Positions 1 through 48,404 of a stretch of 48,404 nucleotides of DNA are shown here, one piece after another. Each line of letters opens with the position of its first letter. The first letter of the stretch is position 1. A program made the position numbers and the translations under genes. The notes beneath the pieces were generated by a model that worked only from the letters and a program-made list of their open reading frames with translations, was not told the DNA's origin and made no database searches. Origin of the DNA: an uncultured Gammaproteobacteria bacterium (GTDB taxonomy: Bacteria; Pseudomonadota; Gammaproteobacteria; GCA-002705445; GCA-002716945); assembly GCA_913041905.1 (NCBI GenBank), contig CAJWJQ010000002.1, positions 1 through 48,404 of the forward strand, read 5' to 3'.

Positions 1-5
1 AAGGT

Positions 6-533
6 ATGGATAATTCTTACAGCCAAAGAAATCATTTACTAAAAGTCTTTATTCTTATCTTCATTTTTTGGTTTTTGCTCTCTGGTATGGCTGATTTACT
101 TATGATTATGCTTGGTTTGCTCTCATCTTTCTTTGTGGTATGGATTATAAATAAAATGGATTTAGTTGATCGTGAGGTTAGTTTTCATAACTTCAATATT
201 AGTAAATTAATTATGTATTTTTTCTGGTTACTACGTGAAATTATAGTGTCTAATTTGAAAGTGTGTTTATATATTATAACCCCTAATAAAAAAATAAACC
301 CAGAAATTATCAAAATTAAGTCAAGACAAAATTCTGAATTTGCTAATGTGCTATATGCAAACTCTATTACGCTAACACCTGGGACTGTCACTATAGATAT
401 AGATAAAAATAACTTTACAGTTCACACCCTTGATACTCAGTTTAAAGAATCATTAGAAAAAAATATTATGGGTGAGAAAATTTTATCTACAGAGCAAAAT
501 ATAAACAGGAAAGGAAAAGAACAAAATGATTGA
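6..533 (+). CDS. mrpE: Mrp/Mnh cation:proton antiporter subunit E
   Basis: 175-aa ORF with N-terminal TM helices and the ANSITLTPGT-type motif typical of MnhE. AAGG lies just upstream of the ATG. It is the first of nine coupled membrane-protein genes. Confidence 0.75.
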   Translation: MDNSYSQRNHLLKVFILIFIFWFLLSGMADLLMIMLGLLSSFFVVWIINKMDLVDREVSFHNFNISKLIMYFFWLLREIIVSNLKVCLYIITPNKKINPEIIKIKSRQNSEFANVLYANSITLTPGTVTIDIDKNNFTVHTLDTQFKESLEKNIMGEKILSTEQNINRKGKEQND

Positions 534-801
534 AGCTAATATTATAGTTATTACATTAATTTCAGTTGCTCTATTAATATCTATACTTAGGTTTATTTTT
601 GCTGAAGAAATTTATACAAAAATTCTTGCTACTAATTTAATTGGAACAAAAATTGTTTTATTAATTTTGTTATCTGGAACATTGTCTATAGAAAAAGATT
701 TTACTGACATTGCTTTAGTTTATGCTCTAATTAATTTTATATCAACGATAGTAATTTTAAAATATTATGAAGATAAGGAAAAATGTAATGAGTATGATTG
801 A
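526..801 (+). CDS. mrpF: Mrp/Mnh antiporter subunit F
   Basis: 91 aa with three hydrophobic helices. Overlaps mrpE by 8 nt. Size and position after E fit MrpF/PhaF. Confidence 0.6.
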   Translation: MIEANIIVITLISVALLISILRFIFAEEIYTKILATNLIGTKIVLLILLSGTLSIEKDFTDIALVYALINFISTIVILKYYEDKEKCNEYD

Positions 802-1078
802 GGCTATTTTATTAATCCTAGGTGGAGTAACTGCTTTAATTGGAACGATCGGCTGTTTTAAGTTTAAAGACTTTTTATCTCGAACTCATGCTGTTTCTGT
901 AGTTGATACATTTTCAACTTTGTTAATTATTTTATCTTTAATAATACATAATGGTTTTACTTTATTAAGTGTAAAACTTTTTCTCATATTAATTTTTTTA
1001 TATATTACAGGAAGCACTGCTATACATGTCCTAACACAAGCTTTTTTAAAATATAGTAAAAAGGAAATAATAAAATAA
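767..1078 (+). CDS. mrpG: Mrp/Mnh antiporter subunit G
   Basis: About 95-103 aa with 3 TM helices, and an SRTHAVSVVDT segment resembling MnhG/PhaG. The ORF-track start at 767 overlaps mrpF by 35 nt, so the in-frame ATGs at 788 or 794 are more likely starts. Confidence 0.65.
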   Translation: MKIRKNVMSMIEAILLILGGVTALIGTIGCFKFKDFLSRTHAVSVVDTFSTLLIILSLIIHNGFTLLSVKLFLILIFLYITGSTAIHVLTQAFLKYSKKEIIK

Positions 1079-1608
1079 TGACTATTGCGCTATTATATAT
1101 TCTATTATCTGTCTTAATTGTGATTTCTATCTATGTAATAATTAGTAGAAATTTATTTTCAGTTATTATATCCACAACAATATTTAGTATGGTGTGTGCT
1201 CTTATATTTTTACTATTAGATGCAATAGATGTTTCGCTAACTGAGGCAGCGGTTGGCGCAGGAATTTCAACAATTTTATTTTTAAGCACAATAAGATATG
1301 TAGATATCATTGCAACAGATACTAAGAAAAGTACTGTGCCAATCGTAATATTATTTTTTTTACTATTAATTTCAATTAGTATATTAATTTATGATTTACC
1401 AGAGCCTGGTAAGGCAAATGTTGTAAATAATTCTCAAGCAACCAAATACTATATTAATAATTCTACCACAGAGATGGGTGTGCCAAATGTTGTGACTTCT
1501 GTATTGGCTGGCTATAGAGGTTTTGATACTTTAGGTGAAGTTATTGTTATTTTTATAGCTGGTATATCTGTATTGGGAATACTTAGAAATACAAAGGGAA
1601 GAACGTGA
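1078..1608 (+). CDS. MrpA C-terminal-like / MbhD-MbhE-like (DUF4040-type) membrane subunit
   Basis: 176-aa polytopic membrane protein sitting between G and B, the position MbhD/E occupy in archaeal Mbh-type Mrp modules. Its ATG overlaps the mrpG TAA (TAATG). Confidence 0.55.
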   Translation: MTIALLYILLSVLIVISIYVIISRNLFSVIISTTIFSMVCALIFLLLDAIDVSLTEAAVGAGISTILFLSTIRYVDIIATDTKKSTVPIVILFFLLLISISILIYDLPEPGKANVVNNSQATKYYINNSTTEMGVPNVVTSVLAGYRGFDTLGEVIVIFIAGISVLGILRNTKGRT

Positions 1609-2027
1609 AACATCATACAGTACTAAGAATTGTCACTAAATTAATAATACCTTTAATACTACTTTTTGGATTGTATATACAATTTCATGGGGATTATTCA
1701 GCCGGCGGAGGGTTTCAAGCTGGAGTGATTATAGCTTCAGGCTTCATATTGTATAACATTATTTTTGGATTAGAAGTTGGGTTTTCTATTCTCAGTATAA
1801 ATATGACAAAAAACTTAATGGCTATTGGTGTATTGCTTTATATTGCAGTTGGCTTTATGGGAATTATCCAAGGTTTAAACTTTTTAGAATATAATTCTTT
1901 GCTTAGTTCTTCTAAAGAGGGGCAACTGTTAGGAATATTTCTTGTAGAATTAGGAGTTGGACTAACAGTTAGCAATGTTATGATTTTAATTTTTTACTCC
2001 TTTAATAATATGGGAGAAAAATTGTAA
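1605..2027 (+). CDS. mrpB: Mrp/Mnh antiporter subunit B
   Basis: 140 aa with the HGDYSAGGGFQAG motif characteristic of the MnhB domain. GTG start overlaps the upstream TGA. Confidence 0.7.
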   Translation: MKHHTVLRIVTKLIIPLILLFGLYIQFHGDYSAGGGFQAGVIIASGFILYNIIFGLEVGFSILSINMTKNLMAIGVLLYIAVGFMGIIQGLNFLEYNSLLSSSKEGQLLGIFLVELGVGLTVSNVMILIFYSFNNMGEKL

Positions 2028-2350
2028 TGCTTTATGTTTTAAATATGACATTATTTCTCATCGGCCTGTTCATTATAGTTAGAGAATCTAATCTAATAAA
2101 AAAAGTAATAGGTTTAAATATATTTCAATCATCAGTATTTATATTCTATATACTAATAAGCAAGGTTGAAGGAGGTGTTCCACCTATAATAAGCGCTGAT
2201 CAATCTATATATTCTAACCCTTTACCACATGTACTTATTCTTACAGCAATTGTTGTAAGTATTGCAACTACCAGTTTAGCATTAGCTTTAATTATTAGAA
2301 TTAAAGATAAGTATGGAACCATTGAAGAAGATGATATTGACTTAGGTTAA
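2027..2350 (+). CDS. mrpC: Mrp/Mnh antiporter subunit C (NuoK-like)
   Basis: 107 aa with 3 TM helices and a NuoK/MnhC-like layout. ATG overlaps the upstream TAA. Confidence 0.7.
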   Translation: MLYVLNMTLFLIGLFIIVRESNLIKKVIGLNIFQSSVFIFYILISKVEGGVPPIISADQSIYSNPLPHVLILTAIVVSIATTSLALALIIRIKDKYGTIEEDDIDLG

Positions 2351-2353
2351 CTT

Positions 2354-3829
2354 ATGAATCAAATACCTATATTAATAATAACCTTACCTTTACTTTTAAC
2401 TCCTATTCTTTTACTTATACGAAAGATTAATATTGTTTATGCTCTTACTTTGATTGTGTCTTTTATTAATATAAGTTTAATTTTGGCCCTAGGCGCAGAA
2501 GTATACAATAATGGAAGCATTATATATGAGCTTGGGGGATGGCCAGCTCCAATAGGAATTAGATTAAATGCAGACTTATTATCTTGTTATTTTTTAACAT
2601 TTATAAATGTAATAAGTTTTTTATGCTTAGTTTCGAGCAAAGATATTATAAAACATCAAATACATGAAGATAACATATATCTTTTTTATATTGCTTGGTT
2701 ATTATGTAATATTGGATTTTCAGGTATTGTGCTAACAGATGATATATTTAATTTATTCGTATTCTTAGAAATTTCTTCTTTATCTAGTTATTTTCTTATT
2801 TCTCAAGCTAACTACAAAGGAACGCTTCTTGCTGCCATGCAGTATTTATTTATTGGAAGCATAGGTGCTGTATTTATACTATTAGCAATAGGTATTTTAT
2901 ATGCTCACACGGGTACACTAAACATGCATGATTTAGCAATGAAGATTGGACAGGCAAAATTTTCGGAGTCAATTGTATTTGCTCTGGGGTTACTGTTAGC
3001 GGGTGTTGGAATTAAATCTGCTTTATTTCCGCTACATGGTTGGTTAATAAAAACATATGCTTATGCTCCATCTATCGTAACCACCTACTTTGCAGGTACT
3101 TCAACAAAAATTGGAGTCTATATTCTTTTAAGAGTTTTCTTAGACATTCTTAATTCGATCAACCCTCTGGAATATTACGGATTAGCACAATTTATACTAT
3201 TTATATCACTTCTAGGTGTATTCTTGTCGACCTTGTATGCAGTAAAACAAAAAGAAGTAAAGAAAATGCTCGCATATTCTAGTGTAGCTCAACTTGGTTA
3301 TATAATTATTGCTATCATGTTGTTAATTCCTGATGGCCTAACAGCATCGTTGATACATGTTGTCAATCATTCAATAATCAAAACGGGTTTATTTTTAATA
3401 ATCGCGGTAATTTTTATAAACAATCAAAATGTAATAATTGAAGATTTGTCTGGATTAGGAAAAAAATATCCAATACTAATGAGTTGTTTTTTTATATTGG
3501 GTCTTGGTCTAATTGGGCTTCCAATAACATCGGGGTTCATTAGTAAATGGTATATTATTACGGCTATGCTTAAGTCAGAATATTGGTATTTTACATTTAT
3601 TGTACTATTAACTTCATTTATGACTTTATCTTATGTTTGGGTGTTAATAGAAAAAATATATTTTGCAACTAATGATAATGATGATGCAATTAATAATATT
3701 TCAATTTATCAAATGTTTTGTATTATTACGCTAACTGTAATGACTATATATTTAGGTCTAGAAACTTCACTTACTTCTGGTATAGCTGAAAATATAAGCA
3801 ATGACTTTTATGGGGTTACAGGAAAATGA
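2354..3829 (+). CDS. Antiporter-like subunit, NuoL/M/N (Proton_antipo_M) family, MrpD-like copy 1
   Basis: 491-aa polytopic protein. It carries the family core motif LFPLHGWLIKTYAYAPSIVTTYFAGTSTKIGVY in divergent form. Confidence 0.7.
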   Translation: MNQIPILIITLPLLLTPILLLIRKINIVYALTLIVSFINISLILALGAEVYNNGSIIYELGGWPAPIGIRLNADLLSCYFLTFINVISFLCLVSSKDIIKHQIHEDNIYLFYIAWLLCNIGFSGIVLTDDIFNLFVFLEISSLSSYFLISQANYKGTLLAAMQYLFIGSIGAVFILLAIGILYAHTGTLNMHDLAMKIGQAKFSESIVFALGLLLAGVGIKSALFPLHGWLIKTYAYAPSIVTTYFAGTSTKIGVYILLRVFLDILNSINPLEYYGLAQFILFISLLGVFLSTLYAVKQKEVKKMLAYSSVAQLGYIIIAIMLLIPDGLTASLIHVVNHSIIKTGLFLIIAVIFINNQNVIIEDLSGLGKKYPILMSCFFILGLGLIGLPITSGFISKWYIITAMLKSEYWYFTFIVLLTSFMTLSYVWVLIEKIYFATNDNDDAINNISIYQMFCIITLTVMTIYLGLETSLTSGIAENISNDFYGVTGK

Positions 3830-5268
3830 CATTAATGATCCCTCATTTATCTTTTTTATTGTTTAGCATATTTTTATTATATTTAATAAGAAATAAATCT
3901 TTTTCAGGTTTAATTCATATATTAATTAGCTTTATCTCTTTTCTTTTTTCAATACATATATTAATTAATAAAAATATATTCTTATATAAAGAAGTAAATG
4001 TTATTGAAGTTTTAGAAAATATAGTTATTTCATTTAATTTAGATTATTTAGGTTTAGTATTTCTTGTTGTTTCTAATGGCTTATGGTTTATGACTTCCAT
4101 ATATACTAATAGGTACTTAAAACTAAATGATTATCCACGACATGGGAAGTTTTTTATTTTTTTCTTGATTTCTATGATGTCAACAAATGCAATTATATAT
4201 TCTGCTAATCTCTTTACTACTTTTATCTTTTATGAAATATTAACAATTGCTACTTACCCTTTGGTGACTTTTAAGTCAGATGAGAAATCTATTTTATCTG
4301 GTAAAAAATATCTATATTATCTTTTAGGTACATCAATAATATTTTTATTACCTGCAATTATTATTACCTATAATGTAACTGGCACTCTAACGTATACAGA
4401 AAATGGTATTTTCTCTGCTCATGATTACAATTTAATAAATCTTCTAATTATTTTATTTTTATTTGGAGTTGCAAAAAGCGCAGTCATGCCTTTTCATAAA
4501 TGGCTACCAACAGCAATGGTTGCTCCAACACCGGTAAGTGCGTTACTACATGCTGTAGCTGTGGTTAAGTCAGGAGTTTATATTTTAGTAAAAATAATGA
4601 TTTATATATTCGGATTAAATGTTCTTAAAAAAACAGGCGCTGATTTATTTATATTATTTGCATCACTTACAATTATACTGTCATCCATCATTGCCTTAAA
4701 ACAAGATAGTATAAAATTACGTTTGGCATATTCTACAATTGGACAGCTTTCATATATTATTTTAGGAGTCGCAATTTTAGCTCCGTACTCGATTTTAGCT
4801 TCTATCTTACATATTATTTTTCATGCATTAGGAAAAATCACCTTGTTTTTAGTATCAGGTTCTATTGCAACACAAACAGGGATAAAAAATGTTACAAAGA
4901 TGGATGGATTATCATCTCGTTTACCGTATACATGTTTATTAATGTCTCTTGGGGCGTTTATTATGGTAGGCTTGCCTCCAACTATTGGTTTTATCAGTAA
5001 GTGGTATTTAGTTATCGGCATCATTGAGTCAAATCAATTATATTTACTGATACTAATTATTGCGAGTACTATTTTAAATGCAAGTTATTACTTCCCTTTA
5101 ATCTACAGATCATATTTTATGCCCAACAGTATAAACTCAGAAATAAAAAACGAAGAAGATGTGCAATTAATTGCACCTGTTATTATTATTGGTCTAATTT
5201 CTATAATTCTATTTTTTAATCTAGATTCAATTATAATGTTTCTTGAGGAGAATATAATTTTAAAATGA
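3826..5268 (+). CDS. Antiporter-like subunit, NuoL/MrpA-core-like (Proton_antipo_M family) copy 2
   Basis: 480 aa. The motif FHKWLPTAMVAPTPVSALLHAVAVVKSGVY is closest to the NuoL/MrpA-type signature, but the long MrpA C-terminal extension is absent. ATGA overlap with the upstream gene. Confidence 0.75.
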   Translation: MTLMIPHLSFLLFSIFLLYLIRNKSFSGLIHILISFISFLFSIHILINKNIFLYKEVNVIEVLENIVISFNLDYLGLVFLVVSNGLWFMTSIYTNRYLKLNDYPRHGKFFIFFLISMMSTNAIIYSANLFTTFIFYEILTIATYPLVTFKSDEKSILSGKKYLYYLLGTSIIFLLPAIIITYNVTGTLTYTENGIFSAHDYNLINLLIILFLFGVAKSAVMPFHKWLPTAMVAPTPVSALLHAVAVVKSGVYILVKIMIYIFGLNVLKKTGADLFILFASLTIILSSIIALKQDSIKLRLAYSTIGQLSYIILGVAILAPYSILASILHIIFHALGKITLFLVSGSIATQTGIKNVTKMDGLSSRLPYTCLLMSLGAFIMVGLPPTIGFISKWYLVIGIIESNQLYLLILIIASTILNASYYFPLIYRSYFMPNSINSEIKNEEDVQLIAPVIIIGLISIILFFNLDSIIMFLEENIILK

Positions 5269-5480
5269 AAACACGTAAAAATATAATCTATGTACTCTTC
5301 GTTTTTGTCAATATTACCCCTTATTTATATTCTTTCTATGATTTCCAAAAAATACATTTTGGTATAGATAATATTATTGGCTTTTATCCAATTTATGGTT
5401 TTTTAGCATGTATGGGCTTAATTATTATAGCTAAAACTTTTTCGATAATTTTCAAAAAGGATGATACGTATTATGATTAG
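5265..5480 (+). CDS. Small two-TM membrane protein of unknown function embedded in the Mrp cluster
   Basis: 71-aa ORF with two hydrophobic segments, translationally coupled on both sides (ATGA overlap upstream, 20-nt overlap downstream). I recognise no family. Confidence 0.4.
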   Translation: MKTRKNIIYVLFVFVNITPYLYSFYDFQKIHFGIDNIIGFYPIYGFLACMGLIIIAKTFSIIFKKDDTYYD

Positions 5481-7137
5481 CAATCTCATAACGCATCCAT
5501 CAATAGCATTAATAGCAGGAGCTATATTAATTTATATCTTCAAAGGAAGAGGAAATTATATATCACTAATTTCATTATTGATTTCATTTATTATATTAAT
5601 TGTCTTTACAGGGCAAAAAGATTTGATATTCGCAACAACAAAAATATCGATACACTATTTTTCATATAGCAATCTTTCATTTTTATTCTGTTTAGTTTTT
5701 CTGTTAATTGGCATTATTGGAAAAGTATTTTCAATTTATAACAATAATGATAATGAAAAAGCATTAATTTTAATATATATAGCATCTTCCATTGCGGTTA
5801 TTTTTTCAGGTGATTTTTTAACTTTATATGTTTTTTGGGAAATTATGGCAATAACTTCAACCTTTGTTATATGGTCTTCTGATTCTATTCATTCTGGTAA
5901 AGCGGGGCAAAGATATCTAATAATGCATTTATTTGGGGGTTTGATGTTATTATTTGGTATTATTGGTTTATATTTAGATACTAATAATTTAGCAATAAGA
6001 ATTATAAACCTTGAGAGTTGGTATAGCTGTCTTATTTTAACTGGTTTATTATTAAATGCTGGAGCCCCACCTTTTTCACAATGGATTTCTGATGCATATC
6101 CTGAAGGAAGTTATTCATCAACTGTTTTTTTATCTGCTTATACTACAAAAACATCTGTGTTTGTATTGATTATGACTTTTGCAGGAAATTATATTTTAAT
6201 TTTGTTAGGTGTTTACATGATTATGTATGGAATAATTTATGCTCTTCTAGAAAACGATATTAGAAGAATACTATCATATAGCATTGTGAATCAAGTTGGT
6301 TTTATGATTGTAGGCATAGGAATAGGAACAGAATTATCAATCAATGGAACTGCTGCACATGCATTTTCACATATAATTTACAAAGGTTTGCTTTTGATGT
6401 CTGCGGGCAGTGTTATTTATATGACGGGCAAAAGAAAGTGTAGTGATGTGGGTGGCTTATATAAAACAATGCCAATAACGGCTGCTTGCGGTATTATTGG
6501 AGCTTTATCTATATCTGCATTCCCATTAACATCTGGTTTTATTTCTAAATCAATGATTATAGATGCAAGCTATCATCAGAATTTAGAAATTATTTGGTTA
6601 CTATTGTTAGTTGGCTCGGCTGGAGTATTTTTACATGCTGGAATTAAATTTCCTTGGTTTGTGTTTTTTCATAAAGACCAACAAATTGATACGGAGGATC
6701 CTCCAATTTTTATGAAAGGATCAATGATAGTAGCATCTGCAATATGTATAATACTGGGAATGATGCCAAGCTTATTATATGAAATATTACCATACAAAGT
6801 AAATTATATTCCGTATACAGGAAATCATGTGGTATCACAACTTCATCTGCTACTATTTTCAGCATTAGCTTTTTTTATAAGTGTAAAATATTTAAAAAGA
6901 ACTCAAACAATTACGCTTGATATAGATTGGTTTTATAGGAATAAATTAGAATATATGGATAAAGCATATAATTACATAAGTAAAAGTTTATTTAATTATG
7001 TTGAAAAAATTAATTTAGGAGTGCTGAGAAATAAATTTGGAGTTTTTGAAGGTTTTCTATTAAAACAAATAACAATATCCAATATGCTAACTTTAATATT
7101 AATCACATTATTTATTTTTTTAGCCTTAAATATTTAA
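5461..7137 (+). CDS. Antiporter-like subunit, Proton_antipo_M family, MrpD-like copy 3
   Basis: 558-aa polytopic protein with a divergent core motif (APPFSQWISDAYPEGSYSSTVFLSAYTTKTSVF) and the AHAFSHIIYKGLLLM helix typical of the family. An alternative ATG lies at 5473. Confidence 0.7.
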   Translation: MIRIMISNLITHPSIALIAGAILIYIFKGRGNYISLISLLISFIILIVFTGQKDLIFATTKISIHYFSYSNLSFLFCLVFLLIGIIGKVFSIYNNNDNEKALILIYIASSIAVIFSGDFLTLYVFWEIMAITSTFVIWSSDSIHSGKAGQRYLIMHLFGGLMLLFGIIGLYLDTNNLAIRIINLESWYSCLILTGLLLNAGAPPFSQWISDAYPEGSYSSTVFLSAYTTKTSVFVLIMTFAGNYILILLGVYMIMYGIIYALLENDIRRILSYSIVNQVGFMIVGIGIGTELSINGTAAHAFSHIIYKGLLLMSAGSVIYMTGKRKCSDVGGLYKTMPITAACGIIGALSISAFPLTSGFISKSMIIDASYHQNLEIIWLLLLVGSAGVFLHAGIKFPWFVFFHKDQQIDTEDPPIFMKGSMIVASAICIILGMMPSLLYEILPYKVNYIPYTGNHVVSQLHLLLFSALAFFISVKYLKRTQTITLDIDWFYRNKLEYMDKAYNYISKSLFNYVEKINLGVLRNKFGVFEGFLLKQITISNMLTLILITLFIFLALNI

Positions 7138-8459
7138 GTAGTCCCACCTATTGTAATATTATCAATTAAAATAGACCCTGTTCTAATGTTGTTTCTTAGA
7201 TCAAAATCATTACCTATGGATTTAATATTCTCAAACATCTTAAGTAAATTAGATGCTACAGTTATTTCTGTTACAGGATGCTCTATTTTTCCATTTTTAA
7301 TTAAATAACCAAATGCACCTCTGGAATAATCACCTGTTAGGATGTTTGCTCCACTCCCCATCATCTCTGTTATTAAAATTCCATCCTCTAATGTTTCTAT
7401 TAAATTAGAAGGGCAAGGTAAATCAGGCTCCATTGTTATATTAGTTATTACTCCGTTGCCCGTACATTTCATATTAAGTTTTCTAGAAGAGTAAGTATCA
7501 AGCAAATAAGTGTTTAAGGTTCCATTCTGAATAATATCTTTTTCTATTGTTAAAACACCGTCACAATCATACGGTTTTGTGCCTGAGCCATCAGCTAAAT
7601 GAGGTTTTTCTTTAATGTTTATAAATTCAGGAAAGATTCTTTGATTAAGTTTTTCTAGCAAAAAACTAGACTTTTTATATATTGCAGGCCCGCTTATAGC
7701 TGATAAAAAACTACCTATCAGAGATGATGCCATTTCTGGTGAAAAAATTACTGGACAAGAACGTGTGCTTATTGTTTTAGCTCCTAGTCTTGATATAGTT
7801 CTTTTAGCAGCCTTAATGCCAATTTGTTTTGCTGTTTCTAATTTATTATAATCTCGTGCAGAAGAGTACCAGTAGTCTCTTTCCATTAATTTATTCTCCT
7901 CCGCTAAAGTTATACAGGATAAAGAATAGTCCGTAGATTTAAATGATCCAAAAGCTTCTTTTGTATTTAATATCATATGTTCATTATTTGCTGCAGAAAA
8001 AGTAGCGCCTTCTGAATTTACTATTCGTTTATCAAAATTAAAAGCTTCTTCCTCGCATGTTTTAGCTATACTAGCCATGTCATCTGTCTTTAAATCTTTT
8101 GGATAAAATATTCCTAAGTTTTTTGATGTAGATAAAGTAAAATTTGATTCTGGTAAACCTTGATATTCGTCAGGTTGAGTATTTTTAGAAATATTCTCTG
8201 CTTTTGCTATAGTTTTTTCAATACTTGCGCTTGATAGATCGTTTGTTGAGGCAATCCCTTTCTTATAATCATTGAAGACAGTTACTACCATTCCTGTGTC
8301 GTTATGATACTCGATATTTTCTACTTCTTTAAACCTACAATTAATACTAAAACCATTTGATGTTGTAACATTAAATTGATAATCATGCTTTTTATTTAAA
8401 TTAGTTATAATCTTCAATAACGTCTGCTTGATGCTTTGTGTAGTAACTAATTGACTCAA
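7134..8459 (-). CDS. pmbA: Metalloprotease modulator PmbA/TldE
   Basis: 441 aa in the PmbA_TldD family, with a C-terminal GSILIDNITIGG-type ending. Overlaps tldD by 4 nt, the conserved tldD-pmbA pairing. Confidence 0.85.
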   Translation of the reverse strand: MSQLVTTQSIKQTLLKIITNLNKKHDYQFNVTTSNGFSINCRFKEVENIEYHNDTGMVVTVFNDYKKGIASTNDLSSASIEKTIAKAENISKNTQPDEYQGLPESNFTLSTSKNLGIFYPKDLKTDDMASIAKTCEEEAFNFDKRIVNSEGATFSAANNEHMILNTKEAFGSFKSTDYSLSCITLAEENKLMERDYWYSSARDYNKLETAKQIGIKAAKRTISRLGAKTISTRSCPVIFSPEMASSLIGSFLSAISGPAIYKKSSFLLEKLNQRIFPEFINIKEKPHLADGSGTKPYDCDGVLTIEKDIIQNGTLNTYLLDTYSSRKLNMKCTGNGVITNITMEPDLPCPSNLIETLEDGILITEMMGSGANILTGDYSRGAFGYLIKNGKIEHPVTEITVASNLLKMFENIKSIGNDFDLRNNIRTGSILIDNITIGGTT

Positions 8460-9886
8460 ACTCTCGTGCCCCCAACAGTAATTTCATCAATTTTTAGTGT
8501 AGGTTGACCTACTCCCACGGGTACATTTTGTCCATCTTTTCCACAAGTACCAACTCCATCATCTAGTTTTAAATCATTTCCTACCATAGATACTTTTTTT
8601 AATACTTCAGGCCCATTTCCAATTAATGTAACTCCTTTAATTGGAGAAGATATTCTACCGTCTCTAATCATATATGCCTCTGATGCAGTAAAAACAAATT
8701 GACCATTAGTTATATCCACTTGTCCTCCGGAAAAGTTGACAGCATAAATACCTTGTTTAACAGATTCTATAATTTCATTATTGTGATATTGTCCTGGTAA
8801 CATGAATGTATTTGTCATTCTAGGTATAGGAAGATATGCATAGCTTTCTCTTCTTCCATTTCCTGTGGATTTAGTTTTCATCAACTGTGCATTTAATTTA
8901 TCTTGCATATATCCACGAAGAATTCCTTTTTCAATCAACATGGTATTTTGGGTTTCACACCCTTCGTCATCTATTGATAATGAGCCCCTTCTTTTTGAAA
9001 TAGTGCCATCATCTACTATTGTACATTGACTAGATGCAACTTTTTTTCCAATTAATCCTGAAAAAGCAGAGGTTTTTTTTCTATTAAAATCCCCTTCTAA
9101 CCCATGTCCTATAGCTTCATGAAGCAAAATCCCAGGCCATCCTGAGCCTAAAACTACAGTCATTGTCCCTGCTTTGCTATCCAAGGCTTCTAGGTTTACA
9201 GTTGCTTGTCTTAATGCTTCATCAGCAAATTTATAACCGAATTTGGTATCTATAATTTCCTTATATGCAAATCTACCTCCTCCCCCAGATGATCCCCTTT
9301 CTCTTCTTTTGCCTTTTTTTAATACTACCATTACACTAAATCTCACTAGCGGCCTTTCATCAAATGCATTTATGCCATCAGTATTCAAAATAAGTATAGA
9401 GCTATGAGATGCTGCTAAAGTAACTATAACTTGCTCAACCATAGGTTCTTTTTGTCTAATATACTGATCAATATCTTTAAGAAAATTAACTTTATCTTTA
9501 TCATCTGTTAAGCCAATAGGAGACGATGTGTCATATAATTTTTTAAATTTTATTGGTTTTCCGATTTTTGCTGTTTTATTTTCTCCAGATTTAATAATAG
9601 ATCGTGCCATATTAGCTGCTTCTGCTAAATCAGAATAACTAAATGTATTGCTATATGCTAAACCTGATTTATCACCTATGACCGATCGTATTCCTACCCC
9701 ACCATCAATTGATGATGTTCCATTTTTCACTATGCTATCTTCGATAGTCCAGCTCTCAACATTTGTGTGCTCAAAATATATATCTGCAAAATCTATTTTA
9801 CTTGAATAAGCTTTAGATAAAACCTTATTGAGTTTTTCATCTGTTAAATCATGATTATTTAAAATAAAGTCTTGTATATAACTCAT
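8456..9886 (-). CDS. tldD: Metalloprotease TldD
   Basis: 476 aa with the HEAIGHGLEGD zinc-binding motif and a GxGGG loop typical of TldD. Confidence 0.9.
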   Translation of the reverse strand: MSYIQDFILNNHDLTDEKLNKVLSKAYSSKIDFADIYFEHTNVESWTIEDSIVKNGTSSIDGGVGIRSVIGDKSGLAYSNTFSYSDLAEAANMARSIIKSGENKTAKIGKPIKFKKLYDTSSPIGLTDDKDKVNFLKDIDQYIRQKEPMVEQVIVTLAASHSSILILNTDGINAFDERPLVRFSVMVVLKKGKRRERGSSGGGGRFAYKEIIDTKFGYKFADEALRQATVNLEALDSKAGTMTVVLGSGWPGILLHEAIGHGLEGDFNRKKTSAFSGLIGKKVASSQCTIVDDGTISKRRGSLSIDDEGCETQNTMLIEKGILRGYMQDKLNAQLMKTKSTGNGRRESYAYLPIPRMTNTFMLPGQYHNNEIIESVKQGIYAVNFSGGQVDITNGQFVFTASEAYMIRDGRISSPIKGVTLIGNGPEVLKKVSMVGNDLKLDDGVGTCGKDGQNVPVGVGQPTLKIDEITVGGTRV

Positions 9887-10704
9887 TTTTTAGGCAAGAG
9901 TCTTATGTGCTCTAAAACTGGAAAGTTTTCTCTTATAGAATGCAATTGTTTTCTATTAATTTCGGATTCAATAAAACCATTCCCAGAAGGTAATCTAGAT
10001 AATATTTGTCCCCAAGGATTTACAATCATAGTATTTCCATGTGTCTGTCTTCCGCTTATATGGTATCCATCTTGGCATGAAGTAACAACATAACATAAAT
10101 TTTCAATCGCTCTTGCTCTAACTAATGTTTCCCAATGCACTCTACCAGTTTGCTCGGTAAAGGCTGCTGGCAAAATAAAGGTTTCTACATGTGATGCGTG
10201 TTGCAATCTAAAAATTTCTGGAAATCTTAAGTCGTAACAACAACCAAAACCAGTAACTCCAATCGGAGAATCAATTACATGAAAATTATTCCCATGTTCA
10301 AAAACTTCAGATTCATTATATGATTCATCAGCATCAGGCAATTTTACATCAAAAAGATGTATTTTATCATATCTACAAACCACATCCCCTGAGTTATTGA
10401 AAACATATGTGGTGGCATTCACTTTATTTGGTTTTTTAGTTTTGATTGGTATTGTACCTGCTACAATCCATATATTATATTTTTGTGCATTCTCAGCGAC
10501 AAAATTTTGTATAATGCCATTACCATCCTCTTCTGCATGTAAAAGAAATTCTGAGTCCTTTTCTGGCATAAGAGCAAAATTCTCAGGAAAAACAACCATT
10601 TTTGATTTTGTTTGTGATATCTGTTCTAAAATATTAGAAACAACAAGTAAGTTAGCCTGTATATTTGGTCCAGAATTTAGTTGTATTGTTGCTATACTCG
10701 CCAT
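9883..10704 (-). CDS. Carbon-nitrogen hydrolase (nitrilase superfamily) protein
   Basis: 273 aa with Glu-Lys-Cys triad contexts (VVFPENF, RYDKIHLFD, GFGCCYDLRFPE). Sits between yhdP and tldD as in many Gammaproteobacteria. Confidence 0.85.
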   Translation of the reverse strand: MASIATIQLNSGPNIQANLLVVSNILEQISQTKSKMVVFPENFALMPEKDSEFLLHAEEDGNGIIQNFVAENAQKYNIWIVAGTIPIKTKKPNKVNATTYVFNNSGDVVCRYDKIHLFDVKLPDADESYNESEVFEHGNNFHVIDSPIGVTGFGCCYDLRFPEIFRLQHASHVETFILPAAFTEQTGRVHWETLVRARAIENLCYVVTSCQDGYHISGRQTHGNTMIVNPWGQILSRLPSGNGFIESEINRKQLHSIRENFPVLEHIRLLPKK

Positions 10705-10735
10705 AAATGCCTCTTTAATATTTAACTAGAATATA

Positions 10736-13700
10736 TTAATTTGGCACTGGTTTAAATGGTTCTAGCAATTTTATTTCTGGATTATTCCATGAGCCAATAA
10801 TTGAGTATTCAACTGCTGCTAATTCATTAGTATTTATTCCAATTTGTTTGAGGACTTTATCATAGAATATGGATGCAACTGCTCCTATTGGGCCTCCAAG
10901 TAAGGTTCCTGATATTAAGCTCATGGACGATAAATCTGGTATATATGTTAAGCTTTGTTTATGTGTTTCATTTTTTATATTTGATGTGCCGCTTATTCTC
11001 ATTTCACCAAAAGATCCCTTTAGATTAAAATTATTAGTCTGTGCTATAGAGTTATTAAATTCAAATTCTCCACTCATGATGTCAAAGGATAATCCGCTAG
11101 AAAAAAAATCACTAAAATCTAACGATAATCTTTTTTGTAGGGATGTTATGCTGAATAAGCCTAACAGCTGTCCAATTGCTTGAGTTTCTTTTGTTACTTG
11201 AAGAAATTCCCCTTTTTTTAAATCTAATATAATTTTTCCATTGAAATCTTTTAAGGAAAACCTATCAGGGGAACCTTCCCATTGTCCAATAAGTTTAGAT
11301 TTTAAGATACCTTTTTTTATTAATTTCTTATACCCTAAATTATTAAGAGATGTGCCAAAATTATCGCTTATAAAATCTCCATCAAAAAAAGTTATTTGTC
11401 CATTAGATGAATTTATCCATTTACCAGTTCCATTCATAGTCAAGTGTTGATTAATGAATGATATGTGGTTTATTGTTAAGCCATCTTTAGCTGGAGAAGT
11501 CTGAACTTTAAAATCATCAAAATAATAATCCTTAATTTTAGCTTTCTTTGTAGAGATGTTTAAAAATGAGTATTCTGTTGGATTTGACTGTCCTCCAAAT
11601 TTGTTAAAATCAAAATACTGAAGATTAGCTCGTAACTTATTATCACTAGATATAACCTCAGGAAAAATAATTTCTCCTTTTAAGTAAGGCGAGCTGACAT
11701 TCATTAGTAAGCTTTTATCCCTTTTAATTAATCTCATATCATAAATATCAAAGGTTAGGTCAACTATATTTCTTTTTTCCTTATCAAAATTATATTTGAC
11801 TTTTAATAATTTTTTCTCATTTGATGTTTTTCTAAAAGGACTTAGTATGTCAAAAGATAGCCCTTCCATATAAGTCCTTAATGATGCATTCATAATTTTT
11901 TTATTATCTTTTTTACTATAGTTTATAGTTATTTCTGTTAAAGATTCACCTTCTAATGTTGATAAGGCATTTGACTTGGATAATATTTTTAATGTATCAG
12001 AAGATAGGCTGCCGACTGCTCTAACAGAATATTTATGTGTTTTTGCCGTATAATTAGTATCTACAGCTACCTTAAACGTATCACTGTTAATTTTCATTTT
12101 ACCTATATCAGAAATAATATATTTATCAAAAAAATTTATTCTAACTTTGTCTATACTCGTTGCAATATTTAATGAATCATCTCTAAGATAAAGTTTAGTT
12201 AACCCAAGCGCTCCATATATATTGGATTTATTATTATGTCTATGTACCCGATAATCTAGTTCATACATAGAATTAATATCAAATCTTTTTAAATCTCCAA
12301 GAAGGTCATGACTTCCGGAGAATTTATTTAAAATAGGTTTTATATTTCCATTAATGGTTATGCGGTATTTTGTTTTCTTTTTAGAAAAAGTGCCTATAAT
12401 TTTTGCATTCTGTTTATTATCAATATTAATTTTGTTAGAGTACAATTTTAATTTTTTACCTTTAAGCTTATAAGAAATATTTCCATTTATTTTAGATATA
12501 GGTATTTCCTTATTGTTAATATCAATTATGGAGGATGTGTTGCTATCAATAGACAATACACCAAAATTACTACTACCAACAATATTTCCTGATAAATTAG
12601 TTATAAAATAATTAGAGTTTAAAATATTTAAATTTAGTTTAGAAAATTTCATTGAAAATTTAATCTTAGGTATATTAGAAAGATTGTGAATGTCTAATTT
12701 AGTAATTAGGCCCTCTTGTAGACCATTAGTTATATTATGTAAATAGTCTTTTAAGTTAAATGGGAAAGTGTTTACAATTCTTTTTAAGCTACTGATATAT
12801 AGTTTATCAAAATGTACATTGGAGATACCTCTGTTATTAAATTTAACGAATATAGTATTATCTACATAATTCTTGTTCTCAAACTTGGTTTTAATATTAT
12901 CAAAATTTATAAAGTAATTTTTATTTGTACGTATATAGGAAAAATTAGAAGAGCTTTTATCAATTAATAATTCCTTTTTACTTGAATTGTTTAATACAAG
13001 TAAATTGCCAAAACTAAATGACCCATTTATATTAGTAATCATATTTTTTTTGAGTTGCGCCCAAAGGGTATAATGCAAATTTTTAGCTTTTATCGAAAAT
13101 TCTGGTAATTTAAACGGTAAATTATAAATATCCATGTTTATGCCTTTTGAATAAACGCTTCCACTTAACTTATTGTCAGCATTAAGAGAAAAATCTGATG
13201 CTAAATGTATAATTTCTGATTTATTGCCATAATTAAAAGTTGAAAAAAGTTTAAATTTTTTATCATCTTTAAATAAGACTAGATTTATATTTTGAAGGTA
13301 AAAATTATGATTATTAATTTTATCTAGAAGTGAAATATTGGAATCAGTAATTCTTAGTCTTGCGTTTTTTATATAACCATTATTATCTGATTTATTTAAC
13401 TCTAATAAATTATAATTCTTTAAAAAAAAACCTTCCTTTTGGTATGAAAGTTTTAAGTTAGAACTAACTAAATTAAATTCTTCTGGTATGAGTTCTCTTT
13501 CTATAATTGTACTTATTGTATTAATTTTAATAATAAATTTTTTGCTTGTCACAATATTATTGTCAGTATCTTTATCAACAATACTAATATTATCTAAAAT
13601 AAAATTTGGATTTAATCCATTCCAACTAATGGAGATTTTTTCAACTTCTAATTTAAAATTATACTCAGATTCAACAATATTTATAACTCTTGTCTTATAT

Positions 13701-13804
13701 AAATTATTAATAATTCCTGTATTCTCTGAAATAAATACTATAAAAAATGTAGAAATTAATATAGCGGAAATTAATTTAATGAGATATGAGATGAATTTAT
13801 TCAT
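10736..13804 (-). CDS. yhdP: YhdP-like AsmA-family envelope protein (putative intermembrane lipid transporter)
   Basis: 1022 aa with a single N-terminal TM helix. The N-terminal ISISWNGLNPNF segment and the C-terminal YSIIGSWNNPEI resemble E. coli YhdP as I recall it. Synteny next to tldD matches E. coli. Confidence 0.7.
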   Translation of the reverse strand: MNKFISYLIKLISAILISTFFIVFISENTGIINNLYKTRVINIVESEYNFKLEVEKISISWNGLNPNFILDNISIVDKDTDNNIVTSKKFIIKINTISTIIERELIPEEFNLVSSNLKLSYQKEGFFLKNYNLLELNKSDNNGYIKNARLRITDSNISLLDKINNHNFYLQNINLVLFKDDKKFKLFSTFNYGNKSEIIHLASDFSLNADNKLSGSVYSKGINMDIYNLPFKLPEFSIKAKNLHYTLWAQLKKNMITNINGSFSFGNLLVLNNSSKKELLIDKSSSNFSYIRTNKNYFINFDNIKTKFENKNYVDNTIFVKFNNRGISNVHFDKLYISSLKRIVNTFPFNLKDYLHNITNGLQEGLITKLDIHNLSNIPKIKFSMKFSKLNLNILNSNYFITNLSGNIVGSSNFGVLSIDSNTSSIIDINNKEIPISKINGNISYKLKGKKLKLYSNKINIDNKQNAKIIGTFSKKKTKYRITINGNIKPILNKFSGSHDLLGDLKRFDINSMYELDYRVHRHNNKSNIYGALGLTKLYLRDDSLNIATSIDKVRINFFDKYIISDIGKMKINSDTFKVAVDTNYTAKTHKYSVRAVGSLSSDTLKILSKSNALSTLEGESLTEITINYSKKDNKKIMNASLRTYMEGLSFDILSPFRKTSNEKKLLKVKYNFDKEKRNIVDLTFDIYDMRLIKRDKSLLMNVSSPYLKGEIIFPEVISSDNKLRANLQYFDFNKFGGQSNPTEYSFLNISTKKAKIKDYYFDDFKVQTSPAKDGLTINHISFINQHLTMNGTGKWINSSNGQITFFDGDFISDNFGTSLNNLGYKKLIKKGILKSKLIGQWEGSPDRFSLKDFNGKIILDLKKGEFLQVTKETQAIGQLLGLFSITSLQKRLSLDFSDFFSSGLSFDIMSGEFEFNNSIAQTNNFNLKGSFGEMRISGTSNIKNETHKQSLTYIPDLSSMSLISGTLLGGPIGAVASIFYDKVLKQIGINTNELAAVEYSIIGSWNNPEIKLLEPFKPVPN

Positions 13805-13816
13805 AAAATAAAATTA

Positions 13817-14158
13817 TTATGTATGTGCTTCTCCAGTGTTGATATTTTCATCCCAAAGTTTTTCTAACGAATAAAAATTTCGTGTTTCGGGATGCATTAC
13901 ATGAACCAGTAAATCTCCATAGTCTATTAAAATCCATTCGGATTTATTATACCCCTCAATTCCAATTGGTTTAACTTTCTTTTTTTTGAGTTTGTTAACT
14001 AGATTATCAGCTATAGCCTTTACATGTCTAGTTGATCTACCTGATACAACAAACATTAAATCTGTAACAGATGACTTATTTTTGACGTCTATAAGAGATA
14101 TATTTTCTGCTTTATTATCTTTTAAAATATTTAAGATAGATTTTTTGAGTAATTCCAT
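13817..14158 (-). CDS. rsfS: Ribosomal silencing factor RsfS (iojap-like)
   Basis: 113 aa with DLMFVVSGRSTRHVKAIADNL and WILIDYGDLLVHVM motifs. Lies downstream of nadD as in other Gammaproteobacteria. Confidence 0.85.
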   Translation of the reverse strand: MELLKKSILNILKDNKAENISLIDVKNKSSVTDLMFVVSGRSTRHVKAIADNLVNKLKKKKVKPIGIEGYNKSEWILIDYGDLLVHVMHPETRNFYSLEKLWDENINTGEAHT

Positions 14159-14161
14159 AAT

Positions 14162-14806
14162 TTAATATACTTTATTTTCTAACAACCATTTCTCAATTCT
14201 TGGATCAACTAAATCTGATATAGAAGCATGATTTCTTAATTTTCTTCTTATCTCCGTAGAAGATATATTAATAACAGATGTTTGTTCTATATATATTCTA
14301 CCATATGGATGACGGTGAAATATAGCTGGGTTAGATAATATTAAAGATTGTAAGTGTTTATGTATTAAAGGTTCTTGATTAGACTTATCAATACTATATC
14401 TTAAAGAGACAATAATGTTGCATATTTCAAAAATTTTTTCAAAATCTTTCCACTCTGTAATAGAATTTAATTTGTCTAGGCCTAAAATTAAGTACAATTT
14501 ACTATTAGGGTTTTCAGAAGATATTTCACTTAGGGTTTCAAAAGTATAAGAAATACCTCCTCTTGCTATCTCTCTGTCATCAATAATATAACTTTTATTA
14601 TCAAGGCAAACCTCTAACATTTTAATTCTTTGTTTGGGCGTTGCAAAAAACTTTTTCTTTGAATTGGAAATATTAGTTGGTATAAAATATATTTTGCTTA
14701 AATCATGAGTTTTTTTAATTTCACTCAATGGTATTGTGTGTCCTAGATGTATTGGGTCAAACGCTCCACCAAATATTCCGATTCTTGTATCAGTATTATT
14801 TTTAAT
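14162..14806 (-). CDS. nadD: Nicotinate-nucleotide adenylyltransferase NadD, with a non-canonical (ATT?) start
   Basis: The ORF-track call (14162-14728) begins at a TTG. The same frame stays open upstream and encodes RIGIFGGAFDPIHLGHT, the essential (H/T)xGH nucleotidyltransferase motif. There is no in-frame ATG, GTG or TTG before the upstream stop at 14810-14812. An ATT at 14806-14804 overlaps the proA TAA. Confidence 0.75.
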   Translation of the reverse strand: MKNNTDTRIGIFGGAFDPIHLGHTIPLSEIKKTHDLSKIYFIPTNISNSKKKFFATPKQRIKMLEVCLDNKSYIIDDREIARGGISYTFETLSEISSENPNSKLYLILGLDKLNSITEWKDFEKIFEICNIIVSLRYSIDKSNQEPLIHKHLQSLILSNPAIFHRHPYGRIYIEQTSVINISSTEIRRKLRNHASISDLVDPRIEKWLLENKVY

Positions 14807-16058
14807 TTCTTACCTTTCCTAAACTTGTAACAATATATTTGAGATTTGTTAGCCCATCAAGTCCTACGGGTCCTCTTGCATGCAACTTATCTGTACTTAT
14901 TCCAATTTCTGCTCCTAGGCCATATTCATAACCATCAGCAAATCTTGTTGATGTATTTACCATAACAGAACTAGAATTCACTAATTTAGTAAACTTATCT
15001 ATTGCTTGTTTATCTGATGAAATTATAGCATCTGTATGCATTGAGCCATATTTTTGTATATGGCTTATTGCTTCATCAATATTTTTAACAATTTTAACTG
15101 CAACAATAGGAGATAAATATTCTTCATACCAATCATTTTCAGATGCACGTATAACTTTTTTATTAAGCTTTTTTGTTAAACTGCACCCTTTAATTTTTAC
15201 TCCTAATTCAATAAATTTAGAAAGAATTTCTTGAGTTGCTGTTTTCGAAAAATTTTTATTAATTAATAAAGTTTCCATAGCATTACAAACACCATATCTT
15301 TGTGTTTTTGAATTTATGCTTATATTAATTGCTTTTTGTTTTTGAGCAGATTTATCTATGTACACATGACAATTACCATCAAGATGTTTAATCATAGGTA
15401 TTTTTGAATATTTTATAATTTTCTCAATTAACCCTTTTCCTCCTCTAGGGATAATAACATCAATATACTTGTCCATTAATAATAAATTTGTAACTGCTTC
15501 TCTAGATGTAGTCTCAACTAATTGCACTGTATTAACATCAAAACGATTTAATTGTAGCGCTTTCTTTATTAGTTTTATGAGTGCCTTATTTGTATTTATG
15601 GACTCTGACCCACCTCTCAATATAACACTATTCCCTGATTTTAAACAAAGGCCTGCGGCATCAATAGTAACATTGGGTCTTGATTCATAAATCATTCCAA
15701 TTACACCTAATGGGACTCTCATCTGAGAAAGATTAATTCCATTCTTTTGTTTTTTTGACTTTGTTTGTTTATATAATGTATCAGGAATTTTAATTATTTT
15801 ATTTAAACCATCAACCATTGCATCCATTCTTTTTTTATCAATGATTAATCTATCTATCATACTATCTTTCAATCCTTTATTATTAGCATTCTTAACATCA
15901 ATAAGATTATTTTTTAATATAATATTTGTATTTTTATCTAACTCTTTGCATATTGATTTAAGCACTTTATTTTTTTGATCAGCAGAATAAGTGCCTGACT
16001 TTTTTGATGCAAGCAATGCGCGTGAACATAATTTTTGTATATAATTCTTAATCTGCAT
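14802..16058 (-). CDS. proA: Gamma-glutamyl phosphate reductase
   Basis: 418-aa aldehyde dehydrogenase-type protein with VIGMIYESRPNVT, LRGG and CNAMETLL motifs typical of ProA. Confidence 0.9.
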   Translation of the reverse strand: MQIKNYIQKLCSRALLASKKSGTYSADQKNKVLKSICKELDKNTNIILKNNLIDVKNANNKGLKDSMIDRLIIDKKRMDAMVDGLNKIIKIPDTLYKQTKSKKQKNGINLSQMRVPLGVIGMIYESRPNVTIDAAGLCLKSGNSVILRGGSESINTNKALIKLIKKALQLNRFDVNTVQLVETTSREAVTNLLLMDKYIDVIIPRGGKGLIEKIIKYSKIPMIKHLDGNCHVYIDKSAQKQKAINISINSKTQRYGVCNAMETLLINKNFSKTATQEILSKFIELGVKIKGCSLTKKLNKKVIRASENDWYEEYLSPIVAVKIVKNIDEAISHIQKYGSMHTDAIISSDKQAIDKFTKLVNSSSVMVNTSTRFADGYEYGLGAEIGISTDKLHARGPVGLDGLTNLKYIVTSLGKVRN

Positions 16059-17058
16059 AAAATATATTTGTATTATTAAAAGAGTTATTTATAGGTTTTC
16101 TCATTACAAAACAGCTTACTAGAGTTTCCAATTGATGCCAAATATTAATGTTATTAGAACCTAGTTTGATGGATTTGTCTATGGAGTAACAAAATTCTAA
16201 CATACCTTCTAACGTTTTCTTGTCAAATTCACTAACTAAAGAGTTATATAGGTCTTTTTTATAATTTGATATAAAAGGCTTTGGGGATAAATCAAACATT
16301 AAATAATATACTTTCTTAATTTCATTGTGTATTAAAAAAAGTATATAAGGTTCTGGGGATTTAACCATATTTAAATATTGAAGAATCTTTAAGGACTTAG
16401 GAAGATTACCTTCTAGGGCCACATCGATCAAATCATATTCTGTATACTTGTAGGATTTTTGTGTATATTTTATATATGAATCTACGTTATCTAATTTTAA
16501 TAGTGACATTTTGTATAACTCTTGTGCAATTGCAGAAGTATTTCCTTCATTTTTCTCTAAAATTTTAGTTAAAGATTCTTTTGTAAATTTTACTTTATTT
16601 CTTTGAAACTTATTCTCAATCCATTTTTGTAATATTTGCCCCTTCAATTCTATAATTTCAATTATGCAATGATTCTTTTCTATGTGCGAATAAAATTTAT
16701 TTCTTTTAAATGCGCTAGTTTGTGCCCCAACCTTAATGATTATTTTTAAATCTTTTGGTATAGCGGTATTTAAGATAAAATCCAGCAATAATTTGGGTAT
16801 GGTGCTGCTCAACACGTTTAAAATAATTAATTTTTTTTCACTAAATAATGACAATGTTTCAAAGTCATTCCTTATTAAGTCTAGATTAAAGTCTGAATCA
16901 ATTAAATAAGTCTTAATATCAAGATCTTCAGACTTGAGTTTAAATTCAATATGGAATTGTACTTCATTTTGCAAATGGTAAGGCTTGCCAACAAGCAAAT
17001 ATATAGAAGACTCAGGTATACTACGGTGCTCAAAGAATTGTTTATAATTAATTTTCAT
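16048..17058 (-). CDS. holA: DNA polymerase III delta subunit
   Basis: 336 aa. The N-terminal YLLVGKPYHLQNEV resembles HolA, and length and neighbourhood are compatible. Overlaps proA by 11 nt. Confidence 0.65.
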   Translation of the reverse strand: MKINYKQFFEHRSIPESSIYLLVGKPYHLQNEVQFHIEFKLKSEDLDIKTYLIDSDFNLDLIRNDFETLSLFSEKKLIILNVLSSTIPKLLLDFILNTAIPKDLKIIIKVGAQTSAFKRNKFYSHIEKNHCIIEIIELKGQILQKWIENKFQRNKVKFTKESLTKILEKNEGNTSAIAQELYKMSLLKLDNVDSYIKYTQKSYKYTEYDLIDVALEGNLPKSLKILQYLNMVKSPEPYILFLIHNEIKKVYYLMFDLSPKPFISNYKKDLYNSLVSEFDKKTLEGMLEFCYSIDKSIKLGSNNINIWHQLETLVSCFVMRKPINNSFNNTNIFYAD

Positions 17059-17091
17059 ATGATAAATTTACTAGATTCTATACAATATATC

Positions 17092-17982
17092 ATGGATGAA
17101 AAAAAACCTCATAGTGAAATCGGATTTATTGGTCTTGGAATTATGGGAAAACCCATGGCTAAAAACCTTGTAGATTCGGGTTTCAAAGTATATTTTTTTG
17201 CTAGGAAACAAAAAATAATAAAAGAGATGGTTTCATATGGTGGCAAGTATCTTAATAAAATTCAAGATATTTCTCAAAAATGTAAAGTTATATTTTTAAA
17301 TTTACCAAATTCTAAAGATGTAAAAAACGTAGTGCTGAGTAAAAATGGGTTATGGCATAACCTACAAAAAAATACAATTATTATTGATATGAGCACTATA
17401 TCTCCTGAAACAACAAAAGAGGTTTTTAAAAAACTAAAAACTAAAAATGTTTTTTTAATTGATGCTCCTGTTTCTGGAGGTGAAATGGGGGCCATTAATG
17501 GTGATTTATCTATTATGGTTGGTGGTAATAAAAAAATATATAATAAAATAAAAAGTTTATTATCAATACTAGGTAAAAATATTACATATATTGGTCCCAC
17601 AGGTTCTGGACAAATAACAAAAGCGTGTAATCAAATACTTGTCGCTGGAACAATGGTTGCGGTAAGCGAAATATTTCTATTAGCTAAAAAATCAAAATGT
17701 AATTTAAATTTGATACAAAAAGCTTTATTGGGAGGTTTTGCAAATAGTAAAATATTAGATATTCATGGCAAAAGAATGATTAAAAAAAACTATAAGCCAG
17801 GCTTTAAAACTAGGCTGCATTTAAAAGATTTAAACATAGCTTTAAATCTTTCAAAGAATTTAAACATTGACTTAAAAAGTGCTAAATATTCTAAAAAACT
17901 TATGTTAAGTGCAGTAAACAGTGGTGAACAAAACAAGGATTCTTCAATAATTAATAAAATAATACAAAAAAATAATAAATAA
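17092..17982 (+). CDS. NAD(P)-dependent beta-hydroxyacid dehydrogenase (3-hydroxyisobutyrate / 2-hydroxy-3-oxopropionate reductase family)
   Basis: The Rossmann motif IGFIGLGIMGKPMAKNL follows the ATG at 17092, DAPVSGG is present, and a length of about 296 aa fits the family. The ORF-track start at 16951 runs antisense through the holA N-terminus and is not credible. Confidence 0.8.
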   Translation: MDEKKPHSEIGFIGLGIMGKPMAKNLVDSGFKVYFFARKQKIIKEMVSYGGKYLNKIQDISQKCKVIFLNLPNSKDVKNVVLSKNGLWHNLQKNTIIIDMSTISPETTKEVFKKLKTKNVFLIDAPVSGGEMGAINGDLSIMVGGNKKIYNKIKSLLSILGKNITYIGPTGSGQITKACNQILVAGTMVAVSEIFLLAKKSKCNLNLIQKALLGGFANSKILDIHGKRMIKKNYKPGFKTRLHLKDLNIALNLSKNLNIDLKSAKYSKKLMLSAVNSGEQNKDSSIINKIIQKNNK

Positions 17983-18019
17983 ATTTTTAAAAAATATAAA
18001 CTTAGCATATACTGTTTAT

Positions 18020-18415
18020 ATGAGAAAATTTGAAACTTTGTTAATAGAAAATAATATAACACCAACAAAGCAGCGACTTGATTTAGCAGAAATAGTATTT
18101 GTAAGGAATCAACATTTTACAGCAGCTGATTTGATTAATACTGCTAACGAATCTAAACTGTTTATTTCACAAGCAACAATTTATAACACACTATGTATAT
18201 TTGAAGAAAAGGGGTTGTTAAAAACAATAAATTTACAAAATGAGTGTAAATTCTACGACACGAACCTTAGCTCTCATCACCATGTTTATAATACTAGTGC
18301 AAATACTTTAACAGATATAAGTAATGACCAAATTAAGTTTTCTAAAAAACCTGATATACCCCAACACCTTGAGCTAGAAGCAACAGAAGTATTGATTAAA
18401 GTAAAAAATAAATAA
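18020..18415 (+). CDS. Fur-family transcriptional regulator, Cys-less Irr-like subtype
   Basis: 131 aa with a winged-helix region (TPTKQRLDLAEIVF...ISQATIYNTLCIFEEKGLL), then FYDTNLSSHHHVY. There are no CxxC pairs. The overall layout resembles rhizobial Irr as I recall it. Confidence 0.7.
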   Translation: MRKFETLLIENNITPTKQRLDLAEIVFVRNQHFTAADLINTANESKLFISQATIYNTLCIFEEKGLLKTINLQNECKFYDTNLSSHHHVYNTSANTLTDISNDQIKFSKKPDIPQHLELEATEVLIKVKNK

Positions 18416-18997
18416 CTATAAAAAATCTTTGCGAAGAGATTGAGTAATTAGTTTGTCTATTTTTATAGAATCATTATAATCCTTATGATCACAACCTAAA
18501 AATATTTCGTAAGAATTCTGGAAACCACGAATACATTCTTCATCTAATTGAAATCTTAAGAAATGGACTGCGGATGTTTTTTTGTCATTTGACCTTTCTA
18601 AATCTTCGTCAGGGATTGCATATAATTTTTGTGAATTATCAACTGTAAGCCAAATATTATTTTCAATACCTTTCAATTTACTCAGCATTGTTTTTCTATG
18701 ATTTACATCTGAATACATAATTAACATAGTAGCCTTTAAATTATTGCCTTCGGGTATTAAAGGTTGGTAAGCGTTTATTTCATCCTGAATTTCTTCTTCG
18801 TTAAAAATTTTCTCAATTCTGAGCATTTCTTGCACCTGATATTTAATAGTTTCAAAATCTTCAAATAATAGAACTATGTGTTCTCCAATAGAGACCGCTC
18901 TATTTTTTTTATGATTAATTAAATTTGATTTAATAGTTTCTCTTTGTTTGTCATAATTCTCGAGAGATAATAAATCATTAGCTGTTAATTTACGCAT
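18416..18997 (-). CDS. DUF3501-family protein (function unknown)
   Basis: 193-aa soluble protein. Its length, and its position downstream of a CCG Fe-S protein and a rubrerythrin, match my recollection of the DUF3501 family context. Needs HMM confirmation. Confidence 0.55.
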   Translation of the reverse strand: MRKLTANDLLSLENYDKQRETIKSNLINHKKNRAVSIGEHIVLLFEDFETIKYQVQEMLRIEKIFNEEEIQDEINAYQPLIPEGNNLKATMLIMYSDVNHRKTMLSKLKGIENNIWLTVDNSQKLYAIPDEDLERSNDKKTSAVHFLRFQLDEECIRGFQNSYEIFLGCDHKDYNDSIKIDKLITQSLRKDFL

Positions 18998-19005
18998 AAT
19001 TTTCT

Positions 19006-20310
19006 CTAATTTATCCCGTAGGCTCTTTTAAATAAACTAATTGGGTGTATTGGCGGGATTTTATTACCGACAGCATTTACAATATGATGCGCTGCTAACG
19101 TGCAATCACTGGTTAAAATTTCTGCTTTATCTTTATTAAATTCTCTTACTATTGGTTTTGCTATCTTTATCGCAATTTCATGAGTCTCTTTTTTAACACC
19201 ATAAGTTCCATCATGTCCAGAACATTTTTCTACAGCATTAACATTGGTATTTGGTATAAGTTCTAAAACTTTTTTAGTTACTTGTCCAATATTTTGCACT
19301 CTCTGATGGCATGCAACTTGATAAAAAATAGAGCCTAGATCTTGTTTAAAATCAATTTTAAGATTACCATCTTCATGAAGGTTTAATAGATATTCAAAAG
19401 GGTCATAAATTGAGTCTGCAATTTTTTTAATTTCTATATCATTAGGAAATAATAGTGGCAGTTCTTTTTTAAACATCAATACACACGAAGGGACTGGCGC
19501 TATAATTTTAAATCCTTTTTCAATATAACGCATTAATTTGACAGAATTTTGTTGTATTACTTTTTCTACTGTCGCCAAATCTCCTAATTCAAGTTTTGGC
19601 ATTCCGCAACATTGATCATCTTTTATAACTTCAATGTTAATATTATTGTGTTGTAATACTAACACTAAATCATCGATCACCTGTGGCTCATTATAATTAT
19701 GATAACAGGTTGTATATATCGCTACCTTATGTATAGAATTATCATTGCTTGAAAGTTTTTTAAATTTGGATTTAGCTGTTATAGCAGAAAATTTTGGCAA
19801 TACAGCATTTTTATGAATATGTAAAATTTTCTCTAACAAGATTCTAAAAGGTTTTAACTTATTAAAGAAATTAACTATGTGTGAAATAATTTTTCTAGAG
19901 AAAACTACACCTAAAAGATCGGTAGATGTTAATAATCTATCTCTAAAAGATGGTTTTAATTTATTAAATTTTATTGCTTTGCCTCTTAACATTAAGTGTG
20001 GGAAGTCAATTTTCCAATCATGAGGTGGCACATATGGGCATTTCGTCATAAAACATAAATCACATAAATAACAATGACTGATGACAGACTCAAAATCATT
20101 ATACTCTACCCCATCAACCTCAAACGTTTTCGAGTTATCTATTAGGTCAAATAATGTGGGGAAAGAGTTGCATAAACTAACACATCTTCTGCATCCATGA
20201 CATGCATCTGCAACCCTTCTTAATTCCTTTTCAAATAATTTTTCATTATAATAATCGGTATTTTTCCAATCGATAACATATCTTTCGGGTTTTTGTAGAC
20301 CACCTTCCAT
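19006..20310 (-). CDS. (Fe-S)-binding CCG-domain oxidoreductase, HdrD/GlpC/LutA-like
   Basis: 434 aa with two 4Fe-4S ferredoxin motifs (CHGCRRCVSLC and CYLCDLCFMTKCP). There are two CCG-type domains, QCCGMP and a degenerate KCSGHDG. A GGAG RBS lies 5 nt upstream of the ATG. Confidence 0.8.
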   Translation of the reverse strand: MEGGLQKPERYVIDWKNTDYYNEKLFEKELRRVADACHGCRRCVSLCNSFPTLFDLIDNSKTFEVDGVEYNDFESVISHCYLCDLCFMTKCPYVPPHDWKIDFPHLMLRGKAIKFNKLKPSFRDRLLTSTDLLGVVFSRKIISHIVNFFNKLKPFRILLEKILHIHKNAVLPKFSAITAKSKFKKLSSNDNSIHKVAIYTTCYHNYNEPQVIDDLVLVLQHNNINIEVIKDDQCCGMPKLELGDLATVEKVIQQNSVKLMRYIEKGFKIIAPVPSCVLMFKKELPLLFPNDIEIKKIADSIYDPFEYLLNLHEDGNLKIDFKQDLGSIFYQVACHQRVQNIGQVTKKVLELIPNTNVNAVEKCSGHDGTYGVKKETHEIAIKIAKPIVREFNKDKAEILTSDCTLAAHHIVNAVGNKIPPIHPISLFKRAYGIN

Positions 20311-20375
20311 CGCTACTCCAGTCTTTTGGGTTTAATATATTGGCAGCTATCCTTAAAAAGAAAGTAAAAAATATT

Positions 20376-20795
20376 TTATGATATTGTCTCTAGAGCTTTA
20401 GCAAATCTATTTGCGTGCGATCTTTCAGCTTTTGCTAAAGTTTCAAACCAATCAGCTATTTCATCAAAACCTTCATCTCTAGCAATTTTGGCCATACCAG
20501 GATACATATCGCTATACTCATGCGTTTCACCAGCTATCGCTGCCTTAAGATTTGCACTGCTGTCTCCAATTGGTTCGCCAGTTGCAGGATCACCACATTC
20601 TTTTTCAAGATATTCCATATGTCCATGCGCATGTCCAGTTTCACCTTCAGCAGTTGATCGAAAAACTGCAGCAACATCGTTTTGACCTTCAACATCAGCT
20701 TTTGCTGCAAAATATAAATACCTTCTATTTGCTTGTGATTCACCAGAAAATGCATCTTTAAGACTTTGTTCAGTTTTGGAACCCTTTAAATTCAT
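20376..20795 (-). CDS. Rubrerythrin-family diiron protein lacking the rubredoxin domain (erythrin type)
   Basis: 139 aa with the four-helix-bundle ligand pattern GESQA / EGETGHAHGH / AGETHEY / AERSHANRF. There are no C-terminal CxxC pairs. AGGAGA RBS upstream. Confidence 0.85.
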   Translation of the reverse strand: MNLKGSKTEQSLKDAFSGESQANRRYLYFAAKADVEGQNDVAAVFRSTAEGETGHAHGHMEYLEKECGDPATGEPIGDSSANLKAAIAGETHEYSDMYPGMAKIARDEGFDEIADWFETLAKAERSHANRFAKALETIS

Positions 20796-20818
20796 TTTAT
20801 TCTCCTTTTTTTAAATAA

Positions 20819-20835
20819 CTTAGAATCATTCTAAG
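20819..20835 (-). promoter_or_regulatory. Perfect 8-1-8 palindrome CTTAGAAT-C-ATTCTAAG, an Irr/ICE-like operator candidate
   Basis: Read directly from the sequence. The core TTAGAA-N3-TTCTAA equals the core of the ICE consensus TTTAGAA-N3-TTCTAAA. It lies 24-40 nt upstream of the rubrerythrin ATG. Confidence 0.6.
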
Positions 20836-20856
20836 TCTAATTATAGCGGTTGTCAA
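20828..20856 (-). promoter_or_regulatory. Predicted sigma70-type promoter of the rubrerythrin operon
   Basis: On the minus strand: -35 TTGACA (20856-20851), a 17-nt spacer, and -10 TAGAAT (20833-20828). The -10 lies inside the palindrome. Confidence 0.55.
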
Positions 20857-20902
20857 TTGATGCATATAAAAAAAACACGGAAGTATGATAAACTAATATT
20901 TT

Positions 20903-21940
20903 ATGGAAATTAAAAAAATTTTTTTTTCGATATATAAACAGTTAATTTTTCTTCTACCTCCAGAAACAGCTCATTCTGTCACTTTGTCTATGGCAGAAAA
21001 AGTCTATAAATCATTTTTAAAAAATATAGTTTCTTCTAAAATAACAATTAATGAGAGAAAAGTTATGGGAATTACTTTCCCTAATATGCTTGGACTTGCT
21101 GCAGGTTTTGATAAAAACGGTGACTATTTAAATTTTATAAATAACATAGGATTAGGCTTTGTTGAGTTAGGCACGATAACACCAAAACCTCAGTACGGAA
21201 ATAACAAACCTAGAATATTTAGAGTTACCAGCGAAGAAGCAATTATTAATCATCTTGGTTTTAATAATAAAGGAGTATCTTACTTAAAAGAAAAACTTAG
21301 ACATTTTAATAGGAATATACCAATTGGTATAAATATTGGTAAAAATAGTAGTACTCCAATTGATAAAGCTTATGAAGACTATGAGTATTGTATGCATGAA
21401 ATTTTTGAATTTTCTGATTATCTTACGTTAAATATATCTTCACCTAATACTCTCAAGCTCAGAGAGCTTCATTCTAAAGATTATTTAGATAATTTTTTAA
21501 AAAAAATTAAAACCACTCATGAAAAATTATCAAAAAGATATAAAAAAAATGTTCCTTTATTACTAAAAATATCTCCAGATATTACTCAAGAAGATCTTGA
21601 TAATATTTGTAATTCTATAAAACATTATGGTATTGATGGTGTCATAGCAACAAATACTACTATAGATAAATCAATTCTAAAAAATAAAAAACTTTTAAGA
21701 TATAGTGGCGGTGTTAGTGGTATGCCGTTATTAACAAAATCTAATAAAATTATTGAATCATTAAAAAAACTTGTAGGAAGTAATGTGGCTATTATTGGTT
21801 GTGGAGGTGTATCATCAAAAGAAGCAGCTTTAAATAAGATTGCGTTAGGCTCTGATTTAATACAACTATACACGGGTCTTGTTTATTCAGGAACAAGTTT
21901 GATTCAAGAAATTACAGGTTTAAACAATAAGTCTATTTAG
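20903..21940 (+). CDS. pyrD: Dihydroorotate dehydrogenase (quinone), class 2
   Basis: 345 aa with an N-terminal membrane-association helix and GLAAGFDKNG, GFVELGTITPKPQ, NISSPNT and IGCGGV motifs. Confidence 0.9.
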   Translation: MEIKKIFFSIYKQLIFLLPPETAHSVTLSMAEKVYKSFLKNIVSSKITINERKVMGITFPNMLGLAAGFDKNGDYLNFINNIGLGFVELGTITPKPQYGNNKPRIFRVTSEEAIINHLGFNNKGVSYLKEKLRHFNRNIPIGINIGKNSSTPIDKAYEDYEYCMHEIFEFSDYLTLNISSPNTLKLRELHSKDYLDNFLKKIKTTHEKLSKRYKKNVPLLLKISPDITQEDLDNICNSIKHYGIDGVIATNTTIDKSILKNKKLLRYSGGVSGMPLLTKSNKIIESLKKLVGSNVAIIGCGGVSSKEAALNKIALGSDLIQLYTGLVYSGTSLIQEITGLNNKSI

Positions 21941-22214
21941 GTTTCCAGATTCCAAAGGCTTCTTGCTTATTGTCAGGTTGTTGGTTAGGTATATCTTGAA
22001 TTTGCTGTTTATATACATACCTAATAAAATCTAAAATCTGATTTAGTATTTCATCCTGTTGCTCTTTTGGTAAATTTGATGTAGCAATAATTGATCCTAC
22101 TACAGCTGATAAATATTGTGCAGCAAGAATAGGATCTTCATTAGCAGGCTCATAATCTACAAGCACTTTCTGCAATTCCTTAATTAATTCAGGTTTTAAA
22201 ACTATCTCGGTCAT
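21933..22214 (-). CDS. Hypothetical acidic 93-aa protein
   Basis: Open frame in AT-rich DNA. Its 3' end overlaps pyrD by 8 nt (convergent). I recognise no motif. Confidence 0.4.
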   Translation of the reverse strand: MTEIVLKPELIKELQKVLVDYEPANEDPILAAQYLSAVVGSIIATSNLPKEQQDEILNQILDFIRYVYKQQIQDIPNQQPDNKQEAFGIWKPK

Positions 22215-22264
22215 AAAATTATTGTATAATGATAATCATATAAACTATTACAAATTAATTTAAT

Positions 22265-22960
22265 ATGCAAGATTTAAAATCTTATACAATAAAAACTTTT
22301 GAAGTTGGTCCGATGTTAAATTTCATATATTTAATAATTGATAATAGAACTAAATATACAGCAATCATAGATCCAGCTTGGGATTTATCTGAGATATACA
22401 AATATATTGATGACAATAATTTAATTTTACAAAAAATACTATTAACGCATAGTCATCATGATCATGTTAATGCTATTGATGAGATTCTAAAAATGTATGA
22501 CGTACCTGTGCACATAAATGATAAAGAAAGGTCTTTTTGGGGGGAAAATTATGATAATTTTTTAATAAATCATGGAGGCGATACAATAAAACTAGGCGAT
22601 TTAGATATTAAATCTATCCATAGCCCAGGACATACTCCAGGCTCTACATGTTATCACCTAGATAAAAATCTAATTGCTGGTGATACTCTTTTTGTTTTTG
22701 GCTGCGGGAGATGTGATTTACACGGAGGGAGCCCAGAAGAAATGTTTAAAACTTTGGGTCATATAAAATCATCGTTAGATAAAAATACAGTAATACTGCC
22801 AGGTCATAATTATTCAATAAAAAAAGAGTCTACTCTAAATGAAGAACTTATAGGTAATCCATTTTTTCATTTTACCCAATTAGAAAATTTTATCGAATAT
22901 AGAATGAAGGTGCATGATAACATACGATCATCCCCTTACTCTCCAGTAGAAAAAAAATAA
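22265..22960 (+). CDS. MBL-fold metallo-hydrolase (glyoxalase II-like)
   Basis: 231 aa with the THSHHDH metal-binding motif, plus downstream HSPGHTPGS and LPGH. Confidence 0.8.
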   Translation: MQDLKSYTIKTFEVGPMLNFIYLIIDNRTKYTAIIDPAWDLSEIYKYIDDNNLILQKILLTHSHHDHVNAIDEILKMYDVPVHINDKERSFWGENYDNFLINHGGDTIKLGDLDIKSIHSPGHTPGSTCYHLDKNLIAGDTLFVFGCGRCDLHGGSPEEMFKTLGHIKSSLDKNTVILPGHNYSIKKESTLNEELIGNPFFHFTQLENFIEYRMKVHDNIRSSPYSPVEKK

Positions 22961-22961
22961 A

Positions 22962-23459
22962 TTAATTATTATTGTTATTAATTTTAGCTATTAATTTATT
23001 AAAAATTAATGATGACGCTGTAGATATCATCTGATTTTGTATATATTTTTCTCTATCAGAATTTCCCATTATATTATTTTCATCAAATGAATAATCTCTA
23101 TACAAAACTATTGAATCAGACGATTTCCCAAGTGGAGAATTTATTTCAAAATTAACTGTATAAATAATCTCATATTCATTTACTCTGCCAGTAATATTTA
23201 TGGATAGTTGTCTTCGATTAAAGTTTTCTGATAAAATTATAATTCTATTTAGGTCCTTATTTTTACTATTTGTAACTTTTATATTATTACTAATTAAAAT
23301 TTTACTTATTGAGTTTACTATAGCGCTGTATTCATTTGCGCTAACTGATATTTCTTTAATGTTATTTGGTATATTAATATTTCCTCTTAAGGTATATCCA
23401 CATGATGTGATAATTAAGATTAGGCAAATTGGTAATAATTTTTTACAAAATAAATTCAT
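22962..23459 (-). CDS. lptE: LPS-assembly lipoprotein LptE
   Basis: 165 aa with a signal peptide and lipobox (IITSCGYTLRG, like the CGFHLRG of LptE). Lies immediately downstream of leuS, as is conserved. Confidence 0.7.
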   Translation of the reverse strand: MNLFCKKLLPICLILIITSCGYTLRGNINIPNNIKEISVSANEYSAIVNSISKILISNNIKVTNSKNKDLNRIIILSENFNRRQLSINITGRVNEYEIIYTVNFEINSPLGKSSDSIVLYRDYSFDENNIMGNSDREKYIQNQMISTASSLIFNKLIAKINNNNN

Positions 23460-23461
23460 TT

Positions 23462-25894
23462 TTAAATTACATAGTTTATTAATTTATTCTTAATATAAAT
23501 AATTTTTTTTATGTCTTGGTTTTCAAGATATTTATATATTTTTTTATCTTCTTGAATAATATTATTAATTTGAGATTCGCTAGACTCAATATCTATAATA
23601 ATTCTGCCTCTAAGCTTACCATTTATTTGAACAATAATCTCTTTTTTAGTTTCTACAAGTGCTTCTGAATCTACTATTGGCCAAGATTCATTCATTATTA
23701 AATTGTTATTACCTAAAGCTACCCATAACTCTTGAGTAATATGTGGGACAATAGGTGATAATAACTTTAACATTGCCTTTAAACCTTCATTACAAACCTC
23801 TTTATTGCTTTCATCTGATTGTTCGTACTTAATTAAATCATTAGACAACTCCATAACTGCTGCAATAGCAGTATTAAAGTTTTGTCTATCAAAAATGTCT
23901 CTTGATACTTTTTCAATTGTTTTGTGTATCTTTGTTAGTATTGTCTTGGAAGATTTATTGTGTTTTTTGTCTTTTTCATCACTCCTATTTATAACTTTAT
24001 AACTAAAAGTCCAAAGACGTTTTAAAAACTTGTATGAGCCTTCTATTGCAGAATCTGACCATTCTAAAGTTTGTTCTGGGGGAGCAGCAAAAATTATAAA
24101 TAATCGCAAAGTATCAGCTCCATATTTTTTTATAATATCATCTGGATTTATAGTGTTTCCTTTGGATTTAGACATTTTTACTCCATCTTTTAAAACCATA
24201 CCTTGTGATAACAATGCTGTAAATGGTTCAGAGCTGGTTACAATTCCTATATCTCGCATCAATTTATGAAAAAAACGAGCATATAATAAATGCAAAATTG
24301 CATGTTCTATGCCTCCAATATATTGGTCAACAGGCATCCATTTTTCTTTTGATTTATCTACTAAGCCTTTATTGTTTTTGGGAGAAAGGAAACGTAAATA
24401 GTACCATGATGATTCAAAAAATGTATCAAATGTATCTGTTTCTCTTATGGCGTTTTTCCCAGTATAAGGACATTTTATGTATTTCCATGTTGGATGATTA
24501 TCTAAAGGATTTCCGTCTTTTTCAAAATTTATATCTTCAGGTAACTTTACAGGCAAGTCCTTTTCTGGAACAGGATAAACCGTTCCGTCATCATGATAAA
24601 AAACGGGTATAGGACAGCCCCAATATCTTTGTCGAGAAATTCCCCAATCTCTCAAACGAAAATTTGTTTTTGGTTTTCCACAATTAATATCAACAAGAGA
24701 CTTAATAATTTCTTTTTTTGCAATACCAGATGACATATTATTAAATTGATTAGAGTTTATGAGAACCCCTTCGCCTGTGTAAGCTCCCTTACTATTTTGT
24801 TTATTTGTTGGTTTAATAACTTCTTGAATATTTAGATTATATTTTGTTGCAAATTCAAAATCTCTTTCATCGTGAGCAGGTACAGACATAACGCATCCTG
24901 TTCCATAGTCTGATAAAACATAATTAGCGACCCAAATAGGTATAACTTCATTGTTTATTGGATTAATAGCTTTAATATCAGTATCCATTCCTTCTTTTTC
25001 AAGATTGCTAATAGTTTCTTCTGAAATTTTTAAGCTAGAACATTTTTCTATAAAAGATTTTATTTTATTATCTAGATTTGCAAGACTCTTAAAAAATTTA
25101 TGATTTGGGGATATAGCTAAAAAGCTTACCCCAAACAATGTATCAACTCTCGTCGTATAAACATCTAAAATATCATTTGTTCCTTGAACTTTGAAACTAA
25201 TCAAGGCTCCTTGCGATTTACCAATCCAATTTTTTTGCATGACCTTAACTGATAATGGCCATTTATCTAAACCATCAATACTAGCAAGTAATTCTTCAGA
25301 ATATTTTGAAATCTTTAAGAACCATTGGGGTATTTCCTTTCGCTCAATGACCGCTCCTGACCTCCATCCTTTACCATCAATAACTTGTTCATTTGCCAAT
25401 ACCGTTTTATCGACTGGATCCCAGTTAACTTCAGATTTTTTTCTATAAACTAAATCTTTTTTTAGTAATTGTATAAAAAACCACTGCTCCCATTTATAAT
25501 AGTCTGGGTCAGATGTTGATAATTCATGATTCCAATCATAAGCATAACCAAGTCTTCTTAATTGTTTTTTCATATGGTTAATATTACTTTCTGTCCACTT
25601 TGCTGGATGAATTTTATTGCTAATAGCTGCATTTTCAGCTGGTAAACCGAAAGAATCCCAGCCCATAGGTTGAAAAATATTTTTTCCTGTCATTTTATTA
25701 GCCCTAGAAATTACATCACCAATGGTATAATTTCGCACATGTCCGATATGAAGTTTCCCGCTAGGATATGGAAACATGCTTAAACAGTAGAATTTGTTGG
25801 ATGTATTGTTTAAATCTGAAGTAAATGCATTATTGGCATCCCAATATTTCTGAATATTTTTTTCTATGGTTTCTGGGTTATACTCTTTATTCAT
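23462..25894 (-). CDS. leuS: Leucyl-tRNA synthetase
   Basis: 810 aa with the HIGH motif (PYPSGKLHIGHVRNY), the KMSKS motif (VKMSKSKGN) and a CP1 editing domain. Confidence 0.95.
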   Translation of the reverse strand: MNKEYNPETIEKNIQKYWDANNAFTSDLNNTSNKFYCLSMFPYPSGKLHIGHVRNYTIGDVISRANKMTGKNIFQPMGWDSFGLPAENAAISNKIHPAKWTESNINHMKKQLRRLGYAYDWNHELSTSDPDYYKWEQWFFIQLLKKDLVYRKKSEVNWDPVDKTVLANEQVIDGKGWRSGAVIERKEIPQWFLKISKYSEELLASIDGLDKWPLSVKVMQKNWIGKSQGALISFKVQGTNDILDVYTTRVDTLFGVSFLAISPNHKFFKSLANLDNKIKSFIEKCSSLKISEETISNLEKEGMDTDIKAINPINNEVIPIWVANYVLSDYGTGCVMSVPAHDERDFEFATKYNLNIQEVIKPTNKQNSKGAYTGEGVLINSNQFNNMSSGIAKKEIIKSLVDINCGKPKTNFRLRDWGISRQRYWGCPIPVFYHDDGTVYPVPEKDLPVKLPEDINFEKDGNPLDNHPTWKYIKCPYTGKNAIRETDTFDTFFESSWYYLRFLSPKNNKGLVDKSKEKWMPVDQYIGGIEHAILHLLYARFFHKLMRDIGIVTSSEPFTALLSQGMVLKDGVKMSKSKGNTINPDDIIKKYGADTLRLFIIFAAPPEQTLEWSDSAIEGSYKFLKRLWTFSYKVINRSDEKDKKHNKSSKTILTKIHKTIEKVSRDIFDRQNFNTAIAAVMELSNDLIKYEQSDESNKEVCNEGLKAMLKLLSPIVPHITQELWVALGNNNLIMNESWPIVDSEALVETKKEIIVQINGKLRGRIIIDIESSESQINNIIQEDKKIYKYLENQDIKKIIYIKNKLINYVI

Positions 25895-27371
25895 ATTTAT
25901 TAGAAGTAAAAAAATAAAAAAACATTATTGAGAATATTAACATCAAAATAGGATAATCTCCAAAATACCTATATGGAGTTTTTCCCTTTGATGATGTAAT
26001 TGATGCATTTAAGATGCCTTCATGGTTTAGAGGGATTGAGTCAATAATTTCACCATCTTTATTAACTACTGCGGATATACCGGTATTAGCAGATCTAACT
26101 AAAAATCTCTGGAACTCTAAGGCTCTAGATTGAGAAATTTCTAAATGTTGGTACGGAGCTAATGAATTACCAAACCATGCATCATTACTAATATTTACAA
26201 TAATACTAAACTCTTTGTTAGTAGTTTCAATAAGCTGTGGGTATGCAGATTCATAACATATTAAAGGTTCAATAAAAATATCATCAAACGATATTTTGGA
26301 TTGATAATTTTTTCCATGAGATAAGTTAGACATTGGTATGTTAAAAACTTTCATTATATGAATAAATAAATTTTTAAATGGAATGTATTCGCCAAATGGA
26401 ACCAAATGTCTTTTATCATAAAATTGCTCCTTATTATTTAAAACTAAAATACTATTAAATGTTTCGTTTGTAACATTATCATACCTAAATACACCTCCAA
26501 TAATATAGTCTGCACGTGACAATAGTTTTTCTTTATAAAAATTCTTGTCGTTTTGATATATTGTTGGTATAGCCGTTTCAGGCAATAGTATAATATCATG
26601 CAAATCATTCCTCTGGAAAATCTCTAAATATTTATCCTTGATAGATTTAATTTCATCACTATTAAACTTTAGGAGTTGATTAATATTTGGCTGTATTATT
26701 GTAATATTATTATTTGTTTTTTTATCAGTGGACCAATTATATTCTATAGAATTAATTATATTTACGCTCAACAGCACAAGAAATAATATAATAGAATATT
26801 TAACAATGTTTTTTCCAATCATAATAACAGCAATTAAAGATGAAATTAATATTGTAAGAAAGCTTACAAAATATGTGCCAAATAATGGATAGAATGCATC
26901 AAATATAGTTCCTATTTGACTTGTTCCAACTAAAAGCCATGGAAACCCCCCAAAAATATTGGACCTTATAAGTTCTATTAAAACTAGTATTGAAGCAGGC
27001 ATAAGAAAATTAAATATTTTTTTTGTAACAATGTCTTTATTAACCATTACGCCTAGTGGTATAAAAAATATAGAAATAAAAAGAATAAGAAAAATAGTGA
27101 CTAGTAATGAGGCAGTTAGATTTTCTCCTCCATAATCATACAGGCTGTTAAATATCCATGAAGTACCAAATGAAAATACCGACAAGCCAAATAAATATGA
27201 TAAATATATACTTGTTCTTTTATCTGAATGGAAAAGTATGTAAAAAAATAAAGCTAATGATAAATAAACGCCAATTTTAAAACTATATGGTGCAAACGAT
27301 GTAGTGTATAAGATTCCTAAAATTATAATGACTATATAATTTAAATATGGTTTATTTTCTAAATATACCAT
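25887..27371 (-). CDS. lnt: Apolipoprotein N-acyltransferase
   Basis: 494 aa with an N-terminal polytopic domain and a C-terminal CN-hydrolase domain (LPETA..., ICYES). Overlaps leuS by 8 nt. Confidence 0.85.
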   Translation of the reverse strand: MVYLENKPYLNYIVIIILGILYTTSFAPYSFKIGVYLSLALFFYILFHSDKRTSIYLSYLFGLSVFSFGTSWIFNSLYDYGGENLTASLLVTIFLILFISIFFIPLGVMVNKDIVTKKIFNFLMPASILVLIELIRSNIFGGFPWLLVGTSQIGTIFDAFYPLFGTYFVSFLTILISSLIAVIMIGKNIVKYSIILFLVLLSVNIINSIEYNWSTDKKTNNNITIIQPNINQLLKFNSDEIKSIKDKYLEIFQRNDLHDIILLPETAIPTIYQNDKNFYKEKLLSRADYIIGGVFRYDNVTNETFNSILVLNNKEQFYDKRHLVPFGEYIPFKNLFIHIMKVFNIPMSNLSHGKNYQSKISFDDIFIEPLICYESAYPQLIETTNKEFSIIVNISNDAWFGNSLAPYQHLEISQSRALEFQRFLVRSANTGISAVVNKDGEIIDSIPLNHEGILNASITSSKGKTPYRYFGDYPILMLIFSIMFFYFFTSNKYE

Positions 27372-28196
27372 TTAAACTTTATTGGTTTTTCTATTAACTT
27401 GAATTCTATTTATAGTTCTTGAGTCAGCTGATAAAATCTTAAAGGATAAATTGTTAATGGTTATAGTTTCTGATTTATCAGGTACTTTTTCAAATTTATT
27501 AATAAGATAACCGCCTATTGTTTCTACCCCCTCATCTTTGAAATCAGATAAAAAATATTCATTAAATTCTTCTAAAGAAGTTAACGCGTCAACAATGTAT
27601 TGATTATTACTCTCTGAAATTATTCTAGACTCTGTTTTTTTATCATGCTCATCATCAATTTCGCCAACAATCTCTTCGAGTACATCTTCTATGGTAACTA
27701 GACCAGAAACTCCTCCGTGTTCATCTATCACTATAGCTATATGATTTCGACTAGATTTAAATTCGTTTAATAAAATATTTAATCTTTTGCTCTCTGGAAC
27801 AAAAACAGCTGGCCTCAAAAGTCTATGTAAGTCAAAATCATCATCATTTATAGTTCTTTTCAAAAGATCTTTGGCAAGTAAAACTCCTATAATTTCATCT
27901 TTATTATCATCGATAACAGGAAATCTTGAATGACCGGATGTTGTAACTTTTTCAATAATATCATCTATAGCGTCAGATATATCAATTACCTTCATATGCG
28001 GTCTTGGAATCATAATATCCCTAACCTGTACCTCTGAAACTCTAAATACTCCTTCAATCATTTTGAGAGATTCAATGTCTAATAAACCATCGAGCACAGC
28101 GTCTTTTATAAGCTCTAATAAATCCTCTTTAGCTTTTGGAGAATCTTTAACTATGTCTATAATTTTATTTAACCAGGTGCTTTTTTTAGTTTGCAT
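27372..28196 (-). CDS. corC: CBS-domain Mg/Co efflux-associated protein CorC/YbeX
   Basis: 274 aa with a CBS pair (RDIMIPR..., HIAIVIDEHGGVSGLVTIEDVLEEIVGEI) and a C-terminal CorC_HlyC domain. Confidence 0.85.
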   Translation of the reverse strand: MQTKKSTWLNKIIDIVKDSPKAKEDLLELIKDAVLDGLLDIESLKMIEGVFRVSEVQVRDIMIPRPHMKVIDISDAIDDIIEKVTTSGHSRFPVIDDNKDEIIGVLLAKDLLKRTINDDDFDLHRLLRPAVFVPESKRLNILLNEFKSSRNHIAIVIDEHGGVSGLVTIEDVLEEIVGEIDDEHDKKTESRIISESNNQYIVDALTSLEEFNEYFLSDFKDEGVETIGGYLINKFEKVPDKSETITINNLSFKILSADSRTINRIQVNRKTNKV

Positions 28197-28656
28197 AATA
28201 AGGGTTCTGATATCCTAGTGTATCCATTAAAATCATTTCTTTTTCTTCCATAATAACTCTTTTCTCACTTATTTGATGCGTATAACCTTGTAAATGTAGC
28301 ATTGAGTGAATAATCATATGAGCCCACCTACTATCATTATTAATTTTATATGTGGCAGATTCTTTGTTAACAATGTCAGCACAAATAATAATATCTCCTA
28401 ATATATATTCTCCAGAACTAACAATAGAATTATGCGGAAATGATAAAACATTACAGTCTGTATCTTTTTTAAAAAATTTTTTATTAAAAACGTTTATTTC
28501 ATATTTCGTCGCAATTTTAATTGACACAATAGAACTTTTTTTACCAAAAAAAGCAATTTTAGCCCATTTTGTTATTTTATACCTACTAGGAATATATCCT
28601 TTGCAATTGTTTTGTATTATTCTAACTGTTAGCAAATTACTTATCTCTTTTTTCAT
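28186..28656 (-). CDS. ybeY: rRNA maturation endoribonuclease YbeY
   Basis: 156 aa with the HSMLHLQGYTH zinc motif. Confidence 0.85.
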   Translation of the reverse strand: MKKEISNLLTVRIIQNNCKGYIPSRYKITKWAKIAFFGKKSSIVSIKIATKYEINVFNKKFFKKDTDCNVLSFPHNSIVSSGEYILGDIIICADIVNKESATYKINNDSRWAHMIIHSMLHLQGYTHQISEKRVIMEEKEMILMDTLGYQNPYYAN

Positions 28657-29593
28657 ACTCTTTAATAATATCCTTAACTATTTTATGTCTCATGACATCA
28701 CTGGATCTAAATTTTGTTACGTGAGCATCTTTTATATTTGGCACAAATTCCAGACAATCTATTAGTCCAGACTTAATATCTTTTTGTAAGTCTATTTGGC
28801 TCGTATCCCCGGTAACTACAGTTTTGGAACCAAATCCAATTCTAGTTAAAAACATTTTCATTTGGGCTATAGTAGTATTTTGAGCTTCATCTAAAATTAT
28901 AAATGCATCATTTAAGGTTCGTCCTCTCATATATGCAAGCGGGGTTATTTCAATTATATTATTTTCTATTAATTTATTCACAGCTTGAAATCCTAATATC
29001 TCATAAAGTGCATCATATATAGGTTGCAGATATGGATTAACTTTTTCGCTTAAGTCACCTGGCAAGAAGCCGAGTTTTTCGCCAGCTTCGATCGCTGGTC
29101 TAGCTAAAAATATTTTTTTTACTATATTTTTTTCTAAGCAATACACAGCGCTTGCAACTGCAAGATATGTTTTCCCTGTACCTGCAGGACCTATGCCAAA
29201 AATAAGATTATTTGAGAAAATTGCATTAATATAATCATGTTGAGACTTAGAGTTTGGCTTTATAATATGCTTTTTACACTTAATTACCCCTTTTTCGTCA
29301 TCTAGCTCAACAGATTTATTTTCTGAAGTGTCAGTCATATACATATGCAATTGTTTTGGTGTTAATTCTTCGCTAGCAGATATAGTATAAAGTCTTTCAA
29401 TTAATTCTGATGTTCTTGGAACGTTTTTTTCATTACCTTTTATAATAAAATTATTTCCTCTGTTTGAAATCTGAACATGCATATGTGATTCTATCTGTCT
29501 TAAGTTTTCATCCAACGTTCCACATAAATTTGCAAGCCTATCGTTATCTTGTGGTTGTAGAATAATATTTTTATGTGTTATTTTTTCTGTCAA
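28637..29593 (-). CDS. ybeZ: PhoH-like ATPase YbeZ
   Basis: 318 aa with Walker A GPAGTGKTYLA and Walker B FIILDEAQN. Lies in the miaB-ybeZ-ybeY-corC-lnt context. Confidence 0.9.
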   Translation of the reverse strand: MTEKITHKNIILQPQDNDRLANLCGTLDENLRQIESHMHVQISNRGNNFIIKGNEKNVPRTSELIERLYTISASEELTPKQLHMYMTDTSENKSVELDDEKGVIKCKKHIIKPNSKSQHDYINAIFSNNLIFGIGPAGTGKTYLAVASAVYCLEKNIVKKIFLARPAIEAGEKLGFLPGDLSEKVNPYLQPIYDALYEILGFQAVNKLIENNIIEITPLAYMRGRTLNDAFIILDEAQNTTIAQMKMFLTRIGFGSKTVVTGDTSQIDLQKDIKSGLIDCLEFVPNIKDAHVTKFRSSDVMRHKIVKDIIKEYEKRDK

Positions 29594-29641
29594 ATTATTT
29601 TATCTCCTTTATTTTTTTATGCTAGACATACGATGCTATTA

Positions 29642-31000
29642 TTAATTACAAGCTTTCTTTTTCTCAACTGTATCAATAACCTCTCCATATAAAGAATTTG
29701 GTCTAATTTCTGTAATATAAATATCAACAAAACCTCCTATATATTTTGTGTCAGCATTAAAGTTTATAATTTTATTATTATCTGATCTACCGTATAACTC
29801 ATTATTTCTTTTTACAGATATACCTTCCACTAATACACGTTGTTTTGTATCTAGCATTTTTTTAGCGTAGGATAAAGATTGATTCTTGATTAATTCCTGA
29901 AGGTTTTTAAGTCTTTTCTTTTTAGTGTCCATTGAGATATTATCTTTTTCAAAAGATGCTGGTGTTCCTGGTCTTGGGCTGTATATAAAACTATATGCAT
30001 TGCTAAAATTTAATTCCTCAATAAAATCTAAAGTTTGCTGAAACTGATAATCAGTTTCACCCGGATAACCTACAATGAAATCAGATGTTAAGTTAATATC
30101 TGGCCTTATCTTTCTAACTTTTTTTATTATATTTTTATACTCTAATACAGTATGCTTTCGTTTCATCCTTGAAAGTATAAAATCTGATCCAGATTGTACT
30201 GGCAGATGAAGATTATTAGCTAATTTAGTATTATGGTGTTCCTGAATAAGGTCATCGGTAAAATCTACAGGATGAGAAGTGCTATACCTGATTCTCTTAA
30301 TTCCCTTTATATGTGACATATATCTTATAAGATCCGAGAATGATACATGTTGTTTTTTATTATTTAATGACCTATAAGCGTTTACATTTTGTCCAAGCAA
30401 TGTAATTTCTTTTGCTCCTAATTTAATTAAAGAGTTTGCTTCATACAAAATATCATCAAACCTTCTATTTACCTCTTCTCCTCTTGTATATGGGACAACA
30501 CAAAATGTGCAATATTTACTACAACCCTCCATTATGGATAAAGAAGCAGTCGGTGTACTCTTTGTAGAAAAAGGCAGGTAATCAAATTTTTCGATTTCAG
30601 GAAAATTTATGTCAATGTCTATTTTTTTTCTTTTATAAACTATATTTTCAATCATCTTCGGCAATCTATGTATTGTCTGAGGTCCAAAAATTATATCTAC
30701 TTCAGGTGATCTAGATCTTATTTTTGTACCCTCTTGAGAGGCAACACAACCTCCTACGGCAATTAATAAGTTAGGTTTTTTTATTTTTAGTTTTTTCCAT
30801 CTTCCTAATTGATGAAAAACTTTTTCTTGAGCTTTTTCTCTGATGGAGCAAGTATTGAGAAGCAGCATGTCTGCATCTTCGGGGTTATTTGTTTCCATCA
30901 TTTTTAAGTTATGTTGTAAAACATCACCAAGTCTGTCTGAATCATATTCATTCATTTGACAGCCTTGAGTTTGTATAAAAAATTTTTTATTTTCGAGCAT
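29642..31000 (-). CDS. miaB: tRNA-i6A37 methylthiotransferase MiaB
   Basis: 452 aa with an N-terminal UPF0004 Cys triad (GCQMN...), the radical-SAM motif CSKYCTFCVVP and a C-terminal TRAM domain. Confidence 0.9.
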   Translation of the reverse strand: MLENKKFFIQTQGCQMNEYDSDRLGDVLQHNLKMMETNNPEDADMLLLNTCSIREKAQEKVFHQLGRWKKLKIKKPNLLIAVGGCVASQEGTKIRSRSPEVDIIFGPQTIHRLPKMIENIVYKRKKIDIDINFPEIEKFDYLPFSTKSTPTASLSIMEGCSKYCTFCVVPYTRGEEVNRRFDDILYEANSLIKLGAKEITLLGQNVNAYRSLNNKKQHVSFSDLIRYMSHIKGIKRIRYSTSHPVDFTDDLIQEHHNTKLANNLHLPVQSGSDFILSRMKRKHTVLEYKNIIKKVRKIRPDINLTSDFIVGYPGETDYQFQQTLDFIEELNFSNAYSFIYSPRPGTPASFEKDNISMDTKKKRLKNLQELIKNQSLSYAKKMLDTKQRVLVEGISVKRNNELYGRSDNNKIINFNADTKYIGGFVDIYITEIRPNSLYGEVIDTVEKKKACN

Positions 31001-31005
31001 TTACT

Positions 31006-31431
31006 CTAAAATGGTATGTCATCATCTTGCTGGGCTGGTGAGCTTTGGTCAAAATTATCATTATTCTTTGAAGACTGATTATCTGTACCTGCAGAATCAG
31101 ATTTGGAGCCAATAAAAGTAAAATTATCAGAAATTATATCAGTTGAATATTTTTCAACTCCATCTTTATCCTGCCATTTTCTGGTTTGCAATCTTCCTTC
31201 AACATATAATTGTTGTCCTTTTTTTACATACTGCCCAATTGTTTCGGCAGGTTTATTAAAGAATACAACTCTATGCCATTCTGTCTTATCTTCATAATTT
31301 CCTGATTCTTGGTTTTTAAACTTTCTGTTTGTGGCAAGCGATAGATTTAAGACTGCGTTACCGCTAGGCATGTACTTGACCTCGGGATCAGCTCCAACTC
31401 GACCTAATAATATTACTTTATTTACTGACAT
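31006..31431 (-). CDS. ssb: Single-stranded DNA-binding protein
   Basis: 141 aa with an OB fold (MSVNKVILLGRVGADPEVKY), a disordered tail and the acidic tip DDDIPF. Divergent from uvrA as in E. coli. Confidence 0.9.
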   Translation of the reverse strand: MSVNKVILLGRVGADPEVKYMPSGNAVLNLSLATNRKFKNQESGNYEDKTEWHRVVFFNKPAETIGQYVKKGQQLYVEGRLQTRKWQDKDGVEKYSTDIISDNFTFIGSKSDSAGTDNQSSKNNDNFDQSSPAQQDDDIPF

Positions 31432-31594
31432 TAAATTTCATTATGATATTCATTGAATGAGCATTTACTATAACTTAAATATTATCTTACGGACAGCAAA
31501 AATTCCACCTAAACTAATAAAATGGTTAAATTTATGCTATAAATTGCAATTTTCTTAGGTGCAATTAAACTATAGATGATATCATTTCTCTACC

Positions 31595-34459
31595 ATGAAA
31601 AAGAATATCTTTGTTAAAGGTGCTCGTACACACAATTTAAAAAATATTAATATAGAAATTCCTCGAGATAAGCTAATAACTATAACAGGCTTGTCGGGCT
31701 CCGGAAAATCATCATTAGCTTTTGATACAATTTTTGCAGAAGGACAGAGGCGTTATATGGAATCTTTATCGTCTTATGCTAGGCAATTTTTATCTATGAT
31801 GGATAAACCTGATGTAGATGTCATTGAAGGCTTATCTCCAGCAATATCTATAGAACAAAAGTCATCTTCACATAATCCTAGATCGACAGTGGGCACAGTA
31901 ACTGAAATTTATGATTATTTAAGGTTATTGTTTGCAAGAGTAGGCTCACCGAAATGTCCGGAACATTCTATAGAATTAAAATCTATGACTTTTAGCGATA
32001 TAACTAAAAAAATAATTAAAGACAATGGTGGAGAAAAAATTATGTTGTTAGCTCCTGTGGTAAAACAACAAAAAGGAGAACATGCTAAATTAATACAATC
32101 ATTTGCTCAACAGGGGTATAAAAGAATAAGGGTAAATGGAGAAGTTATAAATATTAATGATATGTCTAAACACATGATTAATCATATTATAGACCCTAAG
32201 AAGAAAAATAATATTGAATTTGTTATAGACAGATTAAGCTCTGTAGAAAAAAATGATGCTCAAAGAATTATAGAGTCAGTAGAATTAGCTTCGAAGTTTT
32301 CTGATGGTTTGATTTATTGTTGTAATGTTGCAACAAACAAGATAGAGAATGTTTTCTCTACAAAATATGCATGCCCTCACTGCGGTTATTCAATAGGAGC
32401 ATTAGAGCCAAAATTATTTTCATTTAATAGCCCTGTTGGTGCATGTGAATCCTGTGATGGATTAGGTGTAAGTGAATTTTTTGATCCAGAGAAAATAATT
32501 GTTAATCAAGAGTTGAGCTTAACAAAGGGAGCTATATACGGATGGGATGATAAAAGCGCCTATTATAATTTATTATTAGAAAGCTTATCTAATCATTATA
32601 AAGTAGATTTAAATACCCCGTATAAAAAACTACCAAAAAAATTCAAAAAAATACTATTTTATGGTAGTGAAAATGAAATTATACAAATGAAATATGTAAA
32701 AGGATTTAGAAGCAAAAATAAAGAAAGTTATGTTGTTAAAGAAGAGGTTTGGGAGGGTATAATTGAAAAATTTGAAAGACAATACGAGAATGGTTCCTTT
32801 GCAGCACAAAAAAGATTATTCAAATACTTAAATATAGCTAAATGTACTGATTGCGAAGGGAAAAGGCTAAACAAAAAAAGTAGAAATATATTTATATTTA
32901 ATAAGTCTATTAGCGATATTACAGAATTAACTATTGAAGAATGTTTAGATTTTTTTAAAAAAATAAAATTTGAGGGCATGCTAAAAGAAATATCTAATAA
33001 AATAATTTTAGAAATAATAAGTAGATTAAATTTTTTGAATGATGTTGGATTAAATTACCTCACTATTGATCGCAGCGCTGAAACTTTATCCGGTGGAGAA
33101 GCTCAAAGAATAAGATTGGCTAGTCAAATTGGTTCTGGTTTAGTTGGGGTCATGTATATCCTAGATGAGCCGTCTATTGGTCTTCATCAAAGAGACAATG
33201 GTAAATTACTTAAGACGTTACGTAATCTGCGTGATTTAGGGAATACAGTTATAGTTGTAGAACATGATGAAGACACTATTCTATCATCAGATTATATTGT
33301 AGATGTTGGTCCTGGAGCTGGGGACTCTGGTGGTGAAATTGTCTTTGTTGGCAAACCAAATGATATTAAAAAAATAAAAAATTCATATACCGGTCAATAT
33401 ATTTCAGGAATAAAGAAAATATCAATTCCAAAACAAAGATTAAAATTTAATTCAAAAAAAACATTAACAATACACAAAGCAACTACAAATAATTTAAATA
33501 ACCTTAATATTAAAATACCTCTTGGTTTGCTAACTTGTATAACTGGCGTATCAGGATCAGGCAAATCAACCTTGGTTAATAATATTCTTTATGAATATAT
33601 TTATAATGAATTTTCAGAAAAAGATAATTCTCAAACAGGTTGTGAAAAAATAACTGGATTAGAACATATTGATAAAATTATTGAAATAGACCAAAGCCCA
33701 ATAGGAAGAACTCCTAGGTCAAATCCTGTAACATATACTGGGATTTTTACACATATTAGAGATTTGTTTGCGCTCACCAAAGAATCTAGGGCGAGAGGTT
33801 ATAGTCCTGGAAGATTTAGTTTCAACGTTAAAGGTGGAAGATGCGATGCGTGTGAAGGTGATGGTGTTATTAAAGTGGAAATGCACTTTTTATCAGATGT
33901 ATATGTTAAATGTGATAACTGTAATGGAAAAAGATATAATGATCAAACTTTAGAAATTAATTTAAAATCTAAAACTATTAGCGATGTTTTAAATTTTACA
34001 GTTTTAGAAGCTTTAAAATTCTTTCATAATTATCCAAATATAAAACGGAAATTAGAAATTTTAGATGAGGTTGGTCTCTCATATATAAAACTTGGACAAA
34101 ATGCCACAACATTATCAGGAGGAGAGGCTCAGAGAATAAAATTAGCTAAAGAGCTTATAAAAAGAGATACGGGAAAAACTATATATTTATTAGATGAACC
34201 CACAACAGGTCTTCACTTTCATGATGTAGCTAAACTGCTAAAAGTTTTAGACAAACTCAAAGCTAGAGGTAATACTCTTATTATTATAGAACATAATTTG
34301 GAAGTTATAAAAACAGCTGATTGGCTTATAGATTTGGGCCCCGAGGGGGGTATTGGTGGAGGCAATGTTGTTGCTGAAGGTACGCCTGAAGAGGTTTCTA
34401 AAAATAAAAAATCTTTTACTGGGGTGTTTCTAAAAAATAAGCTTAACTGTTCAAACTAG
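31595..34459 (+). CDS. uvrA: Excinuclease ABC subunit A
   Basis: 954 aa with two ABC modules (GLSGSGKSS and GVSGSGKST; LSGGEAQR twice) and zinc-finger Cys clusters. Confidence 0.95.
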
Positions 34460-34814
34460 GTTTTTCTGTTAATTCTACATACGCTTGAGGAGACGCATCC
34501 CCTAATTTACAACCAAACTTAAGAATTCTCATGTATCCTCCCGGTTTGTTTTTAAACCTAGGGCCAAGATCTTCAAATAATTTTTTAACTATTTTTTTAT
34601 TTCTAATTTTAGAATAAGCTAATCTTCTTCTCATTAAGTTATCTTGTTTAGCTAAAGTTATAAGAGGCTCTGCAACTCTACGTAATTCCTTAGCTTTAGG
34701 AATAGATGTTTTGATTTTTTCAAACTCAAACAAAGATAGGGTGAGATTCTTCATCATAGCTTTTCTATGAGACGAATTCCTGTTTAACTGTCTTCCGCTT
34801 TTTTTATGCCTCAT
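34443..34814 (-). CDS. rplQ: 50S ribosomal protein L17
   Basis: 123 aa starting [20 protein letters not shown]. Its 3' end overlaps the uvrA 3' end by 17 nt. Confidence 0.95.
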
Positions 34815-35797
34815 ACTCTCTTCTCAATACCTTTAGGAGGCCAATCTTCAAGTTTTATTCCCAAAGATAAGCTGTGTGTTGCTAATACATCTTTAATTTC
34901 AGTCAATGATTTTTTACCTAGGTTAGGGGTTTTTAATAATTCATTTTCACTGCGTTGAACTAAATCTCCAATATAATAAATATTTTCAGCTTTTAAGCAA
35001 TTAGCTGACCTTACTGTTAGCTCTAAATCATCTACTGGTCTTAATAATACTGGGTCTATTTGTGGTACATCAGTATCTTCAACGGCTTCTTCTTGGACTT
35101 CTAAATATGTAAATACGTCTAATTGATTTCTGAGAATTTGCCCAGCTTTTCTAATTGCATCCTCTGGCTCAATTGTCGCGTTAGTTTTTAAATCTATAAC
35201 TAATTTATCTAAATCAGTTCTTTGTTTAACTCTTGCGGTATCAACATTATAAGTTACTTGAACCACTGGACTAAATGAAGCATCTAATTGCATTTTTCCA
35301 ATACCCAAATCTTCTTGCTCGTTAAATTTTCTTTTCTGTGCTTGTTGATAACCCCTTCCTTGGCTTACTGTCATATTAATAATTAATTCAGTTTTATCAT
35401 TTGTAATATTAGCAATACAAAACTCAGGATTTTTAATTTCTAAATCTGGATTATCGGTTATATCAGAAGCAAGAACTGGCCCAGTACCTTTTTTTCTTAA
35501 CGTAACCTCTAGCGAATCTTTTTCATGTAAAACCAATGCTAATTTTTTAATATTTAATAATATTTCCAATACATCTTCTTGCACACCTTCTATAGTGCTA
35601 TATTCATGTAAAATATTATCTATCGTGACTTCTGTTACAGCGCTACCTGGTAATGATGATAATAGCACTCTTCTTAAAGCATTTCCCAGTGTGTGCCCAA
35701 AACCCCTTTCAAGAGGTTCTATGCTTATTTTTGCATGCGTCGGGCTTATAGCTTCTATGTCTACAAGTTTTGGTCTTAGAAAGTCATTTTTATTCAT
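34811..35797 (-). CDS. rpoA: DNA-directed RNA polymerase alpha subunit
   Basis: 328 aa with [12 protein letters not shown] and a C-terminal domain containing [16 protein letters not shown]. Confidence 0.95.
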
Positions 35798-35804
35798 ATT
35801 TCAC

Positions 35805-36428
35805 CTATTTTGAGTATAATTCTACAATTAACGATTCATTTATTTCTGAAGGTAATTCTTTGCGTTCAGGTATTCTTATAAACGTTCCTTCGCACTTCTT
35901 AGAATCAACTTCAATCCAGTCATTAAAACCTCTTGTTTCAGCTAAACTCATAGCAAACTTAACTCTAGTTTGTTCTTTTTTACTATTTCTAACTGAAATT
36001 TTATCTTTAGGGCTAACTTGATAAGATGGTATATTAACAATATCTCCATTAACTTCAATATTTTTATGGCTAACAAGTTGTCGAGATTCTGCTCTAGTAG
36101 AGCCAAACCCTAGCCTATAAACCACATTATCTAATCTCGATTCCAACATGGTCAACAGATTTTCTCCAGTCGAACCTTTTTTGCTTGCTGATTTTTTATA
36201 ATAATTTCTAAATTGTTTCTCTAAAATCCCATATATTCTTTTTACTTTCTGTTTCTCTCTTAGCTGCATTGAATAATCAGAGCTTTTTACTCTTCTTGCG
36301 TCTGCTGATTGGCCGGGTTTTTTTTCTAAATTACATTTTGTTTCCAGTGACCTGCTTCCTGACTTTAAATAAAGATCCGTACCTTCTCTTCTCATCAATT
36401 TACATTTAGATCCTATAAATTTAGCCAT
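35805..36428 (-). CDS. rpsD: 30S ribosomal protein S4
   Basis: The canonical N-terminus [16 protein letters not shown] begins at the ATG at 36428. The ORF-track extension to 36464 overlaps rpsK. Confidence 0.95.
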
Positions 36429-36429
36429 A

Positions 36430-36819
36430 TTAAACTCTCCTTTTTTTAGGTGGTCTGCAACCATTATGAGGCAATGGCGTTATATCTGTTATATTTGTAA
36501 TTTTATACCCTGCGCTATTTAAAGCTCTAACTGCAGAATCTCTACCTGGGCCTGGTCCTTTTACCAATACCTCTAATGTCTTTACTCCAAACTCAGAAGC
36601 TTTGTTTGCTGCTTTCTCTGCGGCTATTTGTGCGGCAAACGGCGTACTCTTTCTGGAACCTCTAAATCCAGATCCTCCTGAAGTTGCCCAAGATAAAGTA
36701 TTACCCTGTTTATCAGTAATGGTTACTATTGTGTTATTAAAAGACGCATAGATATGAGCCACACCTTCGCTTACTATTCTTTTTTCTTTTTTCTTTTTTG
36801 GTTTAGTTGTTGATACCAT
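36430..36819 (-). CDS. rpsK: 30S ribosomal protein S11
   Basis: 129 aa with [18 protein letters not shown] and the [14 protein letters not shown]-terminus. Confidence 0.95.
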
Positions 36820-36820
36820 A

Positions 36821-37180
36821 TTATTTAGCCTTTAATAGTTTTCTTGGTCCTTTTCTAGTTCTACTGTTATTTTTGGTTTTTTGTCCTCTTAAAGGCAAGC
36901 TTTTGCGGTGTCGTATACCTCTGTAAGAACCTATATCCATTAGTCTTTTTATATTTATTGAAGTCTCTCTTCTTAGGTCGCCTTCCAATTGATATTTTTC
37001 AACAAAATTTCTTAGAACCTCGAGATCTTTTTCATTTAAATCTTTGACTTTTTTAGTTCTATCTACGCCAGAATCAGAGCAAATTTTATTCGCTCTTGTT
37101 ATGCCAATACCATATATAGCAGTCAATGCTATCCAAACATGCTTATTATTAGGTAAATTTATTCCTGCTATTCTAGCCAT
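36821..37180 (-). CDS. rpsM: 30S ribosomal protein S13
   Basis: 119 aa starting [10 protein letters not shown]... Confidence 0.95.
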
Positions 37181-37234
37181 TTATTACTCTCTGAACGATG
37201 ATTTTATATTTCATTTGATATTAATACAACCTCT

Positions 37235-37348
37235 TTAACCTTGTCTTTGTTTATGTCTTGGATCTTTACATATAATCCTAACAACTCTATTTCTTCGAAT
37301 TACTCTACAATTTCTACAAAGCTTTTTAACAGATGCGCGAACTTTCAT
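37235..37348 (-). CDS. rpmJ: 50S ribosomal protein L36
   Basis: Not in the ORF track because it is too short. My manual translation of the minus strand gives [37 protein letters not shown] followed by a stop. It sits between secY and rpsM. Confidence 0.9.
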
Positions 37349-37350
37349 AA

Positions 37351-38700
37351 TTATCTTAATCCTCCGCCAATTCCTTTAAGATTAGCCTTTTTCATCATTC
37401 CCTCATATTGATGAGATAAAAGGTGGGACTGAATTTGTGCCATTAAATCCATAACAACTATCACAACAATTAATAAAGACGTTCCTCCAAAATAAAATGG
37501 TACATTAAAATATAAGATTAAAAATTCTGGTAATAGGCAAACAGAGGTAATATATATAGCTCCGATAGTTGTTAATTTTGTTGTTATATCATCTATATAT
37601 TTTGCTGTCTGATCTCCTGGTCTAATTCCAGGAATAAATGCTCCTGATTTTTTTAAGTTATCTGCTGTTTCATTAGAATTAAAAACAAGTGCAGTATAAA
37701 AATAACAAAAGAAAATAATTGTTAAAGAATATAATAATATATATAAAGGTTGTCCCGGAGTAAGTGATAACGCAATATTTTGAACGATGCCACCATCCGA
37801 ACCTGTTCCGCTCCAACTTGCTATAGTTGCGGGAAATAAAATTATAGCTGATGCAAAAATAGGAGGTATTACACCTGCCATGTTTATTTTTAATGGAAGA
37901 TGAGTGCTTTGTGCTGCATACATTTTTCTACCTTGCATTTTTCTAGCATAATTGATTGGAATTTTTCTTTGCCCTCTTTCTATAAAAATGACAAATGCTG
38001 TTATAACAAGAACCAATAAGAATATTAAAATTACAGTAAAATTTTGCAGCTCGCCATTTCTAGCAAGGTCTATTGTGTTTCCTATAGCAGAAGGTAACCC
38101 TGCAGCTATACCCGCAAAAATCAGTATTGAAATACCATTACCTATTCCTCTCTCTGTTATTTGCTCACCAAGCCATACCAAAAACATTGTTCCTGTAACC
38201 AATGTTATAATTGCTATAAACAAAAAATTTATACCTGGATCAAGAACCAGTGTTGTGCTTGATGTGTTTTGATTTTGAAGCGCATTCGCTACTCCAGTTG
38301 ACTGTAGAACTGCTAATAAAACAGTGAAATACCTTGTGTATTTAGTTATTTTTTTTCTTCCTCTTTCTCCTTCCTTCCTAAGCTGTATTAATGGCGCATA
38401 TACATGAGTCATCATTTGAATAATTATAGATGCTGATATATATGGCATAACTCCTAATGCAAAAATAGACATTCTTGATAAAGATCCACCCGAGAACATA
38501 TTAAACATATCAAGTATGCTGCCTCGTTGTTGTTCAAATAAAAATTTCATTACAGAAGGGTCTATTCCAGGTAAAGTTATAAAACTACCTAATCTAAATA
38601 TAATTAAAGCAAAAATAACAAAAAATACCCTCTGTCTTAACTCATTTGATTTAGTTAAACCTCCTAATCCTCCAGTCATATTTGATTTTGATTTAGCCAT
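37351..38700 (-). CDS. secY: Preprotein translocase subunit SecY
   Basis: 449 aa with 10 TM helices and conserved segments such as [11 protein letters not shown] (here [13 protein letters not shown]). Confidence 0.95.
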
Positions 38701-38704
38701 AATT

Positions 38705-39124
38705 CTATTTACTTATAAACTCCGATACAGATTTTGTGCAAGAGATATCTTTAAGGGTTTTCTTGTCTTTTATCGTGCAAGGTCCAATCACTTTTACTTT
38801 TTTTATTTTAGATTTAATAAGTTTGTATTTTTTTAATATATCAATAGTTATTTCTTTTTCTTTTATAACCGACAATCTGTCATATTTAATATCCATAGAC
38901 AGAAGGTTTGTTCTAGAGGAAAATCCTACTTTTGGCAATCTTCTTTGTAATGGCATTTGTCCGCCTTCGAAACCAACTTGAATCTTGCCTCCTGTTCTAG
39001 ATTTTTGTCCTTTGTGACCACGTCCACAGGTTTTCCCAGTGCCAGAAGCAATTCCTCTGCCAACTCTTTTCTTTTTATTTTTACTATCAATATTTGGTTT
39101 TAATTTATTTAATAAGCTAGTCAT
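38705..39124 (-). CDS. rplO: 50S ribosomal protein L15
   Basis: 139 aa with [25 protein letters not shown]. Confidence 0.95.
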
Positions 39125-39132
39125 ATCAACAC

Positions 39133-39324
39133 CTAAATATTTATCTCCACCATATGATTAACTACTTTTATCATTCCTCTATTCTCTGGGGTATCTTTAA
39201 TAGTTACTGTATGATTTATCTTTCTTAAACCTAATCCTTTGATACAAGATATTTGTTTTTTTGTACAACCTATGAGACTTCTGGTTTGTTTTACATTTAT
39301 TTTTTTTAATTCTTTTTTAACCAT
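39133..39324 (-). CDS. rpmD: 50S ribosomal protein L30
   Basis: 63 aa. Position and the pattern KQTRSLIG...[11 protein letters not shown] fit L30. Confidence 0.9.
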
Positions 39325-39326
39325 AA

Positions 39327-39818
39327 TTACAACTCACTAGTTTTTTTGCCTCTTTTTGCGGCTATATATGCTGGATAATACATTGCCTCTAAACCTTTTA
39401 CTGTTGCTTTTACAACATTAATTGGGTTTGTTGACCCAATGCTCTTTGCAAGAACATTATGTATGCCTGTTGCTTCAAATACAGCTCTCATAGCGCCGCC
39501 AGCTATCACGCCAGTACCTTCTCCAGCGGGTTGCATATAAACTTTTGCTGATCCATAGGAATGAGTAATAGAATGATAGAGAGTCCCTTTTTTTAAAGCT
39601 ACTGTTATCATACTTTTTTTGGCTTTTTCCATAGCTTTTTGTATAGCTACAGGTACCTCTTTGGCCTTCCCATATCCATATCCAACTCTACCGTGTCCAT
39701 CACCCACTACAGTTAAAGCAGTAAACCCAAATTGTCTTCCACCTTTAACAACTTTAGCTGTTCTATTGACGGCTACCAATTTTTCTATATAATCAGATTT
39801 TTTTTCATCAAACGCCAT
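39327..39818 (-). CDS. rpsE: 30S ribosomal protein S5
   Basis: 163 aa with [24 protein letters not shown]. Confidence 0.95.
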
Positions 39819-40183
39819 TATATTTTTACTCCATTTTCTCGAATTGACTCAGCTAACGCTTTTATTTTTCCATGATATTTGTAACCAGATCTATCAAATG
39901 CTACTTTTTCAATTTTTTCTTTTTTCACAAACTCTGCAATAATTTTTCCTATTATTTTAGATGTTTCAATATTATTAGATTTAACTTTTTTCCTAATATT
40001 TTTTTGATTAGTTGACACTGTCGTTAGAACCTTATCACCATTTGATGTAAGTAATTGTACATACATATGCTTAATAGACCTGTAAACACTTAATCTGTGT
40101 GCTCCTGATTGCCCAATTCTTTTTCTAGTTTTACAAGCTCTTCGTAAACGTGAATTTTTCTTATTTTGGTTTATACGAATCAT
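39818..40183 (-). CDS. rplR: 50S ribosomal protein L18
   Basis: 121 aa. N-terminal [23 protein letters not shown] and C-terminal [17 protein letters not shown]. Confidence 0.95.
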
Positions 40184-40707
40184 TTTTTCTTAGCCTCTTT
40201 TTTAACAATATGTTCATCTTCATATCTAATTCCTTTTCCTTTGTAAGGCTCTGGAGATCTAATTGATCTTATTTCTGCCGCAGCTTGTCCTACTTTTTGT
40301 CTATCTGCCCCAGATATTACAATTTCTGTTTGAGAGGGTGTCTCAATTTTTAAATCATCAGGTATGGGATAATTTACAGGGTGTGAGTAACCAACAACTA
40401 ATTCAAGTGATTTACCCTGGGTTTTAGCTCTATATCCCACGCCCACAAGTTTTAATTTTTTTATCCATCCTTTTGATACTCCATGAATCATATTATATAA
40501 AAGAGCTCTAGTTGTTCCAGACAATGGTTTGAAGCTTTCGTCTTTAGTGTTGACGCTAAGCTCTCCATCTTTTTCAGTTATAGTTATCTTGTCATTTTTA
40601 ATAAAAGATAATTTTCCTAATGGACCCTCAACCTGTACTTCATTTAGATTAATACTAAATTTTATATTTTCTGGTACTACTACTGGTTTTCTTGCAACTT
40701 TAGACAT
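40180..40707 (-). CDS. rplF: 50S ribosomal protein L6
   Basis: The canonical start MSKVARKPVVVP is at the ATG at 40707. The ORF-track extension to 40746 overlaps rpsH. Confidence 0.95.
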   Translation of the reverse strand: MSKVARKPVVVPENIKFSINLNEVQVEGPLGKLSFIKNDKITITEKDGELSVNTKDESFKPLSGTTRALLYNMIHGVSKGWIKKLKLVGVGYRAKTQGKSLELVVGYSHPVNYPIPDDLKIETPSQTEIVISGADRQKVGQAAAEIRSIRSPEPYKGKGIRYEDEHIVKKEAKKK

Positions 40708-40712
40708 ATTTT

Positions 40713-41105
40713 CTATGAGACAAAACAAATTATCTCTCCTCCGCAATTTTTTTCACGCGCCTGTTTATCAGTCATTACCCCATGAGATGTAGACACAATA
40801 CAAATACCAAGACCATTATTAACAACAGGTATTTGATTAGCTTGTTTAAATATTCTGAGTCCTGGTCTACTAATTCTTTTAATTTCTTCAATAACAGGTT
40901 TTCCTTCATAATATTTTAAGCGAACTTTTATATTCTTTTTTGTATCGCCACCTATTTCAGATGATTCAATATATCCTTCGTCTTTCAATACATTGCATAT
41001 TGAAAATTTCATCTTGGAATACGGAATACTTACATCAACTTTGGATGATGTTTGCGCATTTCTTATTCTTGTAAGTAAATCTGCTATTGTATCACTCATG
41101 CTCAT
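40713..41105 (-). CDS. rpsH: 30S ribosomal protein S8
   Basis: 130 aa starting [17 protein letters not shown]. Confidence 0.95.
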
Positions 41106-41109
41106 AATT

Positions 41110-41415
41110 TTACCAACTCGCTTTTGTTAAACCGGGTATATCCCCACGCATAGCGGCCTTTCTAAGTTTAGATCTGCCTAATGTAAATTTTCTATAAACT
41201 CCTCTAGGTCTTCCAGTTAATGCACATCTATTTCTTTGCCTAGTTGGAGATGAGTTTAATGGTAGTTTCTGTAGTTTTTTTCTAAGTACAGCAGCTTCCT
41301 CTGTAGATATACCTGAGGTTTTTAATTTTTCTTTTAAAGACTTTCTCTTGTGTGAATGCTTCAACACCAACACTGCTCTCTTTTTTTCTCTTTGAATTAT
41401 AGATGATTTAGCCAT
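41110..41415 (-). CDS. rpsN: 30S ribosomal protein S14
   Basis: The canonical start [13 protein letters not shown] is at 41415, giving 101 aa, and the protein ends in W. The ORF-track extension overlaps rplE. Confidence 0.95.
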
Positions 41416-41416
41416 A

Positions 41417-41953
41417 TTATTTAAATGGAAAGTTAAACTGTTTGAAAAGTTCCATTGCCTCCTGATTATTTTTTGCACTTGTTATGATACAGATATCTAA
41501 TCCTTTAATTTTATCTATCCTATCAAAATTAATTTCAGGGAATATAATATGCTCTTTTATTCCTAGTGTATAATTTCCTCTTCCATCAAAAGAACTTGTG
41601 CTTAAACCTCTGAAATCTCTGGTTCTGGGCAATGATATTTTTATAAGTTTCTCAAAAAAGTCATACATTTTTTCTTTTCTAAGGGTCACCTTGCACCCTA
41701 TAGGCATGCCTTCTCTTAATTTAAAATTAGCAATAGATTTTTTTGCGTATGTTAGAACTGCTTTTTGACCACTGATTTGAGTTAACTCTTGTTGCGCAGA
41801 CTCTAATATTTTTTTATCACTAACAGCAGAACCGAGTCCCATATTTAATGTTATTTTCATAAGCCTTGGTACTTCCATGGGAGATTTCAACTTAAATTGC
41901 TCCATTAAAGAAGGTACTATATTTTCTTTATAATATTCTTGATATGTGTTCAC
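41417..41953 (-). CDS. rplE: 50S ribosomal protein L5
   Basis: 178 aa. Position and motifs ([21 protein letters not shown]) fit L5. Confidence 0.95.
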
Positions 41954-41954
41954 T

Positions 41955-42272
41955 TTAAATATCTATTACCTCTTTATTAGATTTATAAATTCTTACCTTT
42001 TTACCATCTTCAAGTTTTTTAAAACCAATTTTATCTCTTTTTTTTGTAATAGGATTAAGCATCATAACATTTGAAATATGCAGGGGCATCTCTCTTTCAA
42101 TAATGCCTCCTGTTTCCTCTTTATTAGGATTTGGTTTTACATGTTTTTTTGCTAGATTTATATTAGTTACTAACAATTTATCAGGCTCAATAACTTTTAT
42201 TATTTCTCCCTTCTTTCCTTTGTCTTTCCCAGATATAACAATCACTGAATCACCTTTTTTTAATTTATTCAT
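41955..42272 (-). CDS. rplX: 50S ribosomal protein L24
   Basis: 105 aa with a KOW motif ([18 protein letters not shown]). Confidence 0.95.
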
Positions 42273-42284
42273 AATAAAATCTAC

Positions 42285-42653
42285 CTATAGAACCTCAGGA
42301 GCCAAGGATATTATTTTCATAAATGTTAGCGCTCTTAGTTCGCGCGTAACAGGGCCAAAAATTCTAGTTCCTAGCGGCTCTAACTTATTATCAAGTAAAA
42401 CAACAGCGTTGCTATCAAACCTTATTGCAGAACCATCAGATCTTCTAATACCTTTTTTTGTTCTAACAATTACAGCATTGTAAACTTCTCCTTTCTTAAC
42501 TTTACTTTTTGGGATTGCATCTTTTACTGCAACTTTTACAACATCCCCAATTGTTGCAAACTGTCTATGAGATCCTCCCAAGACCTTAATACACATTAAT
42601 TTCTTAGCGCCGCTATTGTCTGCTGATTGTAAAGTTGTTTGCATTTGTATCAT
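42285..42653 (-). CDS. rplN: 50S ribosomal protein L14
   Basis: 122 aa starting [27 protein letters not shown]. Confidence 0.95.
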
Positions 42654-42669
42654 AATATTTCTAACCTGC

Positions 42670-42909
42670 TTATTCCTTAACCAATAACCATGATTTTGTT
42701 TTTGAAATTGGCTTAGATTGTTTTATAAGAACTTGTTGACCAATCTGACACTCGTTATTTTCATCATGTATATGGAATTTGCTTGTTCTTTTGATATATT
42801 TTCCATTAACAGGATGTTTTATCTGTCTCTCAACAACCACCGTGGCAGACTTATCCATTTTATTGCTAATAACTCTTGCTAATAAAGTTTTAGTTTTTTT
42901 ATTTTCCAT
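42670..42909 (-). CDS. rpsQ: 30S ribosomal protein S17
   Basis: [13 protein letters not shown] and SKTKSWLLV motifs. The ATG at 42909 ([13 protein letters not shown]) aligns best with the E. coli N-terminus. The ORF-track GTG at 42924 is an alternative. Either start overlaps the rpmC 3' end. Confidence 0.9.
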
Positions 42910-43096
42910 TTTTTTTGTTCTCACTTAAAACTGTTTTGACTCTGGCTATATTTTTTTTATTTACAGAAAATAAATGTGGTTTTGGATTTAATCCAGAACC
43001 TCTTTGCATGCGTAAATCAAACTTTTCTTTCATTAATTTTTTTAATTCCTCTGAAAGTTCCTGGTTAGTCTTTTTCTTATAATCTTCAAACTTCAT
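42899..43096 (-). CDS. rpmC: 50S ribosomal protein L29
   Basis: 65 aa. Position between rplP and rpsQ, and the ELxxLxxExFxLRMQ pattern, fit L29. Confidence 0.9.
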
Positions 43097-43509
43097 TACA
43101 TTATCGCTCTATTTACAAATGTTGTTATTACAGGTAATTTTGCAGCTGCCAATCTAAATGCCTCTCGCGCTATATCTTCGGTAACTCCTTCCATTTCATA
43201 TAAAACTTTACCGGGCTGTACTTTTGCAACCCAATATTCAACATTACCTTTTCCTTTACCCATTCTTACTTCTACTGGTTTTTTTGTTATTGGCACATCA
43301 GGAAAAATTCTTATCCAAACTTTGCCTCCACGCTTAATATGTCTTGTCATAGCTCTTCTTGCTGCTTCAATTTGTCTCGCAGTTATTCTTCCTCTAGTCA
43401 TAGCTTTCAACCCAAATTCTCCAAAACTTACTTTAGCACCTGAGGTTGCAAAACCTCTAAGCTTGCCTTTTTGCTGTTTTCTAAATTTTGTTTTTTTTGG
43501 TTGCAACAT
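43096..43509 (-). CDS. rplP: 50S ribosomal protein L16
   Basis: 137 aa starting [15 protein letters not shown]. Confidence 0.95.
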
Positions 43510-44204
43510 TATTTTTCACCATTATTATTTTTATTGTGCTTGCCCTTGGTTTGTTCTTTTTCATTATCTTGCTTTTCATCTTCATGAAAAATCCAAACCT
43601 TAATACCTATAATCCCATATGTTGTTAACGCCTCTGAAAAACCATAGTCAATGTTTGCTTTTAAAGTATGCAGAGGCACTCTACCTTCTCTATACCATTC
43701 GCTTCTAGCAATTTCTGCTCCATTAAGTCTACCTCCAACATTTACTTTAATACCTAATGCTCCTAGTCTCATGGTGTTAGTAACCGCTCTTTTCATAGCT
43801 CTCCTATACATAATTCTTCTTTCTAATTGCTGGGCGATGCCTTCTGATACTAATTGCGCATCTAGTTCAGGCTTTCTAATTTCTTTTACATTTAGTTTTA
43901 CTTGGTCTTTTGGCGTACCTAAGATGGAAGATATTTTTTCTCTATATTTCTCAATATCTTCGCCTTTTTTCCCTATAACAATTCCTGGTCTTGAAGAGAA
44001 AACTGTAATTACAACTTCTTTTGTAGGGCGTTCAATTAAAATTTTACTTACTGAAGCATGCTTTAATTTTCCCTTTAAATAGTCTCTTATTTTTATGTCT
44101 TCCATCAAAAATTTAGAAAATTCTTTTGAATTTGCATACCATTTAGAATTCCAGTCAGTTGAAATACCTAATCTAATACCAGTTGGGTGAACTTTTTGTC
44201 CCAT
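43509..44204 (-). CDS. rpsC: 30S ribosomal protein S3
   Basis: 231 aa starting [13 protein letters not shown], with a KH domain. Confidence 0.95.
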
Positions 44205-44206
44205 AA

Positions 44207-44548
44207 TTACGCCTCTTTCCCATCAGATACAATCACGGTTATGTGGCTGCTTCTTTTTAAAATTTGATTAACCCTTCCTCTCGCTCTAGGCATATGTCTT
44301 TTTGCCGTAGGTCCTTCATCTACAAGAATATTTTTTATAATTAAATCGTCAATATCTAAAGAATTATTATTTTCTGCATTAGCTACTGCTGACTCTAAGA
44401 CTTTAAGAATCATTTTAGAGGCTTTTTTATTATTAAAATTTAAAAACTCTAGAGCTTTATCAACCCTTAAACCTCTCACAGCATCAGCTACTAGACGACA
44501 TTTTTGTGCTGATATCCTTTGGTATTTTAATATTGCTTGTGTATCCAT
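44207..44548 (-). CDS. rplV: 50S ribosomal protein L22
   Basis: 113 aa with [16 protein letters not shown]. Confidence 0.95.
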
Positions 44549-44563
44549 TATTCTGCTTTACCT

Positions 44564-44848
44564 TTACTTTTCTTTTACCTTTGCTTTTCTATCACCTGAG
44601 TGACCTTTAAAAATTCTGGTCGGAGAAAATTCTCCTAATTTATGGCCAACCATATTTTCGCTAACATAAACTGGGATATGTTGTTTGCCATTATGAACGC
44701 TTATTGTTAGTCCGACCATGTCAGGCGAAATAACAGATCTTCTTGACCATGTTTTTATGGGTTTTTTGTCATTACCTCCAACTGCTTTATCTATTTTAGA
44801 TTGAAGATGATAATCAATAAATGGTCCTTTTTTAAGCGATCTAGCCAT
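44564..44848 (-). CDS. rpsS: 30S ribosomal protein S19
   Basis: 94 aa starting [12 protein letters not shown] and containing [11 protein letters not shown]. Confidence 0.95.
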
Positions 44849-44852
44849 AAGT

Positions 44853-45692
44853 TTATTTCCTTTTCCTCTTATTTACTCTTCGTCTAACTATCATTCCATC
44901 TGTTCTTTTATTAGAACGTGTCTTGTACCCTTTGGTAGGAGTTCCCCATGGTGACACAGGGTCTCTTCCACCAGAAGTTTTACCTTCTCCACCGCCATGT
45001 GGATGGTCAATTGGATTCATTGCAACACCTCTTACTGTTGGTCTTACTCCTAACCACCTTTTTGCTCCTGCTTTACCATAAGATTGTAAATTATATTCGC
45101 TATTGCCAACTTCACCAATTGTTGCTTTACAATTTGAATGAATCTTCCTCATCTCTCCAGATTTTAGTTTTAAAGTTACATAGTCACCCTCTAGTGCTGC
45201 AATTTGTGCAACTGTTCCTGCACTTCTTGCAATCTGCGCACCTTTTCCAGGTTTCATTTCTATACAATGCACTTGTGTTCCCACTGGTATATTTTTTAGA
45301 GGTAAAGCATTTCCAACTGAAATTGAGGAGTCTTTACCTGACATTACTGAGTCCCCTTTTTTTAAGTTTTTTGGAGAAATTATATATCTGCGTTCGCCGT
45401 CAATATATAGCAATAAAGCAATGTTTGCATTTCTATTAGGATCATATTCTAATCTTTCGACTTTTGCAGATATATTATCCTTATCTCTTTTAAAATCTAT
45501 TAAACGATATTTTCTTTTATGCCCACCACCTATATGTCTAGTGGTTATTCTCCCCTGATTATTTCTTCCGCCAGATTTCTTTGATTTAACAACCAATGAA
45601 GTACAAGGCTTGCCTTTATGTAAGTCATGGTTCTGGATTTTAACTCTAAACCTTCTGCCTGGTGATGTTGGTTTTGATTTAATTAAACTCAT
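44853..45692 (-). CDS. rplB: 50S ribosomal protein L2
   Basis: 279 aa with [19 protein letters not shown] and [13 protein letters not shown]. Confidence 0.95.
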
Positions 45693-45994
45693 GATTTAGC
45701 CTCTGCTTCACCATAACTAATATCAAAACCTTCTTTAAGTCTAACGTATGCTTTTTTCCAGTCTTTTGTTTTGCCATACGTTCTTCCTTGTCTTTTAAGC
45801 TTTCCATTTACATTTAGAAGCCTTACGTTATCTACTTCAACTGAAAACATCATTTCTACAGCTTTTTTAACTTCTAATTTTTTAGCATCTTTGACAACAG
45901 AAAAAACATGTTGGTTCTCGTTGTCGGCTTTAGTTGCAGCCTTCTCTGATACTCTTGGGGCAAGTATAATACTCATTAACCTTTCTTCGTTCAT
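45689..45994 (-). CDS. rplW: 50S ribosomal protein L23
   Basis: 101 aa. Position and the KxEVKxAVExxFxVxV pattern fit L23. Confidence 0.9.
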
Positions 45995-46569
45995 GATGTA
46001 ATGCCTTCTATTTTATCTATTATTTTTGAATCAATTATTACATTATCATATCTCATCAAATTATAAGGGTTCATGCCAAGCGGGCTAACAACCTCGATAT
46101 TTTTTAAATTCCTTCCTGCTAAGAAAACATTAATTTTTTTCTCATCTATTATTAACAATGAATTTGTAATTTTAAGCTTTGATATTTTATCTAAGAAGTC
46201 TTTTGTTTTTGGTTTTGTAACATTAAAATCATTAATACAAACTAACCTCTTCTGACGAACTAGTTCTGATAAAATACAATTAAGGGCGTTTTTATACATT
46301 TTTTTATTGATTTTTTTATTATATTTTTTTGGTGATGCTGCAAAGGTAACCCCTCCTCCTTTCCATATAGGGCTTCTTATAGTACCTGCTCTTGCTCTAC
46401 CAGAACCTTTTTGTGGTCTAGGCTTTGCTCCGCCTCCGCTAACCGCTGATCTATTTTTTTGTGCTTTAGTTCCAGCCCTATGATTAGATAAATAATCAGT
46501 AGTAACTTGATGAACCAATGATTCATTAAATTTTTTATTAAATATTTTTTTTAAGTTTACTTCTGCCAT
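45991..46569 (-). CDS. rplD: 50S ribosomal protein L4
   Basis: 192 aa with GGGAKPRPQKGSGRARAGTIRSPIWKGGGVTF. Confidence 0.95.
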   Translation of the reverse strand: MAEVNLKKIFNKKFNESLVHQVTTDYLSNHRAGTKAQKNRSAVSGGGAKPRPQKGSGRARAGTIRSPIWKGGGVTFAASPKKYNKKINKKMYKNALNCILSELVRQKRLVCINDFNVTKPKTKDFLDKISKLKITNSLLIIDEKKINVFLAGRNLKNIEVVSPLGMNPYNLMRYDNVIIDSKIIDKIEGITS

Positions 46570-46572
46570 GTC

Positions 46573-47397
46573 TTACTCTTTATCTTTATTTTCTGGATCA
46601 GGCAAATTTTTTTCTGTGGCTTGTTTTGTTTCGGAGGACTCTTTTACTTCTTCTTTACCTTCTTTCGTTTCTTCTTTAGCTTCTTTTTTAGCTGATTTTT
46701 TAACTTCTTTTGCTTCTTCTTGAAGTTCTCCATCTTTTGTTAGAATCTCTTTTAAGGTATATTTTTTCTGAGTGTGTTTGATAATTACATTTGATCCATC
46801 ATGTCCAGGTATTGAGCCTTTTACTAATATAATATTATCTTCTGTAAATATTTTTACTATAACTAAATTTTGTATTGTGTTTTTTACATTTCCTAATTGA
46901 CCAGCCATTTTTTTACCTTTGAATACACGTCCTGGATCCTGACATTGCCCAGTTGATCCTAAAGCTCGGTGAGATAATGAATTACCGTGAGTCGCATCTT
47001 GCATTGTAAAATGATGCCTCTTTACACCGCCTTGAAAACCCTTTCCAATTGTTGTTCCAGTAATATCAACGTGCTCACCTTCTTTAAATAAGCTTAAATT
47101 AATTGATTTGCCAATTTCTAAGCCTTCAATTTCTTTATCATTTAATCTAAATTCAGTTAATACTTTTCCAGGAGTTATAGATGCTTTTTTATAATGCCCT
47201 AAAACAGCTTTATTGGTTCTTGACTCTTTTTTTTGACCAAAAGAGACTTGGATTGCTTGATATCCATCTTTTTCGAGTGTTTTTATTTGAGTTATAGTAT
47301 TTGGAGACACATTAATAGCTGTGACCGGCACTGATACGCCAGAACTATCGAAAACCCTTGTCATTCCAGCCTTTTGGCCAACCATTCCTAAACTCAT
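46573..47397 (-). CDS. rplC: 50S ribosomal protein L3 with a ~60-aa K/E-rich C-terminal extension
   Basis: The N-terminal ~212 aa are canonical L3 (GMTRVF, GKGFQGGVKRHHF). The frame then continues through EEAKEVKKSAKKEAKEETKEGKEEVKESSETKQ... to a stop 3 nt before rplD. Confidence 0.9.
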   Translation of the reverse strand: MSLGMVGQKAGMTRVFDSSGVSVPVTAINVSPNTITQIKTLEKDGYQAIQVSFGQKKESRTNKAVLGHYKKASITPGKVLTEFRLNDKEIEGLEIGKSINLSLFKEGEHVDITGTTIGKGFQGGVKRHHFTMQDATHGNSLSHRALGSTGQCQDPGRVFKGKKMAGQLGNVKNTIQNLVIVKIFTEDNIILVKGSIPGHDGSNVIIKHTQKKYTLKEILTKDGELQEEAKEVKKSAKKEAKEETKEGKEEVKESSETKQATEKNLPDPENKDKE

Positions 47398-47506
47398 TTT
47401 TTTATCCTCAAAATGATAAAGTTAATATTTTCTTAAAGTTTTATGCAAAATGTGCTGAATCTTAACATAAATTAAGGGTTTTATGTATGATTTTTAAAGA
47501 AAAAAG

Positions 47507-48076
47507 CTAATTTAGTTCAATTTGAACATCAACGCCTGCAGCTAAATCAAGCTTCATTAAAGCGTCAACAGTTTTATCTGTAGGCTCTACTATATCCATT
47601 AACCTTTTATGGGTTCTTATTTCATACTGGTCTCTAGCATCTTTGTCTACATGAGGAGATATTAATATGGTAAATCTCTCTTTTCTAGTAGGTAAAGGTA
47701 TTGGTCCTAAAACCCTAGCACCAGTTCTTTTTGCTGTTTCAACAATTTCTTTTGCAGAAATATCTATTAATTTATGGTCAAAAGTTTTTAATCTAATTCT
47801 TATTGTTTGTGCCTTAGGTTTTGTAGGTGTAGTTTTTTTAATTGATACATTAGTTTTCGTTTCAACTATTTTTGGCTCTTTTTTTTCAATAACTTTAGAA
47901 GCTGTTTTCTTTTTTGTAGTTTTTGAAACTTTTTTTGGAGCAGCGGCTACTTTCTTTTTACTTGTAGTTGTTTTTTTCTTTGTAGTTTTTGAAACTTTTT
48001 TTGGAGCAGCGGCTACTTTCTTTTTAGTTGCGGTTGTTTTTTTCTTTGTAGTTTTTGAAACTTTCTTTTCTACCAT
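47507..48076 (-). CDS. rpsJ: 30S ribosomal protein S10 with an 86-aa lysine-rich repetitive N-terminal extension
   Basis: The C-terminal 103 aa are canonical S10 ([14 protein letters not shown]...[13 protein letters not shown]...). The only in-frame ATG, GTG or TTG upstream of that core is the ATG at 48076, 2 nt after the fusA stop. Confidence 0.85.
47897..48067 (-). repeat. In-frame 66-nt tandem repeat, about 2.6 copies, encoding [12 protein letters not shown](A/T)(T/S)KKKVAAAP
   Basis: I aligned copies 47915-47980 and 47981-48046 by hand and they differ at 3 of 66 positions. A third partial copy starts at 48047. Confidence 0.9.
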
Positions 48077-48078
48077 TT

Positions 48079-48404
48079 TTATGACGCCTGTTGAATTAAT
48101 GCTTCTGCTACATTGTTTGGTAGTTCCGCATATTTAGTAAATTCCATTGTATAAGTAGCTCTTCCTTGTGACATTGATCTTAATGTTGTTGAATAACCAA
48201 ACATTTCAGATAAAGGCACTTCTGCTTTCACGACATTTCCTGCAACAGTATCTTCCATCCCTAAAACTATACCACGCCTTCTGTTTAAATCTCCTGTAAC
48301 ATCTCCAAGGTAATCTTTTGGTGTAACAGCTTCAACAGACATTACGGGCTCTAATATTACAGGTTTTGCTTTTTTAGCACCTTCTTTAAAAGCTTGGGAA
48401 GCTG
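48079..48404 (-). CDS. fusA: Elongation factor G, 3' end (partial, continues beyond the window)
   Basis: The frame is open to the window edge. The translation ...[41 protein letters not shown]...[11 protein letters not shown] matches EF-G domains IV-V. Confidence 0.9.

Follow-up and report, generated by a model that had tools for sequence, protein, structure and literature searches.

The window analysed here, a 48,404-nucleotide stretch of DNA from an uncultured low-GC marine gammaproteobacterium, carries three consecutive genes encoding a rubrerythrin (RBR), an iron-sulfur protein (RFO) and a protein of the DUF3501 family, with a gene for a Fur-family regulator next to them (Table 1). A preliminary description of this DNA had placed three open reading frames on one strand with gaps of 65 and 8 nt, which is exact, and had read them as a single operon with one good promoter and no internal hairpin. 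We find this reading likely, as the promoter agrees with the sigma-70 type at 11 of 12 positions and the terminator scan returned no terminator-like site within the operon. The promoter is the top-scoring site in a scan of 3.3 kb, its -35 hexamer TTGACA and the spacer length are retained in relatives (alignment A1), and an AGGAG ribosome-binding site is located 5' of rbr. The spacer between rbr and rfo folds no better than shuffled sequences (z = +0.9), and an Rfam search of the window matched no RNA family. Three metatranscriptome contigs, X21 (20253-20403), X23 (20189-20440) and X26 (20173-20379), cross this spacer from end to end with 0-2 mismatches, and a fourth, X24 (20328-20561), covers most of it and continues into rbr. 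These contigs stem from four metatranscriptome runs of three studies and none of them reaches the junction between rfo and the DUF3501 gene; since metatranscriptomes may include DNA, the coverage of the rbr-rfo junction has to be read with this caveat.

Table 1. Genes and predicted regulatory features of the rubrerythrin locus, in positions of the window.
Feature	Position	Strand	Support
rbr, rubredoxin-less aerobic-type rubrerythrin, 139 aa	20376..20795	(-)	PF02915
rfo, Fe-S protein with 4Fe-4S motifs and CCG domains, 434 aa	19006..20310	(-)	PF02754
DUF3501 gene, 193 aa	18416..18997	(-)	PF12007
rbr-rfo spacer, 65 nt, transcribed through	20311..20375	(-)	metatranscriptome contigs
rfo-DUF3501 gap, 8 nt; DUF3501 start 8 nt past rfo stop	18998-19005		
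sigma-70-type operon promoter, TTGACA-17 nt-TAGAAT	20828..20856	(-)	11/12 matches
Irr-box / iron-control-element-type palindrome, predicted repressor operator	20818..20836; core 20820-20834	.	
Irr-like Fur-family regulator, 131 aa	18020..18415	(+)	PF01475

Profile searches returned the expected families for all three proteins, in agreement with the preliminary assignments. RBR matches the Rubrerythrin family at 1.4e-28, with a Ferritin overlap as the only other Pfam match. As had been described, it has the full diiron pattern and no rubredoxin domain: the ligands E19, E52, H55, E90, E93, E124 and H127 are all there, each conserved in 95% or more of 49 homologues, while its single cysteine is not conserved and no CxxC occurs. 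A comparison with structures in the PDB retrieved the Burkholderia pseudomallei rubrerythrin BpRbr (4DI0/9ONM, 1e-70) and sulerythrin (1J30, 1e-48), with identical ligand positions. By homology, RBR can be assigned to the rubredoxin-less diiron rubrerythrins represented by sulerythrin of Sulfolobus tokodaii, ferriperoxin of Hydrogenobacter thermophilus and BpRbr, all of which are single-domain proteins. Members of this type, as shown for homologues, convert H2O2 and organic hydroperoxides into water or alcohol, and by analogy RBR may do the same. Ferriperoxin is an NADPH- and FNR-dependent peroxidase required for aerobic growth (PMC3317640), sulerythrin is also active as a peroxidase, and oxidative stress induces BpRbr; each of the three was studied alone, and in H. 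thermophilus, unlike in the window operon, the rfo gene lies apart from rbr and the DUF3501 gene (PMC5114695). The classical rubrerythrins of Desulfovibrio vulgaris and Pyrococcus furiosus, which act together with rubredoxin and an NADH:rubredoxin oxidoreductase, have the diiron peroxide-reducing chemistry in common with this type, and both they and RBR need an external one-electron donor chain. The classical enzymes, however, carry their own rubredoxin-like FeS4 domain, whereas in the window this domain is missing and a separate iron-sulfur protein is encoded.

RFO matches the CCG family at 7e-13 in two stretches, with weak matches to Fer4 dicluster models. Its two ferredoxin motifs (C37-x2-C40-x2-C43-x3-C47 and C80-x2-C83-x2-C86-x4-C91-P) are followed by a first CCG domain (C202, C234-C235-G, C276) and a degenerate second one (C334, C363-S-G, C403), so that the two 4Fe-4S motifs and two CCG domains described earlier are present, the second CCG domain as CSG. 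All 15 motif cysteines are invariant across 31 sequences. The order of two 4Fe-4S ferredoxin motifs and two CCG domains is common to HdrD/HdrB, GlpC, LutA and mycobacterial EtfD (PDB 9OJN). The top NCBIfam match is GlpC with 225.5 bits against a cut-off of 278, the TIGR model scores 160 against 280, and RFO stays below every NCBIfam equivalog cut-off. We rejected an identification as GlpC, the subunit C of anaerobic glycerol-3-phosphate dehydrogenase, on the basis of this score and the lack of glpA/glpB neighbours: such genes do not lie near the trio in the window or in 52 related gammaproteobacterial loci, and the loci also lack nearby genes for other flavoprotein partners, which sets RFO apart from the known CCG-domain iron-sulfur proteins. 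A complete HdrD/HdrB catalytic subunit, defined by two full CXnCCGXmCXXC motifs with ten cysteines that hold two non-cubane [4Fe-4S] clusters, was likewise rejected, as RFO has seven conserved CCG cysteines where HdrB has ten, carries CSG in domain 2 and has lost both CxxC ends.

A sequence search of the PDB with RFO gave no match, and the fold comparison alone succeeded. In the AlphaFold2 model (pLDDT 90.7) the CCG half resembles LutA (9A6L, TMt 0.81) and HdrB (8RVY/5ODC, 0.6-0.65) in Foldseek, and the whole chain aligns with EtfD (9OJN) over 403 columns; the model thus predicts for RFO the fold of LutA and HdrB and of the soluble portion of EtfD. EtfD and HdrE have a membrane or cytochrome b part, which RFO lacks: its sequence contains no transmembrane segment (maximum KD19 1.3), and the basic linker of residues 103-175 is not outstandingly amphipathic. 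Neither result speaks for or against a quinol site. The protein is soluble and basic, and its pI of 8.6 is complementary in charge to that of RBR (4.9) and of the acidic DUF3501 protein (5.5).

The 193-residue third protein had been proposed to belong to DUF3501, and it matches PF12007 over its full length at 4.8e-69. It aligns with the PDB entry 3FJV at 8e-52, and its model (pLDDT 91.7) finds only this structure in Foldseek (TM 0.94), the next matches lying below a TM of 0.3. Because the search returns nothing beyond the structure of its own family, this orphan fold gives no functional lead. The protein has no conserved cysteine or cofactor motif; its invariant residues are E46, E57, E62, E73, E112, D132, H145 and H171.

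In order to place the locus among its relatives we compared it with the 52 related loci, which range from 25 to 69% GC. The trio occurs in the order rbr-rfo-DUF3501 on a common strand in 46 of them, and because of this recurrence we dismiss a chance arrangement. Two loci (L050 and L038) carry RBR and DUF3501 without RFO. No natural fusion of RFO and DUF3501 was found in the 52 loci or in the best 150 family representatives; open reading frames of 645-651 aa in L025 and L032 that look like such fusions were rejected as out-of-frame artefacts of high-GC DNA. When all open reading frames of the 52 loci were clustered, oxyR was the only recurrent extra neighbour, and no flavoprotein, cytochrome, ferredoxin or thioredoxin recurred that could be a candidate electron donor. 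The DUF3501 profile as such retrieves 3461 protein clusters at 50% identity.

This co-localisation is also in the literature. Cardenas, Quatrini and Holmes described the trio in 2016 under the name aerobic-type rubrerythrin system, made up of RBR, RFO and DUF3501, found all three genes in 185 complete genomes and almost never apart, noted RBR with DUF3501 but without RFO in Thermoproteales, and put forward the hypothesis that RFO stands in for the lost rubredoxin domain (PMC5114695). The trio has since been reported from protist mitochondria (Gray et al., 2020, PMC7050145), in further studies of 2020 (PMC7852563, PMC7760498) and in 2025 (bioRxiv 10.1101/2025.06.01.657255). The window contains a rubredoxin-less diiron RBR, a DUF3501 gene and a COG0247-type iron-sulfur oxidoreductase with CCG domains, nearest to GlpC, all co-localised; the three families, their order and the proposed role of RFO are identical to those of the published system (PMC5114695, PMC7050145), from which nothing structural differs. 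The window trio is an ordinary copy of this system and no novel system type, and the novelty implied by the preliminary description does not hold, the same electron-donor hypothesis having been published with the name. Its statement that the members lack an assigned function stands for RFO and DUF3501 and falls for the rubrerythrin component, whose function has been demonstrated. What distinguishes the window copy is that an Irr box and the gene of an Irr-like regulator accompany it.

The Irr-like gene is convergent with the DUF3501 gene, with 0 nt between the two, and is syntenic in 19 relatives. Its product matches PF01475 at 6e-18 and scores 107 bits with the NCBIfam model Irr (cut-off 170), 106 with IrrA (also below cut-off) and 78 with PerRA. 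The motif H86-H87-H88 is invariant in 20 sequences and no CxxC is present. Its best 120 homologues all come from one marine gammaproteobacterial group, which speaks neither for nor against a transfer of the gene from SAR11. Upstream of rbr lies the palindrome ACTTAGAA-TGA-TTCTAAGT with an exact core TTAGAA-N3-TTCTAA; as it overlaps the -10 hexamer, it is predicted to be a repressor operator. Taken by itself, a single such site in a window lacks significance, since 59 of 100 shuffled sequences give at least one match with at most one mismatch. In an alignment of relatives the Irr box is, however, the sole invariant stretch of upstream regions that have diverged elsewhere, and it is perfect in 18 of 18 relatives that have an adjacent Irr-like gene and a covered rbr upstream region, as well as in L020 and L029. 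The Irr-like Fur-family protein probably represses the rbr operon through this palindrome.

The predicted circuit resembles that of Irr and the iron control element in Alphaproteobacteria such as Bradyrhizobium, whose operator consensus of the TTTAGAA-N3-TTCTAAA type is matched by the window operator in repressor position and whose regulator is also a cysteine-poor Fur-family protein with an HHH motif. The differences are that the Irr circuit is alphaproteobacterial while the window host is a gammaproteobacterium, that the window regulator remains below the Irr model cut-off, and that the direction of its iron response may differ. The product of blr7895 of Bradyrhizobium has been described as rubrerythrin-like with good homology to R. 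sphaeroides MbfA. We take blr7895 to be the iron exporter gene mbfA, and for this reason rejected it as a homologous Irr target of the trio type. A closer parallel is Pelagibacter ubique, which has the trio: there, as in the window, the predicted target is a rubrerythrin operon, in fact the sole one of a minimal Irr regulon, a pairing stated to be absent outside Alphaproteobacteria (PMC1698941). Under iron limitation of P. ubique, rbr mRNA rises 1.57-fold and the DUF3501 protein 2.2-fold (PMC2864753), the opposite of simple Irr repression at low iron. Oxidative stress is another signal to which Irr responds, and in several alphaproteobacteria irr mutants withstand peroxide better (PMC3413700). 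Other relatives of the locus carry Fur boxes, 12 of 33 distant loci have an adjacent oxyR, and the region upstream of rbr contains OxyR-type sites in 8 loci; these sites match at 13-14 of 16 positions, a score reached in 0 of 200 shuffles. The suggestion that the module acts in peroxide or iron stress fits the Irr-type operator with its Irr-like neighbour, the adjacent oxyR genes and OxyR-type sites of distant relatives, and the peroxidase homologues.

Taken together, we consider it quite probable that the window encodes the published aerobic-type system as one operon, in which RBR is a peroxidase fed by RFO, DUF3501 is a partner protein and expression is under Irr-type control. RFO, with or without DUF3501, may serve as the electron donor of RBR. 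It would act as a soluble, basic HdrD/GlpC/EtfD-like protein with two [4Fe-4S] clusters and a reduced CCG site, receiving electrons from a donor that is most plausibly a thiol/disulfide couple or quinol, and its ferredoxin-like clusters would deliver single electrons to the acidic RBR dimer, thereby substituting for the lost rubredoxin domain. DUF3501 is most likely a partner of RBR in docking or assembly, since the two occur together even in genomes that lack RFO. Transcription would proceed from the one sigma-70 promoter, its -10 element covered by the Irr-type palindrome, with the Irr-like protein as probable repressor; repression would probably be lifted by haem or iron sufficiency, by peroxide, or by both. 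A bolder version, possible in our view and yet more doubtful than not, holds that RFO docked by DUF3501 links rubrerythrin to the cellular pool of thiols or to that of respiratory quinols. In this case the trio would represent a separate class of diiron peroxidases, driven by thiols or quinols and so running on the reductants of aerobic cells, and conserved in SAR11, in marine gammaproteobacteria and as far as the mitochondria of protists; in the window lineage the Irr-like protein would be a haem or peroxide sensor with PerR-like logic rather than a plain low-iron repressor.

Alternatively, RBR could be a peroxidase fed by a general donor such as ferredoxin:NADPH reductase, with RFO and DUF3501 serving its maintenance by re-reducing, re-metallating or repairing the oxygen-exposed diiron site. 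Ferriperoxin indeed turns over in vitro with FNR and NADPH in the absence of RFO and DUF3501 (PMC3317640), and the lineages that have RBR and DUF3501 alone agree with this. Metal binding by BpRbr is promiscuous and sulerythrin as isolated contains mixed metals, so metal loading could need help, for which the invariant histidines and carboxylates of the cysteine-free DUF3501 would be suited. The Km of ferriperoxin for H2O2 with FNR is, however, in the millimolar range (PMC3317640), which suggests that in the cell FNR is not the best partner, and RFO, which accompanies this RBR type almost without exception and has the architecture of an electron-transfer protein, suits a catalytic relay better; we regard a maintenance role as improbable. 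It appears less probable still that the module handles iron instead of peroxide, with RBR serving as a ferroxidase or as a small buffer of iron and RFO mobilising or reducing the metal. This would explain the control by iron regulators, seen in the Irr box here and the Fur boxes of relatives, and is in line with the ferritin-like superfamily to which RBR belongs and with the annotation of the mildly iron-limitation-induced P. ubique rbr as a hypothetical ferroxidase (PMC2864753). Yet the characterised members are peroxidases, RBR is a dimer rather than a storage cage, the oxyR linkage and OxyR-type sites in many relatives indicate peroxide, and Irr itself is responsive to oxidative stress. That the genes are merely co-regulated neighbours and RFO is a GlpC-like subunit of a dehydrogenase unrelated to RBR, as its top NCBIfam match might suggest, is very unlikely because of the published co-occurrence, the synteny of the loci compared here and the gene order kept from archaea to mitochondria, and the sub-cut-off score and missing partner genes also speak against it.

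The value of the window copy is modest and lies in its regulatory wiring rather than in a new kind of system. The module is widespread, being found among the most abundant bacteria of the sea as well as in the mitochondria of protists, and the copy described here extends the unit of Irr operator and rubrerythrin beyond the Alphaproteobacteria. One type of operon would thus be wired to Irr, Fur or OxyR depending on the lineage, which strengthens its assignment to peroxide or iron stress.

The three genes, which lie in a window of ~29% GC and are separated by 65 nt (rbr/rfo) and 8 nt (rfo/DUF3501), were compared with the Pfam profile library. The families named in the preliminary description were all matched (Rubrerythrin, CCG and DUF3501; Fer4 dicluster weakly), and each of its factual statements on the trio, from open reading frames, gaps and families to diiron ligands, Fe-S motifs and promoter, was reproduced. 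The rubrerythrin (RBR) carries the diiron ligands E19, E52, H55, E90, E93, E124 and H127, each conserved in at least 95% of 49 homologues, and contains no CxxC. The Fe-S protein (RFO) features two ferredoxin motifs (C37/40/43/47 and C80/83/86/91), followed by a CCG pair in which seven cysteines are conserved (202, 234, 235 and 276 in domain 1; 334, 363 and 403 in domain 2), the second domain having CSG in place of CCG.

Features of the rubrerythrin operon, with metatranscriptome contigs mapped on window coordinates and lists of related loci (L numbers)
Feature	Position	Strand	Properties
RBR ORF	20376-20795	-	139 aa; Rubrerythrin PF02915, 1.4e-28
RFO ORF	19006-20310	-	434 aa; CCG PF02754, 7e-13, two stretches
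DUF3501 ORF	18416-18997	-	193 aa; PF12007, 4.8e-69, full length
Irr-like gene	18020-18415	+	Fur-family; best NCBIfam matches Irr and IrrA, both below cut-off
Sigma-70-type promoter	20856..20828	-	TTGACA-17-TAGAAT, strong
Contig X21	20253-20403		whole rbr-rfo spacer crossed
Contig X23	20189-20440		whole rbr-rfo spacer crossed
Contig X26	20173-20379		whole rbr-rfo spacer crossed
Contig X24	20328-20561		most of spacer, extends into rbr
oxyR-bearing loci			L019, L022, L024, L025, L026, L027, L034, L035, L042, L046, L047, L052
Relatives with good Fur box			L002, L006, L007, L009, L011, L013, L014, L018

[quoted passage not shown] The window operon is a member of this known, named module, and the novelty implied by the preliminary description is not supported. 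Among 4461 complete genomes, 185 encode RBR, DUF3501 and RFO and 25 RBR and DUF3501 only, while the helper genes almost never occur without RBR; Pelagibacter ubique HTCC1062 (DUF3501 gene SAR11_0401) and marine gammaproteobacteria, HTCC2143 and HIMB30 among them, appear in the tables of the same study (PMC5114695). Protists, including Andalucia, also encode the trio, there targeted to mitochondria (Gray et al. 2020, PMC7050145), and its linkage to oxyR has been noted in Sideroxydans (Zamkovaya et al. 2020, PMC7852563). For the biochemical question, this locus offers no easier route than the culturable carriers already known.

A search with the DUF3501 protein, covering a single genome of each species, yielded 52 related loci, mostly from marine MAGs or single-cell genomes and nearly all labelled gammaproteobacterial (one Rhodospirillaceae, two with general labels only). 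The co-localisation of the three families, for which the preliminary description had proposed a check, is borne out: 46 of the 52 share the order rbr-rfo-DUF3501, at 25-69% GC. In a SAR86 MAG (L028:6001-6585) DUF3501 stands alone, flanked by coaD/fpg and a P450 gene; in L050:5502-6588 and L038:3-793 rbr is followed directly by DUF3501, with rfo absent between them; L004 and L048 are cut by a contig end, and in L052 rbr is broken. The closest relative, L001 (MAG SP3089), has the entire neighbourhood in common with the window (one flank with lptE, an MBL hydrolase and pyrD; the other with the irr-like gene, a dehydrogenase and holA). RBR is extremely conserved, with 80-96% identity across genomes of 25-69% GC, a range over which its partners fall to 42-50%; apart from the near-identical L001 (RFO 94%, DUF3501 92%), RFO shows 45-74% and DUF3501 42-67% identity. 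Clustering of all flanking ORFs in the 52 loci revealed no recurrent fourth redox gene, the sole recurrent extra neighbour being a LysR-type regulator. Between pyrD and the MBL-fold hydrolase, the window also holds a 93-aa acidic ORF (21933-22214, minus strand) matching no Pfam family, with a conserved ~96-aa ORF in the same place in 17 relatives.

Homology identifies RBR as a diiron peroxide reductase, its structure matches including BpRbr (1e-70) and sulerythrin (1e-48). The related ferriperoxin uses NADPH and FNR to reduce H2O2 as well as organic hydroperoxides, and its disruptant does not grow aerobically (PMC3317640); peroxidase activity of sulerythrin is cited in a 2025 preprint on B. 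pseudomallei Rbr, which also reports that oxidative stress induces BpRbr (bioRxiv 10.1101/2025.06.01.657255). Our literature searches found no experimental study of either RFO or DUF3501. A proposal that RFO makes up for the lost rubredoxin domain dates from 2016 (PMC5114695), and the operon partners were again suggested as electron donors in the 2025 preprint; the preliminary idea of RFO as electron supplier of RBR thus coincides with a published hypothesis and is not new.

The predicted RFO structure (pLDDT 90.7) superposes in its CCG half on LutA (TMt 0.81) and HdrB (0.60-0.65), and the whole chain aligns with mycobacterial EtfD over 403 columns; however, the membrane part of EtfD is absent from RFO, and no transmembrane segment was found in RBR, RFO or DUF3501. 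RFO is basic (pI 8.6), RBR (4.9) and DUF3501 (5.5) acidic. The DUF3501 model (pLDDT 91.7, high confidence) matches only PDB 3FJV (TM 0.94), a B. pseudomallei structural-genomics protein with no assigned function, the remaining matches being noise. Its invariant residues, among them the helix TIKYQVQEMLRxE, H145 and H171, are charged or aromatic, and include no cysteine. RFO is inferred to be the electron-input protein for RBR: its two ferredoxin-type clusters would stand in for the rubredoxin centre that RBR lacks, and its CCG site would admit electrons from an upstream donor, which could be a thiol/disulfide couple, on the analogy of HdrD, or quinol, on that of GlpC and EtfD. DUF3501 would probably be an RBR-binding adaptor or assembly factor, because it accompanies RBR even without RFO and has no cofactor motif. 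In the main rival reading, RBR would draw its electrons from a general reductase, in the way ferriperoxin draws them from FNR, and upkeep of the metal site would fall to RFO and DUF3501.

The recomputed operon signals agree with the single upstream promoter and lack of internal terminator described before: no terminator-like site was found inside the operon, and the 65-nt spacer folds no better than shuffled sequence. Ribosome-binding sites precede rbr (AGGAG) and rfo (GGAG), and since DUF3501 starts only 8 nt past the rfo stop, its translational coupling to rfo is suggested. Contigs from four marine metatranscriptome runs (three studies) match the rbr-rfo junction with 0-2 mismatches, which supports co-transcription of the two genes; these are assembled contigs, with DNA carry-over possible, and none covers the rfo-DUF3501 junction. 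Neither an intergenic base nor a terminator-like hairpin separates the convergent Irr-like gene and DUF3501 at 18415/18416, so transcripts from either side must enter the opposite gene, and antisense interference between regulator gene and operon is possible.

A palindrome forming a perfect Irr box, ACTTAGAA-TGA-TTCTAAGT, overlies the -10 element of the rbr promoter. A single match in 48 kb is not significant by itself; in the alignment of rbr upstream regions, the box is the only invariant island among otherwise diverged sequence, and every one of the 18 relatives with both a convergent Irr-like gene and the rbr upstream region has it in perfect form (a 19th, L004, ends before rbr and is outside this count). 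L020 and L029 (a 62% GC genome) have the perfect box as well, and L021, L030 and L031 have symmetric variants of it (TTAGAC-N3-GTCTAA). In L029 (3996-4145), L021, L030 and L031 the box or variant lies 5' of rbr, yet the 12-kb locus is without an Irr-like gene; this implies that an Irr-like regulator is encoded at another place in these genomes, and that the circuit has a wider spread among Gammaproteobacteria. The Irr-like protein has an invariant HHH motif and lacks CxxC. Rodionov et al. (2006, PMC1698941) reported finding neither Irr nor its box beyond the Alphaproteobacteria, and predicted a minimal Irr regulon in P. ubique consisting of its rubrerythrin; the window lineage, with its box and Irr-like gene, would be an exception to this restriction. 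Under iron limitation, P. ubique rbr mRNA rises 1.57-fold and DUF3501 protein 2.2-fold (PMC2864753), the reverse of what simple Irr repression at low iron would give, and mutants lacking irr in several alphaproteobacteria show greater peroxide resistance (PMC3413700). For these reasons, the Irr-like protein may mainly be a haem- or peroxide-sensitive repressor.

Among 33 distant loci, 12 (with labels such as SAR86, Pseudomonadales and Halieaceae) have oxyR next to the trio, divergent from rbr in some and 3' of DUF3501 in others. The adjacent OxyR matches NF008361 (328 bits in L047, 235 in L024) and carries the redox cysteine motif, and a four-element OxyR-type site (ATAG-N7-CTAT-N7-ATAG-N7-CTAT) with 13-14/16 matches, a score reached by 0/200 shuffles, lies 5' of rbr in eight loci. 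Relatives of the window's clade have a good Fur box (15-17/19 matches, e.g. GATAACAAGAATCATTATC) in addition to the Irr box, ~35 nt upstream of the -35 element of the rbr promoter; it is lost in the window (20860-20902) and L001, with 11-12/19 matches only. Depending on the lineage, regulators of the peroxide or of the iron response are wired to the same operon, which supports a role of the trio in peroxide and iron stress.

Follow-up and report, generated by a model that had tools for sequence, protein, structure and literature searches.

Control by the Irr regulator and its operator, the iron control element (ICE), has been studied experimentally in Bradyrhizobium japonicum, and 'minimal Irr regulons' have been predicted in Pelagibacter ubique, Rhodospirillum and Magnetospirillum (Rodionov et al. 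2006, PMC1698941). The same study predicted Irr control of rubrerythrin in Pelagibacter and Rhodospirillales and did not find Irr or ICE outside Alphaproteobacteria. The target in a minimal regulon is a rubrerythrin-like protein or a di-haem cytochrome c peroxidase, the same two targets that we encounter here and in relatives of this locus, although the present host is a gammaproteobacterium. Irr of Rhodobacter sphaeroides (RSP_3179; Peuser et al. 2012, PMC3413700) has a small regulon with mbfA (encoding an erythrin-domain protein) and ccpA (cytochrome c peroxidase) as verified direct targets, and its deletion mainly altered resistance to H2O2 and singlet oxygen. By analogy it is the functionally nearest characterized counterpart of a peroxidase-centred Irr regulon, but it is a bona fide alphaproteobacterial Irr, its target is mbfA rather than a rubrerythrin/Fe-S oxidoreductase/DUF3501 operon, and its regulation is a complex mix of activation and dampened induction.

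Two PerR-type systems also bear comparison. Leptospira interrogans PerRA is a peroxide sensor without a structural zinc site that controls peroxidase genes and is autoregulated, and its operator has been noted as resembling Irr boxes (PMC8638967). Bacillus subtilis PerR is autoregulated as well and, like the system considered here, is associated with a 7-1-7 repeat over peroxide-defence promoters, but it carries a Cys4 zinc site. The 'aerobic-type' rubrerythrin system itself was described by Cardenas et al. (2016, PMC5114695), whose paper, unlike the present analysis, does not discuss regulators or promoters, and we found no report on control of the aerobic-type operon in the searchable literature. 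For Irr/ICE in Gammaproteobacteria or for rubrerythrin regulation in SAR86, the only relevant mention in the searchable literature is an annotation-level one, of an 'Irr-type' regulator in Acidithiobacilli (PMC2631029). The regulator-and-site pair is so far described almost only in alphaproteobacteria.

The window (the whole 48,404-nt stretch analyzed here) carries on its minus strand exactly the three-gene unit of Cardenas et al. Its first gene (20376-20795) encodes a 139-aa rubrerythrin without a rubredoxin domain (PF02915, 100 bits); the second (19006-20310) a GlpC-like Fe-S oxidoreductase with CCG domains (PF02754), which is the 'RFO' of those authors (PMC5114695) and scores under the cut-offs of the GlpC models; and the third (18416-18997) a DUF3501 protein (PF12007, 233 bits). 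Across 80 genome loci the rubrerythrin orthologues are 81-93% identical, the Fe-S oxidoreductase gene is co-localized with rbr in nearly all, and the complete RBR-RFO-DUF3501 unit that defines the aerobic-type operon is conserved in at least 76. The nearest relatives of the window are low-GC marine Gammaproteobacteria MAGs, and Gammaproteobacteria is the only label among its closest rbr loci and in the 90%-identity clusters. A SAR11 origin, which the low GC, the Irr-like match and the 2006 prediction for P. ubique had suggested, was rejected on these labels. The gene content of the window (YhdP, LptE-LeuS-HolA) is compatible with a gammaproteobacterial host, and Rfam and tRNA scans of the window found no rRNA and no tRNA.

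Upstream of rbr lies the candidate operator, CTTAGAATcATTCTAAG, at 20819-20835 (no strand assigned). It reads c20819-ttagaat-c-attctaa-g20835, a perfect 8-1-8 palindrome as the preliminary description had claimed, and its arms even stretch to 9-1-9 with A20818 and T20836 (20818-20836). The layout is the 7-1-7 of the Fur family, TTAGAAT-n-ATTCTAA. Compared with the 17-bp palindromic ICE consensus TTTRGAAYNRTTCYAAA (PMC1698941), the site agrees at 15 of 17 positions, and the exact match at all 12 core positions that had been pointed out earlier is correct. The two mismatches are the outermost C and G and are symmetric; in close relatives the full TTTAGAAT.ATTCTAAA is present.

Palindromy alone was rejected as evidence. 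The window has a GC content of 29% and holds three perfect 8-1-8 repeats, as against 2.5 +/- 1.4 in first-order Markov simulations, which is the level of chance; we therefore place the weight on the specific sequence and on its conservation across genomes. The exact ICE core, TTAGAA-N3-TTCTAA, occurs once in the window where 0.03 copies are expected, thus exceeding chance frequency, and the preliminary description was right that there is no second full copy. When two mismatches are allowed, 13 matches are found as against 13.6 expected, so the window has no surplus of degenerate copies.

The palindrome coincides with a sigma-70 promoter-like sequence on the minus strand. A -35 hexamer TTGACA (20851-20856) is separated by 17 nt from a -10 hexamer TAGAAT (20828-20833), and this -10 hexamer is the rbr-proximal upstream half-site of the operator. 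With an 11/12 match to consensus, it is the best promoter-like match within 17800-21100, and both the promoter hexamers as first read and the identity of the -10 with one half-site hold on reanalysis. The predicted rbr transcription start is near 20821, within the other half-site. The rbr ATG is at 20795, and a Shine-Dalgarno sequence AGGAG (20806-20802) lies 6 nt upstream of it. In an alignment of the rbr-pyrD spacer across the clade (seven distinct syntenic spacers), the conserved blocks are only the two half-sites and the -35, at fixed spacing; TGTCAA, the -35 as read on the other strand, is invariant and lies 16-17 nt from the half-site. The use of the half-site as -10 recurs in six other loci (L001, L002, L007, L018, L062 and L084), where a 5-6/6 match to TTGACA is found 16-18 nt upstream of TAGAAT or TAGACT. 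Many GC-rich loci have no clear -35 upstream of the half-site, so promoter overlap is demonstrated for some lineages only.

Conservation of the palindrome extends well beyond this promoter arrangement. The palindrome is kept in all syntenic relatives, and a degenerate form of it, TTAGA[A/C]-N3-[G/T]TCTAA, was counted 33 times in the 23.9 kb upstream of rbr and once in 705 kb elsewhere, an enrichment upstream of orthologous rbr operons of about 900-fold. The box is present without mismatch at 31 of the 80 rbr loci and with at most one mismatch at 40. The lone copy elsewhere precedes a gene for a di-haem cytochrome c peroxidase that stands beside an Irr-like gene; overall, 34 exact boxes lie in target promoters and none elsewhere in the 705 kb. 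These counts come from the same 80 loci on which the degenerate pattern was defined, a circularity that is mitigated by an independent metagenome set (see below) and by the flanking positions, on which no selection was made. T/A is found there at -8/+8 in 74% of sites and, again in 74%, at -1/+1, both in keeping with the published ICE consensus. The prevalent box in Gamma- and Betaproteobacteria is TTAGAC-N3-GTCTAA, whose C/G at -2/+2 sets it apart from the alphaproteobacterial ICE. Boxes are also found in genomes of 50-68% GC, where their distance from rbr varies and no -35 precedes them.

These data bear on the simplest alternative, that the locus merely has a strong promoter, with TAGAAT kept as its -10 and the inverted repeat arising by chance in AT-rich DNA. 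The chance frequencies of perfect 8-1-8 repeats and of two-mismatch matches in the window are what this explanation would predict. It does not account for the conservation of both halves, including the downstream half, which has no promoter role, or for the same palindrome in GC-rich genomes at variable distance from rbr with no -35 upstream. Nor does it account for the confinement of exact sites to target promoters or for the boxes upstream of ccp and irr-like genes. We consider a promoter-only origin highly improbable; the enrichment, the conservation of two halves and the boxes upstream of Irr-like genes effectively refute it.

The palindrome might instead act as a nucleic-acid hairpin (an RNA structure in the 5'-UTR, an attenuator or a cruciform) rather than as a protein site. 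If transcribed, it could form a stem of 8-9 bp with a folding energy of -6.2 to -7.8 kcal/mol and z-scores of -3.0 to -3.7. However, the stem would be incompletely transcribed because the inferred start lies inside the palindrome, and no Rfam family matches it. Moreover, pairing is broken in the hybrids of A-type and C-type half-sites (6 of the 18 distinct exact sites), and 12 of the 18 have non-complementary inner positions; such sites are still compatible with recognition of each half-site independently by a protein. Across classes it is the identity of the sequence that is conserved and not merely its pairing. A hairpin or terminator role was rejected on the position of the start and the loss of complementarity, and it is the least credible of the readings considered here.

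The presumed cognate regulator is a 131-aa Fur-family protein (PF01475, 65.6 bits) of a cysteine-less Irr/PerRA-like group, encoded on the plus strand at 18020-18415, convergent with the DUF3501 gene and 2.4 kb from the palindrome. Its best NCBIfam matches are Irr and IrrA (NF045677 and NF045678), at 106.7 bits (cut-off 170) and 105.8 bits (cut-off 150), below the equivalog cut-offs in both cases. Other gammaproteobacterial homologues score 104-125 bits against the Irr models, whereas alphaproteobacterial neighbours of rbr score 183-212 bits and pass. The PerRA model gives 78.5 bits (cut-off 200) and the PerR models 33-78 bits (cut-offs 180-250). The best match in the PDB is Leptospira PerRA (5nl9, 58 bits). 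BLASTP ranks alpha-Irr above Leptospira PerRA. Among the matches listed by a homologue profile search the marine clade is dominant, with little taxonomic breadth. The regulator is Irr-like but fails the Irr equivalog cut-offs, and resembles Leptospira PerRA almost as much.

The regulator has no CxxC and hence lacks the structural Zn(Cys)4 site of PerR, as Irr does, and it shares with alphaproteobacterial Irr the HHH (HxH) motif, here H86-H87-H88. No Cys-Pro dipeptide, the haem regulatory motif of Bradyrhizobium-type Irr, is present in its sequence. When aligned with B. subtilis PerR (28% identity only), H32, D80, H86, H88 and D99 correspond to all five regulatory ligands (H37, D85, H91, H93 and D104) and N56 to N61; OxyR, Fur and PerR sequences served as references. 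The discriminating position is occupied by Asp and not by the Glu of Fur, and the recognition helix carries Asn. These PerR/Irr-type residues (H32, D80, H86-88, D99 and N56) are conserved. Leptospira PerRA is likewise cysteine-less, has regulatory ligands of the Asp type and carries an Asn in its recognition helix, but it is a spirochaete protein with about 35% identity over 97 residues and other target genes. The protein fold does not separate Irr from PerR, and neither do the ligand residues, since the same ones occur in Irr proteins. The C-terminal LP..P...D..IR segment can be aligned to true Irr proteins but to neither PerR nor Fur.

Evidence linking the box to this protein family comes from gene neighbourhoods, with co-occurrence measured by adjacency. 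All seven genome loci with an adjacent Irr-like gene have the box (7/7, Fisher p = 0.012), and all eight with an adjacent OxyR homologue lack it (8/8, p = 0.005); both p-values are optimistic because the loci are phylogenetically non-independent. At two loci (L017 and L048) true alphaproteobacterial Irr genes stand beside an rbr operon with the box. Further support is provided by the metagenome set, whose loci were picked solely for encoding an Irr-like protein: 29 of its 78 loci have a box no more than 200 nt upstream of the Irr-like gene (29 boxes in 15.7 kb as against 3 in 397 kb, those three being rbr promoters), a signature of autoregulation that ties the box to the Irr-like family. In sediment metagenomes a conserved gene upstream of irr-like encodes a DAO-family (ThiO-like) oxidoreductase; pilin genes and sucA surround this gene, and the context is uninformative.

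Autoregulation is less evident in the window itself. A promoter scan places a promoter-like site, TTTAAA-16-TATACT, at 17986-18013 on the plus strand, and the regulator mRNA is probably leaderless. The half-site-like CTTAGCA remarked on near position 18000 does exist, at 18001-18007 within this region, but it does not represent a conserved full operator: in relatives, conservation is limited to the -10 and a loose CTAG/CTTAG element, and no full palindrome, only the loose half-site, was found upstream of the regulator gene in the window's clade. The detectable targets of the box are the rbr operon, ccp and, in relatives, the regulator gene itself, with the full box in the window at rbr only. 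Peroxide-detoxifying genes together with autoregulation are the mark of a PerR-type regulon, and this is the composition seen through the boxes in relatives.

A regulator encoded elsewhere (canonical Fur, a PerR with a zinc site or a member of an unrelated family) might bind the box, the Irr-like neighbour being coincidental. The Fur box, TGATAAT-n-ATTATCA, and the PerR box, TTATAAT-n-ATTATAA, are both 7-1-7 repeats. This common layout would suit such a regulator, and the site departs from the PerR consensus at a single symmetric position, the fourth (TTAGAAT here, TTATAAT in PerR). In addition, 33 of the 40 box-bearing genome loci have no regulator within 5 kb. However, these loci offer no rival either: their neighbours are housekeeping genes (xseB-ispA-dxs, parE, pcnB, radA-like), and no other Fur-family or transcription-factor gene adjoins the box-bearing loci. 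The box differs from the Fur consensus at 4 of 14 positions, accompanies the Irr-like gene in every case of adjacency, and stands directly upstream of Irr-like genes in the 29 metagenome loci. We therefore regard binding by another regulator as very improbable.

Some of the loci without the box point to a different controller of this operon. Elsewhere in the Gamma- and Betaproteobacteria (the SAR86 genome L003 is one case), the aerobic-type rbr operon comes with a divergent OxyR homologue and with ATAG-N7-CTAT boxes instead. Of the 40 box-less loci, 13 have such an OxyR-type box upstream of rbr, compared with 1 of the 40 box-bearing loci, and OxyR and the ICE-like box are mutually exclusive in the loci examined. 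OxyR is a LysR-type activator, unrelated to the Irr-like regulator, with thiol-based sensing and another DNA motif. Its pairing with the same operon points to a common physiological purpose, the response to peroxide.

Taken together, we consider it probable that the palindrome is the operator through which a homodimeric, cysteine-less Irr/PerRA-like repressor of the Fur family blocks a peroxide-defence operon at its promoter. The cognate repressor is most likely the 131-aa protein, which is predicted to bind the palindrome and to act by repression. With one half-site forming the -10 hexamer and the other lying across the inferred transcription start, a bound repressor would exclude RNA polymerase from the promoter of the rubrerythrin/Fe-S oxidoreductase/DUF3501 operon, an aerobic-type H2O2-reducing system. 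Peroxide stress would most likely modify the metal or haem site of the regulator and derepress the operon, as in PerR; in that case the regulator would play the part in its lineage that OxyR plays at this operon in others. The proposal of the preliminary description, a repressor site on the rubrerythrin operon, remains the best-supported reading, given the ICE core over the -10, the conservation, the roughly 900-fold enrichment and the tracking of Irr-like genes.

The inducing signal would be either peroxide or iron/haem, and the earlier wording, which allowed for iron- or oxidative-stress-responsive control, was appropriate, as Irr has its ligand residues in common with PerR and the HMM scores point to Irr. 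The main competitor to peroxide derepression keeps the same operator and repressor and follows classical Irr logic, peroxide not being the primary signal. With iron or haem in short supply the regulator would bind DNA; once haem is available it would be released or degraded. The iron-rich rubrerythrin, Fe-S oxidoreductase and DUF3501 proteins would then be produced only if iron is sufficient, which would spare iron. The top HMM matches, the BLASTP ranking, the C-terminal segment, the HHH motif and the ICE core of the box all speak for it, as do the iron-protein nature of rubrerythrin and the Fe-S oxidoreductase and the control of rubrerythrin predicted for P. ubique and Rhodospirillales (PMC1698941). 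It is weakened by the detectable regulon, which consists of peroxidases (the rbr operon and ccp) and the regulator; genes for iron storage, haem or Fe-S biogenesis were not seen beside any box. The lack of a Cys-Pro motif, the alternative pairing of the operon with OxyR, a peroxide sensor, and the chiefly peroxide-related phenotype of the R. sphaeroides Irr deletion (PMC3413700) also argue against it. In P. ubique, rbr mRNA rises 1.57-fold under iron limitation rather than falling (PMC2864753), although this increase is a clean fit to neither simple model. Overall, classical Irr control seems to us rather unlikely, though far from negligible.

The extension of the Irr box to Gammaproteobacteria and its exchange with OxyR appear to be undescribed in the searchable literature. 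The range of the Irr/ICE pair would thereby reach beyond Alphaproteobacteria, where it has been treated as lineage-specific, and we assign control of the rbr operon to either OxyR or an Irr-like repressor, as mutually exclusive alternatives. More tentatively, and with somewhat less than even confidence, we suggest that a clade of peroxide-sensing repressors, sister to Irr, is widespread among Gammaproteobacteria, extends to some Betaproteobacteria and has repeatedly been exchanged with OxyR at the rubrerythrin operon. Its hosts would include very abundant low-GC marine plankton and sulfur-oxidizing symbionts, its box would be [T]TTAGA[C/A]T-n-A[G/T]TCTAA[A], and its minimal regulon would comprise the rbr operon, the di-haem cytochrome c peroxidase and itself. 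If so, Irr would be a specialized alphaproteobacterial offshoot of an older lineage of peroxide regulators that includes Leptospira PerRA. The findings speak for a single functional continuum of Irr and the cysteine-less PerRs. A 17-bp operator and a 131-aa protein may also offer a route to the H2O2 and iron responses of abundant, uncultured, genome-streamlined marine Gammaproteobacteria, with relevance for the peroxide ecology of the surface ocean.

The spacer between the rubrerythrin gene (rbr) and pyrD contains a perfect 8-1-8 palindrome, c-ttagaat-c-attctaa-g, at 20819-20835, which extends to 9-1-9 at 20818-20836. On the minus strand, a -35 element TTGACA (20856-20851) is separated by 17 nt from a -10 element TAGAAT (20833-20828) that coincides with the upstream half-site of this putative operator, and a Shine-Dalgarno sequence (AGGAG) is found 6 nt before the rubrerythrin ATG at 20795. 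Re-reading the sequence upheld the coordinates of the palindrome and the TTGACA-17-TAGAAT promoter given in the preliminary description, and the promoter is the strongest promoter-like match in 17800-21100 (11/12 positions). The putative operator matches the published consensus of the Irr iron control element (ICE), TTTRGAAYNRTTCYAAA, at 15 of 17 positions (PMC1698941). Chance tests on the size of the palindrome and on its specific core point in opposite directions. Perfect 8-1-8 palindromes number 3 in the window (29% GC) versus 2.5 +/- 1.4 expected, with 2 versus 0.63 for 9-1-9 repeats, whereas the core TTAGAA-N3-TTCTAA occurs as a single exact copy versus 0.03 expected, placing the full-core ICE match claimed at the outset above chance. 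When two mismatches are allowed the core is found 13 times versus 13.6 expected; degenerate copies are not in excess, in agreement with the earlier statement that the window holds no second full copy. Two other perfect palindromes are GAAACTGATAATCAGTTTC (9-1-9, 30040-30058), within an ORF on the minus strand (29642-31000), and AAAATTATGATAATTTT (8-1-8, 22545-22561), within a metallo-beta-lactamase-fold gene.

The operon encodes, in order, a rubrerythrin of 139 aa that has no rubredoxin domain, a CCG-domain Fe-S oxidoreductase of 434 aa (RFO) and a DUF3501 protein. It corresponds to the 'aerobic-type RBR + RFO + DUF3501' unit described, with no word on its regulation, by Cardenas et al. 2016 (PMC5114695). 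In L082, a locus found via regulator homologues, a 95-aa EncFtn-like gene (PF22277; 3538-3825) separates the Fe-S oxidoreductase gene from DUF3501. A gene for a 131-aa Fur-family regulator (18020-18415, plus strand) faces DUF3501 in convergent orientation in the window. The two stops are 0-5 nt apart throughout the clade (18413-18418 in the window; equivalents in L086-L093), with no terminator-like site at the junction; polymerase running on past a derepressed rbr operon would make RNA antisense to the repressor gene, a possible feedback. A mechanically listed 343-aa ORF at 16951-17982, 3-hydroxyisobutyrate-dehydrogenase-like, overlaps holA by 108 nt; the product in relatives has 295-307 aa, and the true start is probably near 17090. 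Rfam and tRNA scans found no rRNA or tRNA in the window.

In the genome-collection scan, the closest rbr relatives (91-93% identity) have the same pyrD neighbour and regulator and come from MAGs labelled Gammaproteobacteria, followed by a SAR86 single-cell genome at 86%. In the 90%-identity clusters for LeuS, SecY, UvrA, YhdP, Rbr and the regulator, every member with an NCBI name is 'Gammaproteobacteria bacterium', and we take the host to be an uncultured, low-GC marine gammaproteobacterium. A SAR11 origin, which the Irr-rubrerythrin prediction for Pelagibacter ubique would have suggested, is rejected on these labels. MAG labels are sometimes plainly wrong, as in two loci that have this proteobacterial type of operon and yet bear the names Bifidobacterium and Nitrosopumilus. 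Ten further syntenic loci, retrieved via close regulator homologues, together with L001 and L002 of the genome scan provided seven distinct rbr-pyrD spacers. The sole conserved blocks are [T/C]TTAGAAT[C/G]ATTCTAA[A/G]T and TGTCAA, the -35 on the rbr strand, 16-17 nt apart; the rest of the spacer has diverged or carries indels. On sequence grounds, such a pattern is a classical phylogenetic footprint, that of a promoter overlapped by an operator. Just upstream of pyrD, the spacers of close relatives (L086-L093, L001, L002) contain a Fur-box-like 19-mer (GATAATGATTCTTGTTATC in L092, AACAATGATTATCATTCTC in L086, each 15/19 against GATAATGATAATCATTATC), whose counterpart in the window (about 20880-20900) is degenerate. 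It may serve pyrD or be a second input to rbr.

Many of the 80 best rbr loci of the genome scan, even in genomes of 50-68% GC, carry TTAGAA-N3-TTCTAA, TTAGAC-N3-GTCTAA or a hybrid 20-136 nt from the rbr start. In these loci, which are phylogenetically related rather than independent and on which the pattern was itself defined, making the count partly circular, TTAGA[AC]N3[GT]TCTAA gave 33 sites in 23.9 kb of rbr-upstream DNA (31 of 80 loci; 40 with up to one mismatch) versus 1 in the other 705 kb. The palindrome is conserved upstream of orthologous operons. The circularity is mitigated by the agreement of unselected positions and of an independent metagenome set: outside the search pattern, T/A at -8/+8 and T/A at -1/+1 each fit the ICE consensus in 74% of sites. 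The lone site elsewhere, in L032, is upstream of the di-haem cytochrome c peroxidase gene (ccp), itself located after an Irr-like gene.

The 7-1-7 layout, TTAGAAT-n-ATTCTAA, is typical of Fur-family operators; the PerR box is TTATAAT-n-ATTATAA and the Fur box TGATAAT-n-ATTATCA. With the upstream half-site as the -10 and a start 5-9 nt past it, the other half-site would span +1. Because the half-sites would cover the -10 and the start, a bound dimer would have to exclude RNA polymerase from the rbr promoter. A TTGACA match (5-6/6) followed after 16-18 nt by TAGAAT or TAGACT is also present in L001, L002, L007, L018, L062 and L084; in many GC-rich loci the promoter could not be placed. It is unlikely that the palindrome acts as a hairpin, since the stem is weak (-6 to -8 kcal/mol) and would be transcribed only in part, and among 18 distinct exact sites 6 are hybrids that break complementarity and 12 have non-complementary inner positions.

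In 7 of the 80 loci rbr has an Irr-like gene no more than 5 kb away, and the box is present in all seven. The two alphaproteobacterial regulators in this group, from Pelagibius and a Rhodospirillaceae MAG, exceed the Irr cut-offs with 183-212 bits; the gammaproteobacterial ones reach 104-125 bits on Irr models. Three more gammaproteobacterial Irr-like genes, looked up singly, adjoin the rbr operon, with the box before ccp, before rbr or before both; in Thiodiazotropha-type loci ccp comes after the regulator. A full-length homologue of OxyR (37-52% identical to an E. coli OxyR reference sequence) adjoins rbr in L003, L005, L008, L016, L022, L024, L026 and L028, and all eight lack the box. Since L003 is labelled SAR86, related marine Gammaproteobacteria differ in the peroxide regulator at the rbr operon. 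By Fisher test, the association of the box with Irr-like genes has p = 0.012 and its exclusion from OxyR loci p = 0.005; both values are optimistic for related loci, and co-occurrence was judged by adjacency. The OxyR-type motif ATAG-N7-CTAT is found upstream of rbr in 13/40 box-less versus 1/40 box-bearing loci, and 3 times in 705 kb elsewhere. Upstream of rbr, the Thiodiazotropha-type L032 carries an ICE-like box with one mismatch as well as ATAG-N7-CTAT, at about -136 and -84, and dual control is possible there. Box-bearing loci without an adjacent regulator have housekeeping neighbours (xseB-ispA-dxs, parE, pcnB) and no rival adjacent factor.

A metagenome scan with a profile of gammaproteobacterial Irr-like proteins yielded 80 loci, only 4 of which adjoin an rbr operon; the genes around irr-like are unrelated housekeeping genes. 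A box, mostly [A/C/T]TAGAC-TTT-GTCTAA, is present within 200 nt upstream of irr-like itself in 29 of 78 loci with enough upstream DNA (29 in 15.7 kb, versus 3 in 397 kb elsewhere, all three at rbr promoters). Because the box precedes irr-like in loci selected on no other criterion than the presence of this protein, the autoregulatory placement is strong evidence that the family recognises it. In many sediment and marine Gammaproteobacteria (L097-L174), irr-like directly follows a gene for a DAO-family (ThiO-like) oxidoreductase; type IV pilin genes or ispH precede the pair and sucA comes after it, a conserved context in which a functional link is not obvious.

In the window the regulator gene appears leaderless (17986-18022): 6 nt separate the end of TTTAAA-16-TATACT from the ATG at 18020, which no Shine-Dalgarno sequence precedes, and TATAAT occupies the equivalent place in all relatives. 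The half-site previously reported near 18000 is retained as a loose CTTAG/CTAG half-site followed by the conserved -10; a full box is absent upstream of this gene in the window's own clade. Among NCBIfam models the protein scores highest with Irr (106.7 bits against a cut-off of 170) and IrrA (105.8 against 150), ahead of Leptospira PerRA (78.5 bits). BLASTP ranks gammaproteobacterial Irr-like proteins (91-107 bits) before alphaproteobacterial Irr (79), PerRA (64), B. subtilis PerR (40) and E. coli Fur (32), the last two also being the reference sequences of the ligand alignment. JGI pipelines already annotate such proteins as 'Fur family iron response transcriptional regulator'. The closest solved structure is 5nl9, that of Leptospira PerRA, a PerR that lacks the structural zinc site, and the alignment likewise shows no CxxC in the regulator. 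Aligned residues H32, D80, H86-H87-H88 and D99, with Asn56 in the recognition helix, form the PerR regulatory set, with Asp where Fur has Glu; the same ligands are present in true Irr proteins (PMC8638967) and therefore do not tell Irr from PerR.

Peroxide is the signal we favour, at little better than an even chance. Consistent with this, Irr of R. sphaeroides, the nearest characterised 'minimal' Irr, has mbfA and ccpA as direct targets, the main effect of losing it being a higher resistance to H2O2 (PMC3413700), and the operator of Leptospira PerRA resembles Irr boxes (PMC8638967). Classical iron/haem logic is distinctly less probable: the HMM and BLASTP results place the regulator nearer Irr than PerRA, its C-terminal segment is Irr-like and the operon products are iron-rich, but the detectable regulon consists of peroxidases and the regulator itself, OxyR takes its place at the same operon in other lineages, and the ligand set is PerR-like. 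Iron limitation of P. ubique raised rbr mRNA 1.57-fold and SAR11_0401 protein, encoded two genes from rbr and which we infer to be DUF3501, 2.2-fold (PMC2864753); simple repression by Irr when iron is low would have the reverse effect. Integration of the peroxide and iron/haem signals accounts for the remaining probability.

Rodionov et al. 2006 predicted the rubrerythrin gene as the whole Irr regulon of Pelagibacter ubique and the same link in Rhodospirillales, and found no Irr or ICE outside Alphaproteobacteria (PMC1698941), which is why the gammaproteobacterial host matters; for Acidithiobacilli, a 2008 paper mentions an 'Irr-type' regulator (PMC2631029). Four points appear undescribed within the searchable literature, from which most subscription journals were missing, as were databases such as RegPrecise: a large sister clade in Gamma- and Betaproteobacteria whose own box is of the TTAGAC type, the minimal peroxidase regulon of this clade together with its autoregulation, the way it and OxyR exclude each other at the aerobic-type rubrerythrin operon, and its occurrence in an abundant marine clade. 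The regulator is not a bona fide Irr by curated thresholds or host lineage, nor a canonical PerR, as it is without the zinc site and below PerR cut-offs. Judged from its sequence, the operator is a legitimate ICE-type box, and together with its regulator it would work both like Irr-ICE and like PerR.
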